DNA of 62,989 nucleotides, counting the filler, from Olpidium bornovanus S191 (Eukaryota > Fungi > Olpidiomycota): assembly GCA_017911155.1 (NCBI GenBank). It is 30 parts of 30 records of this genome, joined end to end, with 100 filler letters (N's around TTAATTAATTAA, not from the genome) between each part and the next. Parts side by side here need not be neighbours in the genome. Positions count along the whole stretch, not along the records: positions 16,388 to 18,576 come from JAEFCI010003172.1; 29 more parts are not named here. One strand, 5' to 3'. The translations under genes were made by a program, and so were the position numbers. The notes beneath the pieces are model-generated. The model was not told the DNA's origin. It was given only the letters and a program-made list of their open reading frames with translations, and did not search any database. Positions within the stretch are counted from its first letter, which is position 1. Each line of letters begins with the position of its first letter. This document shows positions 1 to 62,989 of this stretch, one piece after another.

Positions 1-120
1 GTTGTTCGGGAAAACCGAGTAAGTCTGGACAAGCTTTTTGGGGTACCGATCGTTCAGTCTCTCGAGAAGGAAAGACCCCATTCCTGACCCAGTCCCGCCG
101 GCAATAGAGTGAAGGAGCAT
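1..120 (-). CDS. TUB4: gamma-tubulin, internal fragment
   Basis: The minus strand reads [40 protein letters not shown]. This has the tubulin GGGTGSG-type signature in the gamma-tubulin form ([28 protein letters not shown]). It runs off the window start, and no N-terminal exons were found in 121-721. Confidence 0.9.
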
Positions 121-721
121 GGTGCCCCTCTCGCGGTGGGAGGGGGTTCCCCGTCGGGCGCTCTCCTTAAACCCTGTGCGCCGTTTACTCTCAGCTCCAC
201 CGTTTTACCCCCACCGGCCGCTACCAGAAAGAAACGGTAAGCGACCCGACGCCGTTATCTCCACGGGCATTTGTCCGAAACACGCAGCTCCAGATCGGGG
301 CTTACGTCGAGGGTTCGGGCTTCCCGTTTCGCCGAACCGGGCCAACGGAATTAGCCGAACCAAGCCTTGCTTCTCCCAGTTTTGGCGGACACGATCGTCG
401 TCGCTACGCTTTTTTTCTCTTTTTTTTTGCTAACATATCCGAGGTCGATCTTCCGCGATATTTTTATGCCCTCCACGGGGCCCGGCGTGGTTTTCCAAGC
501 TGTTTCCCTTTTTGGCGCGCGGACGGGCTCCTTTTGCTGATTCGAATAGCGGCGCTCCATTCGGCAACCAAAAAAAAAAATCTCGAACAGGATTTTCCTT
601 CCTGGTGAAACCGCAAGTTTCACACGAGCCAAACGAAGGCCCTCTTCCACTTCGTTGACGGCCCATGCCGGTCTCCTGCGCGCCCGCCGCAGAACAGCGC
701 AACCTTAGCAGCCCGCAAAGC

Positions 722-1594
722 ATGTCGCTGTGCAGTGTAGGTTCGGGGTGGGTTGAGGGGGGGAAGAGACGAGGTGGGAACGGTGGGAGAATTAACGTGG
801 CCGCCTAATGCGGACGAGACGGAAACGTGCGCCTGTGCGAGTCTGGTGGAAATCCGGGCCCGGCTAACCCAAAAAAAAAAAAAAAAAAAAAAACCAAAAT
901 CAAAAAAACCGGACTGCCCGTGTCCGCCCCGTCTTCCGTCTCTCTTCGCGTCCGTCAAAAAAAGGACCCGGCGATTGCTGAAGGTTGAGCGAAACGCTAT
1001 TCCGAACAGGCCTTTTTTTTTTCCCTGCGTCGACTCGAACGGATGATGACCTGCCGCCGTCGTTGGCCCCCTCCAGCGTACCAGGATGTTCGGGACGACA
1101 AGGTCTGGCATTTTTGCGGGGCCGATGCCGGGTTTTGGCCACAAACTTGCGACAGCCCGGATCCCGACTGTCGAAAGATCCCGACTGTGATCACCAGCAG
1201 GTGACTTGATGCGCAAACTACCCCCCCACCCCGCCCCTTTTTCCTCCTCTTTTAGACTTCGACCAATTGGTTGCTACTGGCGTACAAAGAAGACGTCAAG
1301 CCGGACACACTTTACCTTGCCGGCAAAGGTGATCCTGGCTGGGGAGAAAAGAGGGGGGGGGAGGGGAGAAGGAAGAAGCCGACGTGGGATTGCAAACGAG
1401 CTCGTAGTTGGTGCCCCCCAGGAATCTTCCGAGGGGCCCGCACGCGCCCCCGGAAGCGGGTCTTTTGCTCCCCTCCTCGTTGCTAATAACGTTATGTCAA
1501 AACGCCCGTCGTTTTTGCTCTCCGCAGGTAGCGGCGGGCTGCAGGAGTTCACCAACCATCTGAAGCCCGGCATGGCCGCTTTTGGATACGTCCG
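722..1594 (+). CDS. coactosin/Abp1-like actin-binding protein (ADF-H domain), 3' partial
   Basis: Hand-spliced exons 722-736, 965-983, 1077-1102, 1256-1328 and 1528-1594 are all GT-AG and in frame. They give MSLCSDPAIAEAYQDVRDDKTSTNWLLLAYKEDVKPDTLYLAGKGSGGLQEFTNHLKPGMAAFGYVR, matching the ADF-H pattern AY.DVR.D...TNW.L..Y......G.GGL.E......FGYVR. Confidence 0.85.
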
Positions 1595-1791
1595 GTTAGC
1601 GTCCGGCCAGTTTACGACCCGCAAAAAGCCGTTCATTATGATTCCAATCGGTCTCGCGATCCCGCAAACGAATTTCGGGGGGAGATGTCGANNNNNNNNN
1701 NNNNNNNNNNNNNNNNNNNNNNNNNNNNNNNNNNNTTAATTAATTAANNNNNNNNNNNNNNNNNNNNNNNNNNNNNNNNNNNNNNNNNNNN

Positions 1792-1850
<59 letters not shown>

Positions 1851-2100
1851 AACCAGGGGGAGGGGGGGGGAGCATGCGGGGCGCGAACACAGGGCGATAG
1901 TCCCAAGGGCAGGGCCGGGAAAGGCGGAGGGCCGCGGGAAGGGGCGCAAAGCGCCTCCGTGCGCGCGGGCGGTGCGGTATAAAGGGAGCAGCGGGGAGCG
2001 GGGGGGGGCGCGGTGGAAGGAGAGAAAGCCCGCCCGCTGCTTCCCGCGACCGAAACCCCTCCCCGCTTTTCTGCCGCCCGTGAGCCTCTCCCGTCTCGCG

Positions 2101-2813
2101 ATGCTCCGCTTTGCCGTCGCTCCGTTGCTGGCTTTAGTCGCCCTTCCGGGTGTCCACGCCGAACTCTTCTTCGGTCTTACCCTCTGGAACTCCCAAGACG
2201 AGGGTGCGCCTTTATTATTTCTTTCTGAACGTGCATTTTTTTTTTTTTTTCCGGACACTTCGTCACGCGAGCCTATTTCCGGCTCGCGCGCGTGCACTTT
2301 TTATTGACATTATGTCTACCAGCTTTCACAATTCGGACCCCACCGGACGTCTGCCTCACAATTCCTTACGACCGGAGGGGCGATGTGGTAAGCGTTTGCC
2401 CTGCTTTCCCCACCCCACCCCCACTCGCGGCTTGTTGGCGGGCGCGGCTCGTTTCCGTGATTGAACAGTCCGTTGGCTCAGTCACGTATCAGCTTTGGAG
2501 CCGGTTTCGACTCCGTTCGTTTGTTTGACGGCGAATCCTGCACGGGCCATAGCGAGGCGTGGCCCAGCGGCGGCGAGCTCGAACTTTATGAGCACAGCCA
2601 GTTGAGGAACAGCGCGAAGTCCTGTAGGTAATTGCGCGTTGTGTTTTGTCTTCGTGTCGCGGTTTTTGTGAGTTTCTCACCTGTATGACCCTTGCTGTTT
2701 GTTTGTGTACGTGTGTGTGTGTGTGGGGGGGGGTGGGCGGGGGTGGGGGTGTGAAGTGTCGACGTGCAGCGTGCATTTACAGATGCTGTGTAACAGTCGG
2801 CGACGAAGAGTGA
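2101..2813 (+). CDS. small secreted cysteine-containing protein (about 115 aa)
   Basis: Exons 2101-2203, 2323-2387, 2482-2627 and 2783-2813 splice in frame (GT-AG) to MLRFAVAPLLALVALPGVHA-ELFFGLTLWNSQDEAFTIRTPPDVCLTIPYDRRGDVSRISFGAGFDSVRLFDGESCTGHSEAWPSGGELELYEHSQLRNSAKSCRCCVTVGDEE*. It has a hydrophobic signal peptide ending VHA and 5 Cys. The exon 3 acceptor was chosen to keep the frame open. Confidence 0.7.
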
Positions 2814-3057
2814 AATTTGACAGGACCGCATGCCTTGCGTATGCCGGCATCTGCGCCCTTACATACCGCGGATACTTCGATCCCGCTGTGCCGTTCGTCA
2901 TGATCTCGGTGGCGAGTCACCTCATGAACTTGCGGTATCTTTACAAAGGACCGTGTCGGGTACGCTTCTCCCTCCCTAATTCATTACGCGGGTCGCCCGG
3001 TTGTAATGAAATCGGTTCACTCGAGGCTCTGATGCTAGTGCATGTTCGTTTCTTGAT

Positions 3058-3456
3058 TTGCAGTTTTGCTTTGGGGATTCCGCCCCTTTCTATGCTTCTC
3101 TCTTTAAAAGGAGCCTCGATGACTCGACAACCGCGCCGAACAGCCGTGAGACGACTCTTGCTGAGAGCGACGGCTGCTGTGAGGAAGCTGATATCCTCGC
3201 AAGGATACAAATCGCTCTCGAGGATGGTCCGCTGGATAACGACGGCCTCGCCAACTTGTTCCACAGTCTTCTTAGGGACGACGACCCCGAGTTGTTCGAT
3301 CACGCCGCGAGCACTCCCCAGTGGGCGGAGGCTTACCATGACGGTCTCGAACAGTTTCTCCAATTGATGCGTGTTTTCGACGAGAACGGCGACAGAACAG
3401 TAGACTTGGGCGAATTCACGCGTGCTGCGCAGACGTGTGGCCTGGGCTCCGCGTAG
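3058..3456 (+). CDS. EF-hand protein, start uncertain
   Basis: The acidic ORF ends in a canonical EF-hand loop, FDENGDRTVDLGEF (D-x-N-x-D-x-T-x-D-x-x-E), with the stop at 3454-3456. The true N-terminus or upstream exons were not resolved. Confidence 0.5.
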   Translation: MQFCFGDSAPFYASLFKRSLDDSTTAPNSRETTLAESDGCCEEADILARIQIALEDGPLDNDGLANLFHSLLRDDDPELFDHAASTPQWAEAYHDGLEQFLQLMRVFDENGDRTVDLGEFTRAAQTCGLGSA

Positions 3457-3557
3457 GNNNNNNNNNNNNNNNNNNNNNNNNNNNNNNNNNNNNNNNNNNN
3501 NTTAATTAATTAANNNNNNNNNNNNNNNNNNNNNNNNNNNNNNNNNNNNNNNNNNNN

Positions 3558-3890
3558 AAGCTCAACGAGGAGCTCCAGCGGACCACGCTGTGGGACAACG
3601 TCGCCCTGCGCAAGGTGGTCCTCGTCGAGGCGCTGCCCAAGCTGCTCCTGGACACCCTCGACCTCGACACGATCATGGAGCGCATCCCGGACAACTACAT
3701 CCGCGCGATCTTCGGAGCCTACCTCGCCAGCCGGTGAGCCCAGAAACCAAAAAAAAAAAAAAAAATTGGTTCAGACCCCGTGCCCGTTTGAAACGGACGC
3801 GGGGGGGGCGGGTTTTGGCCGCATCCTCCGTTTTTCCCTTCCCCGCGCCTCTCACCCACCCTTCCTTTGCGAGCGGGGCCCGGCGGGGGG

Positions 3891-3928
<38 letters not shown>

Positions 3929-4286
3929 CACGCGGAAAAAAAAAACTGCGGCAGGTTCGTGTACAAGTACGGCATTTCGACGTCACAGTTTTCGTTCTTC
4001 GAATTTATGGTACGGACTCTCGACCTTTCTTTGGGGTGGGGGGTGTTTCTGGACCTGCGTCCAAGAGTGGGGAGGAAGGAAGGCGCCGGAAGCCGGAGAC
4101 GCTGACGATTCGTTTTGCCCCCGCGCGTTTTTCCCGGCCAGATCCCGTACTTTGCGAAGGTCAGTTGCCGCCCTGTCGTTGCGTTCTCCGCGTTCTGCTG
4201 CTCCCGGCCCCACTGACAGCTCTCTTTCCCACTTCCCCCCCCCGTGTGATGCGTCCCTCCGTCAGGCAAGCCAAGGACTCAATTAA
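3558..4286 (+). CDS. GDH2: NAD-specific glutamate dehydrogenase, C-terminal exons
   Basis: Exons 3558-3733, 3955-4009 and probably 4266-4286 give LWDNVALRKVVLVEALPKLLLDTLDLDTIMERIPDNYIRAIFGAYLASRFVYKYGISTSQFSFFEFM, the characteristic C-terminus of large fungal NAD-GDH. Confidence 0.85.
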
Positions 4287-4757
4287 TTCGAACAAGAAGC
4301 GCGACGGAAGGACGGGAAGGAGAGGGGGGAACCGAGGAGGAGGGAATTCTTTTCATCTTCCACCGGCCGCCCCGGATGCCCCACCTTCCTTTCAACTTTA
4401 TGCGAAAAAGCACCCCTATCTTTTTTTTTAAAAAAAAATTTTGCGATGAGAATGGGAGGCTTCCCGGCGGGTAGAGTGTTGGAAAAAAAAGGAAAGAAAA
4501 AAGAAAGAAAACGGGGGGCCGGGGAGGAGGGGGGTGGGGGGGGGGGGGGGGGGGAGAAGGGAGGGGGGGGGGGGGGGGGGGGATGGTGAACGAGGGGAGG
4601 AGGAGGAGGAGGAGGCGGAGGAGGACGAGGAGGACCAGGACGAGGACGAGGAGGACCNNNNNNNNNNNNNNNNNNNNNNNNNNNNNNNNNNNNNNNNNNN
4701 NTTAATTAATTAANNNNNNNNNNNNNNNNNNNNNNNNNNNNNNNNNNNNNNNNNNNN

Positions 4758-6278
4758 CACGGCGAAATGATGGGTCGGTCTTTGGTTCTCTCATTTTGGC
4801 CCTGGTCATTGCAAATACCACATTCGTTCGAACACTTTGATTCGAGAATCTTTTGCTCGGGAGCTTTCAAATATCATGGACGCGACCAAGAAGTGCTTCA
4901 CTGTGTCTATTGACCAATGGTCAGGTAACAGGTTCAGGACCTGATGTTTGCCGATTTCGCGAACCGGTCAGTTTGAACCGCGCGGCCGCGGCTTCTTCCC
5001 ACATGAGCACACACCTCCACGATGTCGAGGTGTAGGCCCTTTGACCGCAGCAGGTCCAGCACCCGTTCTAACATCTCGTCTCTGATAACGGAGCGTTGTA
5101 TCAGTGAGAAGGGGGAAAACTCCCGGCTGGCACGCACTAAAAAGGACCGTGCAAGCGAAGGAGAGGGCAAAGTAGAGAGAACCAATCGTGCGAAGGCGCT
5201 GCCGAAGAAAGATAAAAATGTACGTACGGATTTTCCAGCGCGAGGTACAGCTTAAGGAGCATCAAAAATAGAGCCTTTCGATCCGCCTCCTCGGCTTCCG
5301 ACGAGATACACGACACGTTCCTCTCCGGCGATTGAAGCAGCAGCTTGTTCTGCTTATGCTTGGTCCTCCGGGAGGACGCGAAGTCCGGGCGGCCAACGGC
5401 CAGGCAGTACTCTTCAGCGCCGGCGTGGTCCCGCACGCGGTTGACCAGGGCGTCGATGGCTTCCTCATGTCGGCCGATCTGCAGAACGGGGGCGTCAGGG
5501 CCAGAGGAAGCTTCTGGGGGGTGTACGGCGACGTTCAGCTAGACTCCAAGCAACACCCACCCTTCCGTAGAGTAAGGCGCGCTCGGAGTCCATCCCTTCC
5601 AAACCCTCGAGGGCGCTCAGCAGGACGGCAACGTCGTATTGGCGCGAGCGGGCAAGGAACCTCAGTAGCCGACACCGCGCCGCAGCCAGCTGGTCGGTAC
5701 TCGACCGGGCGCGGAGAAACGCAAAGAAAGACTGGTTCCGATGCCGTTGGCTGAAGTACGCGGTGACTGAAATGAAGCCGCGGGAACCAGAGATGATACA
5801 TCTCTGAAGGCTCCAACGGGCGCATCAGCAGGAAAGCAGTCCTCGGGGAACTCACGCTGGTCCTTGAGCCGTCTTTCCCGCTCCTCGGGCGTGCTGCCAA
5901 GTGCAAACGTAAGCTCCTCCACGTATATCCATGCGAGGCGCGTGTGCCATGCTGGGTTCTTCGCGGTTCACGGCGGGAAGGACATGCAAACAAGATGAGA
6001 GGATCCTCCTTCCATTTGACGACATCGTAGAAAGGACGATCACGCGGCAGGCGCTGCTCAACCCGGGGACTCACCTCGCTAGCCTTCGAGAAAATGAGGT
6101 GCTCGAGGTACGTCCGCGTTCCGCCGGACTGGCCCCGCTCTAGCAGCGCTAGCACTGCATGCGGGTCGAACTTTGCGGCGCGCTTCGCATTCATCGACAC
6201 AAAAATCTTCAAGCGCCCGTGAGCGTTCGTCAGATGCGGCCGACTGAAGGCCGAGAGTCACCCTGTACTTGGAGTGCA
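4758..6278 (-). CDS. Vps3/Vam6(Vps39)/TGFBRAP1-family tethering subunit, partial, multi-exon
   Basis: Minus-strand segments TYLEHLIFSK, DHAGAEEYC, RKALFLMLLKLYL, VLDLLRSKGLHLDIVEV and LLPDHWSIDTVKHFL occur in the order seen in the clathrin-repeat/C-terminal region of this family. Confidence 0.7.
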
Positions 6279-6378
6279 NNNNNNNNNNNNNNNNNNNNNN
6301 NNNNNNNNNNNNNNNNNNNNNNTTAATTAATTAANNNNNNNNNNNNNNNNNNNNNNNNNNNNNNNNNNNNNNNNNNNN

Positions 6379-7317
6379 CATGCGGTTGTCATCAATATTA
6401 GCCCGCGTCGGTGACGGCACTCGCCCGTAAGTAGGAGAGGCCAGGATGCGCTGCTGGAGCTGGACAATGTGGCTGAGCTGGTTCGAAATTTCCGCCAATT
6501 TGTCCGACTCAGAGGTGGCTGGTAGTGTCACTGACTGTTCCAATGGGTTGGAAATCTCGCGGTCGCATTCATCAAGAATCGAGTTGGCCCCTTCGCTGCG
6601 TCCGCTGCTTTGGCTGTCTCTGCGAGGTGAGCACCCAAACTGCATGCTTTCGACCGCGCGTTCCAGTAAACCTTTTTCACAGACATCATCCAATGAACCA
6701 AGCCTCATGGACGAATTCCATCTTGGCATGGGAGGGACGACCGTTTTCGGGGTCGATGAGCAAGCAGAGATATCCTCGATGTATTCAACCCTGTCCAGTT
6801 TCGGCGCCGAAATCGGCTGCGGCCCCTCTAATGGTGAATGTCGTGAGCTTTCCAACTGTGACGTTCTAGGAATAAGGTCCTCCTCGGCCTCCTGCATCTG
6901 TCTGGTTGTCGGGCGGCCTGTCGCTGTACGCAGCGAACCGGATCCGTTTTGATTCGTAATCAACAGCGACGTATGCGGGTCCTCTGCCGAAAACGGCTGG
7001 CGGAAGCCAGATGCAGATTTTATCGGTCCGGCGGCCCGGGACTCCGGCCTAAGAGTTGCTGCGAAGCACGAACTGACCGAACCCGCGAAGGACACGTCCT
7101 GGAAATCGTACGACATGTTAGCTAAGCTCGCGTTGGCCTTCCGGCGTGCCCGCGCCCTGGCAGAGCCGCGGAGAGCGCTGCTGCCGTCGATGCGGCTCTT
7201 CGCCGAGAGCTCCTCATGGTCGTATTGACTTCCGCCCCGCAAGGAGGTCATCCGTCCAGTCGAAGAAACAGGTCGCAGTTTCGCTTTCGCTGCAAGGTAC
7301 CCTTCTAGGGCAGACAT
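6379..7317 (-). CDS. hypothetical Ser/Arg-rich protein, 3' partial
   Basis: The frame is open from ATG 7317 (MSALEGYLAAKAKLRPV...) to the contig edge. It looks largely disordered, with one short coiled-coil-like segment (LAEISNQLSHIVQLQQRIL). No family recognised. Confidence 0.5.
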
Positions 7318-7704
7318 TCCCCCAAGTACCGGCCCCGCGCCGGGCAGGATCAGCACTACGGCTGCGGTCGAGCCACCTGGCATTGAGTACGCGGAGGCGG
7401 CCGCAATGCGAAACGCGTCAACGGCACATCGAACGACCGCGCAGGCGGCGTGGCAAAGGAATTTGGTGGTGGTGAGCGTCGACAACGAGGGAGAGAAAAC
7501 GAACAGCGCGAACCACACGATCAACGGCTGGTCGCGCACCAGCGGTAATGCGACGGCAGAACGACGCGCAAAAAGGAGGGTGGGATACGCTGGTCGAAAA
7601 TAGTTTTCGCGGGGACGGCGTCCGTGGGCGATGGGGAGTCGACAGGTCGGTAAGGTTCTTCTTCCCAGAGGCTTCTCTGTGAGGAATCGAGGAGGGTACG
7701 GTCT

Positions 7705-7719
7705 GTCACGTGACCAATC
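7705..7719. promoter_or_regulatory. palindromic E-box GTCACGTGAC overlapping a CCAAT box
   Basis: The sequence GTCACGTGACCAATC lies about 390 bp upstream of the minus-strand ATG at 7317. The same 10-mer plus CCAATC recurs at 35311-35329. Confidence 0.4.
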
Positions 7720-8187
7720 GATGGCCGCTATGTACCCTGTCCTGATCGGTAACACCGCGACAACTTTATGGTGTCGAACAATGGTTTTGGGCCGTCAGAA
7801 TCTTGCAGAACCCTAATTCACTTCAGTCATCGCTAAGTTAAGGTTCAAGTCCTTTATTTAACTAAAGGCATCACACTTGTACTCCTCAATAATGTGAATA
7901 TAGCGAACGAAATCTTGCGTGCAACAAGAGAGAAAATACGTTTCCCTATAATAAGCAACCGCAGCGGCAGGTATGTTGTTGCGGCTTAGATTCACGCTTT
8001 AAGTACTTTTTCAGTGGGTGTTCTGGGGAAACCCTATGATCTTTCGATGCCACCTGCATAGTTAATGCACGTGGAAATTGCACCATGNNNNNNNNNNNNN
8101 NNNNNNNNNNNNNNNNNNNNNNNNNNNNNNNTTAATTAATTAANNNNNNNNNNNNNNNNNNNNNNNNNNNNNNNNNNNNNNNNNNNN

Positions 8188-9212
8188 CATGAAATTTGTC
8201 GATGCAAAGCCGCCATATGCAAGTCTGCAGGAAGGAAAGCTTCGCCGTCTGAGCCAACCTAATCCCCTAATCTCACATTCGAAGAGTTCTGCTCCATAGA
8301 CTGCTACTCCTTACCGCTTGCATTGCTCGATATCCGGCTTTCCTCCAACGATGGGAACAACATGGGTAGCGGTGTGGCCGGGCGCGACAATCAGGCCGCC
8401 GTCAAAGGAGAGACCGTTTTGATAGTAGCTGAACAGAGAGTCGACGCCGTATGAGACGCTTGGCACGGCATAGCCCTCGAAGAGCAGCTCCGACATGCTC
8501 CTCCGCGCCGCCGGAGGATTGCAAAACGGCTCAGTGATCAGCACCGGGTGGTGCACCCCGTGGGTGTCCACACCGAGTTTGGCAAAGGCATAGTCCAGGA
8601 CGGACTCCTGTAATTGTATCCGCGCGCAGCCGGCGACGTAAGAGGAAGCCACGACGTGAACGTCGGCAAGAGGGCTCGCTTGCAAAACGGCGAAGCGTAC
8701 CATGATGTCAAAATTGCAAACGACGTTGCCGTCGAAGGGGGAGCGCAGGTTTGGCCGCGCCAGCGAGTCCAACGCGGTTTCCGCGCCAGCCACCACCACG
8801 TTCGTGTTGCTTTTCCGGTCGCGGTATTTCGCGATGGCATTCTCGAACTGTACTAAAGCGTGAAGAAGCCCACAGTTCGACGTGTTTCACCGCAGCATTT
8901 CCGCGCCCCGCTGAGAACAGAGAGCACATACGTCGCGGGTTTTCCTCCGAGCCCCACCCGACGCGGCATCCGGACGACCCTGCGATAGGCAGAGCGTGTG
9001 CGCGTGAACACGGCATGAACACGAACACCGCCCGGCAGTTGTCTGCGACGTAGCACGCAGGCCGCGGCCGTACCGTTGTCTATGACGATCGGCACCCCTG
9101 TGTCAAAGTGCTTGCTGCGATAGTCTGTCGCTGTCTCCGGTATAGTGGCGACCAGCGGTTCCGCCAGGCTGTAGATCCGCTGATGGCGGAGGTGGCCGGC
9201 GGACGTCTCCAT
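8188..9212 (-). CDS. ARP5: actin-related protein 5 (INO80 complex), 3' partial
   Basis: Segments PIVIDNG, GCRVGWGSEENPR, LRSPFDGNVVCNFDIM, ESVLDYAFAKLGV and HPVLITEPFCNP..MSELLFEGYAVPSVSYGVDSLFSY match an actin fold with the Arp5-type YG(I/V)DSLFS. The next exon, RLAYGGFASTNFM, reaches the contig edge. Confidence 0.9.
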
Positions 9213-9471
9213 CGCCTTCGTCGTTGCTACCGCGCGGAGCGAAGGGCAAAAACGAGAGCAGCTGCCACCCTCACGGCGGGTTCCACCTCCGCTCTTTGCG
9301 GGCTGCGCAAGAGAACCCAGAGTCGGTCCGGCCTCGGATGGGGGGCGAGGGAGGGAGGGCTGCGGGCGGAAGAGACGGCCGTTGGTGGCGCGCGCGGTCG
9401 GGGTGGTTTCGACCTGATTCCGGCACGCCCATAGTATCTCCTCTCCGCCCCCTAAGCGGTATATCCTCCGG

Positions 9472-10549
9472 TCAGACGCCGTTGCTTCGGGATTTTTCGC
9501 CGACACGTGCAACTTTGCTGCGAAGATCAGTTTTTGTCCCGCGACGGCGTGGCAACGCAAGTCCGTTCGGTATGAGCGTGAACACGGATATCCAGTGTGC
9601 TTTCGTCAGGTGAGGCGTAAGCTCACGGTGCATTTTCAGGGCCCTCGCTGATATCTGCGCGGACCCGTCGGAGCGCCTAGGCACGCGGGTCATCATCTCT
9701 CTTCACTGCCCACAAGGTCTTTGTGCCCGGGGAGATCTTGATACGGTGACGAACCACAGTCCGCTCGTCGTCTGCAACGTCGCCGACTATCTCGGCTGGT
9801 TCGGGGTTGCCGGGGATCCTCAAAGAAGAGGCTCTGCCATCGTTGGGCCGAAAAGGGTAAGAGACTGAACAGCCAAAGGTACGGCAGCCGGGACATCGGC
9901 GACGGACACGTCGAGCGGCTTGCACCAGGCGCACCAACATACACGATACTATGAAGCTCAGCAGAGACGTGTTTCCGATTACCGCGCCTTTGTCGCCTTT
10001 CGGTGCCGCAAACGTTACCTCTCGTCGCGTTGTCATCAGCGGGATTCCTGGATTCAACACGGTCTACTTACATATTTCCCCGCATCCATTGCGCAAAGCG
10101 GTTTGTTCTTTTATCCGCATCAAATATATACAGGCAGATTAGACAGCATGTTTCACATGTCCCTGGAGTTCGAATTTCCCATGTCGCAGTATAGAAAGCA
10201 AAAGTTTTATCACTTGGTCCTTTGATTCGCCAACTCTTTAGCTGGTATAGGTTATACCGTATCTTCTCTTGCCCCGTCTCCGTCCACTTTCGCTCTCCGT
10301 ATCCTGCATTCCTCCTCTTGTTCCCAACGAATTGTCTTCGCTGCCTGCATGTCGAGGGAATCCACCTCATTCATCGGATGTGATGCCGGGTCAGCTTTTC
10401 GCTTCGAACCTGCGGCCGGCGAAGATAGCATGTTTGAAGCCACACATCGACCAACTGCCTCATCGTCCCCCTGTAGATCGGCCGGGAGCACCGTCCGTTC
10501 CGCGGCGGCCTTATTCGTGCTCGCCGAAAAATCGCCGACGTCTGGTGGA
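9472..10549 (-). CDS. hypothetical multi-exon gene, unassigned
   Basis: There are several minus-strand open segments (for example SKRKADPASHPMNEVDSLDMQAAKTIRWEQEEECRIRRAK) with GT-AG-like boundaries. I could not build a unique model or recognise a family. Confidence 0.3.
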
Positions 10550-10793
10550 NNNNNNNNNNNNNNNNNNNNNNNNNNNNNNNNNNNNNNNNNNNNTTAATTA
10601 ATTAANNNNNNNNNNNNNNNNNNNNNNNNNNNNNNNNNNNNNNNNNNNNAGCGCTATCGCAGCGGCGGCCGCAAGCGCGTCTACCTCACTGGAGGAGACG
10701 GCCGGGGCGAGAGCGGTCGTGGCGGGAGCGGGTGACGGGGGTGCCATCGACGGTGCGGGCGAGAGGGCGGCCAAGGGGGGGGCGGGCGGGGGC

Positions 10794-10824
<31 letters not shown>

Positions 10825-11097
10825 TCGTTTTTTTTTTTTCCCGAGTTCCTGTCCGCTTGTCCTGTCGGCCCGCAACGAACGGGCTCGCCGAGAAGCTTCC
10901 TTTCCCGCCACCTGTTTTAGAATTTGCCCTTCTTCCCCTCCCCCCCTCCTTCCCCCCCGGCTCCCCCCATCCGGGCTACAGCGGAGCGACCAACGAACAG
11001 GGGACACTCGGGAACTCTCGCGGAGAGGGTTGAAACCGTTTTGCCGTCGTTGGTTTTCGCCGGGTTCTCCCGTTCTTTTTTTCTTTTTTTCTTTTTT

Positions 11098-11132
<35 letters not shown>

Positions 11133-11502
11133 GCCGCGCCGGCGCGCAATACATCCTCTCCCGTCAGCTTCGACGGGACGCGCGTCGGCTCGCCGGGGCA
11201 AGGGGGGGAAGGGCCGGGGGGGGGGGGGTCGTACTAATAACCGCTGTGCCGCTTTTGAGACTGTTAGTTGTGATGTTTTGACCGTCGGTGGCCGGCGGTT
11301 GGTGGAGGGCGCGGTTGTGGCGTTCGTTGCTGGGTTGCTTTCGCGGCCTCCTCCTTTTTTTTTTTTTTTTTTTTTCCCCCCCGCCCCCCCCCCCCCCCCC
11401 CCCTTCTCGCCCACCCCCTTTTCCCCATCCCGACCCCTGCGCCCGCCCGCCCGCCCGCCCGCGGGAAAAATATTCCGTGTTTGTGCCGACACCCGCGAAA
11501 AT

Positions 11503-11864
11503 ATGGACAGCGCCTACGCCAGCCGGTCCTTGCCCGCCGCCGGGCCCCAGTCCGCGCCGGGCGACGACGGCGGCCCCGACGATGACCGGGCGCGCGGCTG
11601 CGGCGACCGCGCGCACTCCTGCTTCAGCCACGCGGCGCCCGGTCGTCCCCCGCGCGGCCGCGGCTGCATCGCCGCCGTCAAGGGCTGGTACACCCCCGTC
11701 CCCTCCCCGCCCGGCAACAAGCATGCCGGCCCGCCCGGCCCGAGGCCGCGCTACTGCAACGGCCGCCTGTCCAAGCGCGCTTTTCTCCTCGGCCACTGCC
11801 TCGTGGGCACGCTGCTGCTGTTTGCGATCCTTGCACCAATCATGTAGGCGGCGGTGGCTCTTCG

Positions 11865-11908
<44 letters not shown>

Positions 11909-12396
11909 AACCGCATGATGGTTCAAGCGAGGGGAGAGGGGGGCGGAGCGTTCTCCGGGTCCTCGCACGCCTGACCCACGCCGTTTGCTCCGTTCGCTGC
12001 AGGTACGCCGTCGTTATCCCGGCCGTCGTCCGCGATCGATTTGCGAACGCAGACCTCAGCCAGCTGCTCGTCCACCGCGTCGACGTCGACCGGTACACAG
12101 CTACGGGGTTGGAGTACAGCGTCAGCGTCGAGCTGCCTCCGCAAATGTCGTTTCCGGTGACCGCGTCGCTTGGCGCCATGACCGCCCGTGTCGAGACGGA
12201 GGACGCGGCGGTCCTCGTTGACGTCGAGTGTCCGCCTTTGAAGGACGTCACCCTCTCTCAACAGCTCAAGATCTCCATGGAGGGTTCAGTGAATTTCAAT
12301 CACATAGAAAGCATCAGCAACCTTGTTCGCGAGTACTCCTCCGGGCAGTTCAAGGAACGCAACCTGTACGTCCGGACCGGCCTCACCATCTCCATG
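11503..12396 (+). CDS. type II membrane protein, DUF3712/LEA2-like, 3' partial
   Basis: Exons 11503-11843 and 12003-12396 encode a disordered N-terminus, one TM segment (FLLGHCLVGTLLLFAILAPIMYAVVIPAVV) and then a beta-rich lumenal domain. The family call is from architecture only. Confidence 0.55.
11868..11907. repeat. (TG)20 microsatellite inside an intron
   Basis: Read directly from the sequence. Confidence 0.95.
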
Positions 12397-12496
12397 NNNN
12401 NNNNNNNNNNNNNNNNNNNNNNNNNNNNNNNNNNNNNNNNTTAATTAATTAANNNNNNNNNNNNNNNNNNNNNNNNNNNNNNNNNNNNNNNNNNNN

Positions 12497-12537
<41 letters not shown>

Positions 12538-12769
12538 TTTGTTTGTCCGGGGAACCCGCAGAAATTACCCCCCCACCGCCCGCCTGCGGTTTCTGGGACG
12601 ATGCCCGGGCAAAACCCCCGCTCTGGACGAAACGCCACGCGACACGGAGGTTCCCCTCTCCGTGAGAAACGGGTTGCGCGCCCAGGCACACAAACCCCAC
12701 GTGCGCGCGCGCGCGCCACCCTAACCTCCGATTATTGTCCCTGTGGGGAAGGGGGGTTTGCCTGCCCGG

Positions 12770-13870
12770 ATGACCGCGTCTCCGGATACGGTCTCCGGCC
12801 GCGCTGGAGCAAGGCGCCGCGGTTCGGCCGGCGGCACGGGCGCTACCGACGCCGCGGTCACGGCGACGACGAGAGACGGGGTGTCCATCTCGTGCTACCT
12901 CGAGCGGAAAGCGGACGCGGCTCCGGGCGACGCGGGGAGCGGCGGAAGAAGGGGGAAGAAGAGGCCGCTGGCGGTGGTGTGCCACGGCCTGATGAACACG
13001 CACCAGTCGTCCACCGTCCGCCGGATGTGCTCGCGGCTGCCGTTCAGCTGCGTGACGTTCGACTTCAGGGGGATGGGCCACTCGGGCGGCGCGACGGCGG
13101 TCGGGAACTACCTTTCCGAGGCGGAGGACCTGGACGCGGTCGTCGCGGAGGCGCGGCGGAGGTGGGGCGGCGAGTTCGAGCTCGCCGCGGTCGTCGGACA
13201 CTCGAAGGCCGGGTCCGTCGTGCTGTTCTGGGCGGCGACGGTGATGCGACGGTGGATGGACAGGCCGCCGGGGGAGGAGGAGGGGCCCGGCGCGGACCGC
13301 GAGTCGGACTGGTGGCACGGCGGGTGCCTGCGGATCGTGAACCTCTCCGGGCGGTTTGACCTCAGCCAAGGGGCGTTTAACCGGTACACCGACGAGCAGA
13401 AGAGGCTTCTTCTCGGGGAGCCGGCGGCGGCGGCGGGCGGCGCGGGCGGAGGGGAAGAGGCCGCCGTCGTGCTGGCGGAGTACGGCGGCGGCAAGGACTC
13501 GAACCTGGCGGCCTCGAACCCGGACTCCGACGCGGACCCGAGGGGCGCGTTCCCGGTGCGCAGGTACCTCGTCCGCCCCTCGGACGTCCGGCAGCGCCTC
13601 GAGACGCGGATGGAGCCCGTTGGCGAGACGGCCCGGAACTTCTTCCGGGAGGGCCGGGTCCCCCTCTTCCGCGTGAAGTTCCTCACCGTGCACGGCGGGA
13701 AGGACGAGGTCATCCCCGTCCGCGACGCCCAGCTGTACCACGACCTTCTGAAGCCGCGGCACGAGCTGTTCATCGTGCCCGAGGGCGACCATAGATTCAC
13801 TCGCGCGGCAGATATGGACGCGGCCGCCGCCCGCATATGCAGCTGGGTAGGCGCCGAATCCACGACGTGA
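12770..13870 (+). CDS. alpha/beta-hydrolase (esterase-like), intronless
   Basis: Motifs: VCHGL oxyanion, FDFRGMGHSGG, nucleophile elbow GHSKAG, acid HGGKDEVIP, His GDHRFT. Single uninterrupted ORF ending in TGA at 13868-13870. Confidence 0.9.
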   Translation: MTASPDTVSGRAGARRRGSAGGTGATDAAVTATTRDGVSISCYLERKADAAPGDAGSGGRRGKKRPLAVVCHGLMNTHQSSTVRRMCSRLPFSCVTFDFRGMGHSGGATAVGNYLSEAEDLDAVVAEARRRWGGEFELAAVVGHSKAGSVVLFWAATVMRRWMDRPPGEEEGPGADRESDWWHGGCLRIVNLSGRFDLSQGAFNRYTDEQKRLLLGEPAAAAGGAGGGEEAAVVLAEYGGGKDSNLAASNPDSDADPRGAFPVRRYLVRPSDVRQRLETRMEPVGETARNFFREGRVPLFRVKFLTVHGGKDEVIPVRDAQLYHDLLKPRHELFIVPEGDHRFTRAADMDAAAARICSWVGAESTT

Positions 13871-13912
13871 TGAAACACGGGTAGGCGCCGAATCCACGAC
13901 GTGATGAAACAC
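13845..13912 (+). repeat. perfect 34-bp tandem duplication spanning the hydrolase stop codon
   Basis: GGGTAGGCGCCGAATCCACGACGTGATGAAACAC occurs twice (13845-13878 and 13879-13912). Confidence 0.95.
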
Positions 13913-14045
13913 GGGGCCCACCCCCCCCCCCCCCCCCCCCCCCCNNNNNNNNNNNNNNNNNNNNNNNNNNNNNNNNNNNNNNNNNNNNTTAATTAATTAA
14001 NNNNNNNNNNNNNNNNNNNNNNNNNNNNNNNNNNNNNNNNNNNNC

Positions 14046-14939
14046 CAGGCCTGGCTCAGGGAGGAGGCCCGCCGCCGCTGCGGGCTCCCCGAGAACCGCG
14101 CCGCGCTCGTCAACAGGAACATCCCCGACCCCCGCGGCGAGCGCGAGGCCGCCGGCATCCGCATGGGCGAATTCGTCAGCGGCGCCCGCAAGCCCCAGCA
14201 CCAGCAGCACGCCGCAGCCGCCGCCGCGCAGAGGGCCGCCGCCGCGGCCGCGCAGAGGGCCGCCGCAGTGACGGCGGCCCGCCGCCGCGCCGCCGAAGCC
14301 GCCCGCCGCGTCGACACGACGAAGATCTGGACCGACGAGCTCAGGCGCGCGTTCGAGCCCGCCCCTTACGACGCCGGAGCGCCGTGCCGTCCCGATCCTC
14401 TCCAGAAGGGCGGCCGCGGTCCGAGCGCCGCCGAAGTCCTCCGCATCTGCCCGTCCGCCGCCGCCGACGGCGACGAGCCGTCCGACGCCGACAAGCAGCA
14501 GCCCGCCGCCGGGACCGAATCCCCCGCCGCCTTTCGCGACGAGGCGGCGCCGGGCTCGGCCGCGCCCGCCGGTTCCCCTCAGCAGCAGCAGCGCCAGCAG
14601 CCGAACAAGGAAAAAGCCGCCGAACAGCTGCGCTGGTACTCCGCCGGAGGCGGAGGCTACGTGACCGCCGCAGAAGTCGGCCGCGCCATCGCGGCCGCCG
14701 CCCACAAGGGCCGCCAGCAGCAGCACCAGCAGCTGCAGACGCTGCGCGCCATCCAGGCGCTGCACAAGCGCCAATCCGCCGTCCCGGCCTCTTTCCCCTG
14801 GTCCTGCGGCGCCGGCGCTCCCTTCGCCAAGGGCGCCGCCTACGGCCAGCCGTCGTGGACCTCGTACCCCTGGTCCTGCGCGACCGGCATTCCCGTTACC
14901 GGGAAGCACTACGGTTACGCCCAGCCCTGGGCCTCTTGA
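14046..14939 (+). CDS. hypothetical Ala/Gln-rich protein, 5' partial
   Basis: The frame is open from the contig edge (QAWLREEARRRCGLPENRAALVNRNIPDPRGERE...) to TGA 14939, with strong C/G third-position bias. It ends just before an AT-rich low-complexity region. Confidence 0.65.
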   Translation, partial: QAWLREEARRRCGLPENRAALVNRNIPDPRGEREAAGIRMGEFVSGARKPQHQQHAAAAAAQRAAAAAAQRAAAVTAARRRAAEAARRVDTTKIWTDELRRAFEPAPYDAGAPCRPDPLQKGGRGPSAAEVLRICPSAAADGDEPSDADKQQPAAGTESPAAFRDEAAPGSAAPAGSPQQQQRQQPNKEKAAEQLRWYSAGGGGYVTAAEVGRAIAAAAHKGRQQQHQQLQTLRAIQALHKRQSAVPASFPWSCGAGAPFAKGAAYGQPSWTSYPWSCATGIPVTGKHYGYAQPWAS

Positions 14940-15089
14940 AGGGGCGCGCAAGCAAAGCCGATCCAGCTTGACTTTCAAGAAAAGACGCCGTTTTCAACAG
15001 GATTTTTTTTATTTTTTATTTTTTTGTTATTTTTTTTTTTTTTTTTTTTTTTTTTGGCCGGCTCCCCCCCGGCTAAAAAATTTTCCCCG

Positions 15090-15128
<39 letters not shown>

Positions 15129-15242
15129 GATCGAGTTTTCGAAGCGTCCCGGCATTCCCGAAACGAAACGCAGCGAGTTTGTGGACGCGGTCGATTGGCA
15201 ACTGAATGAAACCTCTTTGCGCCGGTGGTGATCGTCGTTTTC

Positions 15243-15276
<34 letters not shown>

Positions 15277-16387
15277 CCTTTCCCCAAAAAACCCCCCCCG
15301 GGTGCAAACAGAGCAGGCTGCCGCGCCACGTCGCCCGAAATTTCCGATCAAACCCGTATCGTGCCAATTCTCGACAAAAGGACGCGCCGCCGAGGGTCAC
15401 GCCCCCGAGTTTTCGCCCCCGAGGGTCACGCGTGCTCCGCCGCCCGGGCCCGATTTTTTTTTTTTTTTTTTTTGATCCTTTTTCTCCTTGGCGATTCGGG
15501 GACCAAAGTTCCACCTTTTTGTCGTAACTTCAGAAGAGTGAGAAAAGAAAATAGGAAGGGCAAAAGAGAAGGACAAACGGGTAACAGGAAAAAAAGAAAA
15601 AAAAAAGATAAAAAAGGATGGAAAAGAGAGCAGAAAAAAAGGGAAAAAAAAAGGAAATAGAGAAAGAATAAATAAATAAAAAAGAAGAAAATAAAAAAGG
15701 AAACGAGAAAAAAAATGAAACAAAGGAGAAAAAAGGAAAAAAAAGATAGAAAAAAAACAAAAGAAAAAAGCAAGAAAAGAAGAAATCAAAAAAATTAGAC
15801 CAATGGAAAGAGAAAGAAAAACAAAAGAGGAGCGACAAAGAAAATCGCAAGGCGCGGGGCACACGGCCGTAAGGCCTTTCGTGCGTCGTGTGTGGGTACG
15901 TGAGCTGCTGCTGCTGCTGCTGGCGGTGGTGCCGTGCCGCCTCCCCGCGGCGGCACATTTTTGCCTGCGGGAAAGAGGAGTTACGCGTTTGAATCTGTTC
16001 CCTCGCACTCCCCCGCTTGTCCCGCCGTTCTTCTGCTCGCACGCGTAAAAACGCGCGGCGCTCCGCTCCCCTCGCGTTCGTGCGGGCACATTTTCTCTTT
16101 CCGCCGCCTTGGCAACAACCCCCCCCCCCCCCCCCCCCCACGCCACCCCTCTCCTCCGCCGCTTCACATGCCGGGTCAAAGTGCAGCGCGCGCAACCCAA
16201 ACCCGGCGAAAACCCAACAACAGCACAGCGACAACAGCAACATCACCGCGGTTTTCGAAAAGCCGTTTGAGGGTAACGGGACAGGAANNNNNNNNNNNNN
16301 NNNNNNNNNNNNNNNNNNNNNNNNNNNNNNNTTAATTAATTAANNNNNNNNNNNNNNNNNNNNNNNNNNNNNNNNNNNNNNNNNNNN

Positions 16388-16462
16388 CGGCGGCGAGCGC
16401 GCAGCGGCGGCAAGCGCGCAGCGGCGGCGAGCACGCAGCGGCGGCGAGCGCGCAGCGGCGGC
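16388..16462. repeat. 17-bp tandem repeat, about 4.4 copies
   Basis: Unit CGGCGGCGAGCGCGCAG with single substitutions, at the contig edge. Confidence 0.85.
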
Positions 16463-17541
16463 GGCACAGATGATGGCGCCTGCGGCGGCGGGCGCGCAGC
16501 GGCGGGGGGGGGGGGGGGGGGCGGGGGGCGGGTGGGGGGGGGGGGGCGGGGGGGGGGGGGGGGTGGGGAGCGGGGGGCGGCGGAGTGGGGCCAGCTGTCA
16601 AATCAAATTGAACCGTCCTCCTGTATTTATGCCCACCCCGCCCCTCCCATTTCGCCCCCCGCCTTTTCCTCCCCGGCTACATATCCTCGGGAAAACCGGG
16701 TGATCCCCGCCGAGGTGGCCCACCTGCGTAACAAACGAAAGAACCAATTAAAAACAAAAACGGAATTAAACAAACGAAAAAAAAAGTCGACTGCGAAATC
16801 AAACCGCCGCGGGGCAAGCTTGTTTCGCGAACGTGCCCTCGGTTGTCAGAAAGACGGGCTTTTTACCTTCAAATGCGGAACCCCCCCACCCCCTCCCTCC
16901 CCCCGCACAGTTAAACCAAAAAAAAGAAAGGGACCGCGTCTACTTTTCGGTCTTGAGGGGGGCGCGGCCCGCCAACCCGCCCGGCCGCCGCCACGACTGC
17001 GGCCCGGCGCGCGCACCGGAGACGCGACCTTGGGTCTGTTCTGCTGCGCTCACAAGTTCCGGCACAGACGTGAAATCTCGGGGTTCGGACCTCCCGAAAA
17101 CGGCGGTCGGCGTTGGTTTCTCGTTTTTTTTTTTTTTTTTCCTTTTTTTTTCGTTTTTTTTTTTTTTTTTTTTTTTTCCGGCATGCGGGTATCGGGTCCG
17201 ACAGCTGGGCCAAACCTCCCCCACACAGCTGCGCAACGAAAAAAAACGTTCGCCAAAAAGTATAACGTCCGCGACCAGGTACTTTTCTGCCATCTACATG
17301 TGGCATCTTCGGCGTCTGCGGCAATGGGATCCCCGTCACCAGGAAGGGAAGGAAAGGACCTCCATGTAAGGGGGCGGTTCGGGGCGGACCTGGCTTGCTG
17401 CCAACAAACTCAGCCGACAATCAAGCGGCCGGGCATTCGATCCAAGGGCGGCGCAACCTTTCGTATGCACTGTTCGGCGGCGAGCGCAGACCTTGGTGCC
17501 GGCGCGAAACAGACGCCGCCGAAAGGGACCGAGCCCGCTGT

Positions 17542-18458
17542 TCAGGCGCACTCCCCTTCCGCGACGACGCACTCGCCTGTTTTCGGCGAAGCAGAGTCGG
17601 AGGGGCGAGCGGGCAAAGAGGGGGAAGAGGTGGAAGGGAGAAAGTGGTTGCAGCGATGAGAGGGCGAGATTGTTTTTTTTTTCTTCCTATTTTCCTTTCG
17701 TCGCATCGTCCCTGTCCTCCCCTCCTCTCTCTCTCCCACATCACTCACCGGCCGCCTCGGCTGCGCACCTGTTGCCGTAGGTCCGCCCCGTTTCCCCGCA
17801 CACCGGCCGAAACTCCAGCGTGCAGCGGACGGACTGCGGACCTTCACACGCGGTGTTCAGCGGCTCGCTGGCGTTCGACGGCACGTCGATGCTGCGCGCC
17901 GGGTCCGCCCCGGCCATGGCCGCCTCGCACGCGTTGCGAAAGACCGCGCCGCTCGTGGCGCACACGGGCCTGAACCCCATCGCCTGGCACTCCCTCCTCC
18001 CGCAGCAGTTGCCCGCGACGAGCGGCAGGAGTTCGATGCTGCTGTTGTCGGCCGCGGCGCGCATCGCGTAGCACAGGTTTGAGTAGCTCTTGAGGGGGGG
18101 GGGGGATCGGGGAGGGAGGTTGGATGGGAGGGAGAGGAGGGAAGAGGGGGATATGGGTGGGGGGGGGCGGGCAAGGACCGGGCCAGTTGGTGAGGGAAAA
18201 TGAGGGACGGGCGGCCGGGGCGTCAGCACCTTAACGAAACTTTCTTTTTTTCTTTTTTTCCTGCGGGGCGCGGCCCCCCCATCGACCACACAATCCCCCG
18301 ACCACCGCCTTTCTGAAGTTCGCGCACTAACTTGCCTGCCCGTTGCCCGCGCAAACCGGAGAGTAGATGTCTTTGCACGCCCACGTTCCGTCGCATCCGG
18401 CGGCGGACGACGCGAGCGTCAGCAGGAAAAGCGCGGTGGCCGGATCGAAGTTTCTCAT
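17542..18458 (-). CDS. secreted three-domain Kazal-type serine protease inhibitor
   Basis: Exons 18458-18336, 18088-17749 and 17576-17542 (first intron GC-AG). Signal peptide MRNFDPATALFLLTLASSAAG is followed by ACKDIYSPVCAGNGQSYSNLC, ECQAMGFRPVCATSGAVFRNAC and RCTLEFRPVCGETGRTYGNRC...VVAEGECA*, each fitting the Kazal consensus C-x7-PVCG-x4-TY-x-N-x-C...G-x-C. Confidence 0.9.
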
Positions 18459-19232
18459 GGCAGCGTGCTTTATACCTTGCAGCGCTTTCTTCGTTCTTCA
18501 GCGATGTGACGGTTGAGCTTCGCAGACTGGGGGAAAGGGCGTTCTTTGGCGGGGGCGGGGTTGTCAAGAGGGGGAANNNNNNNNNNNNNNNNNNNNNNNN
18601 NNNNNNNNNNNNNNNNNNNNTTAATTAATTAANNNNNNNNNNNNNNNNNNNNNNNNNNNNNNNNNNNNNNNNNNNNCATGTATCGCGCTTCGTGCGCAAT
18701 TGTTGACCGTACCGAGCGGAAGGACACGAGTGACGCGGTACCCGGCAACGACGAACCGCTCGATAAATTCGGCGGGGGTGTACGTCGCGACCGTGGAGCA
18801 TGGACGATGCGAGGGCCTCCCGAGCATGGCGGAGCGGAAAAGGGGCGCGCGGAGGGGAGCTCGGAAGACGAAGAGGGGCGGAGGCGGAAGAGGAGGTTGT
18901 TAAGTGGCGCCCAGCGCCCTTGGGATAATACCTACTTGGGTTGGGATGGAAAGGTTCCTGAAGTTCAGTTTCCGGAATCTCGGGTTTTATATTTTATACA
19001 TTGCATCTTTTATTTTGTATTTTGTATTTTGCATAAAATTTTTTTTGTATTCTACGGGTGGCGTAGAGCAGCAGGCTAGCGCCCCAAGTACGAGCTCGGC
19101 GCTTTACAGCGGGACGCCCTGGTTGTCTCGCTGCCCTCGCCGTCCCACTCGGTGCCCAGACCACCCCGCCTCCCTTCGACCCCAGCGTCGTCTTCGCCCT
19201 TCGCCCCGAGGCGCCACGCACACAATCCTCCA

Positions 19233-19526
19233 ATGGGCCGGAAGCCGAGAGTAGGAGTGCTCGGTGGGTGAAGCGCTTTCGTTTGCGTTTCAGTTGGGGA
19301 CGGAGGGCCGCATTTTACTCTCGCCGGTGGGTAGAAAAGGGCGTCCTTACCCCCTTCCGATGCCGAGCGTCGCGGGGCCGGACCGCGAGCGCCGCCCGCC
19401 GCCCCTTTCCGTTCCGCGCCGGGCGTGCCCGCGGCTTTTTCCGCGACGAGAACCCCTCCCCGTCGGGAAACTACGTCGGTTCCTTATTGTCGACCGTCCG
19501 TCGCTGCGCTGGGCTTGGGGCGCGCC

Positions 19527-19564
<38 letters not shown>

Positions 19565-20338
19565 CGGTCCCCACGCGCGCGCTCGCGTTTTGTGCCAAAG
19601 CCCTCCAAGGAGATTTCGTAGAGCACATCAACCTCCTGAAGGCCATCCCGGACTTGGTGGCCGCAGCCGTGCCCGTCCGGACTCCGGAGCAGCTGCTCAA
19701 CGTCGATGCGCTTATCATCCCCGGAGGCGAGTCGACCTCCATGGCCATCACTGCGGAGCAGACCGGTATGCTCGAACCTTTGAGGGAGTTCGTCAGGACG
19801 AAGCCGACGTGGGTGAGTTTCGACGGAAAGAAAACAAATAATGCTTGTGGTTTTTTACCGTCGGACCCCGAGCAAGGGGGTTTTTTTTTCTCACTGACAC
19901 CGTCGCCAAGAACAAAAGGGGACGTGTGCCGGCATGATCCTCCTCTCGAACGCCGCGGAGCGCATGAAGCAAGGGGGCCAAAAGCTCTTGGGCGGTCTTG
20001 ACGTTGTCGTCCGGCGGAACCAGTTCGGCTCTCAGTTGGCATCTTTCGAAGCGCCGCTGCACATCGAGGGTTTCTCGGATCCGTTCATGGCGGTTTTCAT
20101 TCGCGCGCCGGTGGTCTGCGAGGTCAAGAGCGACGCCGTGCAGGTCCTCGCGCGGTTGGAAACCCATAAGGTCGACGTGGACGGAAACGACGAACTGGGC
20201 GCGGTCGTCGCGGTCAGGCAGGGGCACCTGCTTGCCACTGCCTTCCACCCGGAGCTCACGCACGATGACAGGATGCACAGGCTCTTTCTGGGCATCGTCA
20301 GGGAAACGGGTCTGCTGGAGGAGCTCGCCAGCGCCTGA
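19233..20338 (+). CDS. SNO1: pyridoxal 5'-phosphate synthase glutaminase subunit (PDX2/SNO)
   Basis: Exons 19233-19263, 19601-19812 and 19919-20338 are in frame and contain VGVLALQGDF.EH, IIPGGEST, WGTCAG (catalytic Cys), RNQFGSQ, FIRAP and FHPEL (His/Glu). The gene is complete. Confidence 0.95.
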
Positions 20339-20761
20339 CGAGTTTGCTTTTGCCGGCGTTGCAAACTGGCGGCGCAGCCCATTGCTGTCGGTTTGCACGC
20401 CCAAGTCTGATTCTTCATGGTGCTGTGCAAAATCCCCCTCTCCCCCTTTTCCCCACCCCACACGCCAGATCCAAACAGGCGCCTTAATGCCTTTTCATTA
20501 GTAGAAAGCAAATTTTATTGAAGCATTTGGCCAGGTCCTGTCAGACTACAACCATCACCTGACTGACCTCCCAAAGATGTACCGTACACCGCGTGCGACC
20601 GCGCGCAAACTCTGAATATAAAGACAAACAACTTTTTTCCGAATGTGTCTCCTTTCCATGCNNNNNNNNNNNNNNNNNNNNNNNNNNNNNNNNNNNNNNN
20701 NNNNNTTAATTAATTAANNNNNNNNNNNNNNNNNNNNNNNNNNNNNNNNNNNNNNNNNNNN

Positions 20762-23533
20762 CCCTCTGTGACCTTGCCGGTAGCGAGCGGTTGAAAAGGA
20801 CAGGAGCGGCTGGCGTCCAACTCGCGGAGGCGCAGACCATCAACAGTTCGCTCCTTGAGCTGGGAAATGTCATTCACGCGCTGACCGATTCAAAGGTATT
20901 CGGCTGGTCTCAAGAACCCTGAGTTCTGCACACCCGCGTTGGTGTCCGCAGGCTGCGTTTTTGGATTAAGAGTTGAATCTCGCAGAGGACGCACGTACCG
21001 TTTCGCAATTCGACGTTGACGCGGCTACTGCAAGAGAGTCTGGGCGGCAACTGTCGAACATCCCTTGTGGCAAGAGCTGTTGCCGTGAAGCGGCCGCATA
21101 CTGCACTGTCATGTGGTTTCTGAGGTTAATCCTTTTCTCACAGGTGTGTGTATCGCCAGCGAGGTGCGATATCAGCGAGACGAAAGGCGCGTTGGAGTTT
21201 GGATCTCGAGCAATACATGGTAAGAGACTTGGTAACAACCGCGGAGTACATCATCTTCTGCTGCCCCGCCTGATGTCGCTACGTCTTGCGATGCGTCACG
21301 TAGTCAGGAACAATGCTCACGTCAATATTGAGGTTGATTACAAGGCCCTCTCCGAAAAGCTCACCAAAGCGATGGAAGCCAGAGGTAACCTCCAAGCGTT
21401 TAATGCCGCTGCGAAAAACGTCTGCTGACGATTGCGCGCGCGCGGATCAGGCGACGCGTGGAAAAAGAAGGAGCTCGAGCAGCTCTGTAGGATCAATGAG
21501 CTCGAGCAGGCGCTGCGAGAGGAAATGGAGAGGGGACTCGACAACAGCAACCGTTGGAGCGCCGAAAAGGACACCCTCGTCGGCCGAATCGAATTACTTC
21601 AGCAGCAGCTCCAGGCTGAGAAGGACGCCCACGAGGCCGACCGGGTCGCGTGGCAGGCGGAGAGAGAGCTGTGGGAGCAGCAGAGGGAGGCGTTCGAGGC
21701 CGCTGCGACTTCCAACGTGCGATTTGGCGAAAATATTACTGCAGTTGCCGGGCAACCTGGTGTAGGTATAATCAAACCGCCGGGAAACGATACTCCGGGA
21801 AAGTACACCAGTGACATTCTCACTACAGGGGGCTCGACCGATCTGGTGCGTTCGATGCAGGTCCAGACAACCGATCCTCCCGTCACCGAACAAATTTCAA
21901 GGGCATTCGCCATTGAAGACACCCCGCTGAATGCACACTCGCGAAATTGGGACCTTGACCTCAGTGGTCAAGCCGAATTGACAGCGCGGTTGTTGCAAAT
22001 CCAGCAAGGATTTGGGGACGGATCGCCTGTCTCGTATCAAGAAATTGCAGCAGACAGCGTGTCCGCAGCCCATAAAGAACACCCGGAAGACCCCGGTGAC
22101 ATTGCAGACGGCAATGTATCCAACGAGAATTCTGGTGCACAGTGTCAGCAAATAACCCAGATATGCGGAGCTGTTGAACAGTCTGGCGGACTAGGGCCCG
22201 AGCAAGCTACTGCAGAAATTGTCGGGGTATGGCCCGGCGGGCAAGCGGAAGCGAAAAGCGACCTTGTCGTCGGGCAGGTCGCCCTGGGTGGTCCTAATGA
22301 GTCTGCAATGGAAGCTTCTGGTCAAGCGCTCGGGCAGCCTGCTGAGCTGCAAGGACAGTCTCGCGCGTCCGTTTCCGGGCCCGACATTAATGCGGAAATT
22401 GCAGGTAACACCAGATGACTGCAGGGCGCGTCAACCGAAAACCAGAAAGGTGCTGATGCTCCCGGACTGGACGGCTTACCCGCTGGCGGCCAGATTCATC
22501 CCAGTATCCTAGCAATGGACAACCTTGGGCGCCGTCCCACTCGGTGGACCCGGACCTTGCTAACCGACAGGAGGAATGTTCGGCGGAATCGAAGCGACTT
22601 GAGCAAAATCTGGTCGAATCCCATTCGGAGGGCAGAGGGCTGCATTCACGCCGAACTGCCGAGGAGGAGACGGCTCAACCGAATGATGCGGCGGCGGCGG
22701 TGCTCGGAATTGAGACCGAGAGACAAGGAAGCGCGACGTCACCACCCTCCGGAGGCCAACAGGGGCCTACGTCAGATGCCGAATCCCAATACGGGGTGCA
22801 GATCCCCCCGGCAAAGGCCGAAGAAGCGGTTTCGCCTAGAACGGCGGCGGAAGCCTCTACCGGGCGGGAAGCCTACGTGGCAGACGGTGCCTCCGACGGG
22901 CGCATGATGACAGCGGACGCGGCCAAACCAGAAATTGACGCGGAACACCACGGGGCAAGTGACCGAGAGACAGCAGCCGCTGGACCTCAAAGAGCGCGAG
23001 CGTCGGACGCCGCCGCGGCGTCGTCGGAAAACCAGAACGGACAGCTGGGGAGTGACCCGCCCGCCGCCTCTGAGCCGGGATCGGGCATACGCTCGGGTGT
23101 AGCAACCTCGGACCGGAAAGCGGGAGACGCCGGGCAAGCAGCAGACGGAATGACTTCGGGCAGGGAAGCGGGAGACGCCGAACATGCCGCAGACGAAAGA
23201 ATCCTGGAGGGAGGAGGGGAAGACGCTGAACGGCCGCCCCCCTCGCACGGGCAGCCGAACAAATCTCTAGACGCCGGTACAAAACCTGGGAAAGTCGCAA
23301 AACCGACCTCAGGCGCAGACTCGGTCGGCGTCGGCCGGAAAGCCTGCGCGGGTTACACGTCAGAAATTGGCTCCGAAAACCCGCGGGGCGAGAACAGTGC
23401 GGGAGACGTTCACGGCAAGGAGAACAGAAACGTCTTGAGGGCGACAGCGCCGTTGGTCAAGAACGAGACGGGGGTAACTGTGGGTACGCAAACAGACCGG
23501 GTCGACGCGACGTGCCGCTGCACAATCTTTTGA
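20762..23533 (+). CDS. kinesin motor protein, 5' partial (end of motor, coiled coil, long acidic low-complexity tail)
   Basis: Motifs DLAGSER (switch II), [38 protein letters not shown] and [20 protein letters not shown]. These are followed by coiled coil ([19 protein letters not shown]...) and Ala/Ser/Asp-rich ORFs 21432-22418 and 22544-23533, linked by a probable intron. Confidence 0.9.
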
Positions 23534-23751
23534 CTTGGTGCGGATAGCGCCACATGGACACTGCGAACTCATGGCGGTCGCACACAGTGCGCTTACTATG
23601 CGCACCTGCACGAGCTTCATACTTTGACCGCGCCCACTTTCGGAGCGTCTTCCTGTTCGCACTAGGGAAATTAGCCCCATCACCCAACGACCCAGCAGAG
23701 CCATCGCGGCACCACCTTCCATTACGGATGTGTTGTTTTTTCGTTCCTTTT

Positions 23752-23797
<46 letters not shown>

Positions 23798-24134
23798 CAG
23801 ACGTCACGTCCACAGCGTGACAGCATAACCTACGTAGATGCTTTTACCGCGGGCTGGCGAGCACCGGTGCTTCACTCCCGCGTCAGTGTCGAACCCGCGT
23901 TGATCTCGATCGTCCGCACCCATTTCGACGCGTTGCGGAGCAGGCTCAGTAGAAAAGCCGAGCGTGATGGAAAAAAAAAAATTAAAATTCACCACCGCAC
24001 ACGTGAAGCTTGGATGACGATGCCCAAGACGGTCATCGGGAAAGTTCGGCGGCGGGATAATAAGGGTCGGGGACTGATTCTTGCCGCCCGATGCGCGGCC
24101 AAGCGGCAGGCAGACATCGATCAGGTTGTAGGAT

Positions 24135-24548
24135 CTAGAAGCCCCGCGGCGGGACCGAAGGCAACCTGCTAGATACTTCCCTGGCCGCCTTCTGCTGCTT
24201 TCGTTTCCGCTGCTCGGCCTCACGCAAATAAAATATGTTCCTGTCCAGCCTGTAACGGCGCGGACCCGACGGCGCGGGCGCGGGCGCCGGCGCCGGCTGT
24301 TGCTGCTTAGTTCTGTCAGCGGCCTCATCGTTAGTCCCTTCCGCCTTCACCCTGTGGTCGTAGTCCGGTGCAACCTGCGGCTTCTTTTCCGCGGCGGCGG
24401 CGGCGGCGGGTTCCTCCTTCGGCGGCGCTGGGTTCTGCTTGGCTACGGCGGCGGCAGGCGGCTGAGGAGTGTTCAAGCACGTCGCGAAGTCCGGGTCGGC
24501 GATGTGGCTGACGCAGACGTAAAACCAGTCGGAATCGTCGGCAGTGGT
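24135..24548 (-). CDS. VFA1: Vps4-associated protein VFA1-like, last exon
   Basis: TTADDSDWFYVCVSHIADPDFAT matches the VFA1 D-F/W-FY-x-C-x2-H-x2-D-x2-FA pattern. The C-terminus RYRLDRNIFYLRE...RLPSVPPRGF* also fits. Confidence 0.75.
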   Translation of the reverse strand, partial: TTADDSDWFYVCVSHIADPDFATCLNTPQPPAAAVAKQNPAPPKEEPAAAAAAEKKPQVAPDYDHRVKAEGTNDEAADRTKQQQPAPAPAPAPSGPRRYRLDRNIFYLREAEQRKRKQQKAAREVSSRLPSVPPRGF

Positions 24549-24769
24549 CTGCGAAGGATTACACGGTCCAGAAGATTGGCCCCCGGCGCCCGACCATCCC
24601 CGGCCCGGCCCCGGCCCCGACCCCGCCCCCCCCCCCCCCCCCCCGNNNNNNNNNNNNNNNNNNNNNNNNNNNNNNNNNNNNNNNNNNNNTTAATTAATTA
24701 ANNNNNNNNNNNNNNNNNNNNNNNNNNNNNNNNNNNNNNNNNNNNAACACAAAAAAAATCCAGTACCGG

Positions 24770-26543
24770 TTAGAACTTGAACTCCTTCCCCTTCTTGTCC
24801 TTGCCCTTTGCCTCCTCAATCCTTTTTCTCTTCTTCGCCTGCTTGCCGGCGTGCTCCGCGACCATGTCCGAGAGGTCCTCCCTGTCTGCCGGCGCGCCGC
24901 CGGGACCGGCCACACTCGCCGCGGCCGCGGCGGCATCGTACTTCTCGCGCAGCGCCTCTTCGTCCAGGTTATCCAGGTCCGAAGGCTCGAGGGCGACGTC
25001 GACGCCGGCGCCGAGTTTCCTCTTCGCCCCCTTGTGCGGCGCAGTCGAAGACGGCGCGGCTGCGTGTACGGCGGCGGCAGCAACGTTCGAAAGGTCGTAC
25101 GAGTGCTGCGAGCCCATGAAACCGGAAATGCTGGTCTGGCGTTCCGGCAGCACCTGGTAAAGCTGTTTGGGCTCTTCGTTTTCCGCACTGGATTGGGCTC
25201 CAGGCCGTCAGGATATACAGATGCACAGACGCGAGTTGCAGGTCGCCAAAGCATGCAGACGCTACCCCTGGCGGGAATTTCCCAGGCATAACTCCCTCTA
25301 CTCACCGTCTAACCTCCTTGCGAAGCTCGATGAACTCCGGGGTTTCCAGTCCGCTGGGGACGCTGGAAATACCACTCGGGGTGACCAGTCCTTCCCGGAG
25401 CTCCTCCTCCGGTGCGGCGGCCTTGCCCTCTTCCTGCTCTTCACGCCTCTCTTCCTCTTCCTCATCTTCCTCCTCTTCTGTATACCAGTCCGACCGTGCA
25501 CGTCACAGCTAGCAGTTAATGCTTGCCCTGCATACACCTTGTGCTCACCGTCCACGCATACCTTCTTCAGACTCGGACTCCAACTCTCCCCAGAGGTCCT
25601 TCTCGACGGGCACCATTGTATCCGGCGAAGCCATCTGCTCCTGAGCGGCGATTCCAAACACGTCGCCGTACAGCGGACGGTTGTACTAGAGCCAAAGCCA
25701 GCAAATACGCATTAGGAGTCAAACGCCCGTCTTTCCGCCATCAACGAAGCACCTACGTACCTCGTCCACTGGCGGCTTGCCCCAACCTCCGGGATGGTAA
25801 CCCCATTGTGCACTAAAACCGACATGCACGTGCTCCGTGAGTTCGCCGACAGTTTTGTCATTCTGCAGTGAAGCGCGTTCGGCGGAGGTGGAGGGGGGAA
25901 AGGACCATCCTCCTCGTACCCTTCCGGAATCGGTGCGTTCAGACCGGGAATTTTCAAACTTGGGTAACTTGGAGGTGGGCCGTAGCGCTGCATGTTAATC
26001 AGCCAAGGCGGTGGTGCCAATGGGGGAATATTCAAAGCGGTAACCAGCTCCTCGGAGAGGTCGCCAGGTTTCCGCTCTTTCAGTTTCGTCTCGAACTCCT
26101 TCCCTTCGTAGTATCTTCAAATATTTCCTCGTTAACAAATCCGAAATCTCCGTAAATCTGCCATCAAACAGAGACCATGCAAAAAAAAACTCACAGCTCT
26201 CCGTGAACGGTCAACTTTGGCTTAGTCTGATACCTGAAAAAAGCGTCATGGAGCTTCTGGTAATCGATGTCAATCTTGCCCAATTTTGGGGCCATGCGCT
26301 CACGCATCTTGGCCTTAAGCTTCTGGGCATCCTCCTTCTCCTTCACTGCCGACCGTATTTCCATAATGCCCGTGTCCTTGATGAAGTCGGGCAGTTCAAA
26401 CGGCGGTTTCTCAATGCCTCGCTTGTTTTGCAGATACTTTCGCTTCTGACTCCAATGCTGGGGAACCGGGACAGTGTTGCGATACGACTTGAGGTATACA
26501 AGGAGTTTTGGGTCCTGCGCCGTAACATCGACCCACTGGCATG
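24770..26543 (-). CDS. CUS1: U2 snRNP splicing factor SF3B2/SAP145, 5' partial
   Basis: Segments WVDVTAQDPKLLVYLKSYRNTVPVPQHWSQKRKYLQNKRGIEKPPFELPDFIKDTGI, KIDIDYQKLHDAFF, the PSP domain PPPWLINMQRYGPPPSYPSLKIPGLNAPIPEG, and the C-terminus DLSDMVAEHAGKQAKKRK...KEFKF*. Confidence 0.97.
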
Positions 26544-27760
26544 NNNNNNNNNNNNNNNNNNNNNNNNNNNNNNNNNNNNNNNNNNNNTTAATTAATTAAN
26601 NNNNNNNNNNNNNNNNNNNNNNNNNNNNNNNNNNNNNNNNNNNCATGTGCGCGGCAGCTTTCGAGCGTGCAAACCACCGCACTAACGTTCCAGGTCGGCC
26701 AGGAAAAAGAAAAAAATTTTTTGCCGTCGTCGTAAAGATTCTGTTTGGCCCAAGGCAATGTTTTCACTAAACTGAGGGGGGGAACCAGGGGGCCGGAAAA
26801 CATTGGACGGTTATTCGCGGAAAAAAAAAAGCGCTTAAATCGGCGCGTGGAACCCAGGGCTTACGACAGCTCGGCGCGGCGGCCACGGAAGAGGCCTCCC
26901 AGCAATTCGCTGGGAGCGCGATCCAAGGATAGCTCGTTTGGCCGACGGCTCACGGAAGCCAAACATTGCTCGCGGTCCCGCCGCGCGGGAGAATTTGGCT
27001 TATCGCCTCTGGGCGGGTGGTGACACTGACGAGCACCATCGCCATCGCTCGGCGTTGCCGTTTGTGGACGAGCCCCGCAAACACTGCGGAGCCCAGCGGA
27101 CCGCAGGGGCAGCACCGTGGACACCACCCCCCCCCGCACCCCCCAGACCACCAGAAAACCCGCCGGACCCATCGGTAGACCGATATGGGGGGGGGGGGAG
27201 GGAGCAGTCGACGAGCGAGACGGGGAAGGGAGGGGTGTGGACGAGAGGCGGGGAGTAGACGGGCGCGACGGGGGGCGGGCGGAACGAGACGGAAGGGCGG
27301 GTGGGCGGGGGTCAAGTGGCGGTGGAGGGAGGCGGAGGTGAAGACCGGAGGGCGCGGGGAGGAGGGTGGAAACAGTCGGACGAAAAAAAAAAAACGATAA
27401 AAAAAAAAAGAAAATGCCGTGTGGGTGCGACAACCGCGGGCGGTCGGTTGCTACGCAGCTGAGAAACCCCGGGGTGGCCCTGGAAACCGGCGGCGCATCA
27501 CAACCCGGTCCCGTCCCCGTCCCGGACCCCGCCGACCGCTTTGTCCTCCGCACGCCCCACCGGCCCCGCCGCCGCCGAGCCGGCCGGGAATTGGCACGAG
27601 GCCAGGAGGGGTTTTGTGTTTGTTCACCCCACCACCCCACCCACTTCTCCCCTCCTCTCCTCTTCCTTACCCCGCTCGTTCCTGGCGAGAAGGAAAAAAC
27701 ATTTTGCAACCCAAAAGGGCAGCGCGGTGGTCAAACGGAAGGCAAAAAAAAAAAAAAAAA

Positions 27761-28473
27761 ATGTCGGAGGAACAAGGGGCGCCCGAGTTCCCGCGCCTGG
27801 CGGCGGACTCGGCGCAAAGTGCCGCGATGACGATGACGCGAAGCCCGGCGGCAGGCTGCGACCGGCTGCCGGTGGTCGACGCCGCCGGGCTCGACATCGA
27901 CGAGCTGCCCCTGGACGACGAGGAGCCCTTCCTGCTGGAGACCTTCAGGTCGCTCATCGAGGCCCACGCAAGGGTGGGCAAGCGGCTGATCCTCGCGCGG
28001 GTGGTGGTGACGGCTTCGGCCGCGGACGAGGCGAGGGCGAGCGCGGAGGACGGCGGCGGCGGCGGCGGCAGGGCGCCGCCGGAGGATAATGCGGGAAACG
28101 CCCCGCCGCCGGCGAAGCCGCACTACTACGCGGCGCACCAGATCAACAAGGTTATCTTCCGGAAGGCCGGTAAATCGTGGATCTTTCGGCTCTACGCGCG
28201 GGACCCGCTAACCAATCTAGAGGTCTGGCCACCCGTTTTCTTGCGGGGGTATGTTTCGGGAACGCAGGAAGGGAGCGGGGAGGAAGGATGGGGAGAGGAA
28301 GAGAGAGAGAGAAAGAGAGAGGGAGAGAGAGAGGGGGGGGGGAGGGGAAGCGGGAAGAGCAAGGAGAGCGACGCTTGTGACCGGGCGTGGCGGGACAATC
28401 CCGCTTTCCGTTCCGCATCGCAACACCCTTCGCAATCGAACGCAGATTCTCGGGGACGTGAGCTATTTCATGG
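27761..28473 (+). CDS. conserved hypothetical protein, DUF5092-like, 3' partial
   Basis: Exons 27761-28222 and 28446-28473 contain DEEPFLLETFRSLIEAH..GKRLILARV and HYYAAHQINKVIFR...RDPLTNLE/ILGDVSYF. The DUF5092 label is recalled from the motif, not searched. Confidence 0.6.
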
Positions 28474-28573
28474 NNNNNNNNNNNNNNNNNNNNNNNNNNN
28501 NNNNNNNNNNNNNNNNNTTAATTAATTAANNNNNNNNNNNNNNNNNNNNNNNNNNNNNNNNNNNNNNNNNNNN

Positions 28574-29249
28574 CCATGACGGCCTGTTCGTCTCTTCCAG
28601 TGGCGCAATTGCCAGACGTGCTCCGCGTCGGGCTGAGGTAAAGTCTTCCATAATGCGGGGGGAAACAAGAACGAGTGAACGCTCCGAGCGCGCACTTGCC
28701 CGCGGGCACTTTTTTATAAGCGACGTAGGACAGCACTTGCCGGCAGCCCCACTTCCTTCTCAAAGGCAAGCTGGGGCAGCAAAGGCTTGACTAGACCTTG
28801 TGCTTGTCCGCGTGTCTCCCTCCGCTGCGCGCCGACGAATGGCGCGCTCGCTCTCCTGTTACTCTCTGCCCTTTGCCTGAGCGCGTCGCGGCTTTCCTAT
28901 CCTGTGTAGCGCTGACAGACGGCGCGGCTACGTGGATCCTGTCCTGTGCGCACTCGCGTTCCTGGCGTTTGCGCGCGTCAACGGATGGCGGCGCTCTTCT
29001 GCTGCTGCGGTGCCGACAGACGGATCGGCTCGGCTCTCCTGCGGTGCCGATAAACGGCGCGGAAGGAGGGTTTGGCGTTCACGGGCAAGGCAGTTCCGTT
29101 GGGCTCATAACCTGTCAACGCCCTCTCTTTATTCTGCGTTTGGAGTGCGTGTAGCCGGGACGGGGGAAGGAAACGCGGAGGAAGGTGTGCAGACTACGGC
29201 AACCATAACACATTTGCGTGACCAGCTGCTGGACCCCGAGCTCCGCCAT
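28574..29249 (-). CDS. hypothetical multi-exon gene, unassigned
   Basis: ATG 29249 opens MAELGVQQLVTQMCYGC with a GT donor. Further open segments are YEPNGTALPVNAKPSF and LVKPLLPQLAFEKEVGLP. The model is incomplete. Confidence 0.3.
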
Positions 29250-31419
29250 TGAAGCAGCGTACGCGCGAACGTGACCGAAACTGACCGATTACCGTGCACG
29301 GGGGCCGGTCGGGATCGACGGGTAGGCAAAGGTAAGCTGGTTTCGGGCTCGCAGGGAGCGCCGGCGTTGCGGGGCGCGTCACTTCACTCTGACAGCCTTC
29401 GCTGGAGCGCCCGAACCAATGCCCGCAGACGCAGTGATCGAGAAGCGAGCCGAAATGAGAAAGAGACAAGCGGATCGAGAGCGGTGCCCACGCGACGGTC
29501 AGTAAAGCCAAACGCGGGTGACGGACGGTTGAAGCAAAAGACGATGGTGCCCGACGGCTGACATTACGCGCGAAGCGCCGAGTTTATTCTTCGAAAAAAA
29601 AGGGGGGGTGGGTTACGCGCTTGCCTTTTACAGTTTCGAGTACGGCCCCCTTTTTTACTCAACTGGGGAAGAGGGGGGGGGGGGGGGGGGAGAAAAAAAA
29701 AAAAAAAAGAGAGGGGGGGGGGGGGGGGGGGGAGGGGGGGAGGGGGGGGGGGGGAGCGGGGGACGAAGCTCCGGGTGCAACCAGAAGTAGCGGTGATAGA
29801 AGTAGCTGATAATTCCGGTGCCGCCGCCAATCCCGCTAAGTCTACGCCTCCNNNNNNNNNNNNNNNNNNNNNNNNNNNNNNNNNNNNNNNNNNNNTTAAT
29901 TAATTAANNNNNNNNNNNNNNNNNNNNNNNNNNNNNNNNNNNNNNNNNNNNAGAGAGAAGGACGGAAGAGGGGCCAAAACTGATCAGTATAGTCTGCGAA
30001 GTACGTGTGTTACATCCGGTCGAAAAGGTGACGGCAGATTTGAGCAACCTGCCCCGGCCGACGAAACGCATGCGGGGGAGGGGGGTAACTGTGCAGACTC
30101 GGCAGCAAAAACCGTGAAGCCGAGCCGTTAAGCCGCGCTTTTCCTGGTGCATGCTCGGCGCGTTGCTTGCCGCCGGTGACGGAGCCGTTCGGGTTTGCGA
30201 GGACACCCGCCGGGCAACGTGAGCGAACTCGCCGCAGGGACGGGAAATCGTCAAGAGTGGGATCAACGCTCCACGAGATTTTCCAATTGCACATTCGGGC
30301 TGAAAACCGCGTGACGGGGGGGCTGGGTGTGTGTGGGAAAGCGGGTTGTCGGCGAATCAGGCCAACAAAAAAAAAAAAAAAAAAAAAAAAAATCCATCCC
30401 AGGAGCGGCTGCGCATTTTGGAATGCAACAAGCGGAAGCGTCGGCCAAACCCGTTGTACCAGTGGCTAGCAGCTCACGCGGCGACAGATAACCCCCCCCC
30501 CAATTTTGTACCAGCTCATTTTGTACCCCGCTGGCGTGATGTTGATTTCGTGCCAGCGTCAATATCAGCGTTGAGGGGAAGGGGGGACGGTGTGGGGAAG
30601 AGAAGACGGAGAGTGTAAAACTCGACTGGGCAAGATGATTTGGGTTTTTGTGGAAAAGAGAGAGAGCATCCGCTTTTGGTCTGACCGATGGTTTTCTGGT
30701 TCGACAAATTTTACCTGCCTCATCAAGACCGTCTGACGTATGGCGGGGAAGGTGAGGCCTTCAGGTCCTTGAACAGCGCCCGAAGTCGAAGTTTCTGGGA
30801 ATTGGAGGCGCCATTGGACGCCAGATCATTTTTGCAATCTCGAGTAATGTAAATGGAAAAACTGCAATGCAGGGTGAAAGATAGTTGACTTTCCAGCCGT
30901 CGCGCGAAAACGACCGCGGAAAAGTTTCACGCTGTTTCTCCAAAGGCTGACGGACCAGCAGTAAGAAAGAATACGGCCCCAATGTGTGCGCCGCACGCAA
31001 CCACCTTATAGGGTCCCCCCCCTCCTCCCCCCCTTCCACACCCCCCTTCGGAAAGAACCCAGAATCGCAAACGGGTGCTTTTTTTATAAAACAGGAAATC
31101 GTGTCGTCTTAATGTAGAGGTTTGGCGCTTTAATCATACGATATGCAAATTATGGAGTCTTGATCCCCTTGCTGCGCCCCGGCCTCCCCTTCCGCAAGCA
31201 TGTACAGCGTGTTCCCTGTTGTGACAAGGAGCTCGAGAGAGCGTATCCGGTCTTTCTTGACCTCTGGGGAGGCAAGTAATTTTCGGGATTTAACGTTTCG
31301 GAGAGAGAACGATCACGGCNNNNNNNNNNNNNNNNNNNNNNNNNNNNNNNNNNNNNNNNNNNNTTAATTAATTAANNNNNNNNNNNNNNNNNNNNNNNNN
31401 NNNNNNNNNNNNNNNNNNN

Positions 31420-32160
31420 ATTTCGTTCTGCGAGAGAAAACCTTGAAGTCCGCGTTGTGAGTCAAGGTCTGTGTTCTGAAACGACAAGAGGGTCAGCTCT
31501 TTCACGGAATTTCCTCTCTGGAGGACGCGAATTCTCAACCGCGAAAGCGTACACGGCGGGCACTCGCTGGTCGAAACCGTAAACGGCGAGGCCAGGGGCT
31601 TTCTGGACGAACTCAGCGTTTCCGCCTGCGTGGTCACTGTGCGGCGATACGAGCCAAGAGCTCGTGGTCAGAAAGCCAGCTTGCTCGCCATAACTGCAGC
31701 TGGTGGAGCCGATGCTGAAAACCATTTTCCCATTTATTAGACAGAACAGCGTGTACTAACTGGTGGTGGTGGGTAGTCATTATGGCGCAAACGTCTGCGC
31801 CGGCAGCCTTTACGGCAGCAAGGACCTTATTCGGCTCGACCGGATCAACTACGGCCGCTGGATAATAGTGAAAATCAGGTTTACGGCGCGGAACGTGGTC
31901 AGACGCGCCGCGTCCGCCGGAAGAACCAGGCAAAGAGGCGTGGACCAAAGTACCCTTGTTTGTCTTTTTGCAGTGCAACAAGTAGCCTGGGGAGAACGAA
32001 ATGTGAGGCTTTTCTTGCGTTGGCCAGCCGAACTGCGCGATCTGCGCGACACACGCGCGGGGAGATCCAGGTCACGGCGTTCCGCCGGTGCACAAAAGGA
32101 CCCTACGCTGCCCACTCAACCGTAGTTGTCCTGCAAACAGGGGATAGGCGTAATCTCCAT
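31420..32160 (-). CDS. GLO2: hydroxyacylglutathione hydrolase (glyoxalase II), 3' partial
   Basis: Exons 32160-32121, 31986-31954, 31857-31761 and from 31636 give MEITPIPCLQDNYGYLLHCKKTNKAAVVDPVEPNKVLAAVKAAGADVCAIMTTHHHHDHAGGN. This has the metallo-beta-lactamase THxHxDH motif plus the glyoxalase II DNY and DHAGGN motifs. Confidence 0.92.
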
Positions 32161-32678
32161 GACTCGTTGCGCGGAAGCGGACGCTTGGCGCGCTAACAAT
32201 TCCACTCGACGGGCGAGTCCGACGGACTGTGCCAAAGATGTGACAGACAAGGGAAGGGAACGAAGTCTCCTGGCGACGGAAACGGCGACCGGCGGGTGGA
32301 GCTTTCCGCGGGCAGGGGGACGACGTCCAAGAGCGCTTAGTTACAAAGAACGGGAAGCGACCGGCACCACGGGACACGTCACCGGTCGCAGGTTGACCAA
32401 GCCGGACGGCCTGCGCAACACAGGCGCGCACCATTCGGCGACGTCGAACGACGCCGAGGCGGAGGGCGAGGACGTGAAGGGCTCGGTGCTGTAGCACACA
32501 GGGCAAAAACCTGAGCCAAACTGCAACCCGGTGGCTTGGCGGCGGGAACGAGATTCGCAGTTAATGGCACGTGACCGTGTGGCGTTCTTTCATTATTCTC
32601 GTCTTGGAACCCCACTTCTTCCCCCCTTCACTTCCTCCAGCCAGCCTTGTCACGCTCACACCACGCAGACGGACAACC

Positions 32679-33155
32679 ATGAACAAGAGGTCGGCCTGCC
32701 TGTGCGAGGTGTGCGGGCAGGGGGCCGCGAAGTACAAGTGCCCGACCTGCACCGCCGCCTAGTGAGTCGGGGAGGGAAAGGCGACCAGTCGCGCGGCGGT
32801 GCAGGTGCTGCTCCGCGGCAACATGCTGGACCGCCGCTGTTGCGCCCCAAGCACCACCAGTCTGTAACAGCATCCTTGCCGGTGCTTTTGTCCGCTGCTT
32901 CGCGAAAATCTCGCATTGCGCGCACTCACGCATCCACCGCCCTGTTTTGCGCCGTTGTTGATATCTCGTGAAGCTGCTCGGTTCCCTGTTACAAGCGACA
33001 CAAAGGTATCGCTTTGCGGGCTATTGTCCTCACGACGGTCGCTTCTACGTCCAAGTTTTCGCAACCGAACCTATCCTGCTGACCGCACGCGCTGCTCTGC
33101 TTTCCGTGCCAGAAACCCCGTGTTCCTCGCATAATCCCAAAGGTGCAATTTCATG
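32679..33155 (+). CDS. zf-HIT zinc-finger protein (Hit1/ZNHIT3-like), 3' partial
   Basis: Exons 32679-32761, 32974-33005 and 33113-33155 give CEVCGQGAAKYKCPTCTAAYCSVPCYKRHKETPC, the HIT-type C-x2-C...KY-x-CP-x-C...YCS-x2-C-x3-H pattern. Confidence 0.9.
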
Positions 33156-33276
33156 NNNNNNNNNNNNNNNNNNNNNNNNNNNNNNNNNNNNNNNNNNNNT
33201 TAATTAATTAANNNNNNNNNNNNNNNNNNNNNNNNNNNNNNNNNNNNNNNNNNNNCCCGCGTGGGGTGCTGGGGGA

Positions 33277-33510
33277 AGGGGGAAGCTCTTCGATTGGCGG
33301 GCTTCAAGGAGGGAAGGGGGAGAGCTCTTTGATTGGCTGGCTTCGAGGGGGATTATTCTATTGGTCGGCCCCCGGGTTCGGGGGCCGTCCTGCCCTCGAT
33401 CCCGCCTCTGCTTCCGCCCTTCGACCACCTCTCGCCCTTCACCCTTCGCCCTTCGCCCGCCGCCCTTCACCCGACGCCCTTCGCCCGCCGCCCTTCGCCT
33501 GCCACCCGCC
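33277..33510. repeat. short tandem arrays: about 35-bp units each containing ATTGG, then 7-bp CGCCCTT units
   Basis: GGAAGGGGGA(G)AGCTCTT(C/T)GATTGGC(G/T)GGCTTC occurs twice plus a third ATTGG at 33277-33365. A degenerate CGCCCTT/CACCCTT array follows at about 33415-33510. Confidence 0.7.
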
Positions 33511-33899
33511 TTCCGTGGCGTCAGTCGACGGGCGGTTCGAGGGCCGTGCCACAGCACAGCCCCCCCCTCGTTTTGCGCCCCCCCCCCCTATTAGCCTGAC
33601 TCGCGAAGAACCCCCTTGGCTATTTGCAACCGTCCGATTAGTAAAATAAACAAAACATACCGGCTGTGCGCATTTTTCCCGGAGGACGGCTCGCGACTGC
33701 GACTCCCACGGCGGAGGCCGGCAGTTCCTTGGGTCCAGTACGGGTAAGAACGCGGAAGGCGGCGTAAACTGAGCTTTCTTTGGAGGCTTCTTCGAGCCCT
33801 CCTTCCAAGGTCCCTTCGAACTTTTCTCGGTACGGGCATAGACGACGACGGGAGGGGCCAGCCGACACCGCCGGACGTCTTGCAGCAAGAGCCCCCGCT

Positions 33900-34130
33900 G
33901 TCCCTGTTTTCTCCCTCCTTTTTCTCGAAGTCGGGCCCTTTTAGGTCGACACCGGCAAGCGCGCCCGGATCTAGTTTTTTTGGCTTGCTAGGGCAAGCGA
34001 CAGCAATATGCCCTGGTTGCTTGCAATACAAGCAAGCTTCCATTTTTTGCAACTCGGCTTGCTCTTTCTTCTTAGACGACGCCTCGGCCGATGCATCTTT
34101 GCTTCTCTCATAGCTTCCCGGAGGCTTTAG
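33900..34130 (-). mobile_element. CCHC zinc-knuckle segment, probably retrotransposon gag remnant
   Basis: KKKEQAELQKMEACLYCKQPGHIAVAC gives C-x2-C-x4-H-x4-C at 34034-33993, preceded by a charged helix as in gypsy gag. An in-frame TAG lies shortly upstream, so a spliced cellular knuckle protein is not excluded. Confidence 0.5.
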
Positions 34131-34513
34131 CTACTTTTTCGTGACGAGGGCGGTTCTCAGTAATGCTAAGCTTCTCTTGGAACATAATATCATCGTTTTT
34201 TTTGTCGGCCTCACATATAGCAGTGCCAAAGTCGCGTGTCTTCATTGTTGGACAGTATAGTTGGAACCCCTGAATGTTTACAATAGTTTATTCCTCCTTC
34301 CTTTAATAAACGCGAACGCGTCTGCCGCCTTGCCAGGGCACAGACGGCGAAACACATAACTTTCNNNNNNNNNNNNNNNNNNNNNNNNNNNNNNNNNNNN
34401 NNNNNNNNTTAATTAATTAANNNNNNNNNNNNNNNNNNNNNNNNNNNNNNNNNNNNNNNNNNNNGACGCACGGCTCTCTGAGCTCCCAAGTTCCCGGTGG
34501 AATATGACCTTAC

Positions 34514-34549
34514 AGGGCCAATCCCCGGCGGAGCCGTCGACGCGAGCAT
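34514..34549 (-). CDS. possible first exon of an unassigned gene
   Basis: ATG 34549 encodes MLASTAPPGIGP followed by a GTAAGG donor, downstream of a CpG-rich promoter-like region. Confidence 0.3.
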
Positions 34550-35310
34550 GATCCGACTCGTTTTCCGCGTGGCCGAAAAATGCTGCCCGTTTTTTTTGGA
34601 GTTTTGGCAGCGAAAGCCGCGGCGTCGAGAGGAACTTCGGTCGGTTAAGCTGGCGGCAGACGGAACGGCAAGCTGGGAATTATTTTTTTTAAAAAGAAAG
34701 GAGTGGGGAGTGGGGGAGGAGGAAGAGAGAAAGTGTGGTGTGGGGAGAAGGGGAGGAGAGAGTGGGGATTTGGCTGTGGAGGTGGAAAAAAAAAAGAAAA
34801 AATGGGGAAGGAACGCCGGGAAGAGCCGCGCTTGCGCGCTCTGCGTAAAATTTCTTCGCGTGCTAGGTGGGGTGGGGGAGCGGGGGCCGCGCGTCCTGTT
34901 CTTTTTCTTCCGTTTCCCCCGACGCCTTTCGGAGGGGGAGGACGAGGAGGACGGGCAGCAGCGGCGCGCCGCGGTTGCCCCCGTTCGTCGGGCAATGAAA
35001 GGGGGCGGTGGGGCCGCCCGGCCGTTTCAAAGGCGTTTGCGGCGAGGCGCCTCTCTGTCTCTCTCGGACGGCAGGGTCGAATTTTCTTTTTTGTTATTTT
35101 CTCCTCTCTGCCGCCGAACTTCCCCCGGCTCGGCGGTTTGCAGCAGCGCCCTCTTTTACCTCTCTCTCCCCGTGCGTTGGAGGAGAGACGGGGAGTGGTG
35201 GGTTGCCGCGGGCGCGCGCGCGCGCGCGTTATATTGCGCCGTCGCGCCGCGCACGCGTCGAAAGGGGGGCCGGGAAACAACGCGTCCCGGACGGGCCGTT
35301 TCTCGGCGGA

Positions 35311-35329
35311 GTCACGTGACGCGCCAATC
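35311..35329. promoter_or_regulatory. palindromic E-box GTCACGTGAC next to a CCAAT box
   Basis: GTCACGTGACGCGCCAATC lies in a CpG-dense non-coding stretch. The same motif pair is at 7705-7719. Confidence 0.4.
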
Positions 35330-36689
35330 CCGTCAAAGGCGGACCGGCAAACGTACCCACCCGTTCCGCCCACAGCAGCGGTTCCCACGCGCGCCTTTTG
35401 CAGCGTGTTCTCCCCCCCCACCCAACCTCGACCTCCGCGGGTCAGCCAACCGCCTGTATTCGCACGCCGGAAACAGGAAACGGGGCTCCAATTCCGAAAA
35501 CGTTCAGTGCTCTGCCGCGTTTGCGTCGAAAGATCGCGGAGGCGCCCCCGGTTCTGCGGGGCTCCGTTTGCTTCCGCCCATTTCCGCTCGCGAACACCTG
35601 CCGGAGCGCTTGAAGCTTTTCCTGCCGCATCCGACTCGCGTAGAGTGCGCACTGCCGCCCGGCTCGCGTAGAGAATGCGCGCTCTTAACGGCACACCAAC
35701 ACGTAAAAGCGCAAGGTCCTCTGCTTCTAAAGAAACCGGTTTAGGAGCCGCTCGCGGGGCGACGTCATCACCTCCAGCCTCCCCGCGCGCTGTTTCCAGC
35801 TTGCCGCCCGCCCCCCCCCTCCCTCCACCCCTCCCCGGGGCTCGTACCACAGGAGCCCCGCATCACCGTGAGGCTTGCCTGCCACTGTGGATCAAAAACA
35901 CTGAAACCAAAAAACGCAGTAGACCTGTACCAAATCCCGACGTGATGCACATTATTATTGGAGGACACATTGCACCCTCCGAGGGCTTCACAATCGCGCA
36001 CATCAGATGCTTCTGTGATGCCTGGCTGCAGAGTACAAATTATATTTGAATTTACGCATCAAAAAAATTCAAAGAAGAAAACGGTTACTGTAATGGCGAC
36101 GGCACCCGGCCCGTTCCGCAACACACGCACTCAGGCCCGCCGCCCTGCCTCGCGCCCGTCACTCCACCGTGCCTTGCCGTGACCTGCCCTGCCCTGCTCT
36201 GTCTCGCTGCCACCCTGTTCCCAGACAACCATGCGAGTACAAGGAGACATCCTTCTCGGGAGCCACGGAGCTCCAAAGACAGGAAAACGCTTAGTTGGTT
36301 GACTATATCTTTCCGGGTGAGTATCAGGAGAGTAGCTCTGGCACTATCTCNNNNNNNNNNNNNNNNNNNNNNNNNNNNNNNNNNNNNNNNNNNNTTAATT
36401 AATTAANNNNNNNNNNNNNNNNNNNNNNNNNNNNNNNNNNNNNNNNNNNNCATGCTGGCAGCGCAGCCCGTGACACCGGCTCACACAATTGTTACCGAAA
36501 TTTGCTTCCAACAATTTTATCCCAATGTCCCTTCCCATATCACCCTTTTTCCCTTTTCTTTTATTCTTCCTCTTATTTTACAAGGCTACGAGCAAAGGGG
36601 GGTGTTGAGATAGCTCCGTAAAAAGCACAGTGCACTGCGCAGTAAAATAAACAACGCCGCTCTTCCCAAAAAACAAAAGCCGAAACAAC

Positions 36690-37060
36690 AGTTGCTTCTT
36701 TGCGCAGTGATGCCTGCAGTGCCCTTATAAGCCACTTGGTCTTGTCAAAGAAGTGCGCTTGCTCCCTCTTGTCCAGCTGTTCAAACTCGCAGTTGAACTC
36801 ACGGAGAATTGTCTCGGGGTCGACAGAGTCCTTTTTCTCACGCCACACCCATTCTGCAAACTGCTTGGCTGTCACGCGTGTATCATCGGGCGTGCTGAAG
36901 GCCTCCCTCAAGCACTCTTTTCTCCCTGCCACGTGTCTGCCAGGGCCGTGGCCTTTGCCACCTTTACCGAACAATTCTTGTGGACGGTCAACTTAAAGCA
37001 CGTCATCAGTTCCACATTGGACAGCTCCCACTGGCGGACTGTACGCGACAAGGCAGTTGG
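36690..37060 (-). mobile_element. degenerate Ty3/gypsy-type gag fragment
   Basis: Two frames join at one frameshift (near 36915) to give ALADTWQGEK/LREAFSTPDDTRVTAKQFAEWVWREKKDSVDPETILREFNCEFEQLDKREQAHFFDKTKWLIRAL. This resembles the W..F...L.E.Y....RVT...F.EWV...LREFE..F.QL pattern I recall from gypsy gag. Confidence 0.5.
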
Positions 37061-38750
37061 AGCGGCAGAAGGATCAGGGCGGCAAAACTCCGTGCTGAGA
37101 ACGAAAAGGAAAATCCGTGCAGGGTCAGCGGTCACAAAACGAGCACGCGCTAAGTACCACGTCTCTGGACGGAACGCTCGTTGGCCGGAATCCGTACTCC
37201 CACCCCCTTCTTCCCCTCCTCTTGCACATACCGCTGCAGAAAGCCATCCGTCCCTCCAGCCGGTCATCGGACCGAGCATTTCGGCACGCTGGAGAACCCT
37301 TCGAACAGGGGCAACGCCTGTGCAAGCACGTCGTCCATCAGCGGCAGAGCCCGTCGGCAGATCCGCTGCCGCCAATTTTGATGTCTTCGTGCTTTTCAGG
37401 CGCACGCTCTGACAGCAGGTCCACGAGTGTTGGATGTTCTTGCGCGACGGCTACGGACGCCGCATTTGGACCCTGCGGCGCTCCGTACAGAATTGGGCGC
37501 CCCTCTGCGACAACGCGGCGAAAGCGCAGCCGCGCGGCCCGCTTCTCTCCGGTCCCGCCTTGTACGGGCATAGCCCCCTCGTACCGGGATCCCCCCTGTT
37601 TCGCGTTCCATGCGCGGTATGCCTTTTCTTTCTGCCTCGTGCTTTGGCCGAGGACCAGCAGCCGAAGTTACCCAGAGATACGTTTGAGGTACGGGCGCGA
37701 CAGCGCACAGTGTCTTTCTCCGCAAAAGGCCGTGATGTCTCGTGCTTTCAAAGTCCGCAGCGGGCGCTCCCGTCCAAACGCTTTATTTCGGAATCCGCCG
37801 CAGATTTGTGGGGGCGGGCAGCGGGGGGAACGTGGGAGCGCGTGATGACGCAGGCGAACACGCCCAAAATTTGTCAGGGCGACGCGTGATTGGACGCCGT
37901 GCGGCAAATAATAAGCATGCACGTGCGCCTAACCTGCACGGCCACCCGCATCCGCGCGGAGAAGAGCACGACGCGCGCGCTGCTTGGCCTGCATCGCAGA
38001 GCTCGACGTGCGCGGCACTCGGCGTGCAGCGCGGAGAGGCGCTCGGCGCGCGGCAGCTCGGCAGCTCGGCGCAGAGAAGAGCTTGGTATGCGGTACACGG
38101 CGCGCAGCAGATCGGCACAGAGGCGGGAGGGGCAGAGCGACGCGTCAAACAGTATTAAGCCGCCGTGCAGGAGAGGTCAGTGCTGCGAGGAGCACGGTTG
38201 ACCATTACTCCACTGGCACGGAATTGCGGAACGGCGGCACGGAACGACCGCGCGGGACCGCAGAATGGTGGGACCGTGGAGCACAGCGAGGTTGGTGCGG
38301 GGTGGCGGCGTGGCGGCGCCGCGTAGTGGTTACCTTCCGGGGTGGCTCACTCCCGACGGCGAAGGAAAGAAAATCCTGCGGTGAATTCTGCCTGCCGCGA
38401 ATAAGGAACCTTGCGGCAAATCCTGCAGAAAACCCTGCAAAAAATTCCCCGAGTTGGGTGGGAATACGCCTCTCGCGCACGCGCGCCTGCGTGTTTACCC
38501 AGCCCTGCAACATTCTCCGGACGAAACCGTACGCGTTTATCCATCCATACTGCACCAATTTCCCGAAAACTCTACACCCGCGATCCAAATTATGACAGCG
38601 CGCGAACAAGTTTTCAAGTGGTACGAGATCACAAACGACGAGTATGATCCGAGCCGCCTAAGCAAACACATCAACATGTGCTGCCCTCAGCTCACAAAAA
38701 GGACAATGCAAGGATACGGAGACTATCCAAGACGGCCTAAGCAAAGAGTC

Positions 38751-39114
38751 TTGCAGATATGCTGTTGATGAAGCCTTTCTCACGAACCCTCTTCGCCATT
38801 ATCTGTGTGCGCCGTGACATTTGTTCTAACGCCAAATATGCGACTGCAGTGGAACTGTCGCGACAATCGAATGGACAAATAGTAGTCCAAGCGAATCCGT
38901 CATCAGAACTAATTGGACAAGGTCAAAACTTGCAGATATTCTGTTGATGAAGCCTTTCTCACGGACCCTGTTCGCCATTTTCTGTGTGCGCCGTGACATT
39001 TGTTCTAACGCCAAATATGCGACTGCAGTGGAACTGTCGCGACAATCGAAAGGTCAGAAAGTAGTCCAAGCGAATCCGTCATCAAAATTAATCGGACAAG
39101 GTCAAATCCTGCAG
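38751..39114. repeat. 179-bp tandem duplication (2 copies)
   Basis: Units 38751-38929 and 38930-39108 differ at 12 of 179 positions by hand alignment. Confidence 0.95.
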
Positions 39115-39385
39115 GTTCTGGTAAAGAGTTTCTGCGAGACTCTTTCACTTTTTCCCACGTAGCACTGAACTCTTCCACGCCACGCGCAACGACGACAAAT
39201 TTGCGGCTTTCGTATATTCGTTTATCTTTTGTTGTTTTTCANNNNNNNNNNNNNNNNNNNNNNNNNNNNNNNNNNNNNNNNNNNNTTAATTAATTAANNN
39301 NNNNNNNNNNNNNNNNNNNNNNNNNNNNNNNNNNNNNNNNNCCCTTCTTCCCCCCCCCCGGCACACGCCCCGGTCGGCTCGTTCG

Positions 39386-39968
39386 GACGGACGGTTCAGT
39401 CAGGCAAAACTTGACGTCGAAGGAACGCCCGGACGACGTAACCGAACTTGGGTGAGGGGCGGGGCCGCGGGGGGGGGGGGGTGGGGGGGGGGGGGGGGGG
39501 GGGAAGGGGGGGCGGCGGCGGGCGGGGAGAGTTGGCGAGCGCAGCGCGGAGTTTCCGCGAGTGTTCCGCGTCTGTCTCATCTGACGCGCGCGTGGCCTTT
39601 CCCCTAAAACAAGAGGGGGGGGGGAACGAAAACCGCCCGACGTTGCTAATCCTTTTACGCCTTGCCCCCCCCCCCCTTCCACCCAGTTCACCAGCGGCCT
39701 GTGGTCCGTCGCCGAAGTATTGGCCATGTGGACGGTGGGCTTGGTCGACGTCACGGTCGCGATAGGGCTGTTCTCGCTGATCTTCCAGCTCAACACGCTG
39801 GCGATGCTCGCGTTCCAAGGGTCGAAGGCGATCGTTCACAAGTACTCCTCGGCGAGGCTCCCCGCGACGGTCGACTTGTCGTTGCAGATGCGCACGCGCG
39901 CTTCGGCGCCCGAACCGGAGACCAGGTTCTCAGACCGTCAGGTCAACCGCTGGCAGGAGAACGCATAA
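39386..39968 (+). CDS. hypothetical membrane protein, C-terminal exons
   Basis: The last exon, after a CAG acceptor, encodes FTSGLWSVAEVLAMWTVGLVDVTVAIGLFSLIFQLNTLAMLAFQGSK...WQENA* with two hydrophobic helices and high GC3. The 5' boundary is approximate. Confidence 0.45.
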
Positions 39969-40088
39969 GCGGGCGCGGGGCGGGCGGACTCGGCGGGTGG
40001 TGGGAGAATAACGGGGAAGGGGGCAAAAAAACCCCCCTCCCCCTTCTCCCCGTTTTTTTTTTTTTGGTCTCCGGCCAGACCCCATCGA

Positions 40089-40930
40089 TGTTGGCCCTCG
40101 GAGCAAGTGTCTCGCTCGGGGGGGGACGTAGAGGGAAGATCGGGGGAAGAAAGGGAGAGTGAGGAAGGGCGGCTCCCCGCCGCCTTATGCCGCAACGCAA
40201 CGGCCGGCCCCGGGAGACGGAGACGGAGGCGGAGGGCGCACGAGCGTCGGATACAGGACTCCATTCATCGGCGCAGAACCTGGCCTTTATGATATGGGCT
40301 CCCTAGCGAGCGCACCGGGGGCGATAGCGCCGCGTCGTCCCGGGGCGCGGTGCGCGCGTGGCCGGTCAAAGGGGCTTTCTCCCTTTATTTTTCTACATCC
40401 TCCCTCATCGCGTGCACCTAACCCCCCGTGGTCACCTCGCAGATTCCTCGCCGCCTTGCCACTCAGAGCGGCTCGGCGGGGGTTTCTGCATTCCCAACGC
40501 CCCAACCTGAACTTGGCAAACTTGATTATCCTAAACGGCTTTGTCAGTATGTCCGCAGGGTTCTCGTCCACAGGAGCACGGCGGATGTCTGTGATTCCTT
40601 CGGCCGCGCAGCATTTCGGGATTGTAAATGTCCTTAGATTGTTTCGATGCCTTGAGCCAGAAGCCAACCCCGACGGCACCTGCATTTGTCTATCATGAGG
40701 GGAGTCGCGGCAACCGTGCCGATCGGGGTCGAGATATCTCGGAATTATGCGTAACTGGCGCGGATTTCCCGGGCTGCTGCAGACCCCGAGAAGAACTCCG
40801 CTTTGCAGGCTGATGTGGCGACGCAAGCTCGACGCGTAACTCTCCAGGAGATCGGGCCGCCCTCACACAGCAGAGCGAATCCCATCGTTGATGCGCACGT
40901 CTAACGACGTCCGGCACAATCCGCGTCACA
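40089..40930 (-). mobile_element. Ty1/copia 3' end: decayed RNase H, polypurine tract and candidate 3' LTR
   Basis: CDADCAG..STMGFALLCEGGPISW..ATSACKAEF and DENPADILTKP are copia RNase H motifs, interrupted by stops and frameshifts. PPT GAGGGAGGA (40406-40398) directly precedes TGTAG at 40397. The candidate LTR ends CAACA at 40089 (309 bp). Confidence 0.8.
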
Positions 40931-41107
40931 ACATGTCGCGGTAAGGTTAAGGTCGTGCTTACCGGCTCCCGGCCCCCTTTAGCACAATGCTGAGGAAAAA
41001 GGGCCCATGCTCAGGGCATTTGGGACACTAGAGGCGTTGGGAATTTTGGCACGCTTAAGGTGTTGGTATTTTTGGGATGTGTAAAAACCGCATGTGGGTG
41101 ATTTTAA

Positions 41108-41400
41108 GTCAGATTCTGCGTCTAAATATTCGTCGGATTCTGTGTCGAATTCTGCGTCGGATTCTGCGCATGAATCTGCGTCAGATTCCGCGTTTGAATT
41201 GGCGTCTAATTCTGCGTCTGAATCCCGCGCCGGAGTGCTGGATGCTATGTCATAATTCGCATCAAATTCTGCATGGTACTTTTATTTCTAAAATCTGCAT
41301 TGGATTTATGTTTCTGAATGCTGATCAGTTTCTTGCATGAGCTTCTGCATCGGATTTCTACGTCTATGTCAATTCTACGTGGGAATCTTTGTCAGAATTT
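41108..41400. repeat. degenerate 12-bp minisatellite (consensus about GATTCTGCGTCA)
   Basis: Units such as GATTCTGCGTCT, GATTCTGTGTCG, AATTCTGCGTCG and GAATCTGCGTCA read SDSA.. on the plus strand and DAES.. on the minus strand. Confidence 0.85.
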
Positions 41401-41559
41401 GCTTCTAACTATCTATTGAAGTCTGCCTCCAAAATCTCCCTGCCTCTGCTTTGGATTTCTGGTTCATGCCTTCATCCCGTCATTCGAATCTGTAAGTGCG
41501 TTTAACAATATATAATACCTTATTCGTAACAAAAGAATGTTTTAAAGGTGAGTCCGTGA

Positions 41560-42740
41560 GTCCTCAACCGGCAAACTGGGCCGGGCTCCATAAAAACGTT
41601 GAAAGGGCGCGTAGCCGGTGGCCAGCGGACCGTAATTCTATGAACACGAGGTGCCAAAGGTAGTAAGCAAGTCAACTCAATCTTTGCGACAAAATTCAGC
41701 GATTCTACCAGTGCCCCAGATGAGGGCTTGATGTCCTCGCTCGACGTTCCCCGTCAGCCGCAAGGGTCATAAGCGACCGTGATGCGTAGTTTGACGCCGA
41801 ACCGCGCAAGCATCGACCGAACTTTGGCCGCGTTGAGCTCGCTGTGGTTGGCTCTTAAATGACGAGTCAGTCAATATCGACGCAAAATCGCTTCGAGAAA
41901 ACCCCCCCCCCCCCGAGTGATCCCGGGGGAGATCTTTGTACGCAGGGGCCCGCTTTTTGACGAAATTTGGGGAGCCACGGCAAAAGACGCGACAACGACG
42001 CGGGAGAGAAAATCAACGAGCGCGGGGACCAGGCAATGGAGAATTCTAAGCGCTGCGGGGTGATAATTCGGCCTGAGCACTCCATATTTCGGGTGCTGCA
42101 CGCGTTACTTCTCTCCCTCCATTGGAGCTCGGGTTGACGAGTCCCTTTTCTTTAATACCCGATTCTATGGAGGGGAAAACCCGACACCTTCCCCCCCCTC
42201 GTTCCCCTAGAGGTCCCCTCTCCCCTACGAACTCCCGTTCCCACGCGCAACGCGCGAAAACCCTACCGACCTCGACATCGAACCCTAAAAGCGGTTTGCC
42301 AAGCCCGTGCTCGTTTCCCGCCCTTCGTTGCCGTTGTTACTTCTCGTCCGACCGCTGTCAGAGAGAAAGAGAGAGGGGAAAAAAAGGAATAGACTACCCC
42401 TTTTCGAAGTGGCGGGAGAATTTGTCCTAACAGTCTGCAGTTGAACGCAAGGTCCCGCGGTCTGGACTACTGCTACACACATGGTTTCGCAGAAGGACCA
42501 TTTTTCCTCCAATAACGAGGGGGCTCAGCCCGACAGGATTTGATGGTCGGCGGACAAGCGGGATGAAGCTCTTCAAAATGCCTAGTTTTTGCGAAGGCTT
42601 GGCAGACGGCACACGAGCGAACAAAATCCCGTACCTATCGAAACTGGCCGCCAATGCCTTTCTCGTAACTTCTGGCAGGTTCGCGCCACCCCGGTGTGAA
42701 CGACCGTTTGGCACTCATGTTTTGCTCGATAATGCGCACT
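41560..42740 (-). mobile_element. decayed Ty3/gypsy integrase split by an insertion of about 500 bp
   Basis: The HHCC zinc domain HECQTVVHTGVARTCQKLRERHW/VRDFVRSCAVCQAFAKTRHFEELHP lies at about 42720-42555. The core FLEAILRRY*..ELNAAKVRSMLARFGVKLRITVAYDP/VERGHQAL..TGYAPFQRFYGARPSLPVE lies at about 41900-41560. Multiple stops and frameshifts. Confidence 0.8.
41937..42432. mobile_element. candidate solo LTR nested in the gypsy integrase
   Basis: A 496-bp non-coding segment with TGT...ACA termini separates the two integrase halves. The flanking 5-mers (CAGAC/AAGAT on the minus strand) are only a partial target-site duplication. Confidence 0.35.
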
Positions 42741-43747
42741 CTGTCGTTAGAACGCCAAATGGCCGCCGCCGAGGGTAGGTCGTTGCCTGCGTCGGGCCGT
42801 CGCCACAGCAGGCCCTGCCCGCAGGGCTGTTGCGGCGCGCCCGTATCGCCGAGTTTTATTTTCTTCGATCGCGAGGGGGCGGGGTGGGGGGGTTTGTGCG
42901 GGGTTTTGGAGCGAGTGCGCATCGATGACAGACGGCTACAAGCCCGCCCCTTTATTTGACGGTTGCGCGCTATTTAAAAAAAAAAAAATCAAACCTCGTC
43001 GACCGCACCGCCAAGCCTTTTTTGCGTGAATCGCACTGACACGGTTTGCTACTTGCCGGGACGTGACCGTGCCGCCGGAACCCTGCAGAACCTAAAGCGC
43101 CGCGATGTTAGGGTTTAGGGCTTGGCCTAGGCTTGGGCAAAGGGAATAGTAGGCTGCTTCAGAATATATGCAAATTTTTTCCCCACCGGAATTCCAGCGG
43201 GTTCGGGCCGGGAAAAGGGGAGGGGGGAGGGAAGGAGGGTGGGGGGTGTTACGCGGGGGAAGGGGGGGGGGATTGCTGTTTTCAACTCTCCGTTTGGCAA
43301 CATCCGTCCTGCCGTCCTGCCCTTCTGCGCGTAATTGGACGTCGGGGGGTGTGGCGGGAGGGGGCGGCGGGGTGAGCGTGACGTCTGTTGTATGGGATGC
43401 TCCGTGCCGCAGATTCCGCAAAAAAATATCTTCCAGATCCGGCAAAAAAAAAATCTTACTTCGAATCACCGCAAATCCCGGCAAAACAAAAAAAAAAAAA
43501 AAAAAAAAAAAGAAAAAGCGCCGACCCCGAGAATCCCACCCCACACCCCACTTCTTTCCCTTGCGGTGGAGTGAGGAGGGAAACGGGACTTTTTGTCTGT
43601 GTTGCGTACTAAAGCAAAAACGACGCGTTTCTTTTCTTTATGTTCTCNNNNNNNNNNNNNNNNNNNNNNNNNNNNNNNNNNNNNNNNNNNNTTAATTAAT
43701 TAANNNNNNNNNNNNNNNNNNNNNNNNNNNNNNNNNNNNNNNNNNNN

Positions 43748-45607
43748 CATGGCGAACGGCGTGAGGTTGAAAGGGGTCGGTCGTTCCGGCATCGGGTTCC
43801 GCCGCCAGAGGAGAACCGGCCGCCCCCTGTGCTTCAGCGGATGTCCGGTCGCCGACGCGCGCGAGCTCAAAGGGGAGCTTGTCGGGATCTCGGACTCGGT
43901 CGCTTGCTGATCAAGCTCGTTTAGCGGCGGCTGTGACGTCGTCACCACCCGCCGCGCGATCAGCTTTTGTTCCCACCGGCCCCAGATCTCCCAGACGGGC
44001 GAACTGGCTCCGGCGGCCTTCACCTCGCCCTTGATCTCACACGGCACCTTTTCCCGCCACTGTTTTGCCTTGAAATTCAGGACTGCGACATCTCCCGTGG
44101 TGTGGTTCTGGATCACCATCTCCCCGTAGTGATCAATACGTAACTTGCCGTAGATCAAGTTGTTGACGCACGTTGTCACTTTCCTGAACGAGTAATGTTC
44201 TACGAATTTTCCGTCTTCGCCTTCGGGGGCTCCCTCCGGCCTCCAAGCGTTTGCGATCTTGAGGTTGACGTGTGATACTCCTAGTGGATGCAATTCTAGT
44301 GACTTGCCATAGAACTTGGATTTGACGTTCACCTCCGCAAAAAACTCGAAGTTTGATGATTCGCAGTGGCAGGCAGATATTGGCTGTGCGCAGAACGCAC
44401 GAGTGAGAGGGGATCGTCGGCCATGTCAAAACGCTCAGTTGGCCCAAACGTACCGGGTGATGGCTGACTTGTTCCGAGACGTACCGGAATCCCTTGTCAG
44501 GTATGCTGAACTCATATGTTTCAGACTAAACACGCGATACGGTCCGCGACGTCAGGCTCCTTGACAAATAACCCCGCAGCAAAAGGAGCGCAATCATGAA
44601 AATACTAAGCGGCTGGCGGACGTACCAGCAGAGGGTTGAATGGTTTCCCCGTTCTTTCGACGGTGCTCGAGTAGTTGCTGATAGCGAACGCAGCAACGTA
44701 AAGGATTCGCTCTGTACTCCCCCGCTGCGCTGCTCCCTTGTCCAGGAGCTCGATGTACTGTCGCGCGATACTACGGTGATTGGTAAAAACAAAACCGGTA
44801 ACGAGGGCGAAGCCCCGGAGGGGGGATCCGACGTCGTACCGACCTCGACGTCTTCTGCCATCCGTTGCAGCATGCTGAGGGGTTCATTGAAATACACAGG
44901 CAGCGAGATCTTGGTGAGGTCTTTGCCAATGAAATTTTTGAGCACGCTCCAGAGGCTTATCTCAGGCGCCGAATTATTCTCGGCGAGCGGCAACCACTTG
45001 CGCAGGCCTGCGACGGGCGGGTAGCCCGGGACGGCAAACGATGCGGACTTGTCGGCAATCTTCTCGGGCCGGCCAGGTTCGGCTGCCTCTTCGGCAGTCG
45101 ACGCTGTGCCGGTTTCGCAGGCGTCAGCGGCTGAAATCGCTCCACCAACGTCGCCCGCTTGCAGCGGCTGACCGACGGAGTTGAAAAATTCGTCTTCGGC
45201 AAGCGCGTCCTCGAACACGTCCTCGTCCTCCTCTCCCGAATCAAAATCGTGCTCCGCAGCCGCGGCGACCGCCATCGGTCCCTCGGCGGCCGGGTCTTCC
45301 TGCATTTTCTGTGAAGGCTGGCGGACGAGCGGTCCCTTCGGATTTTGCCGCATTTTCCCGCGCACCGCCTGCTCCATGAGGTGGTTCTCTAGTGCCAGTT
45401 CTCGAATGCCCTCGGCAAAGAGGTTCTGTTTCTCCCTCTCGTCCTGGTACTTCATTTTCCAGTATGCTTCCCTGTCGCTGGCAAAGCGGACCAGCTTCGC
45501 CACCATGCCTGTCACCTGTTCCACGGACCGCCTCGCCGCTTCGTGCACGGCCAAACCCGGTTCCTTCGCCGAGGATTCTTTGACCGGAGACGTCTTTTGC
45601 AAATGAT
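43748..45607 (-). CDS. oxysterol-binding protein, Osh1/Osh2-like, partial
   Basis: Coiled coil, FFAT-like EDVFEDA, ISLWSVLKNFIGKDLTKISLPVYFNEPLSMLQRMAEDVE, KPFNPLL, the OSBP signature EQVSHHPP, and KSKFYGKSLELHPLG. Confidence 0.95.
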
Positions 45608-46101
45608 CTAAAAGCTGACAGANNNNNNNNNNNNNNNNNNNNNNNNNNNNNNNNNNNNNNNNNNNNTTAATTAATTAANNNNNNNNNNNNNNNNNNNNNN
45701 NNNNNNNNNNNNNNNNNNNNNNCCCCCCCCCCAACAAAAAAAAAAACCCCCGGCTTTGGGGACCAACGCCGGCGCGCGCGGGCCACGGGGAGAAAAACGC
45801 GGGGAAAGAAACTCATCGGTTTTTTTTTTCTGCCTGGGCGTGAGAAAACGGAGCCTGTGTGGGAAACCCGAGGACGGTGGTGGCTGCGGGTGCTCGAGCA
45901 GCAGTGGTGCCGACAGCGTGTTGCGCTTTCGGCTCTGCCTTTTTATTCCTTTGTACGCGGGGATTCCCGGCGGTCAGGCCCTCCAAAACGGGAGGCGCTT
46001 CTTTGTTGATCACGAAGCGTTTCTTTGTTGATCAAGAGGCGCCTCAAAAACAACAACAACAACAAAAACTTGGAACACGGCGGCGGGGAACGTTCGCCGC
46101 G

Positions 46102-46102
<1 letters not shown>

Positions 46103-46136
<34 letters not shown>
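46103..46136. repeat. (CA)17 microsatellite
   Basis: Read directly from the sequence. Confidence 0.95.
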
Positions 46137-46139
<3 letters not shown>

Positions 46140-46276
46140 CCTGCGGCTGCGGTGGGTGGGGCGGGGGGCGGAAAAAGCCCATGCGTATGCATTATTGAAA
46201 AGAGAGACTGGCACCCTAAATAAATAGTAGATCGGCGGGACGTCCAACGCTCTCGCTCGTCGTTTCGTGGGCCCGG

Positions 46277-47618
46277 CTACAGGGGCCCGTTAACGGGCCT
46301 CCCTTCCGGCAGGACCACGTGGACGGGCGGGGGCCCGGGCGGGGAGACGGGGATCTTTCCGCTCTTGGCTTTCGGGTCGTACAGCGGGACCTCCGCCGCG
46401 ATCTTGAGCTCGTGCATGCGCGGGTCGTTCTGGTCGATGGCGAGCACCTTCATGTCGGGGAAGTTGGCGAGCAGCAGCTGCTTGAGCTGCGGAAGGAAGT
46501 CTTTGGACGGGCCGAAGGTGCCGGAGCCGTTGTCGATGACGAGGACGGGGAGCTCGGTGCCCTCGGGGACCGGCAACTGGCCGGGGGCCAGGGACGGGGG
46601 GGTGGTCATGTGGTCCGCGCGCGGGTCGTCGGCCAGCGGCACGAACGGCGCGTGCTGCAGGCGGTGGTCGCCGGAGGCGCCGCGGACGCGCCCGGCTTCG
46701 GCGTCTGCCTTCGCGCTGGCGGGCAGCCGGTCGGCGGGGACGACGAACATCTCGCCGGCGAACATCACGTCGTGGTTGCCGTCCGCCAGCACGATGTGCT
46801 TGGAGATGTCGTCCAGTCGCTTATCGAAGCCGGTCTCGCTGAACCGGATGAAGCCGTCGCGCACGACGAACGTGAACCGCTTGCCCCCGCGGCCCCAGTC
46901 GAAGACGTCAAAGAACCCGCGCGCGTCCTTCAGCTCCCCGAATTCGCCCGCTCCGTTGAGGATCGAGTGCCGGAACCGGTGGTACAGCTTGCGGAGGGGA
47001 CCCGTGTACGGCTTGGAGTTTTTGATGATCGTCGGGTGGTCGGGTTTGCCGACCTGATTTTTTGGATTTTTTTTTTTTTTGGTTTTGGGTTGGTCAGCTC
47101 GGCGTCCGGGGAGTTTTTCTAAACCGCGTAAAAAAAAATTCCTTTCTTTTTATTTTTTTTTTGTTTTGTTTTGTTACCTTTCGGATGCTGCCAAAGATCT
47201 TCTCGCTGTTGTGCAGGTCGACTGAGTACACGTAGTAACCCTTGTCACCTCCGAACAGGGCCTCGCTGACGCCCTCGACGAACGGCTCCACGAACTTGTT
47301 ATGGTACCTGCGCCACTTGATGGGGCCTTCGCGCCGGGTGACCAGGGCGGCGTCGCTCCAGGAGGTGGGCCCGAGGAGCGCGACGCGCAGTTTCACGTCG
47401 CCGACGCCGCCCGAGACGGGCGCAACGACGGTCTGCTCGCCGTCCGAGGGCTGCATGCCCCCGCTGACGAGGGGGCCGAGGTTGACGTCGGCGTCGCCGA
47501 GCCACTTGTTCGCGCGGATCTTCCGGCGCTCCCAGAGGCGGAGGGTCAGGGTCGCATCGTCGGGGACGTTGCGCAGGACGATGGTGTCGTTCCAGCGGGC
47601 GCCGCTGCCCTCCTCCTC

Positions 47619-47653
<35 letters not shown>

Positions 47654-47690
47654 GGTCGTGGTCGTCGTCGTCGTGGTCGTCGTCGTCGTG

Positions 47691-47722
<32 letters not shown>

Positions 47723-48020
47723 AGACATCGCCCGGCGGCGACGTGTAGACCTTGTACCCGCCGGCCTTGCTCTCTGGCAGCAGGACCTTCTCCTGGTCGG
47801 TGATCGGGCCCAGGTAGCGGGACCGCTGGCCCGTGGCCCCCGCCCCGCGGAACACGTAGCTGAGCACCACGTCGAAGTACGGGTTCTTCAGATCGTCGTC
47901 GGACGTCGCGACGGAGTCCAAGGTCAGCCGGATGTCGACGCCCGCGGCCGCGAGCGCGGCCGCAGCGCCGAACCCGGCGACTGCCGCGGCGACGCAGACG
48001 ATGTTCCGGCGGAAAAGCAT
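46277..48020 (-). CDS. secreted C2-domain protein with Asp/His insert and conserved uncharacterised C-terminal domain (539 aa)
   Basis: Exons 48020-47178 and 47053-46277 (GT-AG, phase 0); complete gene. It has a signal-peptide-like N-terminus, a C2-like region (WNDTIVLRNVPDDATLTLRLWERRKIRANKWLGDADV) and a poly-D/H/E insert. The C-terminus GGKRFTFVVRDGFIRFSETG..DDISKH..FAGE..LVIDNGSGTFGP..LPQLKQLLLANFPD resembles a fungal C2-domain family I recall. Confidence 0.85.
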
Positions 48021-49649
48021 TATGACGCGGGGTGGAGGGGGCGGGGCAAAGGCCCAGGGTCTCTATGGGCTGGGGTGCCGAGTTGGCGGGGGGAGAAGAG
48101 GTCCGCCGGGGTGGTGATCTTAAAATACGTCGGTGCGACCTGCGAGCGGACGCGGAAACAGCGAGAAACGCCAACCCTCCAGCAACCTCGCCCCCCTTCC
48201 CGCGTGGGGCGCCGTGTTCCCCCCCCCCCCCCCTTTTCTTCGCGTCTTCCACGCGCCCCTCCGCTGCCCCCGTTTCCACGCTTCTTCGGCCGCGCCGCTC
48301 TGACGCACGAGGGAGGGGGGGGGGAAGGGGTGCGGCGCGTCCGCCGCTGCCGCTCGTTCCCTCTGCTGTTAGCGACGGGGGGAGGGGCGCACGTTGTCGC
48401 TTCGCCGGAAGTTTTTTTTCTTCACCTCCCGCGTTTCGATCTCCAGGGGGGAAAAAAAAAATTCTCCGATTTCTCCCCTTCCCTCCACGACGGCTTCCCC
48501 CCCCCCCCCCCCCCTCCCCCCCCCCCCCCACCTTTCTCCGTTCTTATTGGCCGCCCGCCCCGCGCGCACCCCCCGCCGCGTGCGCGCCGGAAACACGCCC
48601 GCCCCCGCATCTCCCACCCCACCCAACCCCCCCCCTTCCTCGGGAGACAGGCACATGGGCCCCTCAACCCCTTTTCCCCGCGGGGACGGGGGAAAAGGAT
48701 GTCTCCTGCTAGTACGCGCGCGCGCGCGCTAACGGCGCAGCTTGAGGGCGGGGGCGCGGGGTCGGTTGGTGTGGGGCGGGAGGGGCGGGGGAGGGGGGGT
48801 GGAAGCAGATGTGGGGTGGGGAGTGGTGGAGTAATAGGATGGGTGCGGCGCGGTAACGCGAGGGCACCGGGCAGCAGCAAATGGGAGAGGGGCACCGAGG
48901 AGCCCCTACCTGGCGGTGTCACGGAAGGGCAAGGCGGAAAGGCGGGCGCAGCGGGCATTTCACAGGCGGACGGTCGTAATTTTCCCGGCCCGCGCGCCGG
49001 GCGCCGGACACTACCCCCCGCTTTTTCCCGTCGACAACTCTCCCCTCCCCCGCCCCCGCAAAACGAGGATCCGGGGTTTCCAACCTCCTTCTTTCGCGGA
49101 ATCCGACAATCACGCGCCTAATTTATTTATTTATTTATTTTTTTTTTTCACCGGACGAAAAGTCGCGGCGGGGAAGAAGTGACATCCTCTCCTTCCCCAA
49201 CACCACCACCACCACCACCACCACGGCCCCAACCACGGCCGCCACCACCACCACGGCCCCCAACACGGCCGCCATCACCACCACCATTACCGCGCGGCGC
49301 GATGAACGGGGGTGGGGAAGGGGGAAGGAAAGGGGGGCGGGATGGGGAGTGGGGGGGTGACGGTAGGGAAGGAAGTTGGGGAAGGGGGGGGGGGTCGTTT
49401 TTGCCGTCATCATTATGGAGGGAAAAAAGAAGATTCCTTGGGGATTTGCGCGGGAGAAAGGGCGGGACTGGGGAGAGGATTTCGGGGGGAAGGGGGGGGG
49501 AAGATTTTGACCTTCGCGCGGGTCCGCGGAGGTCGGTTTTCAGCGTCAAAAGGACTCCGGGAAGAGCGGCGCGCACGCGCGAGTGGGGGGGGGGGGGGAC
49601 AACAAACAACAACAACAACAACAACAACCAACAAAAAAAGAAAAAAAAA

Positions 49650-49757
49650 CGACCCACAAAGCAGAAAAGTTTCCCGGGCGCATTTTTTTGTTTTGTTTTT
49701 TTTCGACCCACAAAGCAGAAAAGTTTTCCGAACGCATTTTTTTGTTTTGTTTTTTTT
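49650..49757. repeat. 54-bp tandem duplication in low-complexity intergenic DNA
   Basis: CGACCCACAAAGCAGAAAAGTTT(C/T)CCG..CGCATTTTTTTGTTTTGTTTTTTT begins at 49650 and again at 49704. Confidence 0.85.
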
Positions 49758-50560
49758 GTTTTGTTTTTTTTTTTTGGTCTGGCAAAAGATTGTCGATCCC
49801 CCCCCCCATTTTCCGTTGAGAAGGAGCTGTCTCTCCCACGCCCCCTCCTCCATCCCTGGTGAGAGGAATCTTTTTTCCCCTCGCCCCCTTATTATTTCCC
49901 CGGAAGTTTCCCCTTCCGCGCTCACAAGTCGAAGTCGGGCCCACGCGATCCCAAATTCCTCCCGCACGGCGGGCGGAAGGAGAAAAATGGGGGGGCGGGG
50001 GGGAATAGGGAAGAAGAACGACGAGAAATAAGGGAGAAGTAAGGGCGATCCCTTATTTTCCTTCTCCTTTCCCTTATCCCCTCGACACACGGCCCCCTCC
50101 GGAAGGGATGAACCGATTCCGCGGGAGGAGCGCAAAAATTGCTTTTCTTTTCCCCCCCCCCTCTCCCCCGTCTCTCCCTTCTCCCCCCCTCCCCCCTCTT
50201 CCCGTAACGGGACCCGGCCACCCCATCCCCCGCTCCACCCCACATTTCCTCATAACGGCGCCGGCCGGCTCCAGCGTACACGAGCCCCGATCCCGCCGCC
50301 GCCGTCGTTTTCGATCATTTTTTCTCTCGCCAGCTCACTTTCGCCGGCGCGGCATCCCGCCTGAGCCCTCCCGCCGTTTTTCTACCGCCGCCGCCTACCC
50401 CTCCTCATTTAACAACCCGGGCGGACAAAACCGCGGGCCGCCATTTTTTTTTTCCCCCCTTATAGTCGCTTACGCCCCCCCCCGTCTCCTCAAAATCTTG
50501 CTCCGCGTTGGGGGGGGTTTTTTTTTTGTTCCTCCTGTGCGTTGATACTCTCGGCCGGGG

Positions 50561-50744
50561 ATGTCTACGCCCCGCGCGGACCGGCGCAACAACGGCAGCT
50601 GGTTCGTGTCGTTCGACGGGCCCTGCGGGTCGGTCCCTCTCCCGCTCTGCCAGCTGGTGGGGTTTCCCGCCGGCCAGGGGAGCACGCCCGCGGTATGTTA
50701 CAACCGGAACACGGAGCTGTTCGGCCAGATCGTCCTGATGCCAT
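50561..50744 (+). CDS. CHS7: Chs7-like chitin synthase export chaperone, N-terminal exon
   Basis: FVSFDGPCGSVPLPLCQLVG...PAVCYNRNTELFGQIVLMP matches the family N-terminus F.SFD.IC...PL.LC.LVG...P.CY.RN.E. It ends at a GTAAGT donor. The start codon is uncertain. Confidence 0.65.
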
Positions 50745-50887
50745 GTAAGTCTTTATTCCTGGTTCCTCCTCCCCTCCTCCTCCCCCCNNNNNNNNNNNNN
50801 NNNNNNNNNNNNNNNNNNNNNNNNNNNNNNNTTAATTAATTAANNNNNNNNNNNNNNNNNNNNNNNNNNNNNNNNNNNNNNNNNNNN

Positions 50888-51009
<122 letters not shown>

Positions 51010-51330
51010 ACACCGCCCATCTCCCGCACGGGGAAGGGGAGGGGAAAGAAGGGAGAGAGGGAAAAAGGGGGGAAGAAGAAGAAGGGCTTGTTTCGCCCTT
51101 TGTCTGAAGCCGGGGAAAGGGCGGCGGCGCCTTCCCTCGCTGTAAACGCCATTCGGGCGGGCGGCAGAGCAAGCGGATTGGAGAGAGAACGGACGCCCTC
51201 CGGAGCCTCCTCTTCCCTTTCTTCGGAAGCCACGGAAAACCTCCCCGGATCCTCGGCGCTCCGCCGGACCGTTCCCCCGCACGCACGCACGCACCCCACT
51301 TCCCCCCCCCCCCCCCCCCCCCCCCCCCCG

Positions 51331-51383
<53 letters not shown>

Positions 51384-51413
51384 CGTCCTGCGCGGTCCGC
51401 CCCCGGGGTCGTC

Positions 51414-53611
51414 ATGAACGCGGGCCAGACCGTGGGCCTCCTCGGCGGAGGCCAGCTGGGAAGGATGCTGTCCGAGGCCGCGTCGCGTCTCAACGCACCG
51501 CTGCGGATACTCGACCAGCCCGACGACCTCCTCTCGCCCGCGAAGATGGTCACCCCGGGGCCCCACCACAAGGGCTCCTTTGCCGACGCCGACGCCGTGA
51601 GGAAGCTGGCCGCCGAAGTCAGCGTCGTGACCATCGAGATCGAGCACGTGGACGCCCGCGTCCTCAAGTCCGTCGTGCTGGAGGCCGGCGGCCGCCTGAA
51701 GGCCTACCCGGGCCCGGATCTGATCGCCGTGGTGCAGGACAAGTACGCCCAGAAGGTCTTCCTCGAGTTCAGCGACCTGCCCCTGCCGCAGTACGTCGCC
51801 GTCGAGCCCGCCCCGATCCCGCCCGGCGCGACCCGCTCGCCGACCCCCGAGGAGGAGTGGTCGGAGCAGCTCGATGCCGCGGCGCGGCGCTTCGGGTGGC
51901 CGCTGGTGCTGAAAGCCCGCAAGATGGCCTACGACGGCCGCGGGAACGCCGTCGCCGCAGACCTGAAAACCGCGTGCCGCGAGGCGGTGCGCTTGCACAA
52001 GGCCTCCGACGGCGGCGGGATCTACGTGGAGAAGCTGGTGCCGTTCGTCCGCGAGCTGGCCTGCGTCGTCGCCCGCTCCAGGGACGGGCGCGCCGTGGTC
52101 TCCTACCCCGTCGTCGAAACCGTCCACAGGAACGGCGTGTGCCACGTCGTCATGTGCCCCGCCGAAGGCGTCGACGACGGCGTCCGCCAGAAGGCGCAGC
52201 GGATCGCCGAGAGGGCGGTCGTGGCGTTGGGCAAGAAGGACACCGACGCGAGCGGCGTGGGCTACGACGGCGCAGTGGGCGTGTTCGGAGTCGAAATGTT
52301 CCACTTGAAAGATGGTAAACCGTAACGGGGGGGGTGGGGGGGGGGAAGGAGCGGGGATGTGGGAGACGGGAGGGAGCGGTGATGTCGGAACGGGGATGAC
52401 GGAGCGGGGGGAGGGGGGAGGGGGGAAGGAGCGGGGATGTCGGAGCGGGGAGGAAGCGGGGATGTCGGAGAGGGGAGCCAGGGCTGAAATCCCGCGCGAC
52501 CCGACGTTCAGATACCATTCTTATCAACGAGATCGCTCCGCGGCCGCACAATTCCGGCCATTATACCATCGAGGCCTGCCTCACCTCCCAGTACGAGAAC
52601 CATCTGCGCGCGGTCCTCGGCCTCCCTCTCGGCTCGCCGGACCTCAAAGTCGGTGCAGCCTTGATGGTGAATCTCCTGGGCGCCCCGGACAGCTCCATCG
52701 AAAGCACTCTCCGGCCGGCGGCGGCGGCTCTGAGCGTCCCGGGGGCGTCGATACACCTGTACGGAAAAAAGGCCTGCCGCCCGGGGCGGAAGATGGGCCA
52801 CATCACTGTGACGGGCAACACGAAGCAGCAGTGCATGCACCGGGCGAAGCCGATCCTGGAGGCGGTGGACGCGTCGACGGGCTGGAACGGACGGGCGGAC
52901 GCGGAGCGGTGCGAGCGGTTCGGGCGCGCTCCGCTCGTCGGGATCATCATGGGTTCGGACTCGGACTTGCCCCGGATGCGCCTGGCGGCGCAGGTCCTGA
53001 CCGATTTCGACGTGCCGTTCGAGCTCACCATTGTGTCGGCTCACCGCACACCCGACCGCATGGTGCAGTACGCGCGGTCGGCGCACGAGCGCGGCCTGAA
53101 GGTCATCATCGCCGGCGCGGGCGGCGCGGCCCACCTGCCGGGCATGATAGCGGCGATCACCCCGCTGCCCGTCGTCGGCGTGCCGATGAAGCTCTCTACC
53201 CTTGACGGCGTAGACTCGCTTTATTCCATTGTCCAGATGCCGGTCAGTGGCGCCAACGGGGAGTTTGGTTTTCCTGCCGCCCACGATTCGACCTGATCGG
53301 TCTCCTTTTCCTTTTCGCGCGCACCCGCCGCTAATTCTTTCCGGATTACTGGTTTTGGTTTTTCCCCGCCCTTTCCCCTCCCCGTTTCGCTTTGGTACAT
53401 CCGCGACTTGTTCCTTCAGCGCGGCGTTCCCGTCGCAACGGTGGCCATTGACAACTCCACGAACGCAGGCCTGCTCGCCGTTCGGATCCTCGGGTCTCAC
53501 CTCCCGGCGTACCAGGCCAAGATCGTCGAGCACCAGAAGCAGATGGAGCGCGAAGTGCAGTCCAAGGTGGACAGGCTTGCCGAGGTCAGTTGGCGGCTTT
53601 ACGGCGTGTGA
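51414..53611 (+). CDS. ADE2: phosphoribosylaminoimidazole carboxylase (fused PurK-PurE)
   Basis: Exons 51414-52314, 52512-53242 and 53420-53611 contain [74 protein letters not shown] and [26 protein letters not shown]. The gene is complete. Confidence 0.98.
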
Positions 53612-54009
53612 TCAGGTACGGTATTTGGACCCCTCCCCTCCCGCCTCCTCCCCCCCCCCCCCCCCCCCCCCCCGCCCCCGCCGCCGCCGCCGGNNNNNNN
53701 NNNNNNNNNNNNNNNNNNNNNNNNNNNNNNNNNNNNNTTAATTAATTAANNNNNNNNNNNNNNNNNNNNNNNNNNNNNNNNNNNNNNNNNNNNCCGCCTC
53801 CGGCCACCTCCACGCCATCTCCGCCGCCTCCGGCCACCTCTGCGCCGCCTGCATCCGCTCGCCGCGCCGTCTCCACCGCTTCCTGCCGCCCGCCGCGCCA
53901 TCTCCGCCGCCCTCAGGCACTCATCGCGCCGTTACCGCCGTACACCATGGACCTGCCCAAGGACCTTCCCAAGGACCTTTCCAGAGGAACGCTAATGGCC
54001 TGCCTGACC

Positions 54010-55200
54010 TGCAGATTCTCAAGCAGAATTAGATGGATAAGTGCTTTTTTTGAGGAAATTCAAATGCAGAATTCGACGGAGATCCTGATGAGAGCTGACA
54101 GAGATTTTGAAGCAAAATCTGATGGGGATTTTAATGTAGAACCTGACAGAGATTTTGAAGGAATGATTCTGACTCGGATTCTGAGTCTGATTTTGGCAGG
54201 GATCCTGAAGCAAAATACGATGGAAATTCTGACGCGGAATCTGACGGGGATATCAACGCGAAATATGACTGGGATTCCGATGCGGACGCTGACGGTGATG
54301 ACGACCCAAAATCTGACAGGGATCTGACGGAGATTCTGACTGAGAATCTGACACGAAGGAGAGAAAAGCTTGGCGGGGCCTGCCTGGCCTATTCTTTTGT
54401 TTATGCTCCTGCTGGGGCTGGCAAAACGCGGACACGAACGTGGAGTCTTATGGAGATTGAGCGAATAGCAGTCGCGGGTTTGCGGTCTGAAAGCTCCCTG
54501 CGCAACTGCCTGGACGCTTTGGTTCTTTATGCGACCTGGCCGGGGACGGACACGGCCGCCATGGCCGGGAACGTACATGCCAGGGACGGATTGACAATTG
54601 ACGAAGTGGACGGACGTCACTGCCGTGGCTGGGGAAGGGCCCAAAGGCCATGGCTGACGGGAACGCCATGGAAGGAAGAAAAGAAGGTGTGCCCTGCGGC
54701 CGCGCCCGGTGTGCCCGGCGGCGGGCTCCGCTGTGCCCGGCGGCGGGCCTCTCTGTGCCCGGCGGCGGGCCTCTTTGTGCCCGGCGGCGGCCTTCGGCTT
54801 GGCTCTCCCTCCTCGCCGCCCCCCCAGGCAGAATCTGATGGGGGTTCTGACACAGATTTATTTTGAGGGAATGCTTTGGACTGGAGTCCTGACGCAGAGT
54901 CTGATGGAGATTGAGCGAATAGCAGTCGCGGATTCGCGGTCTGAAAGCTCCCTGCGCAACTGCCTGGACGCTTCAATTCTTTATGCGACGACAGTGGAGG
55001 GGCTGGATGCAAGAATATGCAGGAGTGATTTTGATGGGATTTCCGAGTCTGATTCTGAGGGGGATCTTGAAGCAATATATGACGGGGTTCCTGACGTGTA
55101 ATCTGACGGGGATTTTGGCGCAGAATCTGAAGGAGATTCTGACGCAGAATCTGGAGGGGATTCGGGCCAGAATTTGGAAGAGAAGTTGCAGATCTAGAAG
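54010..55200. repeat. composite repeat contig: 12-bp minisatellite blocks, a 93-bp direct repeat and 5 x 22-bp tandem units
   Basis: GA(A/T)TCTGACGC(A/G)-type units at about 54010-54355, 54825-54905 and 55020-55200. Direct repeat 54443-54535 / 54897-54989. Units of (C/G/T)TGTGCCCGGCGGCGGGCCTCT at 54687-54796. Confidence 0.9.
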
Positions 55201-55304
55201 GGGANNNNNNNNNNNNNNNNNNNNNNNNNNNNNNNNNNNNNNNNNNNNTTAATTAATTAANNNNNNNNNNNNNNNNNNNNNNNNNNNNNNNNNNNNNNNN
55301 NNNN

Positions 55305-56556
55305 CATGTAAACACTAGCTTTCTTGATCCTGGAACAAGTGTCCTTGTCGTCCAGCTCCACAGCAGACTCGAAATCTCTCAGTGCTTCCTCCGGCCGGCC
55401 TTTCAAAAAGGAGAAAGTTCCCCGAAGAGCTAGCGCTTTGGCTCGATAATTACCGCCGCCAAGGTCGACGGCCCGATTCGCAGCATCCACGGCCTCGCTG
55501 TACTTGCGCTCCCGGAGGAGCGCGTGTGCGCGAAGGTACTCTTGCGTCGCATCCGCAGTTTCCTCCGTCAACGGTTGCGCCTTCGATTCAGCTTCATCCT
55601 CGGGAACTGCAGAAACCGGCGGCAAAACGGAACGGTGATTGGCCGGACGTTTGTGGTTCGTGACCTGCATCAGCAGAAATACGGACGTTTGCGGAATGAC
55701 TCCAAGTACGCCTTGATAAACGTTGCCGATGGAAGCTTAGCCTTCTTCGACTAGGGGGAAAACGGAGAACTGTCAGACACAGCGCGAACAACGCGTAAGG
55801 ACAAAACAGCGACCGTACTTTCATGATCTTCTTCGCTTTTCCTTCCGCAACTTTTCGCAAAACCCGCTCCATGCAAGTGGCAGTAGTCTCGTTTCTGAAC
55901 GAGTCCAGAATGCACGCGTTGGTGTAGTCTGCAAAAAAATGCGTCGTATAGGGTTACAGAAACGTGCTGTCGTTCAGGCTACCCAACGTACAAAAAATAA
56001 AACGTAAATCAGGGGCATGCGCACCTTGCAGAGCATCTTCGTTGTGTCCTAAAGCTTCGTGGGCCATGGCCCGCCGGTTGAGGGCCTTGATGTATCCCGG
56101 TTTCTGCTTAAGCGCTGCGCTGCAGTCCTCCACAACTTTTTCGTGCTGACGCCACAAGACGGTGCGTTGAAGAATTCTCAGCACTCGCCCGACACTCCAA
56201 GGAATACAGCAGTAGTTAGCAGTTATCCAAACCTGGTCTAGAGAAGCGTAGCACGCGGCGCGGTTCGAGAAGTACACTGGGTCCGGGTGCAATGCGATCG
56301 CATGGCTGTAGATTTTGATGGCAGCCGTGTACTTCCCGGCCACGTACGCTTCGTTGCCGAGCTTCTTCAACTGGAAAGATCTGCGTTCGCGTTCCTTGAC
56401 CGGCAACGTCGTCTAGGTCAGGATCCCGTGTGCAGAAGCGCAACTCGCAAGCCGCGCACCGAATTCCGCATCTCGGACGTACTTCGGCACTCATGGCTTC
56501 AATCTGTTCTTCCGTTAGCTCCTCGATGGCGTACTGGGCGTCGCCTTGCTCATCGG
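55305..56556 (-). CDS. TOM70: mitochondrial import receptor Tom70 (TPR), partial
   Basis: ELTEEQIEAMSAE, then TPR1 FQLKKLGNEAYVAGKY..HPDPVYFSNRAACY, TPR2/3 VVEDCSAALKQKPGYIKALNRRAMAHEALG, and later KALALRGTFSFLKG and RIKKASVYM. Confidence 0.92.
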
Positions 56557-56638
56557 CTGACGGGCGACGAAAGTCAGAATCGGCACCGCTCTTCGACCGG
56601 TAAGCGCTGGTTTTTCTCGAAATAAGGCGTCCTTCCCC

Positions 56639-56712
<74 letters not shown>

Positions 56713-56812
56713 NNNNNNNNNNNNNNNNNNNNNNNNNNNNNNNNNNNNNNNNNNNNTTAATTAATTAANNNNNNNNNNNNNNNNNNNNNNNNNNNNNNNN
56801 NNNNNNNNNNNN

Positions 56813-57570
56813 CATGGGCAAGGATTCAGGAGCCTCAAAATCTAAACGTTCATCACTTTCAGAATTTCCCTGAGCACTCAGCTTTGGGAAGGTTGATTCC
56901 TTAAATACACAATTGTCTAGGCGGGCTCAGAGCACAGCGCCTGTTGTCGGGTCCAAGTATCGAATGAGACTGGGGGAATCAAAACCGACATAAATCCTCT
57001 CCCGGCGCTGGGCACCGAGTTTCAAGCGCGATGGGGCAAGGATTGGCACCCAAACGTGGCAGCCAAAGACCGGCAGGTGCTTGATGACTGGCTTGCTTCC
57101 TGAGAGCAGTTCCTGGGGGGAACGGGTCTCCAAGGAAGAAGGGCGAAGACGAATTAATGCCGCAGCATGTATTGCAGCATGTCCCCAAGCCGCAGCAGGA
57201 AGGCCTGAACGCATCAGGAGGGGACGCGCAATGAGCTGTATGCATTTAATGAAAAACTCAGCTAATCCGTTTTGGGCGTGCTCGTGCGGCACCGAGTATG
57301 TCAACTCGATGCCCGTTGCAGTGCAAAAGTCCTTGAAGGCTTGCGACCGAAATTCACGAGCGTTGTCCATCTGAAGCGTCTTTATCGGATATTCCGGGTA
57401 ATGTGCCCAGAATTTGAGGACCTGTGCCAGAGTCTTCGCAAAGACGGAATGGTCCGGACGTTGGGCGTATCTGTCCGCAGAGGTCTCCATGGATCCTGGC
57501 GAGCATCACCGGCAATTCTTGCGGGAGCTTCCACCTGGAAGGGCGAGAAACAAATTTTCCCCTCCAAAAA
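56813..57570 (-). mobile_element. Ty1/copia integrase fragment, inactivated (Bianca-like)
   Basis: GKFVSRPS..LARIHGDLCGQIRPTSGPFR / VFAKTLAQV..PIKTLQMDNAREF..QNGLAE..WGHAAIHAA..FGCHVWVPI..IYVGFDSPSLIRYLDPTTG, then an in-frame TGA and ARLDNCVFKESTFP. An internal deletion with frameshift lies near 57445. Confidence 0.92.
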
Positions 57571-58291
57571 GCCTTCGGGTTTCCGGAAGCGCCTGGCAGG
57601 GCGGGGCCAAAAGCGCAGCGGCTGCCTGTTCCAAGAAAAGCGGCGTCTCCGACGGCAACCTCGCGGCGGGGCTGCTGCTGGTCCTCAGCCGGAGCTGCTT
57701 TTCCAGCTCGCCCTGTACGAGGCGCAAGCGGTCGAGAGCGAGGGCGGTGACGCTCTTCCCGTCGTTGGGCACGGGCAGTGTAGTCCTCCGGAGGTGGGGC
57801 AGGGCGGCGGCGGCATGGGCGGCGGGAGCAAGGGCGGCAGCCAGCGGGGCCGCGTGCGCGTGCTGCTGCTCTCCCGTGGACGCGGGCGGGCGCCGGGGTT
57901 GGCGGTGCGGGCGGCCATAAAGAAGCAGCCCTGCGCGCGGGGAAAGGTGCAGGCGGGTGACGGCGCGAAGGGCGGCTGCCAATGGCGCGCGGGCGGGCGC
58001 CGGGGCGCGGCGACGACGGCGCGGCGCGGCGACGTTGCCGGTGGCGCGCGGGCGTCTGCGCACGCGCAGTGGTGACGGCGCGGCCAAGGCACGACGGCAA
58101 CGGCGGCCGTGACTTTCTCTCGGCGAAGCTTTCGAGGGCGAGCCCGGCAGAGAGGGGGCACGGCGAGCAGGAAGCAGCGGGAGAGCGGAATGGTGCTGAT
58201 AACGTGTTACAAAAAGCTTCTTCGTTCCGCCTTCCTTTCTTCTCTCCTTTGTTTGCGGTTTGACCGGCGGGAGGGAAAAGCCCACTGGAGC

Positions 58292-58449
58292 TAGGGTTCC
58301 TACCCGCGGGGTCGGGTACCGGTTTTGCCTAAACCGGAACCCGTACCCGTGGCAGTTTGAAGAACCCGTACCCGTACCCGAGCAGCTTCAGCGAAACCCG
58401 TACCCGTACCCGTACCCGTACCCGTACCCTTACCCGGGGGGTAGATCTA
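58292..58449. mobile_element. 158-bp MITE-like element with imperfect terminal inverted repeats and ACCCGT hexamer array
   Basis: It starts TAGGGTTCCTACCCGCGGGGTCGGGTAC, and the reverse complement of its end is TAGATCTACCCCCCGGGTAAGGGTAC. The interior holds (ACCCGT)n runs. No clear target-site duplication. Confidence 0.55.
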
Positions 58450-58689
58450 TTGAATTTTACTTCTCCTCGTGCTTTGGGCGTCTTCACTGTCGTCATCGTT
58501 TGCCGGTCTCTTTCCCAGGCTGACTGCACTTACTCCATTCAGCTGGTTGCCAGATTGACTGATGCTGTCATCCGGGAGAACTTCTTCCANNNNNNNNNNN
58601 NNNNNNNNNNNNNNNNNNNNNNNNNNNNNNNNNTTAATTAATTAANNNNNNNNNNNNNNNNNNNNNNNNNNNNNNNNNNNNNNNNNNNN

Positions 58690-60290
58690 GGCCGACAGCT
58701 CCTAGGGCGGCATATTCGCCGAGACTGACAACGAAAAGAAACCAGTTCGGGTGTGTGCGTATGTGTATGCGTGCGCTAGTGCCGCAAAAAAAAAAAAAAA
58801 AAAAAAAAAAAAACGAGAAAGGCCACGTCAGGTTCCTTACCTGTGCCCGGCGAACGAACAGCCCTCCTGAACGAGGCCGTTGGCTTGCATGTCGAAGAAG
58901 GACGCGATCTCCATGAGCACCAGAGCCGGCTGCGTGAACTGGGTGGCGGAGAGGAGTCCGGCGGCGTGACTGAACGTGTACGACAGGGTGTTCTCGTCGA
59001 TTTGCGGGAACAGGGGGACACTTTTGATTTCTCCCTTTTCCAAGACGTCGTAAGTCATGGACATGTACGTCCGCCTGATCGCGCCGCCGTTTTGACCCCT
59101 GAAGTGGACGGTCTCCGAGGCGGGGTTCGTGCGGACAATCTTCAGGATCGAAATCCCGTACGTGGACCGCATGTGTGCCTGTTCGCGTCCCCCCGCCCGC
59201 CTTCGCGTAAACCACCATCCTGAAATAATCGCACACGGCAACGCGACAAAAACTTTCCGGCCCCGTCGCAAACACACGCGTTCTTTACCTCCGCACGATC
59301 CCAGAGTTCGCGAGCGACCAACGATTTTTCGTATAATTCCTGAATGGCGAAAAAAGGAGGCAGAAAAGAAAAGGTGAACGGGAGGTATACAGGCCTTTAC
59401 TGACAAAAAAAAATGCTTAGTACGCAAACGGCAGAACGCACCATTCCCATGCCAACTTCTTGCGAGCCCTGGCCGGTGAAGACGTACGCTGTGCCGGGTT
59501 GCTCAACAAGGGCCTCGCCTTCGAGAACTTTCGAACCGCGGCTGTTGACTGTGACCACCTTGATAATGCTCTTGCCGTTGCTCATGCCCACGTGGTAAAG
59601 CTTTGTGTCCAGCTCGTCGCCGGGGAAGACCATGTCGAGGAACGCGACGCGATAGGACTTGACACGCTTCGGGTCGTTATTGGCGGCGAATATCTCCACG
59701 AATTTCCGGGATGACGCCGAAGTGAACATCCCGTGAGTGATGGTTCCGGGAAGCCCGGCGAGGTCCGCGAAATAAGCGTTGGTGTGAATCGGGTTTAGAT
59801 CGCCGGAAACGCCTGCGTAGGCGGAGTTCGAGAGGGGCACCGCGACGCAGGCGGGGAAGACCTTCGTGTCAGGAAGCACGGGGTAGCCGCCGGTTTTGAA
59901 ATAGACGGGCTGCTCGATGGACGACCCGCTGCGCGCCAGGTACTCGAGGACGATGTTGCCGCGGACGCCGGAAGCCTCGTATCGCACGCTGGCGACCTCG
60001 ACAACCCCGCGGGCCGTCTTCAGCCACACGCTGCCCTCCGTGTTGACCCTCGAAAACACCGTGCGGCTGGCGTTCTGGGCGAACGTCTTCAGGCGGAAAA
60101 TGAGCGTGGCCCCGGGCGCGAGCTGTTCGGAACCGCCCGCGTTCCACTTGAACCACGGCTTCGACCTGAGAACCTCCACGTCCTTCCGGGACGCGCAGAC
60201 GACCTGCACCGGCTGCTCCGTCCTCCGCGTGAAGGTCCGTTCGTAGTCGGAGAATTTCCCGCGGTACAAGAAGGAGCTTGTCACCTCCAT
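58690..60290 (-). CDS. FAS1: fungal fatty acid synthase beta subunit (dehydratase and malonyl/palmitoyl transferase region), partial
   Basis: MaoC-type DH YAGVSGDLNPIH..ITHGMFTS, MPT YVFTGQGSQEVGMGM/ELY, GLLSATQFTQPAL, and the active site FAGH/SLGEYAAL split by an intron. Confidence 0.97.
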
Positions 60291-60412
60291 GANNNNNNNN
60301 NNNNNNNNNNNNNNNNNNNNNNNNNNNNNNNNNNNNTTAATTAATTAANNNNNNNNNNNNNNNNNNNNNNNNNNNNNNNNNNNNNNNNNNNNCCCCTTTT
60401 TTTTTTTTTTTT

Positions 60413-60463
<51 letters not shown>

Positions 60464-60599
60464 TGCAGGCGGGCCAAACAAGCGCCCTCGACATTGCTCG
60501 AACGATTTTTTTTTTTTTTTGGCGAGAGAGGGGAGGCGGAGAGGGGGAAGGGGTGGATGGGGCCATTTCATAGAGGCTGGGAACCCCGCAACCTCGACG

Positions 60600-61020
60600 T
60601 GTTTACTCCAGCAAGACGAGCAGAAGAAATGCGGGAGAGAGCCGCTATTTCTCACGTGCTTGGTTTCGGTTAGGGGGAGGAAAAAGGGGAGGGGGGGGAG
60701 GAACTGTAGAATAAGGGGGAGGGGGCTGAGCCGTAGACGCACTGCGCGTATCAGCCCGCGTTACCCCCCCCCCTGCGTAGATTACTTAGTCGCCACCATA
60801 AATTAAAGCCAGGGGAAACTAGTAAACAAACGCACCAAAATACACTTCTTCCCTTCCCGTTCTTTCGAGCTCGCAGTATACGCCGTGTTTATTCGCCTTC
60901 TTCTTCAGCTCGGCTCCAACAGGAACGGCCAAGCCGTTCTGCCTGCGGGTACTCAGCGTCCCAGGCAAGCAAGCTGGGGGGGGCCTCACTCTTCCTAAGC
61001 TGTCCACCTCCCGGAGCTCT
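60600..61020 (-). CDS. hypothetical multi-exon gene, unassigned
   Basis: Short AG/GT-bounded open segments RELREVDSLGR, NGLAVPVGAELKKKANKHGVYCELERTGREE and HVRNSGSLPHFFCSSCWSKHVE. No family recognised. Confidence 0.3.
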
Positions 61021-61280
61021 CTGCCCTCCTCCCCGATGCGTTTTGACACCCGCCTTTCATACGCAGTCCGGCCTCTTCTGCCATCAGGCCCCGTTTACGT
61101 TGCCCGCTTTCCTCGTTTGCGGGGCAGTGGGGCGGGGCCGTGTCAGACAGGCGCAGCGCGCCGCGGTGCGCAAACGGGAAGCATCCGCCTTTTTATTTTA
61201 TTTTATTTTCTTTTTTTTCTTTTCGTCCTTTTGCCGAGAGGAATTCTTGGTCGCGGTGGGGGTAGGGAAGGGCGGAGTAA

Positions 61281-61327
<47 letters not shown>

Positions 61328-61333
61328 CCCCCC

Positions 61334-61409
<76 letters not shown>

Positions 61410-61573
61410 CCACCACCNNNNNNNNNNNNNNNNNNNNNNNNNNNNNNNNNNNNNNNNNNNNTTAATTAATTAANNNNNNNNNNNNNNNNNNNNNNNNNNN
61501 NNNNNNNNNNNNNNNNNCATGTGGCGCGTGCGCCGGAGGGTGGCGTTACCCGCTGGACGCACACTCTGTCAGG

Positions 61574-61604
<31 letters not shown>

Positions 61605-62954
61605 AATAAGTACCGTAACGCCGCAGTTGGTCTTTCAGCGGCAGGAATCCGGGCGGAGACAAGCAGGGACGGGGCAATGAGAGAAAGGGAGAGTTACCCC
61701 TCGAGTTTTTTTTATCGAGTTGGTTTCGCTGCGGAACAATTCGCGGCGACATTCACGGTTCTGCACGTGAACATTTTACAGGTTCGCGAAACCCCTGGCT
61801 TCCGGGCTCCAGCGGGGCGGACCCCGTTATACTCTATAAATCTCGAGTGCTGGCCGCGCCGGCCGTCCAAAGAAAAAAAAAACAACCCTTTGGCAGTCGC
61901 ATAAAAAAGAAGAAAAAAAAAGAAACAAAAAAGGGAAAACAAGAGAATCCCGTATGTGCCAAATCCCGGCGCAAAGCACATTTAGGTTGCGACATTGCTC
62001 TCTTCGAGAGCGCGTGCTGTTACCTGCGAGAGGCGGCTGCATGCGTCATAACACGTGATTCGGCGCCTATTTCAGGTGGGTCACGCGCTTGACGATGGGA
62101 CGCGAAAGGGAAGGGGGTGGGGGGGGGAAAAGGGTATTCTGTTTGCCTTGTTGCGGCGCATTCTTGATTGAACCTTGGCCGCGTCGCCGTGGTAATGAAG
62201 GAAATGGGGGGAAGAGAGAGGATGCTTGGCCTGTTCCTCATGGCGTCCCTGTGGTGTGGAACCAAGAACCTCCACGATCTTGGAGCTCGGGCCGGGCATT
62301 TCTTCGGCGAGGTTTTCCTTATCCCCTTCCACAGCCCCAGCAGCAAGCTTCGGGCGTCAACCGCCAATGCTCGTGTCCCGAAGAAGCAACCATGCTGTCG
62401 GTCGCGCCCGCAACGGCTTTGCTTCCGTTCTTCGACATTCTCGGCGGCTGCCCCACCGTAGCCGCCGTCGCCGGGGCCGTTGTGATTTTCGTTTGCTTCG
62501 CCGGCATCTCCCTCGTTCTCTGTTGCCGTTTTCTTACGTCGCCTCAAAGGCGTTCGCCGTCCTGCAGTGGTTTTCGTGCATCACCTCAGGATGCTTGACC
62601 GGCTTCCAGAGGTCTTCGCGCAAATCGTCGGAATCAGCGCGCGGCGTCGTCAGATGGGAATGTGTTTGGGAGCTCTGTTGCGCTGCGCGGCGCGCGGGCC
62701 CCTGAGCGTCTCCGTTTGGGGAGCAACTCCGCGACAAGGCCCGCTTCGTGTGCGGAAGCAAGCCAACCTCGCACGAGAGGTGCCCGGCGTCGCGGGGCCC
62801 GCGGTGGCCGGCGAAAGACAAGGTCGGCCTGCGAAGATGGCTCAAATCGCGTTCGCTGACGGGCGCGATGAGGTCGAGGCGAATAAAAACGGACCGCAAT
62901 TGTGAGCCAGACAAGCTCGGGATACTTGAAAGCGAGCGCGCGCGCGCGCGCGCG

Positions 62955-62989
<35 letters not shown>

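Follow-up and report, generated by a model that had tools for sequence, protein, structure and literature searches.

A spliced gene for a secretory-type triple-Kazal protein on a contig deposited as Olpidium bornovanus

The DNA window analysed here, a stretch of 62,989 nucleotides, contains a spliced eukaryotic gene on the minus strand (18458-17542). Its three exons encode a 165-aa protein in which a secretory-type N-terminus is followed by three Kazal domains in tandem, all short and non-classical. This small, secretory-type protein would most likely act on serine proteases, as a tight-binding inhibitor of the canonical (standard-mechanism) kind. Kazal proteins are an ordinary family, encountered here in a fungal group in which they were previously undescribed. 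Olpidium, which cannot be cultured, lives as an endoparasite in roots, transmits plant viruses and holds a pivotal position in fungal evolution. We know of no secreted protein from this genus with a studied function.

Results

A three-exon gene encodes the triple-Kazal protein

The gene lies on JAEFCI010003172.1, a 2189-bp contig that is present whole in the window and is deposited as belonging to the fungus Olpidium bornovanus. The 17542-18458 interval picked out in an earlier, sequence-only reading corresponds to the start and stop codons of the splice-site model. Exon 1 (18336..18458; all features are on the minus strand) encodes aa 1-41 and begins at the first in-frame start codon downstream of an upstream stop. 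It carries the signal-peptide-like N-terminus and the first part of domain 1, including the reactive loop. Intron 1 (18089..18335) is a 247 nt, phase 0, GC-AG intron (CAG/GCAAGT ... pyrimidine tract ... CAAG/AGC). Exon 2 (17749..18088) encodes aa 42-154, and the first base of codon 155, and thus supplies the remainder of domain 1, the whole of domain 2 and the bulk of domain 3. Intron 2 (17577..17748) is a 172 nt, phase 1, GT-AG intron (G/GTGAGT ... AAAACAG/GC). Exon 3 (17542..17576) encodes aa 155-165 (G-ECVVAEGECA, then TGA) and contributes Cys157 and Cys164, which complete domain 3.

A single intronless orthologue (P0034), 48% identical over its full length, matches all three exons up to the splice sites. 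It derives from a 982-bp contig of sequencing run SRR11108978; no second gene is present on that contig. In tblastn comparisons, orthologue residues 39-53 match 18380-18336, ending at the exon 1 donor site, and residues 53-176 match 18091-17744 (E 3e-37). The orthologue segment GDCVEHEGPCS matches 17577-17545, and the exon 3 acceptor is the best-scoring one. Hence, the gene model is supported independently, because the three collinear matches end at splice sites. Both proteins terminate one or two residues past their last Cys.

For intron 1, all pairs of GT or GC donors and AG acceptors were scored against the orthologue. The pair chosen scored highest (366, with 353 for the runner-up) and is the only one to retain the Kazal C3-x10-C4 spacing. 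An in-frame GT-AG alternative (first base 18327, last 18087; 167 aa) was rejected; it scores 353, has a poor donor and yields C3-x12-C4 where x10 is conserved. KAG5461758.1, the deposited 148-aa model, was also rejected. Its start is the internal Met50, so that the signal peptide and the greater part of domain 1 are lost. Domain 3 is cut short as well: after GNR, within that domain, the model jumps to a far-off exon whose 49 low-complexity residues have no homology. Aligned globally with the orthologue, it scores 154, compared with 366 for the three-exon model. The deposited record is therefore truncated and chimeric, and it hides from database users both the signal peptide and the full extent of domains 1 and 3.

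Elsewhere on the contig, the other long ORFs on both strands are low-complexity and have no Pfam match above threshold. Rfam searches of the contig returned only sub-threshold miRNA-like matches, in a G-rich tract. Bacterial-type promoters and terminators were no more frequent on the contig than expected.

The N-terminus is of the secretory type

The predicted signal peptide (aa 1-21, MRNFDPATALFLLTLASSAAG; 18396..18458) has a hydrophobic core at residues 7-19 (Kyte-Doolittle ~2.2), followed by SSAAG. AlphaFold predicts a helix across the same residues, 7-19, and the orthologue likewise begins with a hydrophobic leader. The signal peptide proposed earlier is thus borne out at the level of prediction, by the hydrophobic stretch and the modelled helix. 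Judging from the sequence, cleavage probably occurs after Ala20 or Gly21. We infer that the protein is secreted, and it is probably N-glycosylated at the sequons N56 and N113.

Three domains match the Kazal family in sequence and in predicted fold

The Kazal-type inhibitor domain is catalogued as MEROPS I1 and as Pfam PF00050 and PF07648, and the matches to its Pfam profiles are far above chance. Both Pfam Kazal_1 (2.5e-14, 53.4 bits, cut-off 21) and Kazal_2 (4.3e-12, 46.4 bits, cut-off 22.8) match in three stretches, in agreement with the three Kazal domains noticed in the sequence-only reading. The best stretch is residues 122-150, in domain 3. The core motif C-x7-C-x6-Y-x3-C is exact in domain 1 (C28, C36, Y43 and C47) and in domain 3 (C130, C138, Y145 and C149). 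Domain 2 contains a variant with an x8 loop and Phe91 in place of Tyr. The conserved P15' Asn before the fourth Cys is present in all three domains (N45, N93 and N147). Sequence matches in the PDB are to ovomucoid, horseshoe-crab SPI-1, Galleria silk inhibitor 2 and LDTI.

AlphaFold predicts a strand-strand-helix-strand arrangement in each domain, with a mean pLDDT of 76.6. Values reach 90-95 across residues 131-165, the core of domain 3, and fall below 50 at residues 124-127, in the N-terminal segment of domain 3 that bears C122. In Foldseek, every one of the best matches to single domains is a Kazal inhibitor (rmsd 0.7-1.7 A). For predicted domain 3 these are 4hgu (TM 0.87, rmsd 1.3 A), LDTI and infestin, with 1an1 at TM 0.91. 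The protein is thus predicted, from the model, to adopt a Kazal fold, in which a short helix lies against a small beta-sheet and the reactive loop is exposed.

The reactive loops of the three domains differ

Domain 3 (aa 122-164; 17548..17848, with intron 2 inside the span) contains Cys 122, 130, 138, 149, 157 and 164 in the arrangement C4-x7-C5-x6-C6. Its loop, CTLEFRPVCG, aligns residue for residue with CTLEYRPLCG of turkey ovomucoid domain 3 (OMTKY3). The alignment places Leu132 (codon at 17816..17818) at the predicted P1, and the earlier assignment of Leu in CTLEF was therefore correct. Seven of the 12 contact positions are identical to OMTKY3 (P3, P2, P1, P1', P3', P14' and P15'); P2' is Phe where OMTKY3 has Tyr.

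Domain 1 (aa 22-70; 18002..18395, with intron 1 inside the span) has Cys at 22, 28, 36, 47, 69 and 70, and terminates in the Cys-Cys doublet 69/70. Its count is six if the doublet is taken as the fifth and sixth Cys. In the register of OMTKY3, the loop C-K-D-I-Y-S-P-V-C has Asp30 (codon at 18369..18371) as predicted P1, as first proposed. The orthologue has Leu at this position, and P1 Asp is not conserved.

Domain 2 (aa 71-121; 17849..18001) is atypical. The one-residue insertion suspected in its loop is real: eight residues separate the flanking cysteines (C75-QAMGFRPV-C84). Of the Kazal cysteines it has C2, C3 and C4 only, the fourth Cys being C95; a fifth and a sixth are absent. Two loop registers are available. 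Counting forward from C75 gives Ala77 as P1, and counting backward from the conserved F/Y-R-P-V/I-C gives Met78 (the two codons occupy 17978..17983). Met-Gly is conserved in the orthologue (CGSMGYRPIC). Hence, the P1 Ala put forward earlier stands as one of two registers, and the conserved Met78 is the other candidate. Between the two proteins, no core is better conserved than that of domain 2. Given the longer loop and the absence of Cys6, this domain may inhibit less strongly or with another specificity, or may serve mainly as a spacer.

The cysteine framework is specific to this family

The Kazal family is characterized by six cysteines per domain, bonded 1-5, 2-4 and 3-6. The protein has 15 cysteines. 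The count is odd because the sixth Cys of domain 2, present in the orthologue, is replaced by Ser112 (codon at 17876..17878). The sequence-only reading had noted that no Cys follows the N-x-C cysteine by 3-4 residues, and this is true of all three domains; the classical fifth Cys is absent. For domain 3 this needs amending: a fifth Cys is present but shifted to +8 (C157), and a first Cys, C122, accompanies it. Among 1137 Kazal cores compared, the shifted pair C122/C157 was seen only in this protein and its orthologue. The segment with C122 is poorly modelled, and a C122-C157 bond is proposed from the conservation of the pair. The C4-x7-C-x6-C spacing and the Cys-Cys junction of domains 1 and 2 are absent from the 1137 other cores examined. 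The arrangement modestly widens the range of non-classical Kazal domains known.

The odd count, and the lost sixth Cys of domain 2, may mean that part of the protein is degenerating, or that intermolecular bonds are formed. EPI1a shows that Kazal domains with fewer disulfides can remain stable inhibitors (PMC1236909).

One orthologue was found and the gene is single-copy

Domain by domain, the protein and its orthologue are 54, 63 and 54% identical on the diagonal (domains 1-3) and 33-46% identical off it. The residues at the contact positions, both P1s among them, are not the same in the two. Contact residues of Kazal inhibitors are hypervariable (PMC1236909), and such divergence is as expected for the family.

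Word-indexed searches, an exhaustive search and a JGI metagenome scan yielded no orthologue beyond P0034. The JGI metagenome loci are only 30-32% identical and were rejected as orthologues; one of them (L003) is an intronless, high-GC, bacterial-type ORF of different architecture. A broad profile search yielded chiefly multi-Kazal proteins without names and was uninformative on fungi, its few named matches being bacterial MAGs (Polyangiaceae and Phycisphaerae). No paralogue family was detected in the deposited proteome, and the gene is single-copy. We set aside phylogenetic inference, and with it any inference of horizontal transfer; the domains are of ~40 residues, and their nearest neighbours are a mixture of bacterial and algal domains at similar identity.

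The open literature that we searched contains no paper on Kazal proteins of zoosporic fungi. The view that Kazal inhibitors are little described in fungi therefore holds for the zoosporic ones, but the proteins themselves are not absent: the chytrid Phlyctochytrium bullatum encodes a six-domain protein.

Discussion

Proposed mode of action

If the protein is a canonical inhibitor, as we consider most likely, an exposed, disulfide-braced loop would bind in the active site of the protease as a substrate does and place its P1 side chain in the S1 pocket. The strongest inhibitor candidate would be domain 3, with P1 Leu132; its targets would be subtilisin-, chymotrypsin- or elastase-like enzymes that prefer a hydrophobic P1. 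Domain 1, with P1 Asp30, would suit subtilases that accept Asp. In the OMTKY3 P1 variant series, Asp at P1 reportedly suits few of the model serine proteases. Inhibitory activity, target specificity and any function in the host are, at this stage, inferred. The candidate is readily testable. The protein is small, its domains could be expressed separately and standard protease assays exist.

A role in counter-defence or in self-protection

By analogy with EPI1 and EPI10, a counter-defence role is plausible and would be compatible with canonical inhibition. The protein would then be an effector, secreted into or onto cucurbit root cells, that blocks P69-like or phytaspase-like subtilases able to accept Asp. 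We hold this reading tentatively and, on balance, doubt it. Olpidium bornovanus is an obligate root endoparasite (PMC7865070), and the protein is of secretory type, small and Cys-rich. EPI1a, like domain 1, has a P1 Asp, and it inhibits subtilisin A and tomato P69B (PMC1236909; PMC10533508); the EPI1 background cited in the sequence-only reading was right in both respects. The EPI1a Asp has been modelled in the S1 pocket of P69B (PMC10533508), and P69B cleaves after Asp (PMC7382257). In addition, the reactive-site residues differ between the protein and its orthologue, as expected under host-driven diversification. Conversely, the Olpidium thallus lives in the host cytoplasm, a reducing compartment that is less suited than the apoplast to a disulfide-dependent inhibitor. 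P1 Asp is replaced by Leu in the sole orthologue, the cysteine pattern is unlike that of EPI1a (PMC1236909), and a single-copy gene without paralogues contrasts with the expanded effector families of oomycetes.

The most far-reaching form of the effector idea is that Olpidium would be the first true fungus found to make a Kazal-type inhibitor of host proteases. The scaffold would have been recruited independently, with a cysteine framework of its own, and would be convergent with the oomycete EPIs. Domain 1 would act against Asp-accepting root subtilases and domain 3 against proteases that prefer a hydrophobic P1. Taken as a whole, we think this unlikely. If true, it would provide the first molecular handle on how a virus-vectoring root parasite keeps host cells alive, and a role at the plant interface would add a kingdom to the users of Kazal scaffolds there.

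The inhibitor could instead be a housekeeping or self-protective protein that is not directed at the host. It might shield the wall-less zoospore or the sporangium against proteases of microbes in soil water, or regulate subtilases that the fungus itself secretes, for example in zoospore release. This, too, is a possibility that we would not favour outright. The domain 3 loop is near that of OMTKY3, a broad-spectrum inhibitor, and would suit microbial subtilisins and chymotrypsin-like enzymes. The closest structural match, 4hgu, is a Galleria silk inhibitor that is considered to guard silk against the proteases of microbes. Zoospores were the source of the DNA and RNA behind the assembly (PMC7865070). 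Furthermore, the saprotroph Phlyctochytrium bullatum also has a secreted multi-Kazal protein, and hence a Kazal protein in a zoosporic fungus need not mean parasitism. Against this parallel, the chytrid protein belongs to another Kazal subtype (C4-x6-C5), and its relation to the Olpidium protein is not one of orthology.

Origin of the contig and the remaining alternative

The 'fungal Kazal' gene could be a binning artefact, with the contig deriving from another eukaryote on cucumber roots, such as an oomycete, an alga or a protist. The assembly is a metagenome bin from a non-axenic sample of zoospore washings, in which contigs were kept by tetramer composition and a similarity filter (PMC7865070). 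The contig itself is just 2189 bp long, with one gene and no phylogenetic marker, and the nearest neighbours at domain level are bacterial and green-algal Kazal domains. Even so, we consider contamination quite improbable. Binning was conservative according to the assembly authors, with 16% of the raw assembly retained. A bacterial origin is excluded because the gene has two spliceosomal introns, and a fungal origin is not anomalous because a second zoosporic fungus, Phlyctochytrium bullatum, encodes Kazal proteins. The finding would be routine if the contig proved to be contamination or the inhibitor to have a housekeeping function.

Protease inhibition is not a property of every Kazal-like module; follistatin and agrin, for example, have modules that lack it. 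That the domains are non-inhibitory binding or adhesion modules of this kind (compare also SPARC), or that the gene is decaying, is very unlikely: the odd Cys count with the lost sixth Cys of domain 2, the follistatins among whole-model Foldseek matches and the 63% conservation of domain 2, unlike the hypervariable loops of active inhibitors, are outweighed by an intact frame over three exons with consensus splice sites, by a domain 3 in which 12 of 12 canonical contact positions are compatible with inhibition, and by follistatin TM values of only 0.13-0.15 on the target, a multi-domain length effect, where single-domain inhibitors superpose at 0.7-1.7 A.

Comparison with known systems

Within zoosporic fungi, the comparison is with KAJ3112814.1 (P0050) of Phlyctochytrium bullatum, which has a signal-type N-terminus and is 37% identical to residues 28-154 of the Olpidium protein. 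It is encoded on a 42-kb contig with intron-bearing neighbour genes. Its own gene is intronless, and its six near-identical domains follow the pattern C4-x6-C5-x14-C6, without the Cys-Cys junction and the long-loop domain 2.

Taken singly, domains 1 and 3 are most similar (53-69% identity over 31-47 residues) to short bacterial and green-algal Kazal domains (for example, of Sandaracinaceae, Chelativorans, Polyangiaceae and Edaphochlamys debaryana). These also lack the classical fifth Cys and have C6 at +15. The proteins that contain them have other architectures and no shifted C1-C5 pair.

Phytophthora infestans EPI1 and EPI10 resemble the Olpidium protein in being multi-Kazal, secretory-type proteins of plant parasites with atypical cysteines (PMC1236909, PMC10533508), but the two belong to different kingdoms. 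EPI1a, an atypical domain with two disulfides, is without Cys3 and Cys6 (PMC1236909), whereas domains 1 and 3 keep both and have the classical Cys5 missing or shifted; domain 2 loses Cys6. The P1 Asp common to EPI1a and domain 1 is Leu in the orthologue. On the cysteine pattern, the specific relation to oomycete EPIs that had been suggested is not indicated.

OMTKY3 (1CHO, 1PPF, 3SGB and 1YU6), an animal egg-white protein, shares with domain 3 the P1 Leu and a C1 that stands seven residues ahead of C2. The classical fifth Cys of OMTKY3 lies three residues past C4, compared with +8 in domain 3, and its long C-terminal segment places 20 residues between C4 and C6, compared with 14. Superposition of OMTKY3 on predicted domain 3 is moderate (rmsd ~5 A, 48 columns).

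The short non-classical inhibitors of animals are closer in structure. Galleria mellonella silk protease inhibitor 2 (2M5X and 4HGU) aligns end to end with domain 3 residues 128-164 (E 6e-6) and gives the TM of 0.87 noted above; LDTI superposes with TM 0.78-0.91. The silk inhibitor, LDTI (1AN1/1LDT/2KMO), infestin (2ERW/2F3C), rhodniin (1TBQ) and SPI-1 (3QTL) have the short Kazal fold in common with the Olpidium protein, and in all of them the classical C1-C5 pair is missing or displaced. In these animal proteins, however, the displaced cysteines occupy positions other than those in the triple-Kazal protein described here.

Gene structure and the deposited model

Window 16388-18576 is the complete 2189-bp contig JAEFCI010003172.1 (assembly GCA_017911155.1), deposited as Olpidium bornovanus. 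The triple-Kazal gene is on its minus strand. For its splice sites, we enumerated every GT or GC donor and every AG acceptor. The products were scored against P0034, the one orthologue found. The best model (score 366) has three exons; exon 1 (18458-18336) carries the start codon, exon 2 spans 18088-17749 and exon 3 (17576-17542) ends with TGA. The outer limits are exactly those proposed by the sequence-only reading (17542-18458). Intron 1 (18335-18089, 247 nt) is of the GC-AG type and, apart from the GC, has a perfect donor (CAG/GCAAGT). Intron 2 (17748-17577, 172 nt) has the form GTGAGT...CAG. Both contain C/T-rich, CCCT-like runs on the coding strand. A tblastn alignment of P0034 to the contig gave three collinear matches (18380-18336, 18091-17744 and 17577-17545) ending at the splice sites of the model. 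A GT-AG alternative for intron 1 was rejected; it scored 353 and placed two extra residues in the invariant C3-x10-C4 spacing. Taken together, the splice score, the collinear matches and the kept spacing argue that the three-exon model, including its uncommon GC-AG intron, is well supported. The product has 165 residues (CDS GC 69%, GC3 89%).

The deposited gene, KAG5461758.1 (UniRef A0A8H7ZY94, 148 aa), occupies 16940-18062 on the minus strand (513-1637 of the contig), with a low-complexity exon near 16940-17098. Its first residue is the internal Met50, and it exits domain 3 after 'TYGNR' into a far-off exon coding 49 residues without homology. The putative signal peptide and the greater part of domain 1 are missing, as are cysteines 149, 157 and 164, the final three of domain 3. 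We rejected this model, which scored 154, as truncated and chimeric. The public record for the triple-Kazal protein is mis-annotated.

No second gene was found on the rest of the 2189-bp contig. A 17-nt tandem repeat (CGGCGGCGAGCGCGCAG, 4.5 copies) at the contig end is followed by a G-rich run of ~74 nt, roughly 80% pure, both within 16388-16591. A T run of ~54 nt lies at 17117-17178, 365 nt downstream of the stop codon, and the remaining non-genic sequence is low-complexity. The repeat and the two runs may have caused the assembly to break here.

Domains and fold

The three Kazal domains of the sequence-only reading were recovered by Pfam; Kazal_1 (2.5e-14) and Kazal_2 (4.3e-12) both passed gathering cut-offs, in three stretches each. 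AlphaFold (mean pLDDT 76.6, domain 3 core >90) predicts the Kazal strand-strand-helix-strand pattern three times. Foldseek matches were exclusively Kazal proteins, and single domains superposed on short non-classical inhibitors at 0.7-1.7 Å (4hgu, TM 0.87; 1an1, TM 0.91; also 2kmo and 2erw). Sequence matches in the PDB were ovomucoids, horseshoe-crab SPI-1, Galleria silk inhibitor 2, LDTI, rhodniin and infestin. The N-terminus resembles a signal peptide, in that residues 7-19 form a hydrophobic core and SSAAG comes next. N-glycosylation sequons occur at two positions, N56 and N113.

A single orthologue

P0034 (186 aa) was the single full-length relative in an exhaustive protein search (E 5e-34, one matched stretch, residues 27-165). 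It is encoded by an uninterrupted ORF at 347-907 of a 982-bp contig from run SRR11108978. Identity is 48% end to end, including the leader and stop position. P0034 is intronless, with 16 cysteines and six sequons, and the GC content of its locus is ~50% (estimated by eye) compared with 69% for the Olpidium CDS. Core identities between corresponding domains are 54, 63 and 54%, against 33-46% off the diagonal. Judged by alignment, the domains are positional orthologues, three of three. The P1 residues of P0034 are Leu in domain 1 and Glu in domain 3. Hence, across these two sequences, the scaffold is conserved while contact residues change. Kazal inhibitors are known to behave in this way (PMC1236909), but a pair of sequences does not suffice to test it.

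The top match of the exhaustive search was P0017 (1233 aa, 597-kb ENA contig), with ~22 almost identical tandem Kazal repeats, between which lies a PAPPQSAQSPAKAK linker. A metagenome locus (L003 3647-4720, Ga0207675_100003116) was rejected as an orthologue, its architecture being of bacterial type. It is a high-GC intronless ORF of 357 aa, with three repeats of a Cys-rich module and then a PVCGCD-type Kazal domain.

Cysteine framework

As noted previously, no domain has a cysteine 3-4 residues past the N-x-C cysteine. Six cysteines are present in domain 3; the first, C122, lies at -8 relative to C2, and the fifth, C157, at +8. The C4-x7-C-x6-C spacing was seen in our protein and P0034 but nowhere else in a set of 1137 Kazal cores (311 proteins). 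A Cys-Cys doublet (69, 70), kept in P0034, closes domain 1. Domain 2 has no sixth cysteine; Ser112 (17876-17878), part of an N-A-S glycosylation sequon, replaces the cysteine of P0034. No single-base error explains this difference. The total is 15, so one cysteine, either 84 (17960-17962), 22 or 70, is unpaired; it must have a free thiol or bond with another molecule.

Reactive sites

The P1 register was taken from the turkey ovomucoid third domain (OMTKY3); its loop, ctleyrplcg, aligns without gaps to ctlefrpvcg of domain 3. This places P1 at Leu132 in domain 3 and at Asp30 in domain 1 (loop C-K-D-I-Y), the residue types first proposed. Domain 3 and OMTKY3 have 7 of 12 consensus contact positions in common (P3, P2, P1, P1', P3', P14' and P15'), and differ at P2' (Phe and Tyr, respectively). 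The suggested insertion in the domain 2 loop is present, the C2-C3 gap being eight residues rather than seven. The suggested P1 Ala is one of two registers: Ala77 by forward count, or Met78 counting back from the conserved F/Y-R-P-V-C. Since Met-Gly is kept in P0034 (CGSMGYRPIC), either may be P1.

Discussion

In the best-supported reading, the protein would be secreted and would inhibit serine proteases by the canonical mechanism. Domain 3 would be the strongest candidate, acting on hydrophobic-P1 subtilisin- or chymotrypsin-like enzymes. Asp-accepting subtilases could be targets of domain 1, and domain 2 activity is uncertain. By analogy, the targets may be host defence subtilases. The P1 Asp of EPI1a, the atypical domain of the Phytophthora infestans P69B inhibitor EPI1, has been modelled into the P69B S1 pocket (PMC10533508), and P69B cuts after Asp (PMC7382257). 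However, the domain 1 Asp is not kept in P0034. Alternatively, the protein may act on microbial proteases of soil water or on those of the fungus itself.

The Olpidium assembly is a bin obtained from a non-axenic sample, zoospores washed off cucumber roots; contigs were selected by tetranucleotide composition and then by a similarity filter (PMC7865070). A eukaryotic contaminant is an unlikely source of the contig; the chytrid Phlyctochytrium bullatum has a Kazal protein, so a fungal origin is not anomalous. Bacterial origin is excluded by the two spliceosomal introns. The P. bullatum protein, KAJ3112814.1 (329 aa), is encoded by an intronless gene (8989-9978 of JADGJI010000243.1) on a 42-kb contig with intron-bearing neighbours. 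It has a signal-type N-terminus and six near-identical domains (C-x3-C-x7-C-x10-C-x6-C-x14-C). Although of a different subtype (C4-x6-C5), it is sequence-level evidence for Kazal proteins in zoosporic fungi. Our open-literature search found no paper connecting Kazal proteins with chytrids or other zoosporic fungi. An older review lists animals, apicomplexans, oomycetes and one bacterium (PMC1236909).

The Olpidium protein thus adds a member to the known Kazal family, in a previously undescribed taxonomic setting and with a subfamily-specific cysteine arrangement. Of the earlier interpretation, a secreted-type triple-Kazal protein with P1 Asp and Leu stands; the likeness to oomycete EPIs is weakened by the unconserved Asp and the cysteine pattern. 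EPI1a, which lacks Cys3 and Cys6 (PMC1236909), is atypical in another way than the domains described here.

Follow-up and report, generated by a model that had tools for sequence, protein, structure and literature searches.

The window analyzed here, a stretch of 62,989 nucleotides made of records of the Olpidium bornovanus S191 genome joined end to end with filler, includes a GC-rich contig of 5,065 bp (positions 45723-50787) carrying a complete two-exon gene, whose features are listed in Table 1. Splicing restores the reading frame and yields a product identical over its full length (100% identity) to the deposited protein [quoted passage not shown], which bears out a preliminary description of this DNA that had reported a complete gene of 539 codons at this position. 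The locus is a real O. bornovanus gene, and both a weak Chs7-like first exon on the same contig (50561-50744) and the fungal-type intron fit a contig of fungal origin. The GC content is 31% in the intron and 68% in the exons, and the spliced coding sequence has a GC3 of 94%. Olpidium is an obligate endoparasite of roots, and the assembly was binned from a metagenome of non-axenic zoospores and annotated with MAKER (PMC7865070).

Table 1. Features of the BJ554DRAFT_233 locus, in coordinates of the window.
Feature	Position	Strand	Basis or remark
TATA-like element TATTTTAA, 107 nt upstream of the ATG	48120..48127	-	Consensus match only
Complete gene, two exons, 539 aa	46277..48020	-	Stop codon at 46277-46279
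Exon 1, residues 1-281 (281 codons)	47178..48020	-	Gene model; ATG context and upstream in-frame stop
Intron, 124 nt, GTAAC donor, CTGAC branch point, CAG acceptor	47054..47177	-	Splicing restores the frame and yields the deposited protein
Exon 2, residues 282-539 (258 codons and stop)	46277..47053	-	Gene model
Leader, residues 1-27: MLFRR, Ala/Val/Gly-rich hydrophobic core, Ala-rich stretch	47940..48020	-	Hydrophobicity and flank charges
Degenerate C2-fold domain, approximately residues 28-222	47355..47939	-	AlphaFold2 model, Foldseek, sub-threshold Pfam, column comparison with relatives
Asp/His/Glu tract, residues 101-137 (37 residues)	47610..47720	-	Inside disordered insert, pLDDT <50
Conserved C-terminal alpha/beta module, approximately residues 225-505	46382..47348	-	Spans the intron; HMMER relatives, alignments, AlphaFold2
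S365-K366-H367	46796..46804	-	Invariant in 58/58 aligned relatives
F-A-G-E, residues 379-382	46751..46762	-	G381 invariant; E382 in 57/58
Variable insert, approximately residues 386-450, between the AGE strand and the DNxSGT loop	46547..46741	-	Residues 408-436 with pLDDT <50
D455-N-G-S-G-T-F-G-P463 loop, between beta strand and helix	46508..46534	-	D, N, S, G, T and P invariant
Pro-rich disordered C-terminal tail, residues 506-539	46280..46381	-	Without KDEL/HDEL and without a hydrophobic end

Since an in-frame stop lies 45 nt upstream with no intervening ATG, and no other methionine occurs ahead of the first C2 strand, M1, which has an A at position -3, is the sole workable start of the protein. 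The hydrophobic leader announced in the preliminary description is indeed present and consists of MLFRR followed by 22 uncharged residues rich in alanine and glycine (N6-G27), the sole hydrophobic segment of the protein (Kyte-Doolittle 19-residue mean 2.28). Its codons have a GC3 of 89%, and no acidic residue is found among the first 28 positions. In a rule-based reading, the features of a signal peptide (n, h and c regions, flank charges and small residues at -3/-1) are all recognizable, and the core can be read as an 11-residue h-region (IVCVAAAVAGF) followed by an Ala-rich c-region with small residues at many potential -3/-1 sites. Judged by its sequence, the same segment could equally be a single uncleaved type II anchor. 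The core is preceded by a charge of +2 (+1 more for the free amino terminus) and followed by a charge of -3 across the next 15 residues; because arginine thus precedes it and negative charge follows it, the C-terminal body is predicted to be translocated according to the positive-inside rule. These charges tip the balance slightly toward entry into the endoplasmic reticulum (ER), and secretion would be plausible. The C-terminus carries neither an ER-retention signal nor a GPI signal, and cysteine is absent from the mature protein. Furthermore, the invariant D-N-G-S loop of the C-terminal module includes an N-x-S sequon (N456-G-S458), which would be at risk of glycosylation in the ER.

The domain following the leader was scored by the Pfam C2 model (PF00168) at 13.9 bits against a cutoff of 22 (E 0.063), over residues 142-188 only. 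Despite this sub-threshold score, the C2-like module of the preliminary description was recovered at the structural level, as the AlphaFold2 model matched solved C2 domains in Foldseek with a probability of 1.0 and E values of 1e-4 to 1e-2, including those of CAR4, dysferlin C2A, Itch and NEDD4, and C2 domains were the only matches of the whole chain. The protein therefore shares the beta-sandwich fold of Arabidopsis CAR4 and dysferlin C2A (PF00168) but differs from canonical members of that family in its score below the gathering cutoff, in its degraded calcium site and in the interruption of the conserved P-x-W by a disordered insert of about 70 aa. The columns expected to bind calcium hold D43, N46, E164, R166 and N171/K172, whereas 71-81% of the relatives have aspartate in them (substitutions D46N, D164E, D166R, D171N and D172K), so that one of the five ligand aspartates is retained, together with one glutamate, and four are lost. 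The acidic tract within the insert is encoded by a period-3 tandem repeat of 34 copies, (GAC)34, at 47620-47722. An unrecognized intron beneath this tract was considered and rejected, since the tract is GC-rich, in frame and made of a (GAC)n repeat, whereas the true intron is AT-rich. The loss of four of the five calcium-ligand aspartates and the long acidic insert suggest that calcium-driven membrane recruitment of this C2 domain is probably gone.

Relatives of the protein were sought by scanning 1.84 billion representatives exhaustively with HMMER. With residues 139-539 as query, 321 sequences were retrieved at E <= 1e-3, of which 37 reached E <= 1e-10; the top match other than the protein itself had an E value of 2e-15 and 30% identity. 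A word-index homologue search with residues 225-539 returned only the protein itself, and two other word-index searches were swamped by its poly-Asp words. The order of motifs pointed out in the preliminary description, FTFV (341-344), SKH (365-367), FAGE (379-382), IDNGSGTFGP (454-463) and NFP (478-480), is far more than a chance arrangement because these are the conserved blocks of the family to which the 321 relatives belong. The module follows the consensus FTYV..RFSETG..SKH(A/M)H..(Y/F)AGEF..variable insert..(L/V)IDNxSGTYxP..L..NFP, and ten of its positions are invariant among 58 aligned sequences (S365, K366, H367, G381, D455, N456, S458, G459, T460 and P463). BJ554DRAFT_233 retains all ten as well as E382. 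It differs from the family at four positions that are otherwise nearly invariant (Y343F, H370L, F383M and Y461F), the Y461F change being common to 18 of 147 relatives. The spacer between AGE and DNxSG measures 72 aa in the Olpidium protein and from 10 to 295 aa, with a bimodal spread, in the relatives.

Structure prediction with AlphaFold2 and the family alignment gave pTM values of 0.73 (whole protein) and 0.75 (residues 225-539) and a core pLDDT of 85-96. The predicted fold of the module is alpha/beta; SKH is helical, AGE belongs to a strand, and D-N-x-S-G-T occupies the loop leading from a strand to a helix, the type of loop in which alpha/beta folds usually bind phosphate groups. Searches of the PDB by sequence (whole protein and exon 2) and with the family profile gave low-complexity or chance matches or none, NCBIfam did not match the protein, and a permissive Pfam scan of 67 module sequences disclosed no recurring family, only scattered single-member chance matches. 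When the module alone was submitted to Foldseek, nothing significant was found in the PDB (best E 0.38, probability 0.03), and nothing fell below an E value of 0.089 in BFVD. Rows naming beta-lactam synthetase, amidotransferase and adenylate-forming folds were dismissed as noise (probability <=0.09, TM <0.15); at most, the top rows hint at a Ser/Gly/Thr phosphate-type loop. From the invariant polar residues and the Ser/Gly/Thr loop in a strand-loop-helix setting, we infer that the module probably acts as an enzyme or binds a small ligand.

The named relatives belong to Basidiomycota, Ascomycota, a green alga, an amoebozoan, diplonemids and marine protist transcriptomes, with Mycena, Flagelloscypha, Chaetothyriales, Monoraphidium, Luapelamoeba, Sulcionema and Diplonema among the taxa represented, and every one of those checked is annotated as "hypothetical protein" or carries a bare transcript identifier. 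A significant Pfam C2 domain was detected at the N-terminus of 49 of the 58 aligned relatives, while no Pfam model covered the C-terminal part in any of the 58; the other partner domains found in the family were C1 and PH. In four relatives (P0043, P0141, P0101 and P0038), of which the two identifiable ones are from diplonemids, the C2 domain is replaced by a membrane helix at the N-terminus with a basic cluster behind it, and this cluster predicts an N-out/C-in orientation with a cytosolic body. The module is thus always accompanied by a part (C2, sometimes C1 or PH, or an anchor) by which it is brought to the cytosolic side of a membrane, and we infer from this company that it works at membranes; the family is otherwise cytosolic in character. 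Hence the membrane targeting ascribed to a catalytic module in the preliminary description is a fair characterization, and its catalytic part would correspond to a putative active or ligand-binding site, with which the invariant polar residues are in keeping. The view that fungal homologues are C2-domain proteins without a leader was also essentially right, an N-terminal hydrophobic segment of any kind being present in 7 of 150 family members.

Compared with members of this unnamed family such as those of Mycena galericulata (KAJ7493224.1) and Chaetothyriales sp. (RMD43869.1), BJ554DRAFT_233 has the same order of C2 domain, linker and module and all of the invariant residues. It differs from them in the 27-residue hydrophobic leader that precedes a C2 domain otherwise located directly at the N-terminus, in its degenerate calcium site, 37-residue Asp/His/Glu tract and 72-aa insert, in the four changes at nearly invariant positions and in having the longest branch of the family. 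The terminal branch of the Olpidium protein was the longest in every tree, reaching 1.1-1.7 substitutions per site where the median is about 0.5, and its placement was unstable, as the trees assigned it to a protist "SGTF" subgroup whereas BLASTP ranked members of the Dikarya clade first. Scans of metagenome contigs for close orthologues and of viral contigs found none, and the protein collection and metagenome contigs held no close relative that could show conservation of the leader. Taken together, these observations indicate that BJ554DRAFT_233 is a fast-evolving, very divergent and leader-bearing member of an unnamed, widespread eukaryotic family.

Homologues of the module were also found in bacteria. 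A scan of 185,579 prokaryotic genomes gave one locus (L002, ORF 42-764), in an Oligoflexia MAG, which adjoins branched-chain amino-acid ABC transporter genes and encodes a protein of 240 aa composed of a hydrophobic leader, read as a Sec-type signal peptide, and the whole module, without C2. A second leader-module protein lacking C2 (P0066) is encoded on a 34.6-kb metagenome contig with bacterial gene organization, next to a Lon protease gene and a tRNA-synthetase-like gene. Both have in common with BJ554DRAFT_233 a hydrophobic leader and the same module with its signature motifs intact, and are set apart from it by the absence of C2, the short length (240 aa) and the bacterial gene contexts; their existence means that the module has been combined with a hydrophobic leader on more than one occasion. 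The bacterial sequences are not the closest to the Olpidium protein by BLASTP (25% identity, E 6e-10; 30% over a partial match), and a sister relationship between them was rejected, because their grouping in the tree is an unreliable one of long branches and the top BLASTP ranks are taken by members of the Dikarya clade. The bacterial copies are probably rare transfers from eukaryotes.

The resemblance to bacterial toxin-like domains suggested in the preliminary description found no support. In the Foldseek searches of the modeled C-terminal module, a check proposed for precisely this purpose, no significant neighbor, toxin-like or other, emerged from the PDB or BFVD, and neither the PDB sequence and profile searches nor Pfam nor NCBIfam gave a match of this kind, apart from one chance match to a toxin-antitoxin family (E 0.05) in the permissive Pfam scan of the 67 modules. 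Foldseek rows resembling CNF toxins were set aside as noise (46-48 columns, probability 0.07-0.09). Genes typical of toxin/immunity contexts were not seen at L002 or P0066.

A similarity to plant IQM proteins had also been proposed, and here the arrangement of the motifs was recovered but not at a significant level. The rice IQM sequences used in the hhalign and HMMER tests were taken from a paper supplement damaged by OCR. With these sequences, hhalign produced a collinear alignment between the family and the rice IQM core (P = 0.023-0.024) in which IQM WIFVL, FQH, AAGRL and SGHYxP are paired with family FTYVI, SKH, YAGEF and SGTYxP, whereas the family HMM scored at best 5.6 bits against IQMs, no better than decoys (5.1 bits for the best of 1000 shuffles). 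In the hhalign alignment, IQM has other residues at K366, E382, D455 and N456, which are invariant in the family of the Olpidium protein, and a pattern scan of BJ554DRAFT_233 for the IQ motif found none. The IQM link is therefore a weak lead. IQM is described in the literature as plant-specific, and the available portion of the published IQM work describes only binding partners, e.g., calmodulin, catalase and IAA proteins (PMC9271181).

The reading toward which we lean, with modest confidence, is that BJ554DRAFT_233 is a divergent member of the C2-module family that has acquired a signal-like leader predicting ER entry, has probably lost calcium-dependent recruitment and would act as an enzyme or ligand binder. 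In this scheme, the module would be an enzyme or a small-ligand binder acting at membranes; with the calcium-driven recruitment of the Olpidium C2 domain probably gone through ligand loss and the acidic insert, the 27-residue leader would instead bring the protein into the ER, serving either as a signal peptide that is cleaved or as a type II anchor, so that the rest of the protein would end up in the lumen or be secreted. We count against this reading the compatibility of the 22-residue Ala/Gly-rich stretch with an uncleaved anchor, the otherwise cytosolic character of the family, the N-x-S sequon in the invariant loop, the lack of cysteine in the mature protein, the failure of the protein collection and the metagenome contigs to yield an orthologue or paralogue that might show conservation of the leader, and the provenance of the gene from a 5-kb contig in a binned, non-axenic metagenome assembly (PMC7865070). 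Several of these points would be accommodated if the leader were an uncleaved anchor that leaves the C2 domain and the module facing the cytosol and substitutes for the lost calcium-dependent recruitment, in the manner of the anchored diplonemid relatives and of synaptotagmin-like proteins. An anchor of this kind would avoid the sequon problem and explain how the calcium site was able to decay, its 22 uncharged residues would be sufficient to span the bilayer, the partner domains of the family are all cytosolic membrane binders, and the four relatives with an N-terminal membrane helix lack C2 altogether. We nevertheless regard it as unlikely, as the two arginines that precede the helix of the Olpidium protein and the charge of -3 over the next 15 residues predict an orientation opposite to that of the anchored relatives. 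Whether the leader exists as a targeting element at all can be questioned as well, because the gene was predicted automatically, by MAKER, from a binned metagenome assembly, because alanine and glycine, in which the leader is rich, are the residues that GC-rich DNA is prone to specify, and because the first 28 residues include no acidic one. One might accordingly suspect that the first exon is wrong, that the leader is a mitochondrial presequence, or that it is a chance product of Ala/Gly-rich codons at 94% GC3. Such an origin seems most improbable to us, considering that M1 is the sole possible start, with the stop at -45, the A at -3 and a TATA-like box at -107, that the GC3 of the leader (89%) matches that of the coding frame, and that two arginines combined with high hydrophobicity make a mitochondrial presequence unlikely.

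The nature and destination of the module call for a similar comparison. A doubtful but serious possibility is that it is a protein- or lipid-binding scaffold rather than an enzyme, its invariant residues being structural or part of a binding surface. This would agree with the collinearity of its motifs with the rice IQM core, with the binding partners to which the descriptions of IQM proteins in the portion of the literature cited above are confined (PMC9271181), and with the failure of the Foldseek searches to recognize a catalytic fold; on the other hand, the IQM link is not significant, IQM has different residues at K366, E382, D455 and N456 in the hhalign alignment, and an active site would more typically account for ten invariant, mostly polar residues extending from fungi to diplonemids than a scaffold would. 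The preliminary description had gone further and presented the gene as the best candidate for a new effector system, that is, a secreted protein exported from the intracellular thallus of Olpidium to the cytoplasm of the host root cell, where the module would act on host membranes or signaling. Some properties of the protein are compatible with this view, including the signal-peptide-like leader, a C-terminus devoid of ER-retention and GPI signals, a cysteine-free body suited to a reducing cytoplasm, the very long branch, which fits a change of function, the endoparasitic life of Olpidium in roots (PMC7865070), and the two bacterial homologues that likewise combine a leader with the module and no C2. 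Even so, we consider it quite unlikely, given that neither the protein collection nor the metagenome contigs yielded a housekeeping paralogue, whose presence would leave this copy free to take on another role, that similarity to toxins or effectors was seen neither by sequence nor by fold, that the invariant loop bears the sequon, and that the length of the branch may be due simply to the extreme GC bias of the genome; moreover, what lies on the 5-kb contig is a single gene and not a system. A bolder version, in which the root parasite rerouted a cytosolic module for export and action in the host, the module being perhaps a distant relative of IQM and bacteria having independently done likewise, appears very unlikely.

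Under the reading that we favor, that of a divergent family member with a signal-like leader and a lost calcium site, the Olpidium copy is a natural variant that could show whether the module works outside the cytosol. The finding that concerns the family is nonetheless more durable than the one that concerns this gene. A module of about 280 aa that extends from fungi to diplonemids, with rare copies in bacteria, and that has neither a Pfam model nor a solved relative nor a recognizable fold neighbor constitutes a well-defined target for the definition of a new domain and for a search for its activity. Besides, if structural data were to confirm the IQM link, relatives throughout the eukaryotes would be added to a family that is at present called plant-specific.

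Phylogenetic analysis of the conserved C-terminal module carried by the Olpidium bornovanus protein P0001 (BJ554DRAFT_233) and its relatives separated the family into two well-supported clades. Long inserts between the AGE and DNxSG motifs (about 20-285 aa) marked the clade that includes the Dikarya and an amoebozoan, while the clade that includes protists and algae had mostly short inserts (0-20 aa). The C2 domain is replaced in some relatives by other membrane-associated parts. In P0043 and P0141, both of diplonemid source, as well as in P0101 and P0038, its place is taken by a membrane helix at the N-terminus with a basic cluster after it, and an anchor facing the cytosol is therefore predicted for these proteins. 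P0106 and P0143 carry a C1 domain instead, with a PH domain additionally present in P0143.

A single prokaryotic match to the module was found in a scan of 185,579 genomes, namely locus L002 of an Oligoflexia MAG (contig GC of 38%). Its 240-aa product has no C2 domain, begins with a Sec-type signal peptide (MKKYYLFLLSLFTSLSIFSQC) and retains the SKH, SGEF and DNNSGTYAP motifs intact. Genes for LivG/LivF-like ABC ATPases adjoin the locus, and the module gene was probably transferred from a eukaryote. P0066, also of 240 aa and encoded on a 34.6-kb JGI metagenome contig, is a second C2-less homologue with a hydrophobic N-terminus, and its surroundings look bacterial, with overlapping gene starts, a Lon protease gene and an EpmA-like paralogue of tRNA synthetases. 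The grouping of P0066 with P0001 in trees was rejected, as this pairing only joined long branches.

The best module-only HMMER match was P0004 (40% identity), which fell outside the top BLASTP matches. It is an exon-like fragment on a eukaryotic and very GC-rich contig (L001) with abundant poly-Q and poly-A, and the gene call immediately upstream encodes the preceding portion of the same module; the contig looks green alga-like and not like Olpidium. Foldseek searches of BFVD with the module aligned A0A3G5AB55 of Hyperionvirus (E-value 0.14) and A0A481Z1S4 of Mimivirus LCMiAC01 (E-value 0.61) across roughly 80 columns with 28% identity. These proteins may be partial homologues; scanning viral contigs for the pattern recovered none.

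Coordinates of the features discussed in the window and on other contigs
Feature	Sequence	Position	Strand	Remark
(CA)17	window	46103-46136		downstream of P0001 gene
D-N-x-S-G-T loop	window	46508-46534	-	P0001 residues 455-463
Period-3 tandem repeat	window	47620-47722	-	34 copies, 92% match
Low-complexity DNA	window	48180-50540		
(CCA)n	window	49197-49286		
(ACA)n	window	49599-49634		
Direct repeat, 54-bp	window	49650-49757		
Adjacent gene, first exon	window	50561-50744	+	starts MSTPRADRRNNGSWFVSFDGPCGS...; GTAAGT donor at end, then gene leaves piece
P0004	L001	3399-4639		Logan SRR30952579 contig, 70% GC
Module gene	L002 (CALDHR010000055.1)	42-764	+	

In Pfam, the first exon of the gene adjacent to P0001 weakly matched the N-terminal part of Chs7, a chitin synthase export chaperone, at a sub-threshold level (E 0.0055). 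The 2.5 kb separating the two genes is of extremely low complexity, including poly-C and poly-G runs. Within P0001 itself, the Asp/His tract within a C2 loop is encoded by a tandem repeat whose unit reads GAC in the direction of the gene and TCG on the plus strand, and the length of this repeat likely differs among isolates.

The D-N-x-S-G-T loop, invariant across the family, always constitutes an N-x-S glycosylation sequon, which is harmless in the cytosol but a possible liability for any copy that passes through the ER.
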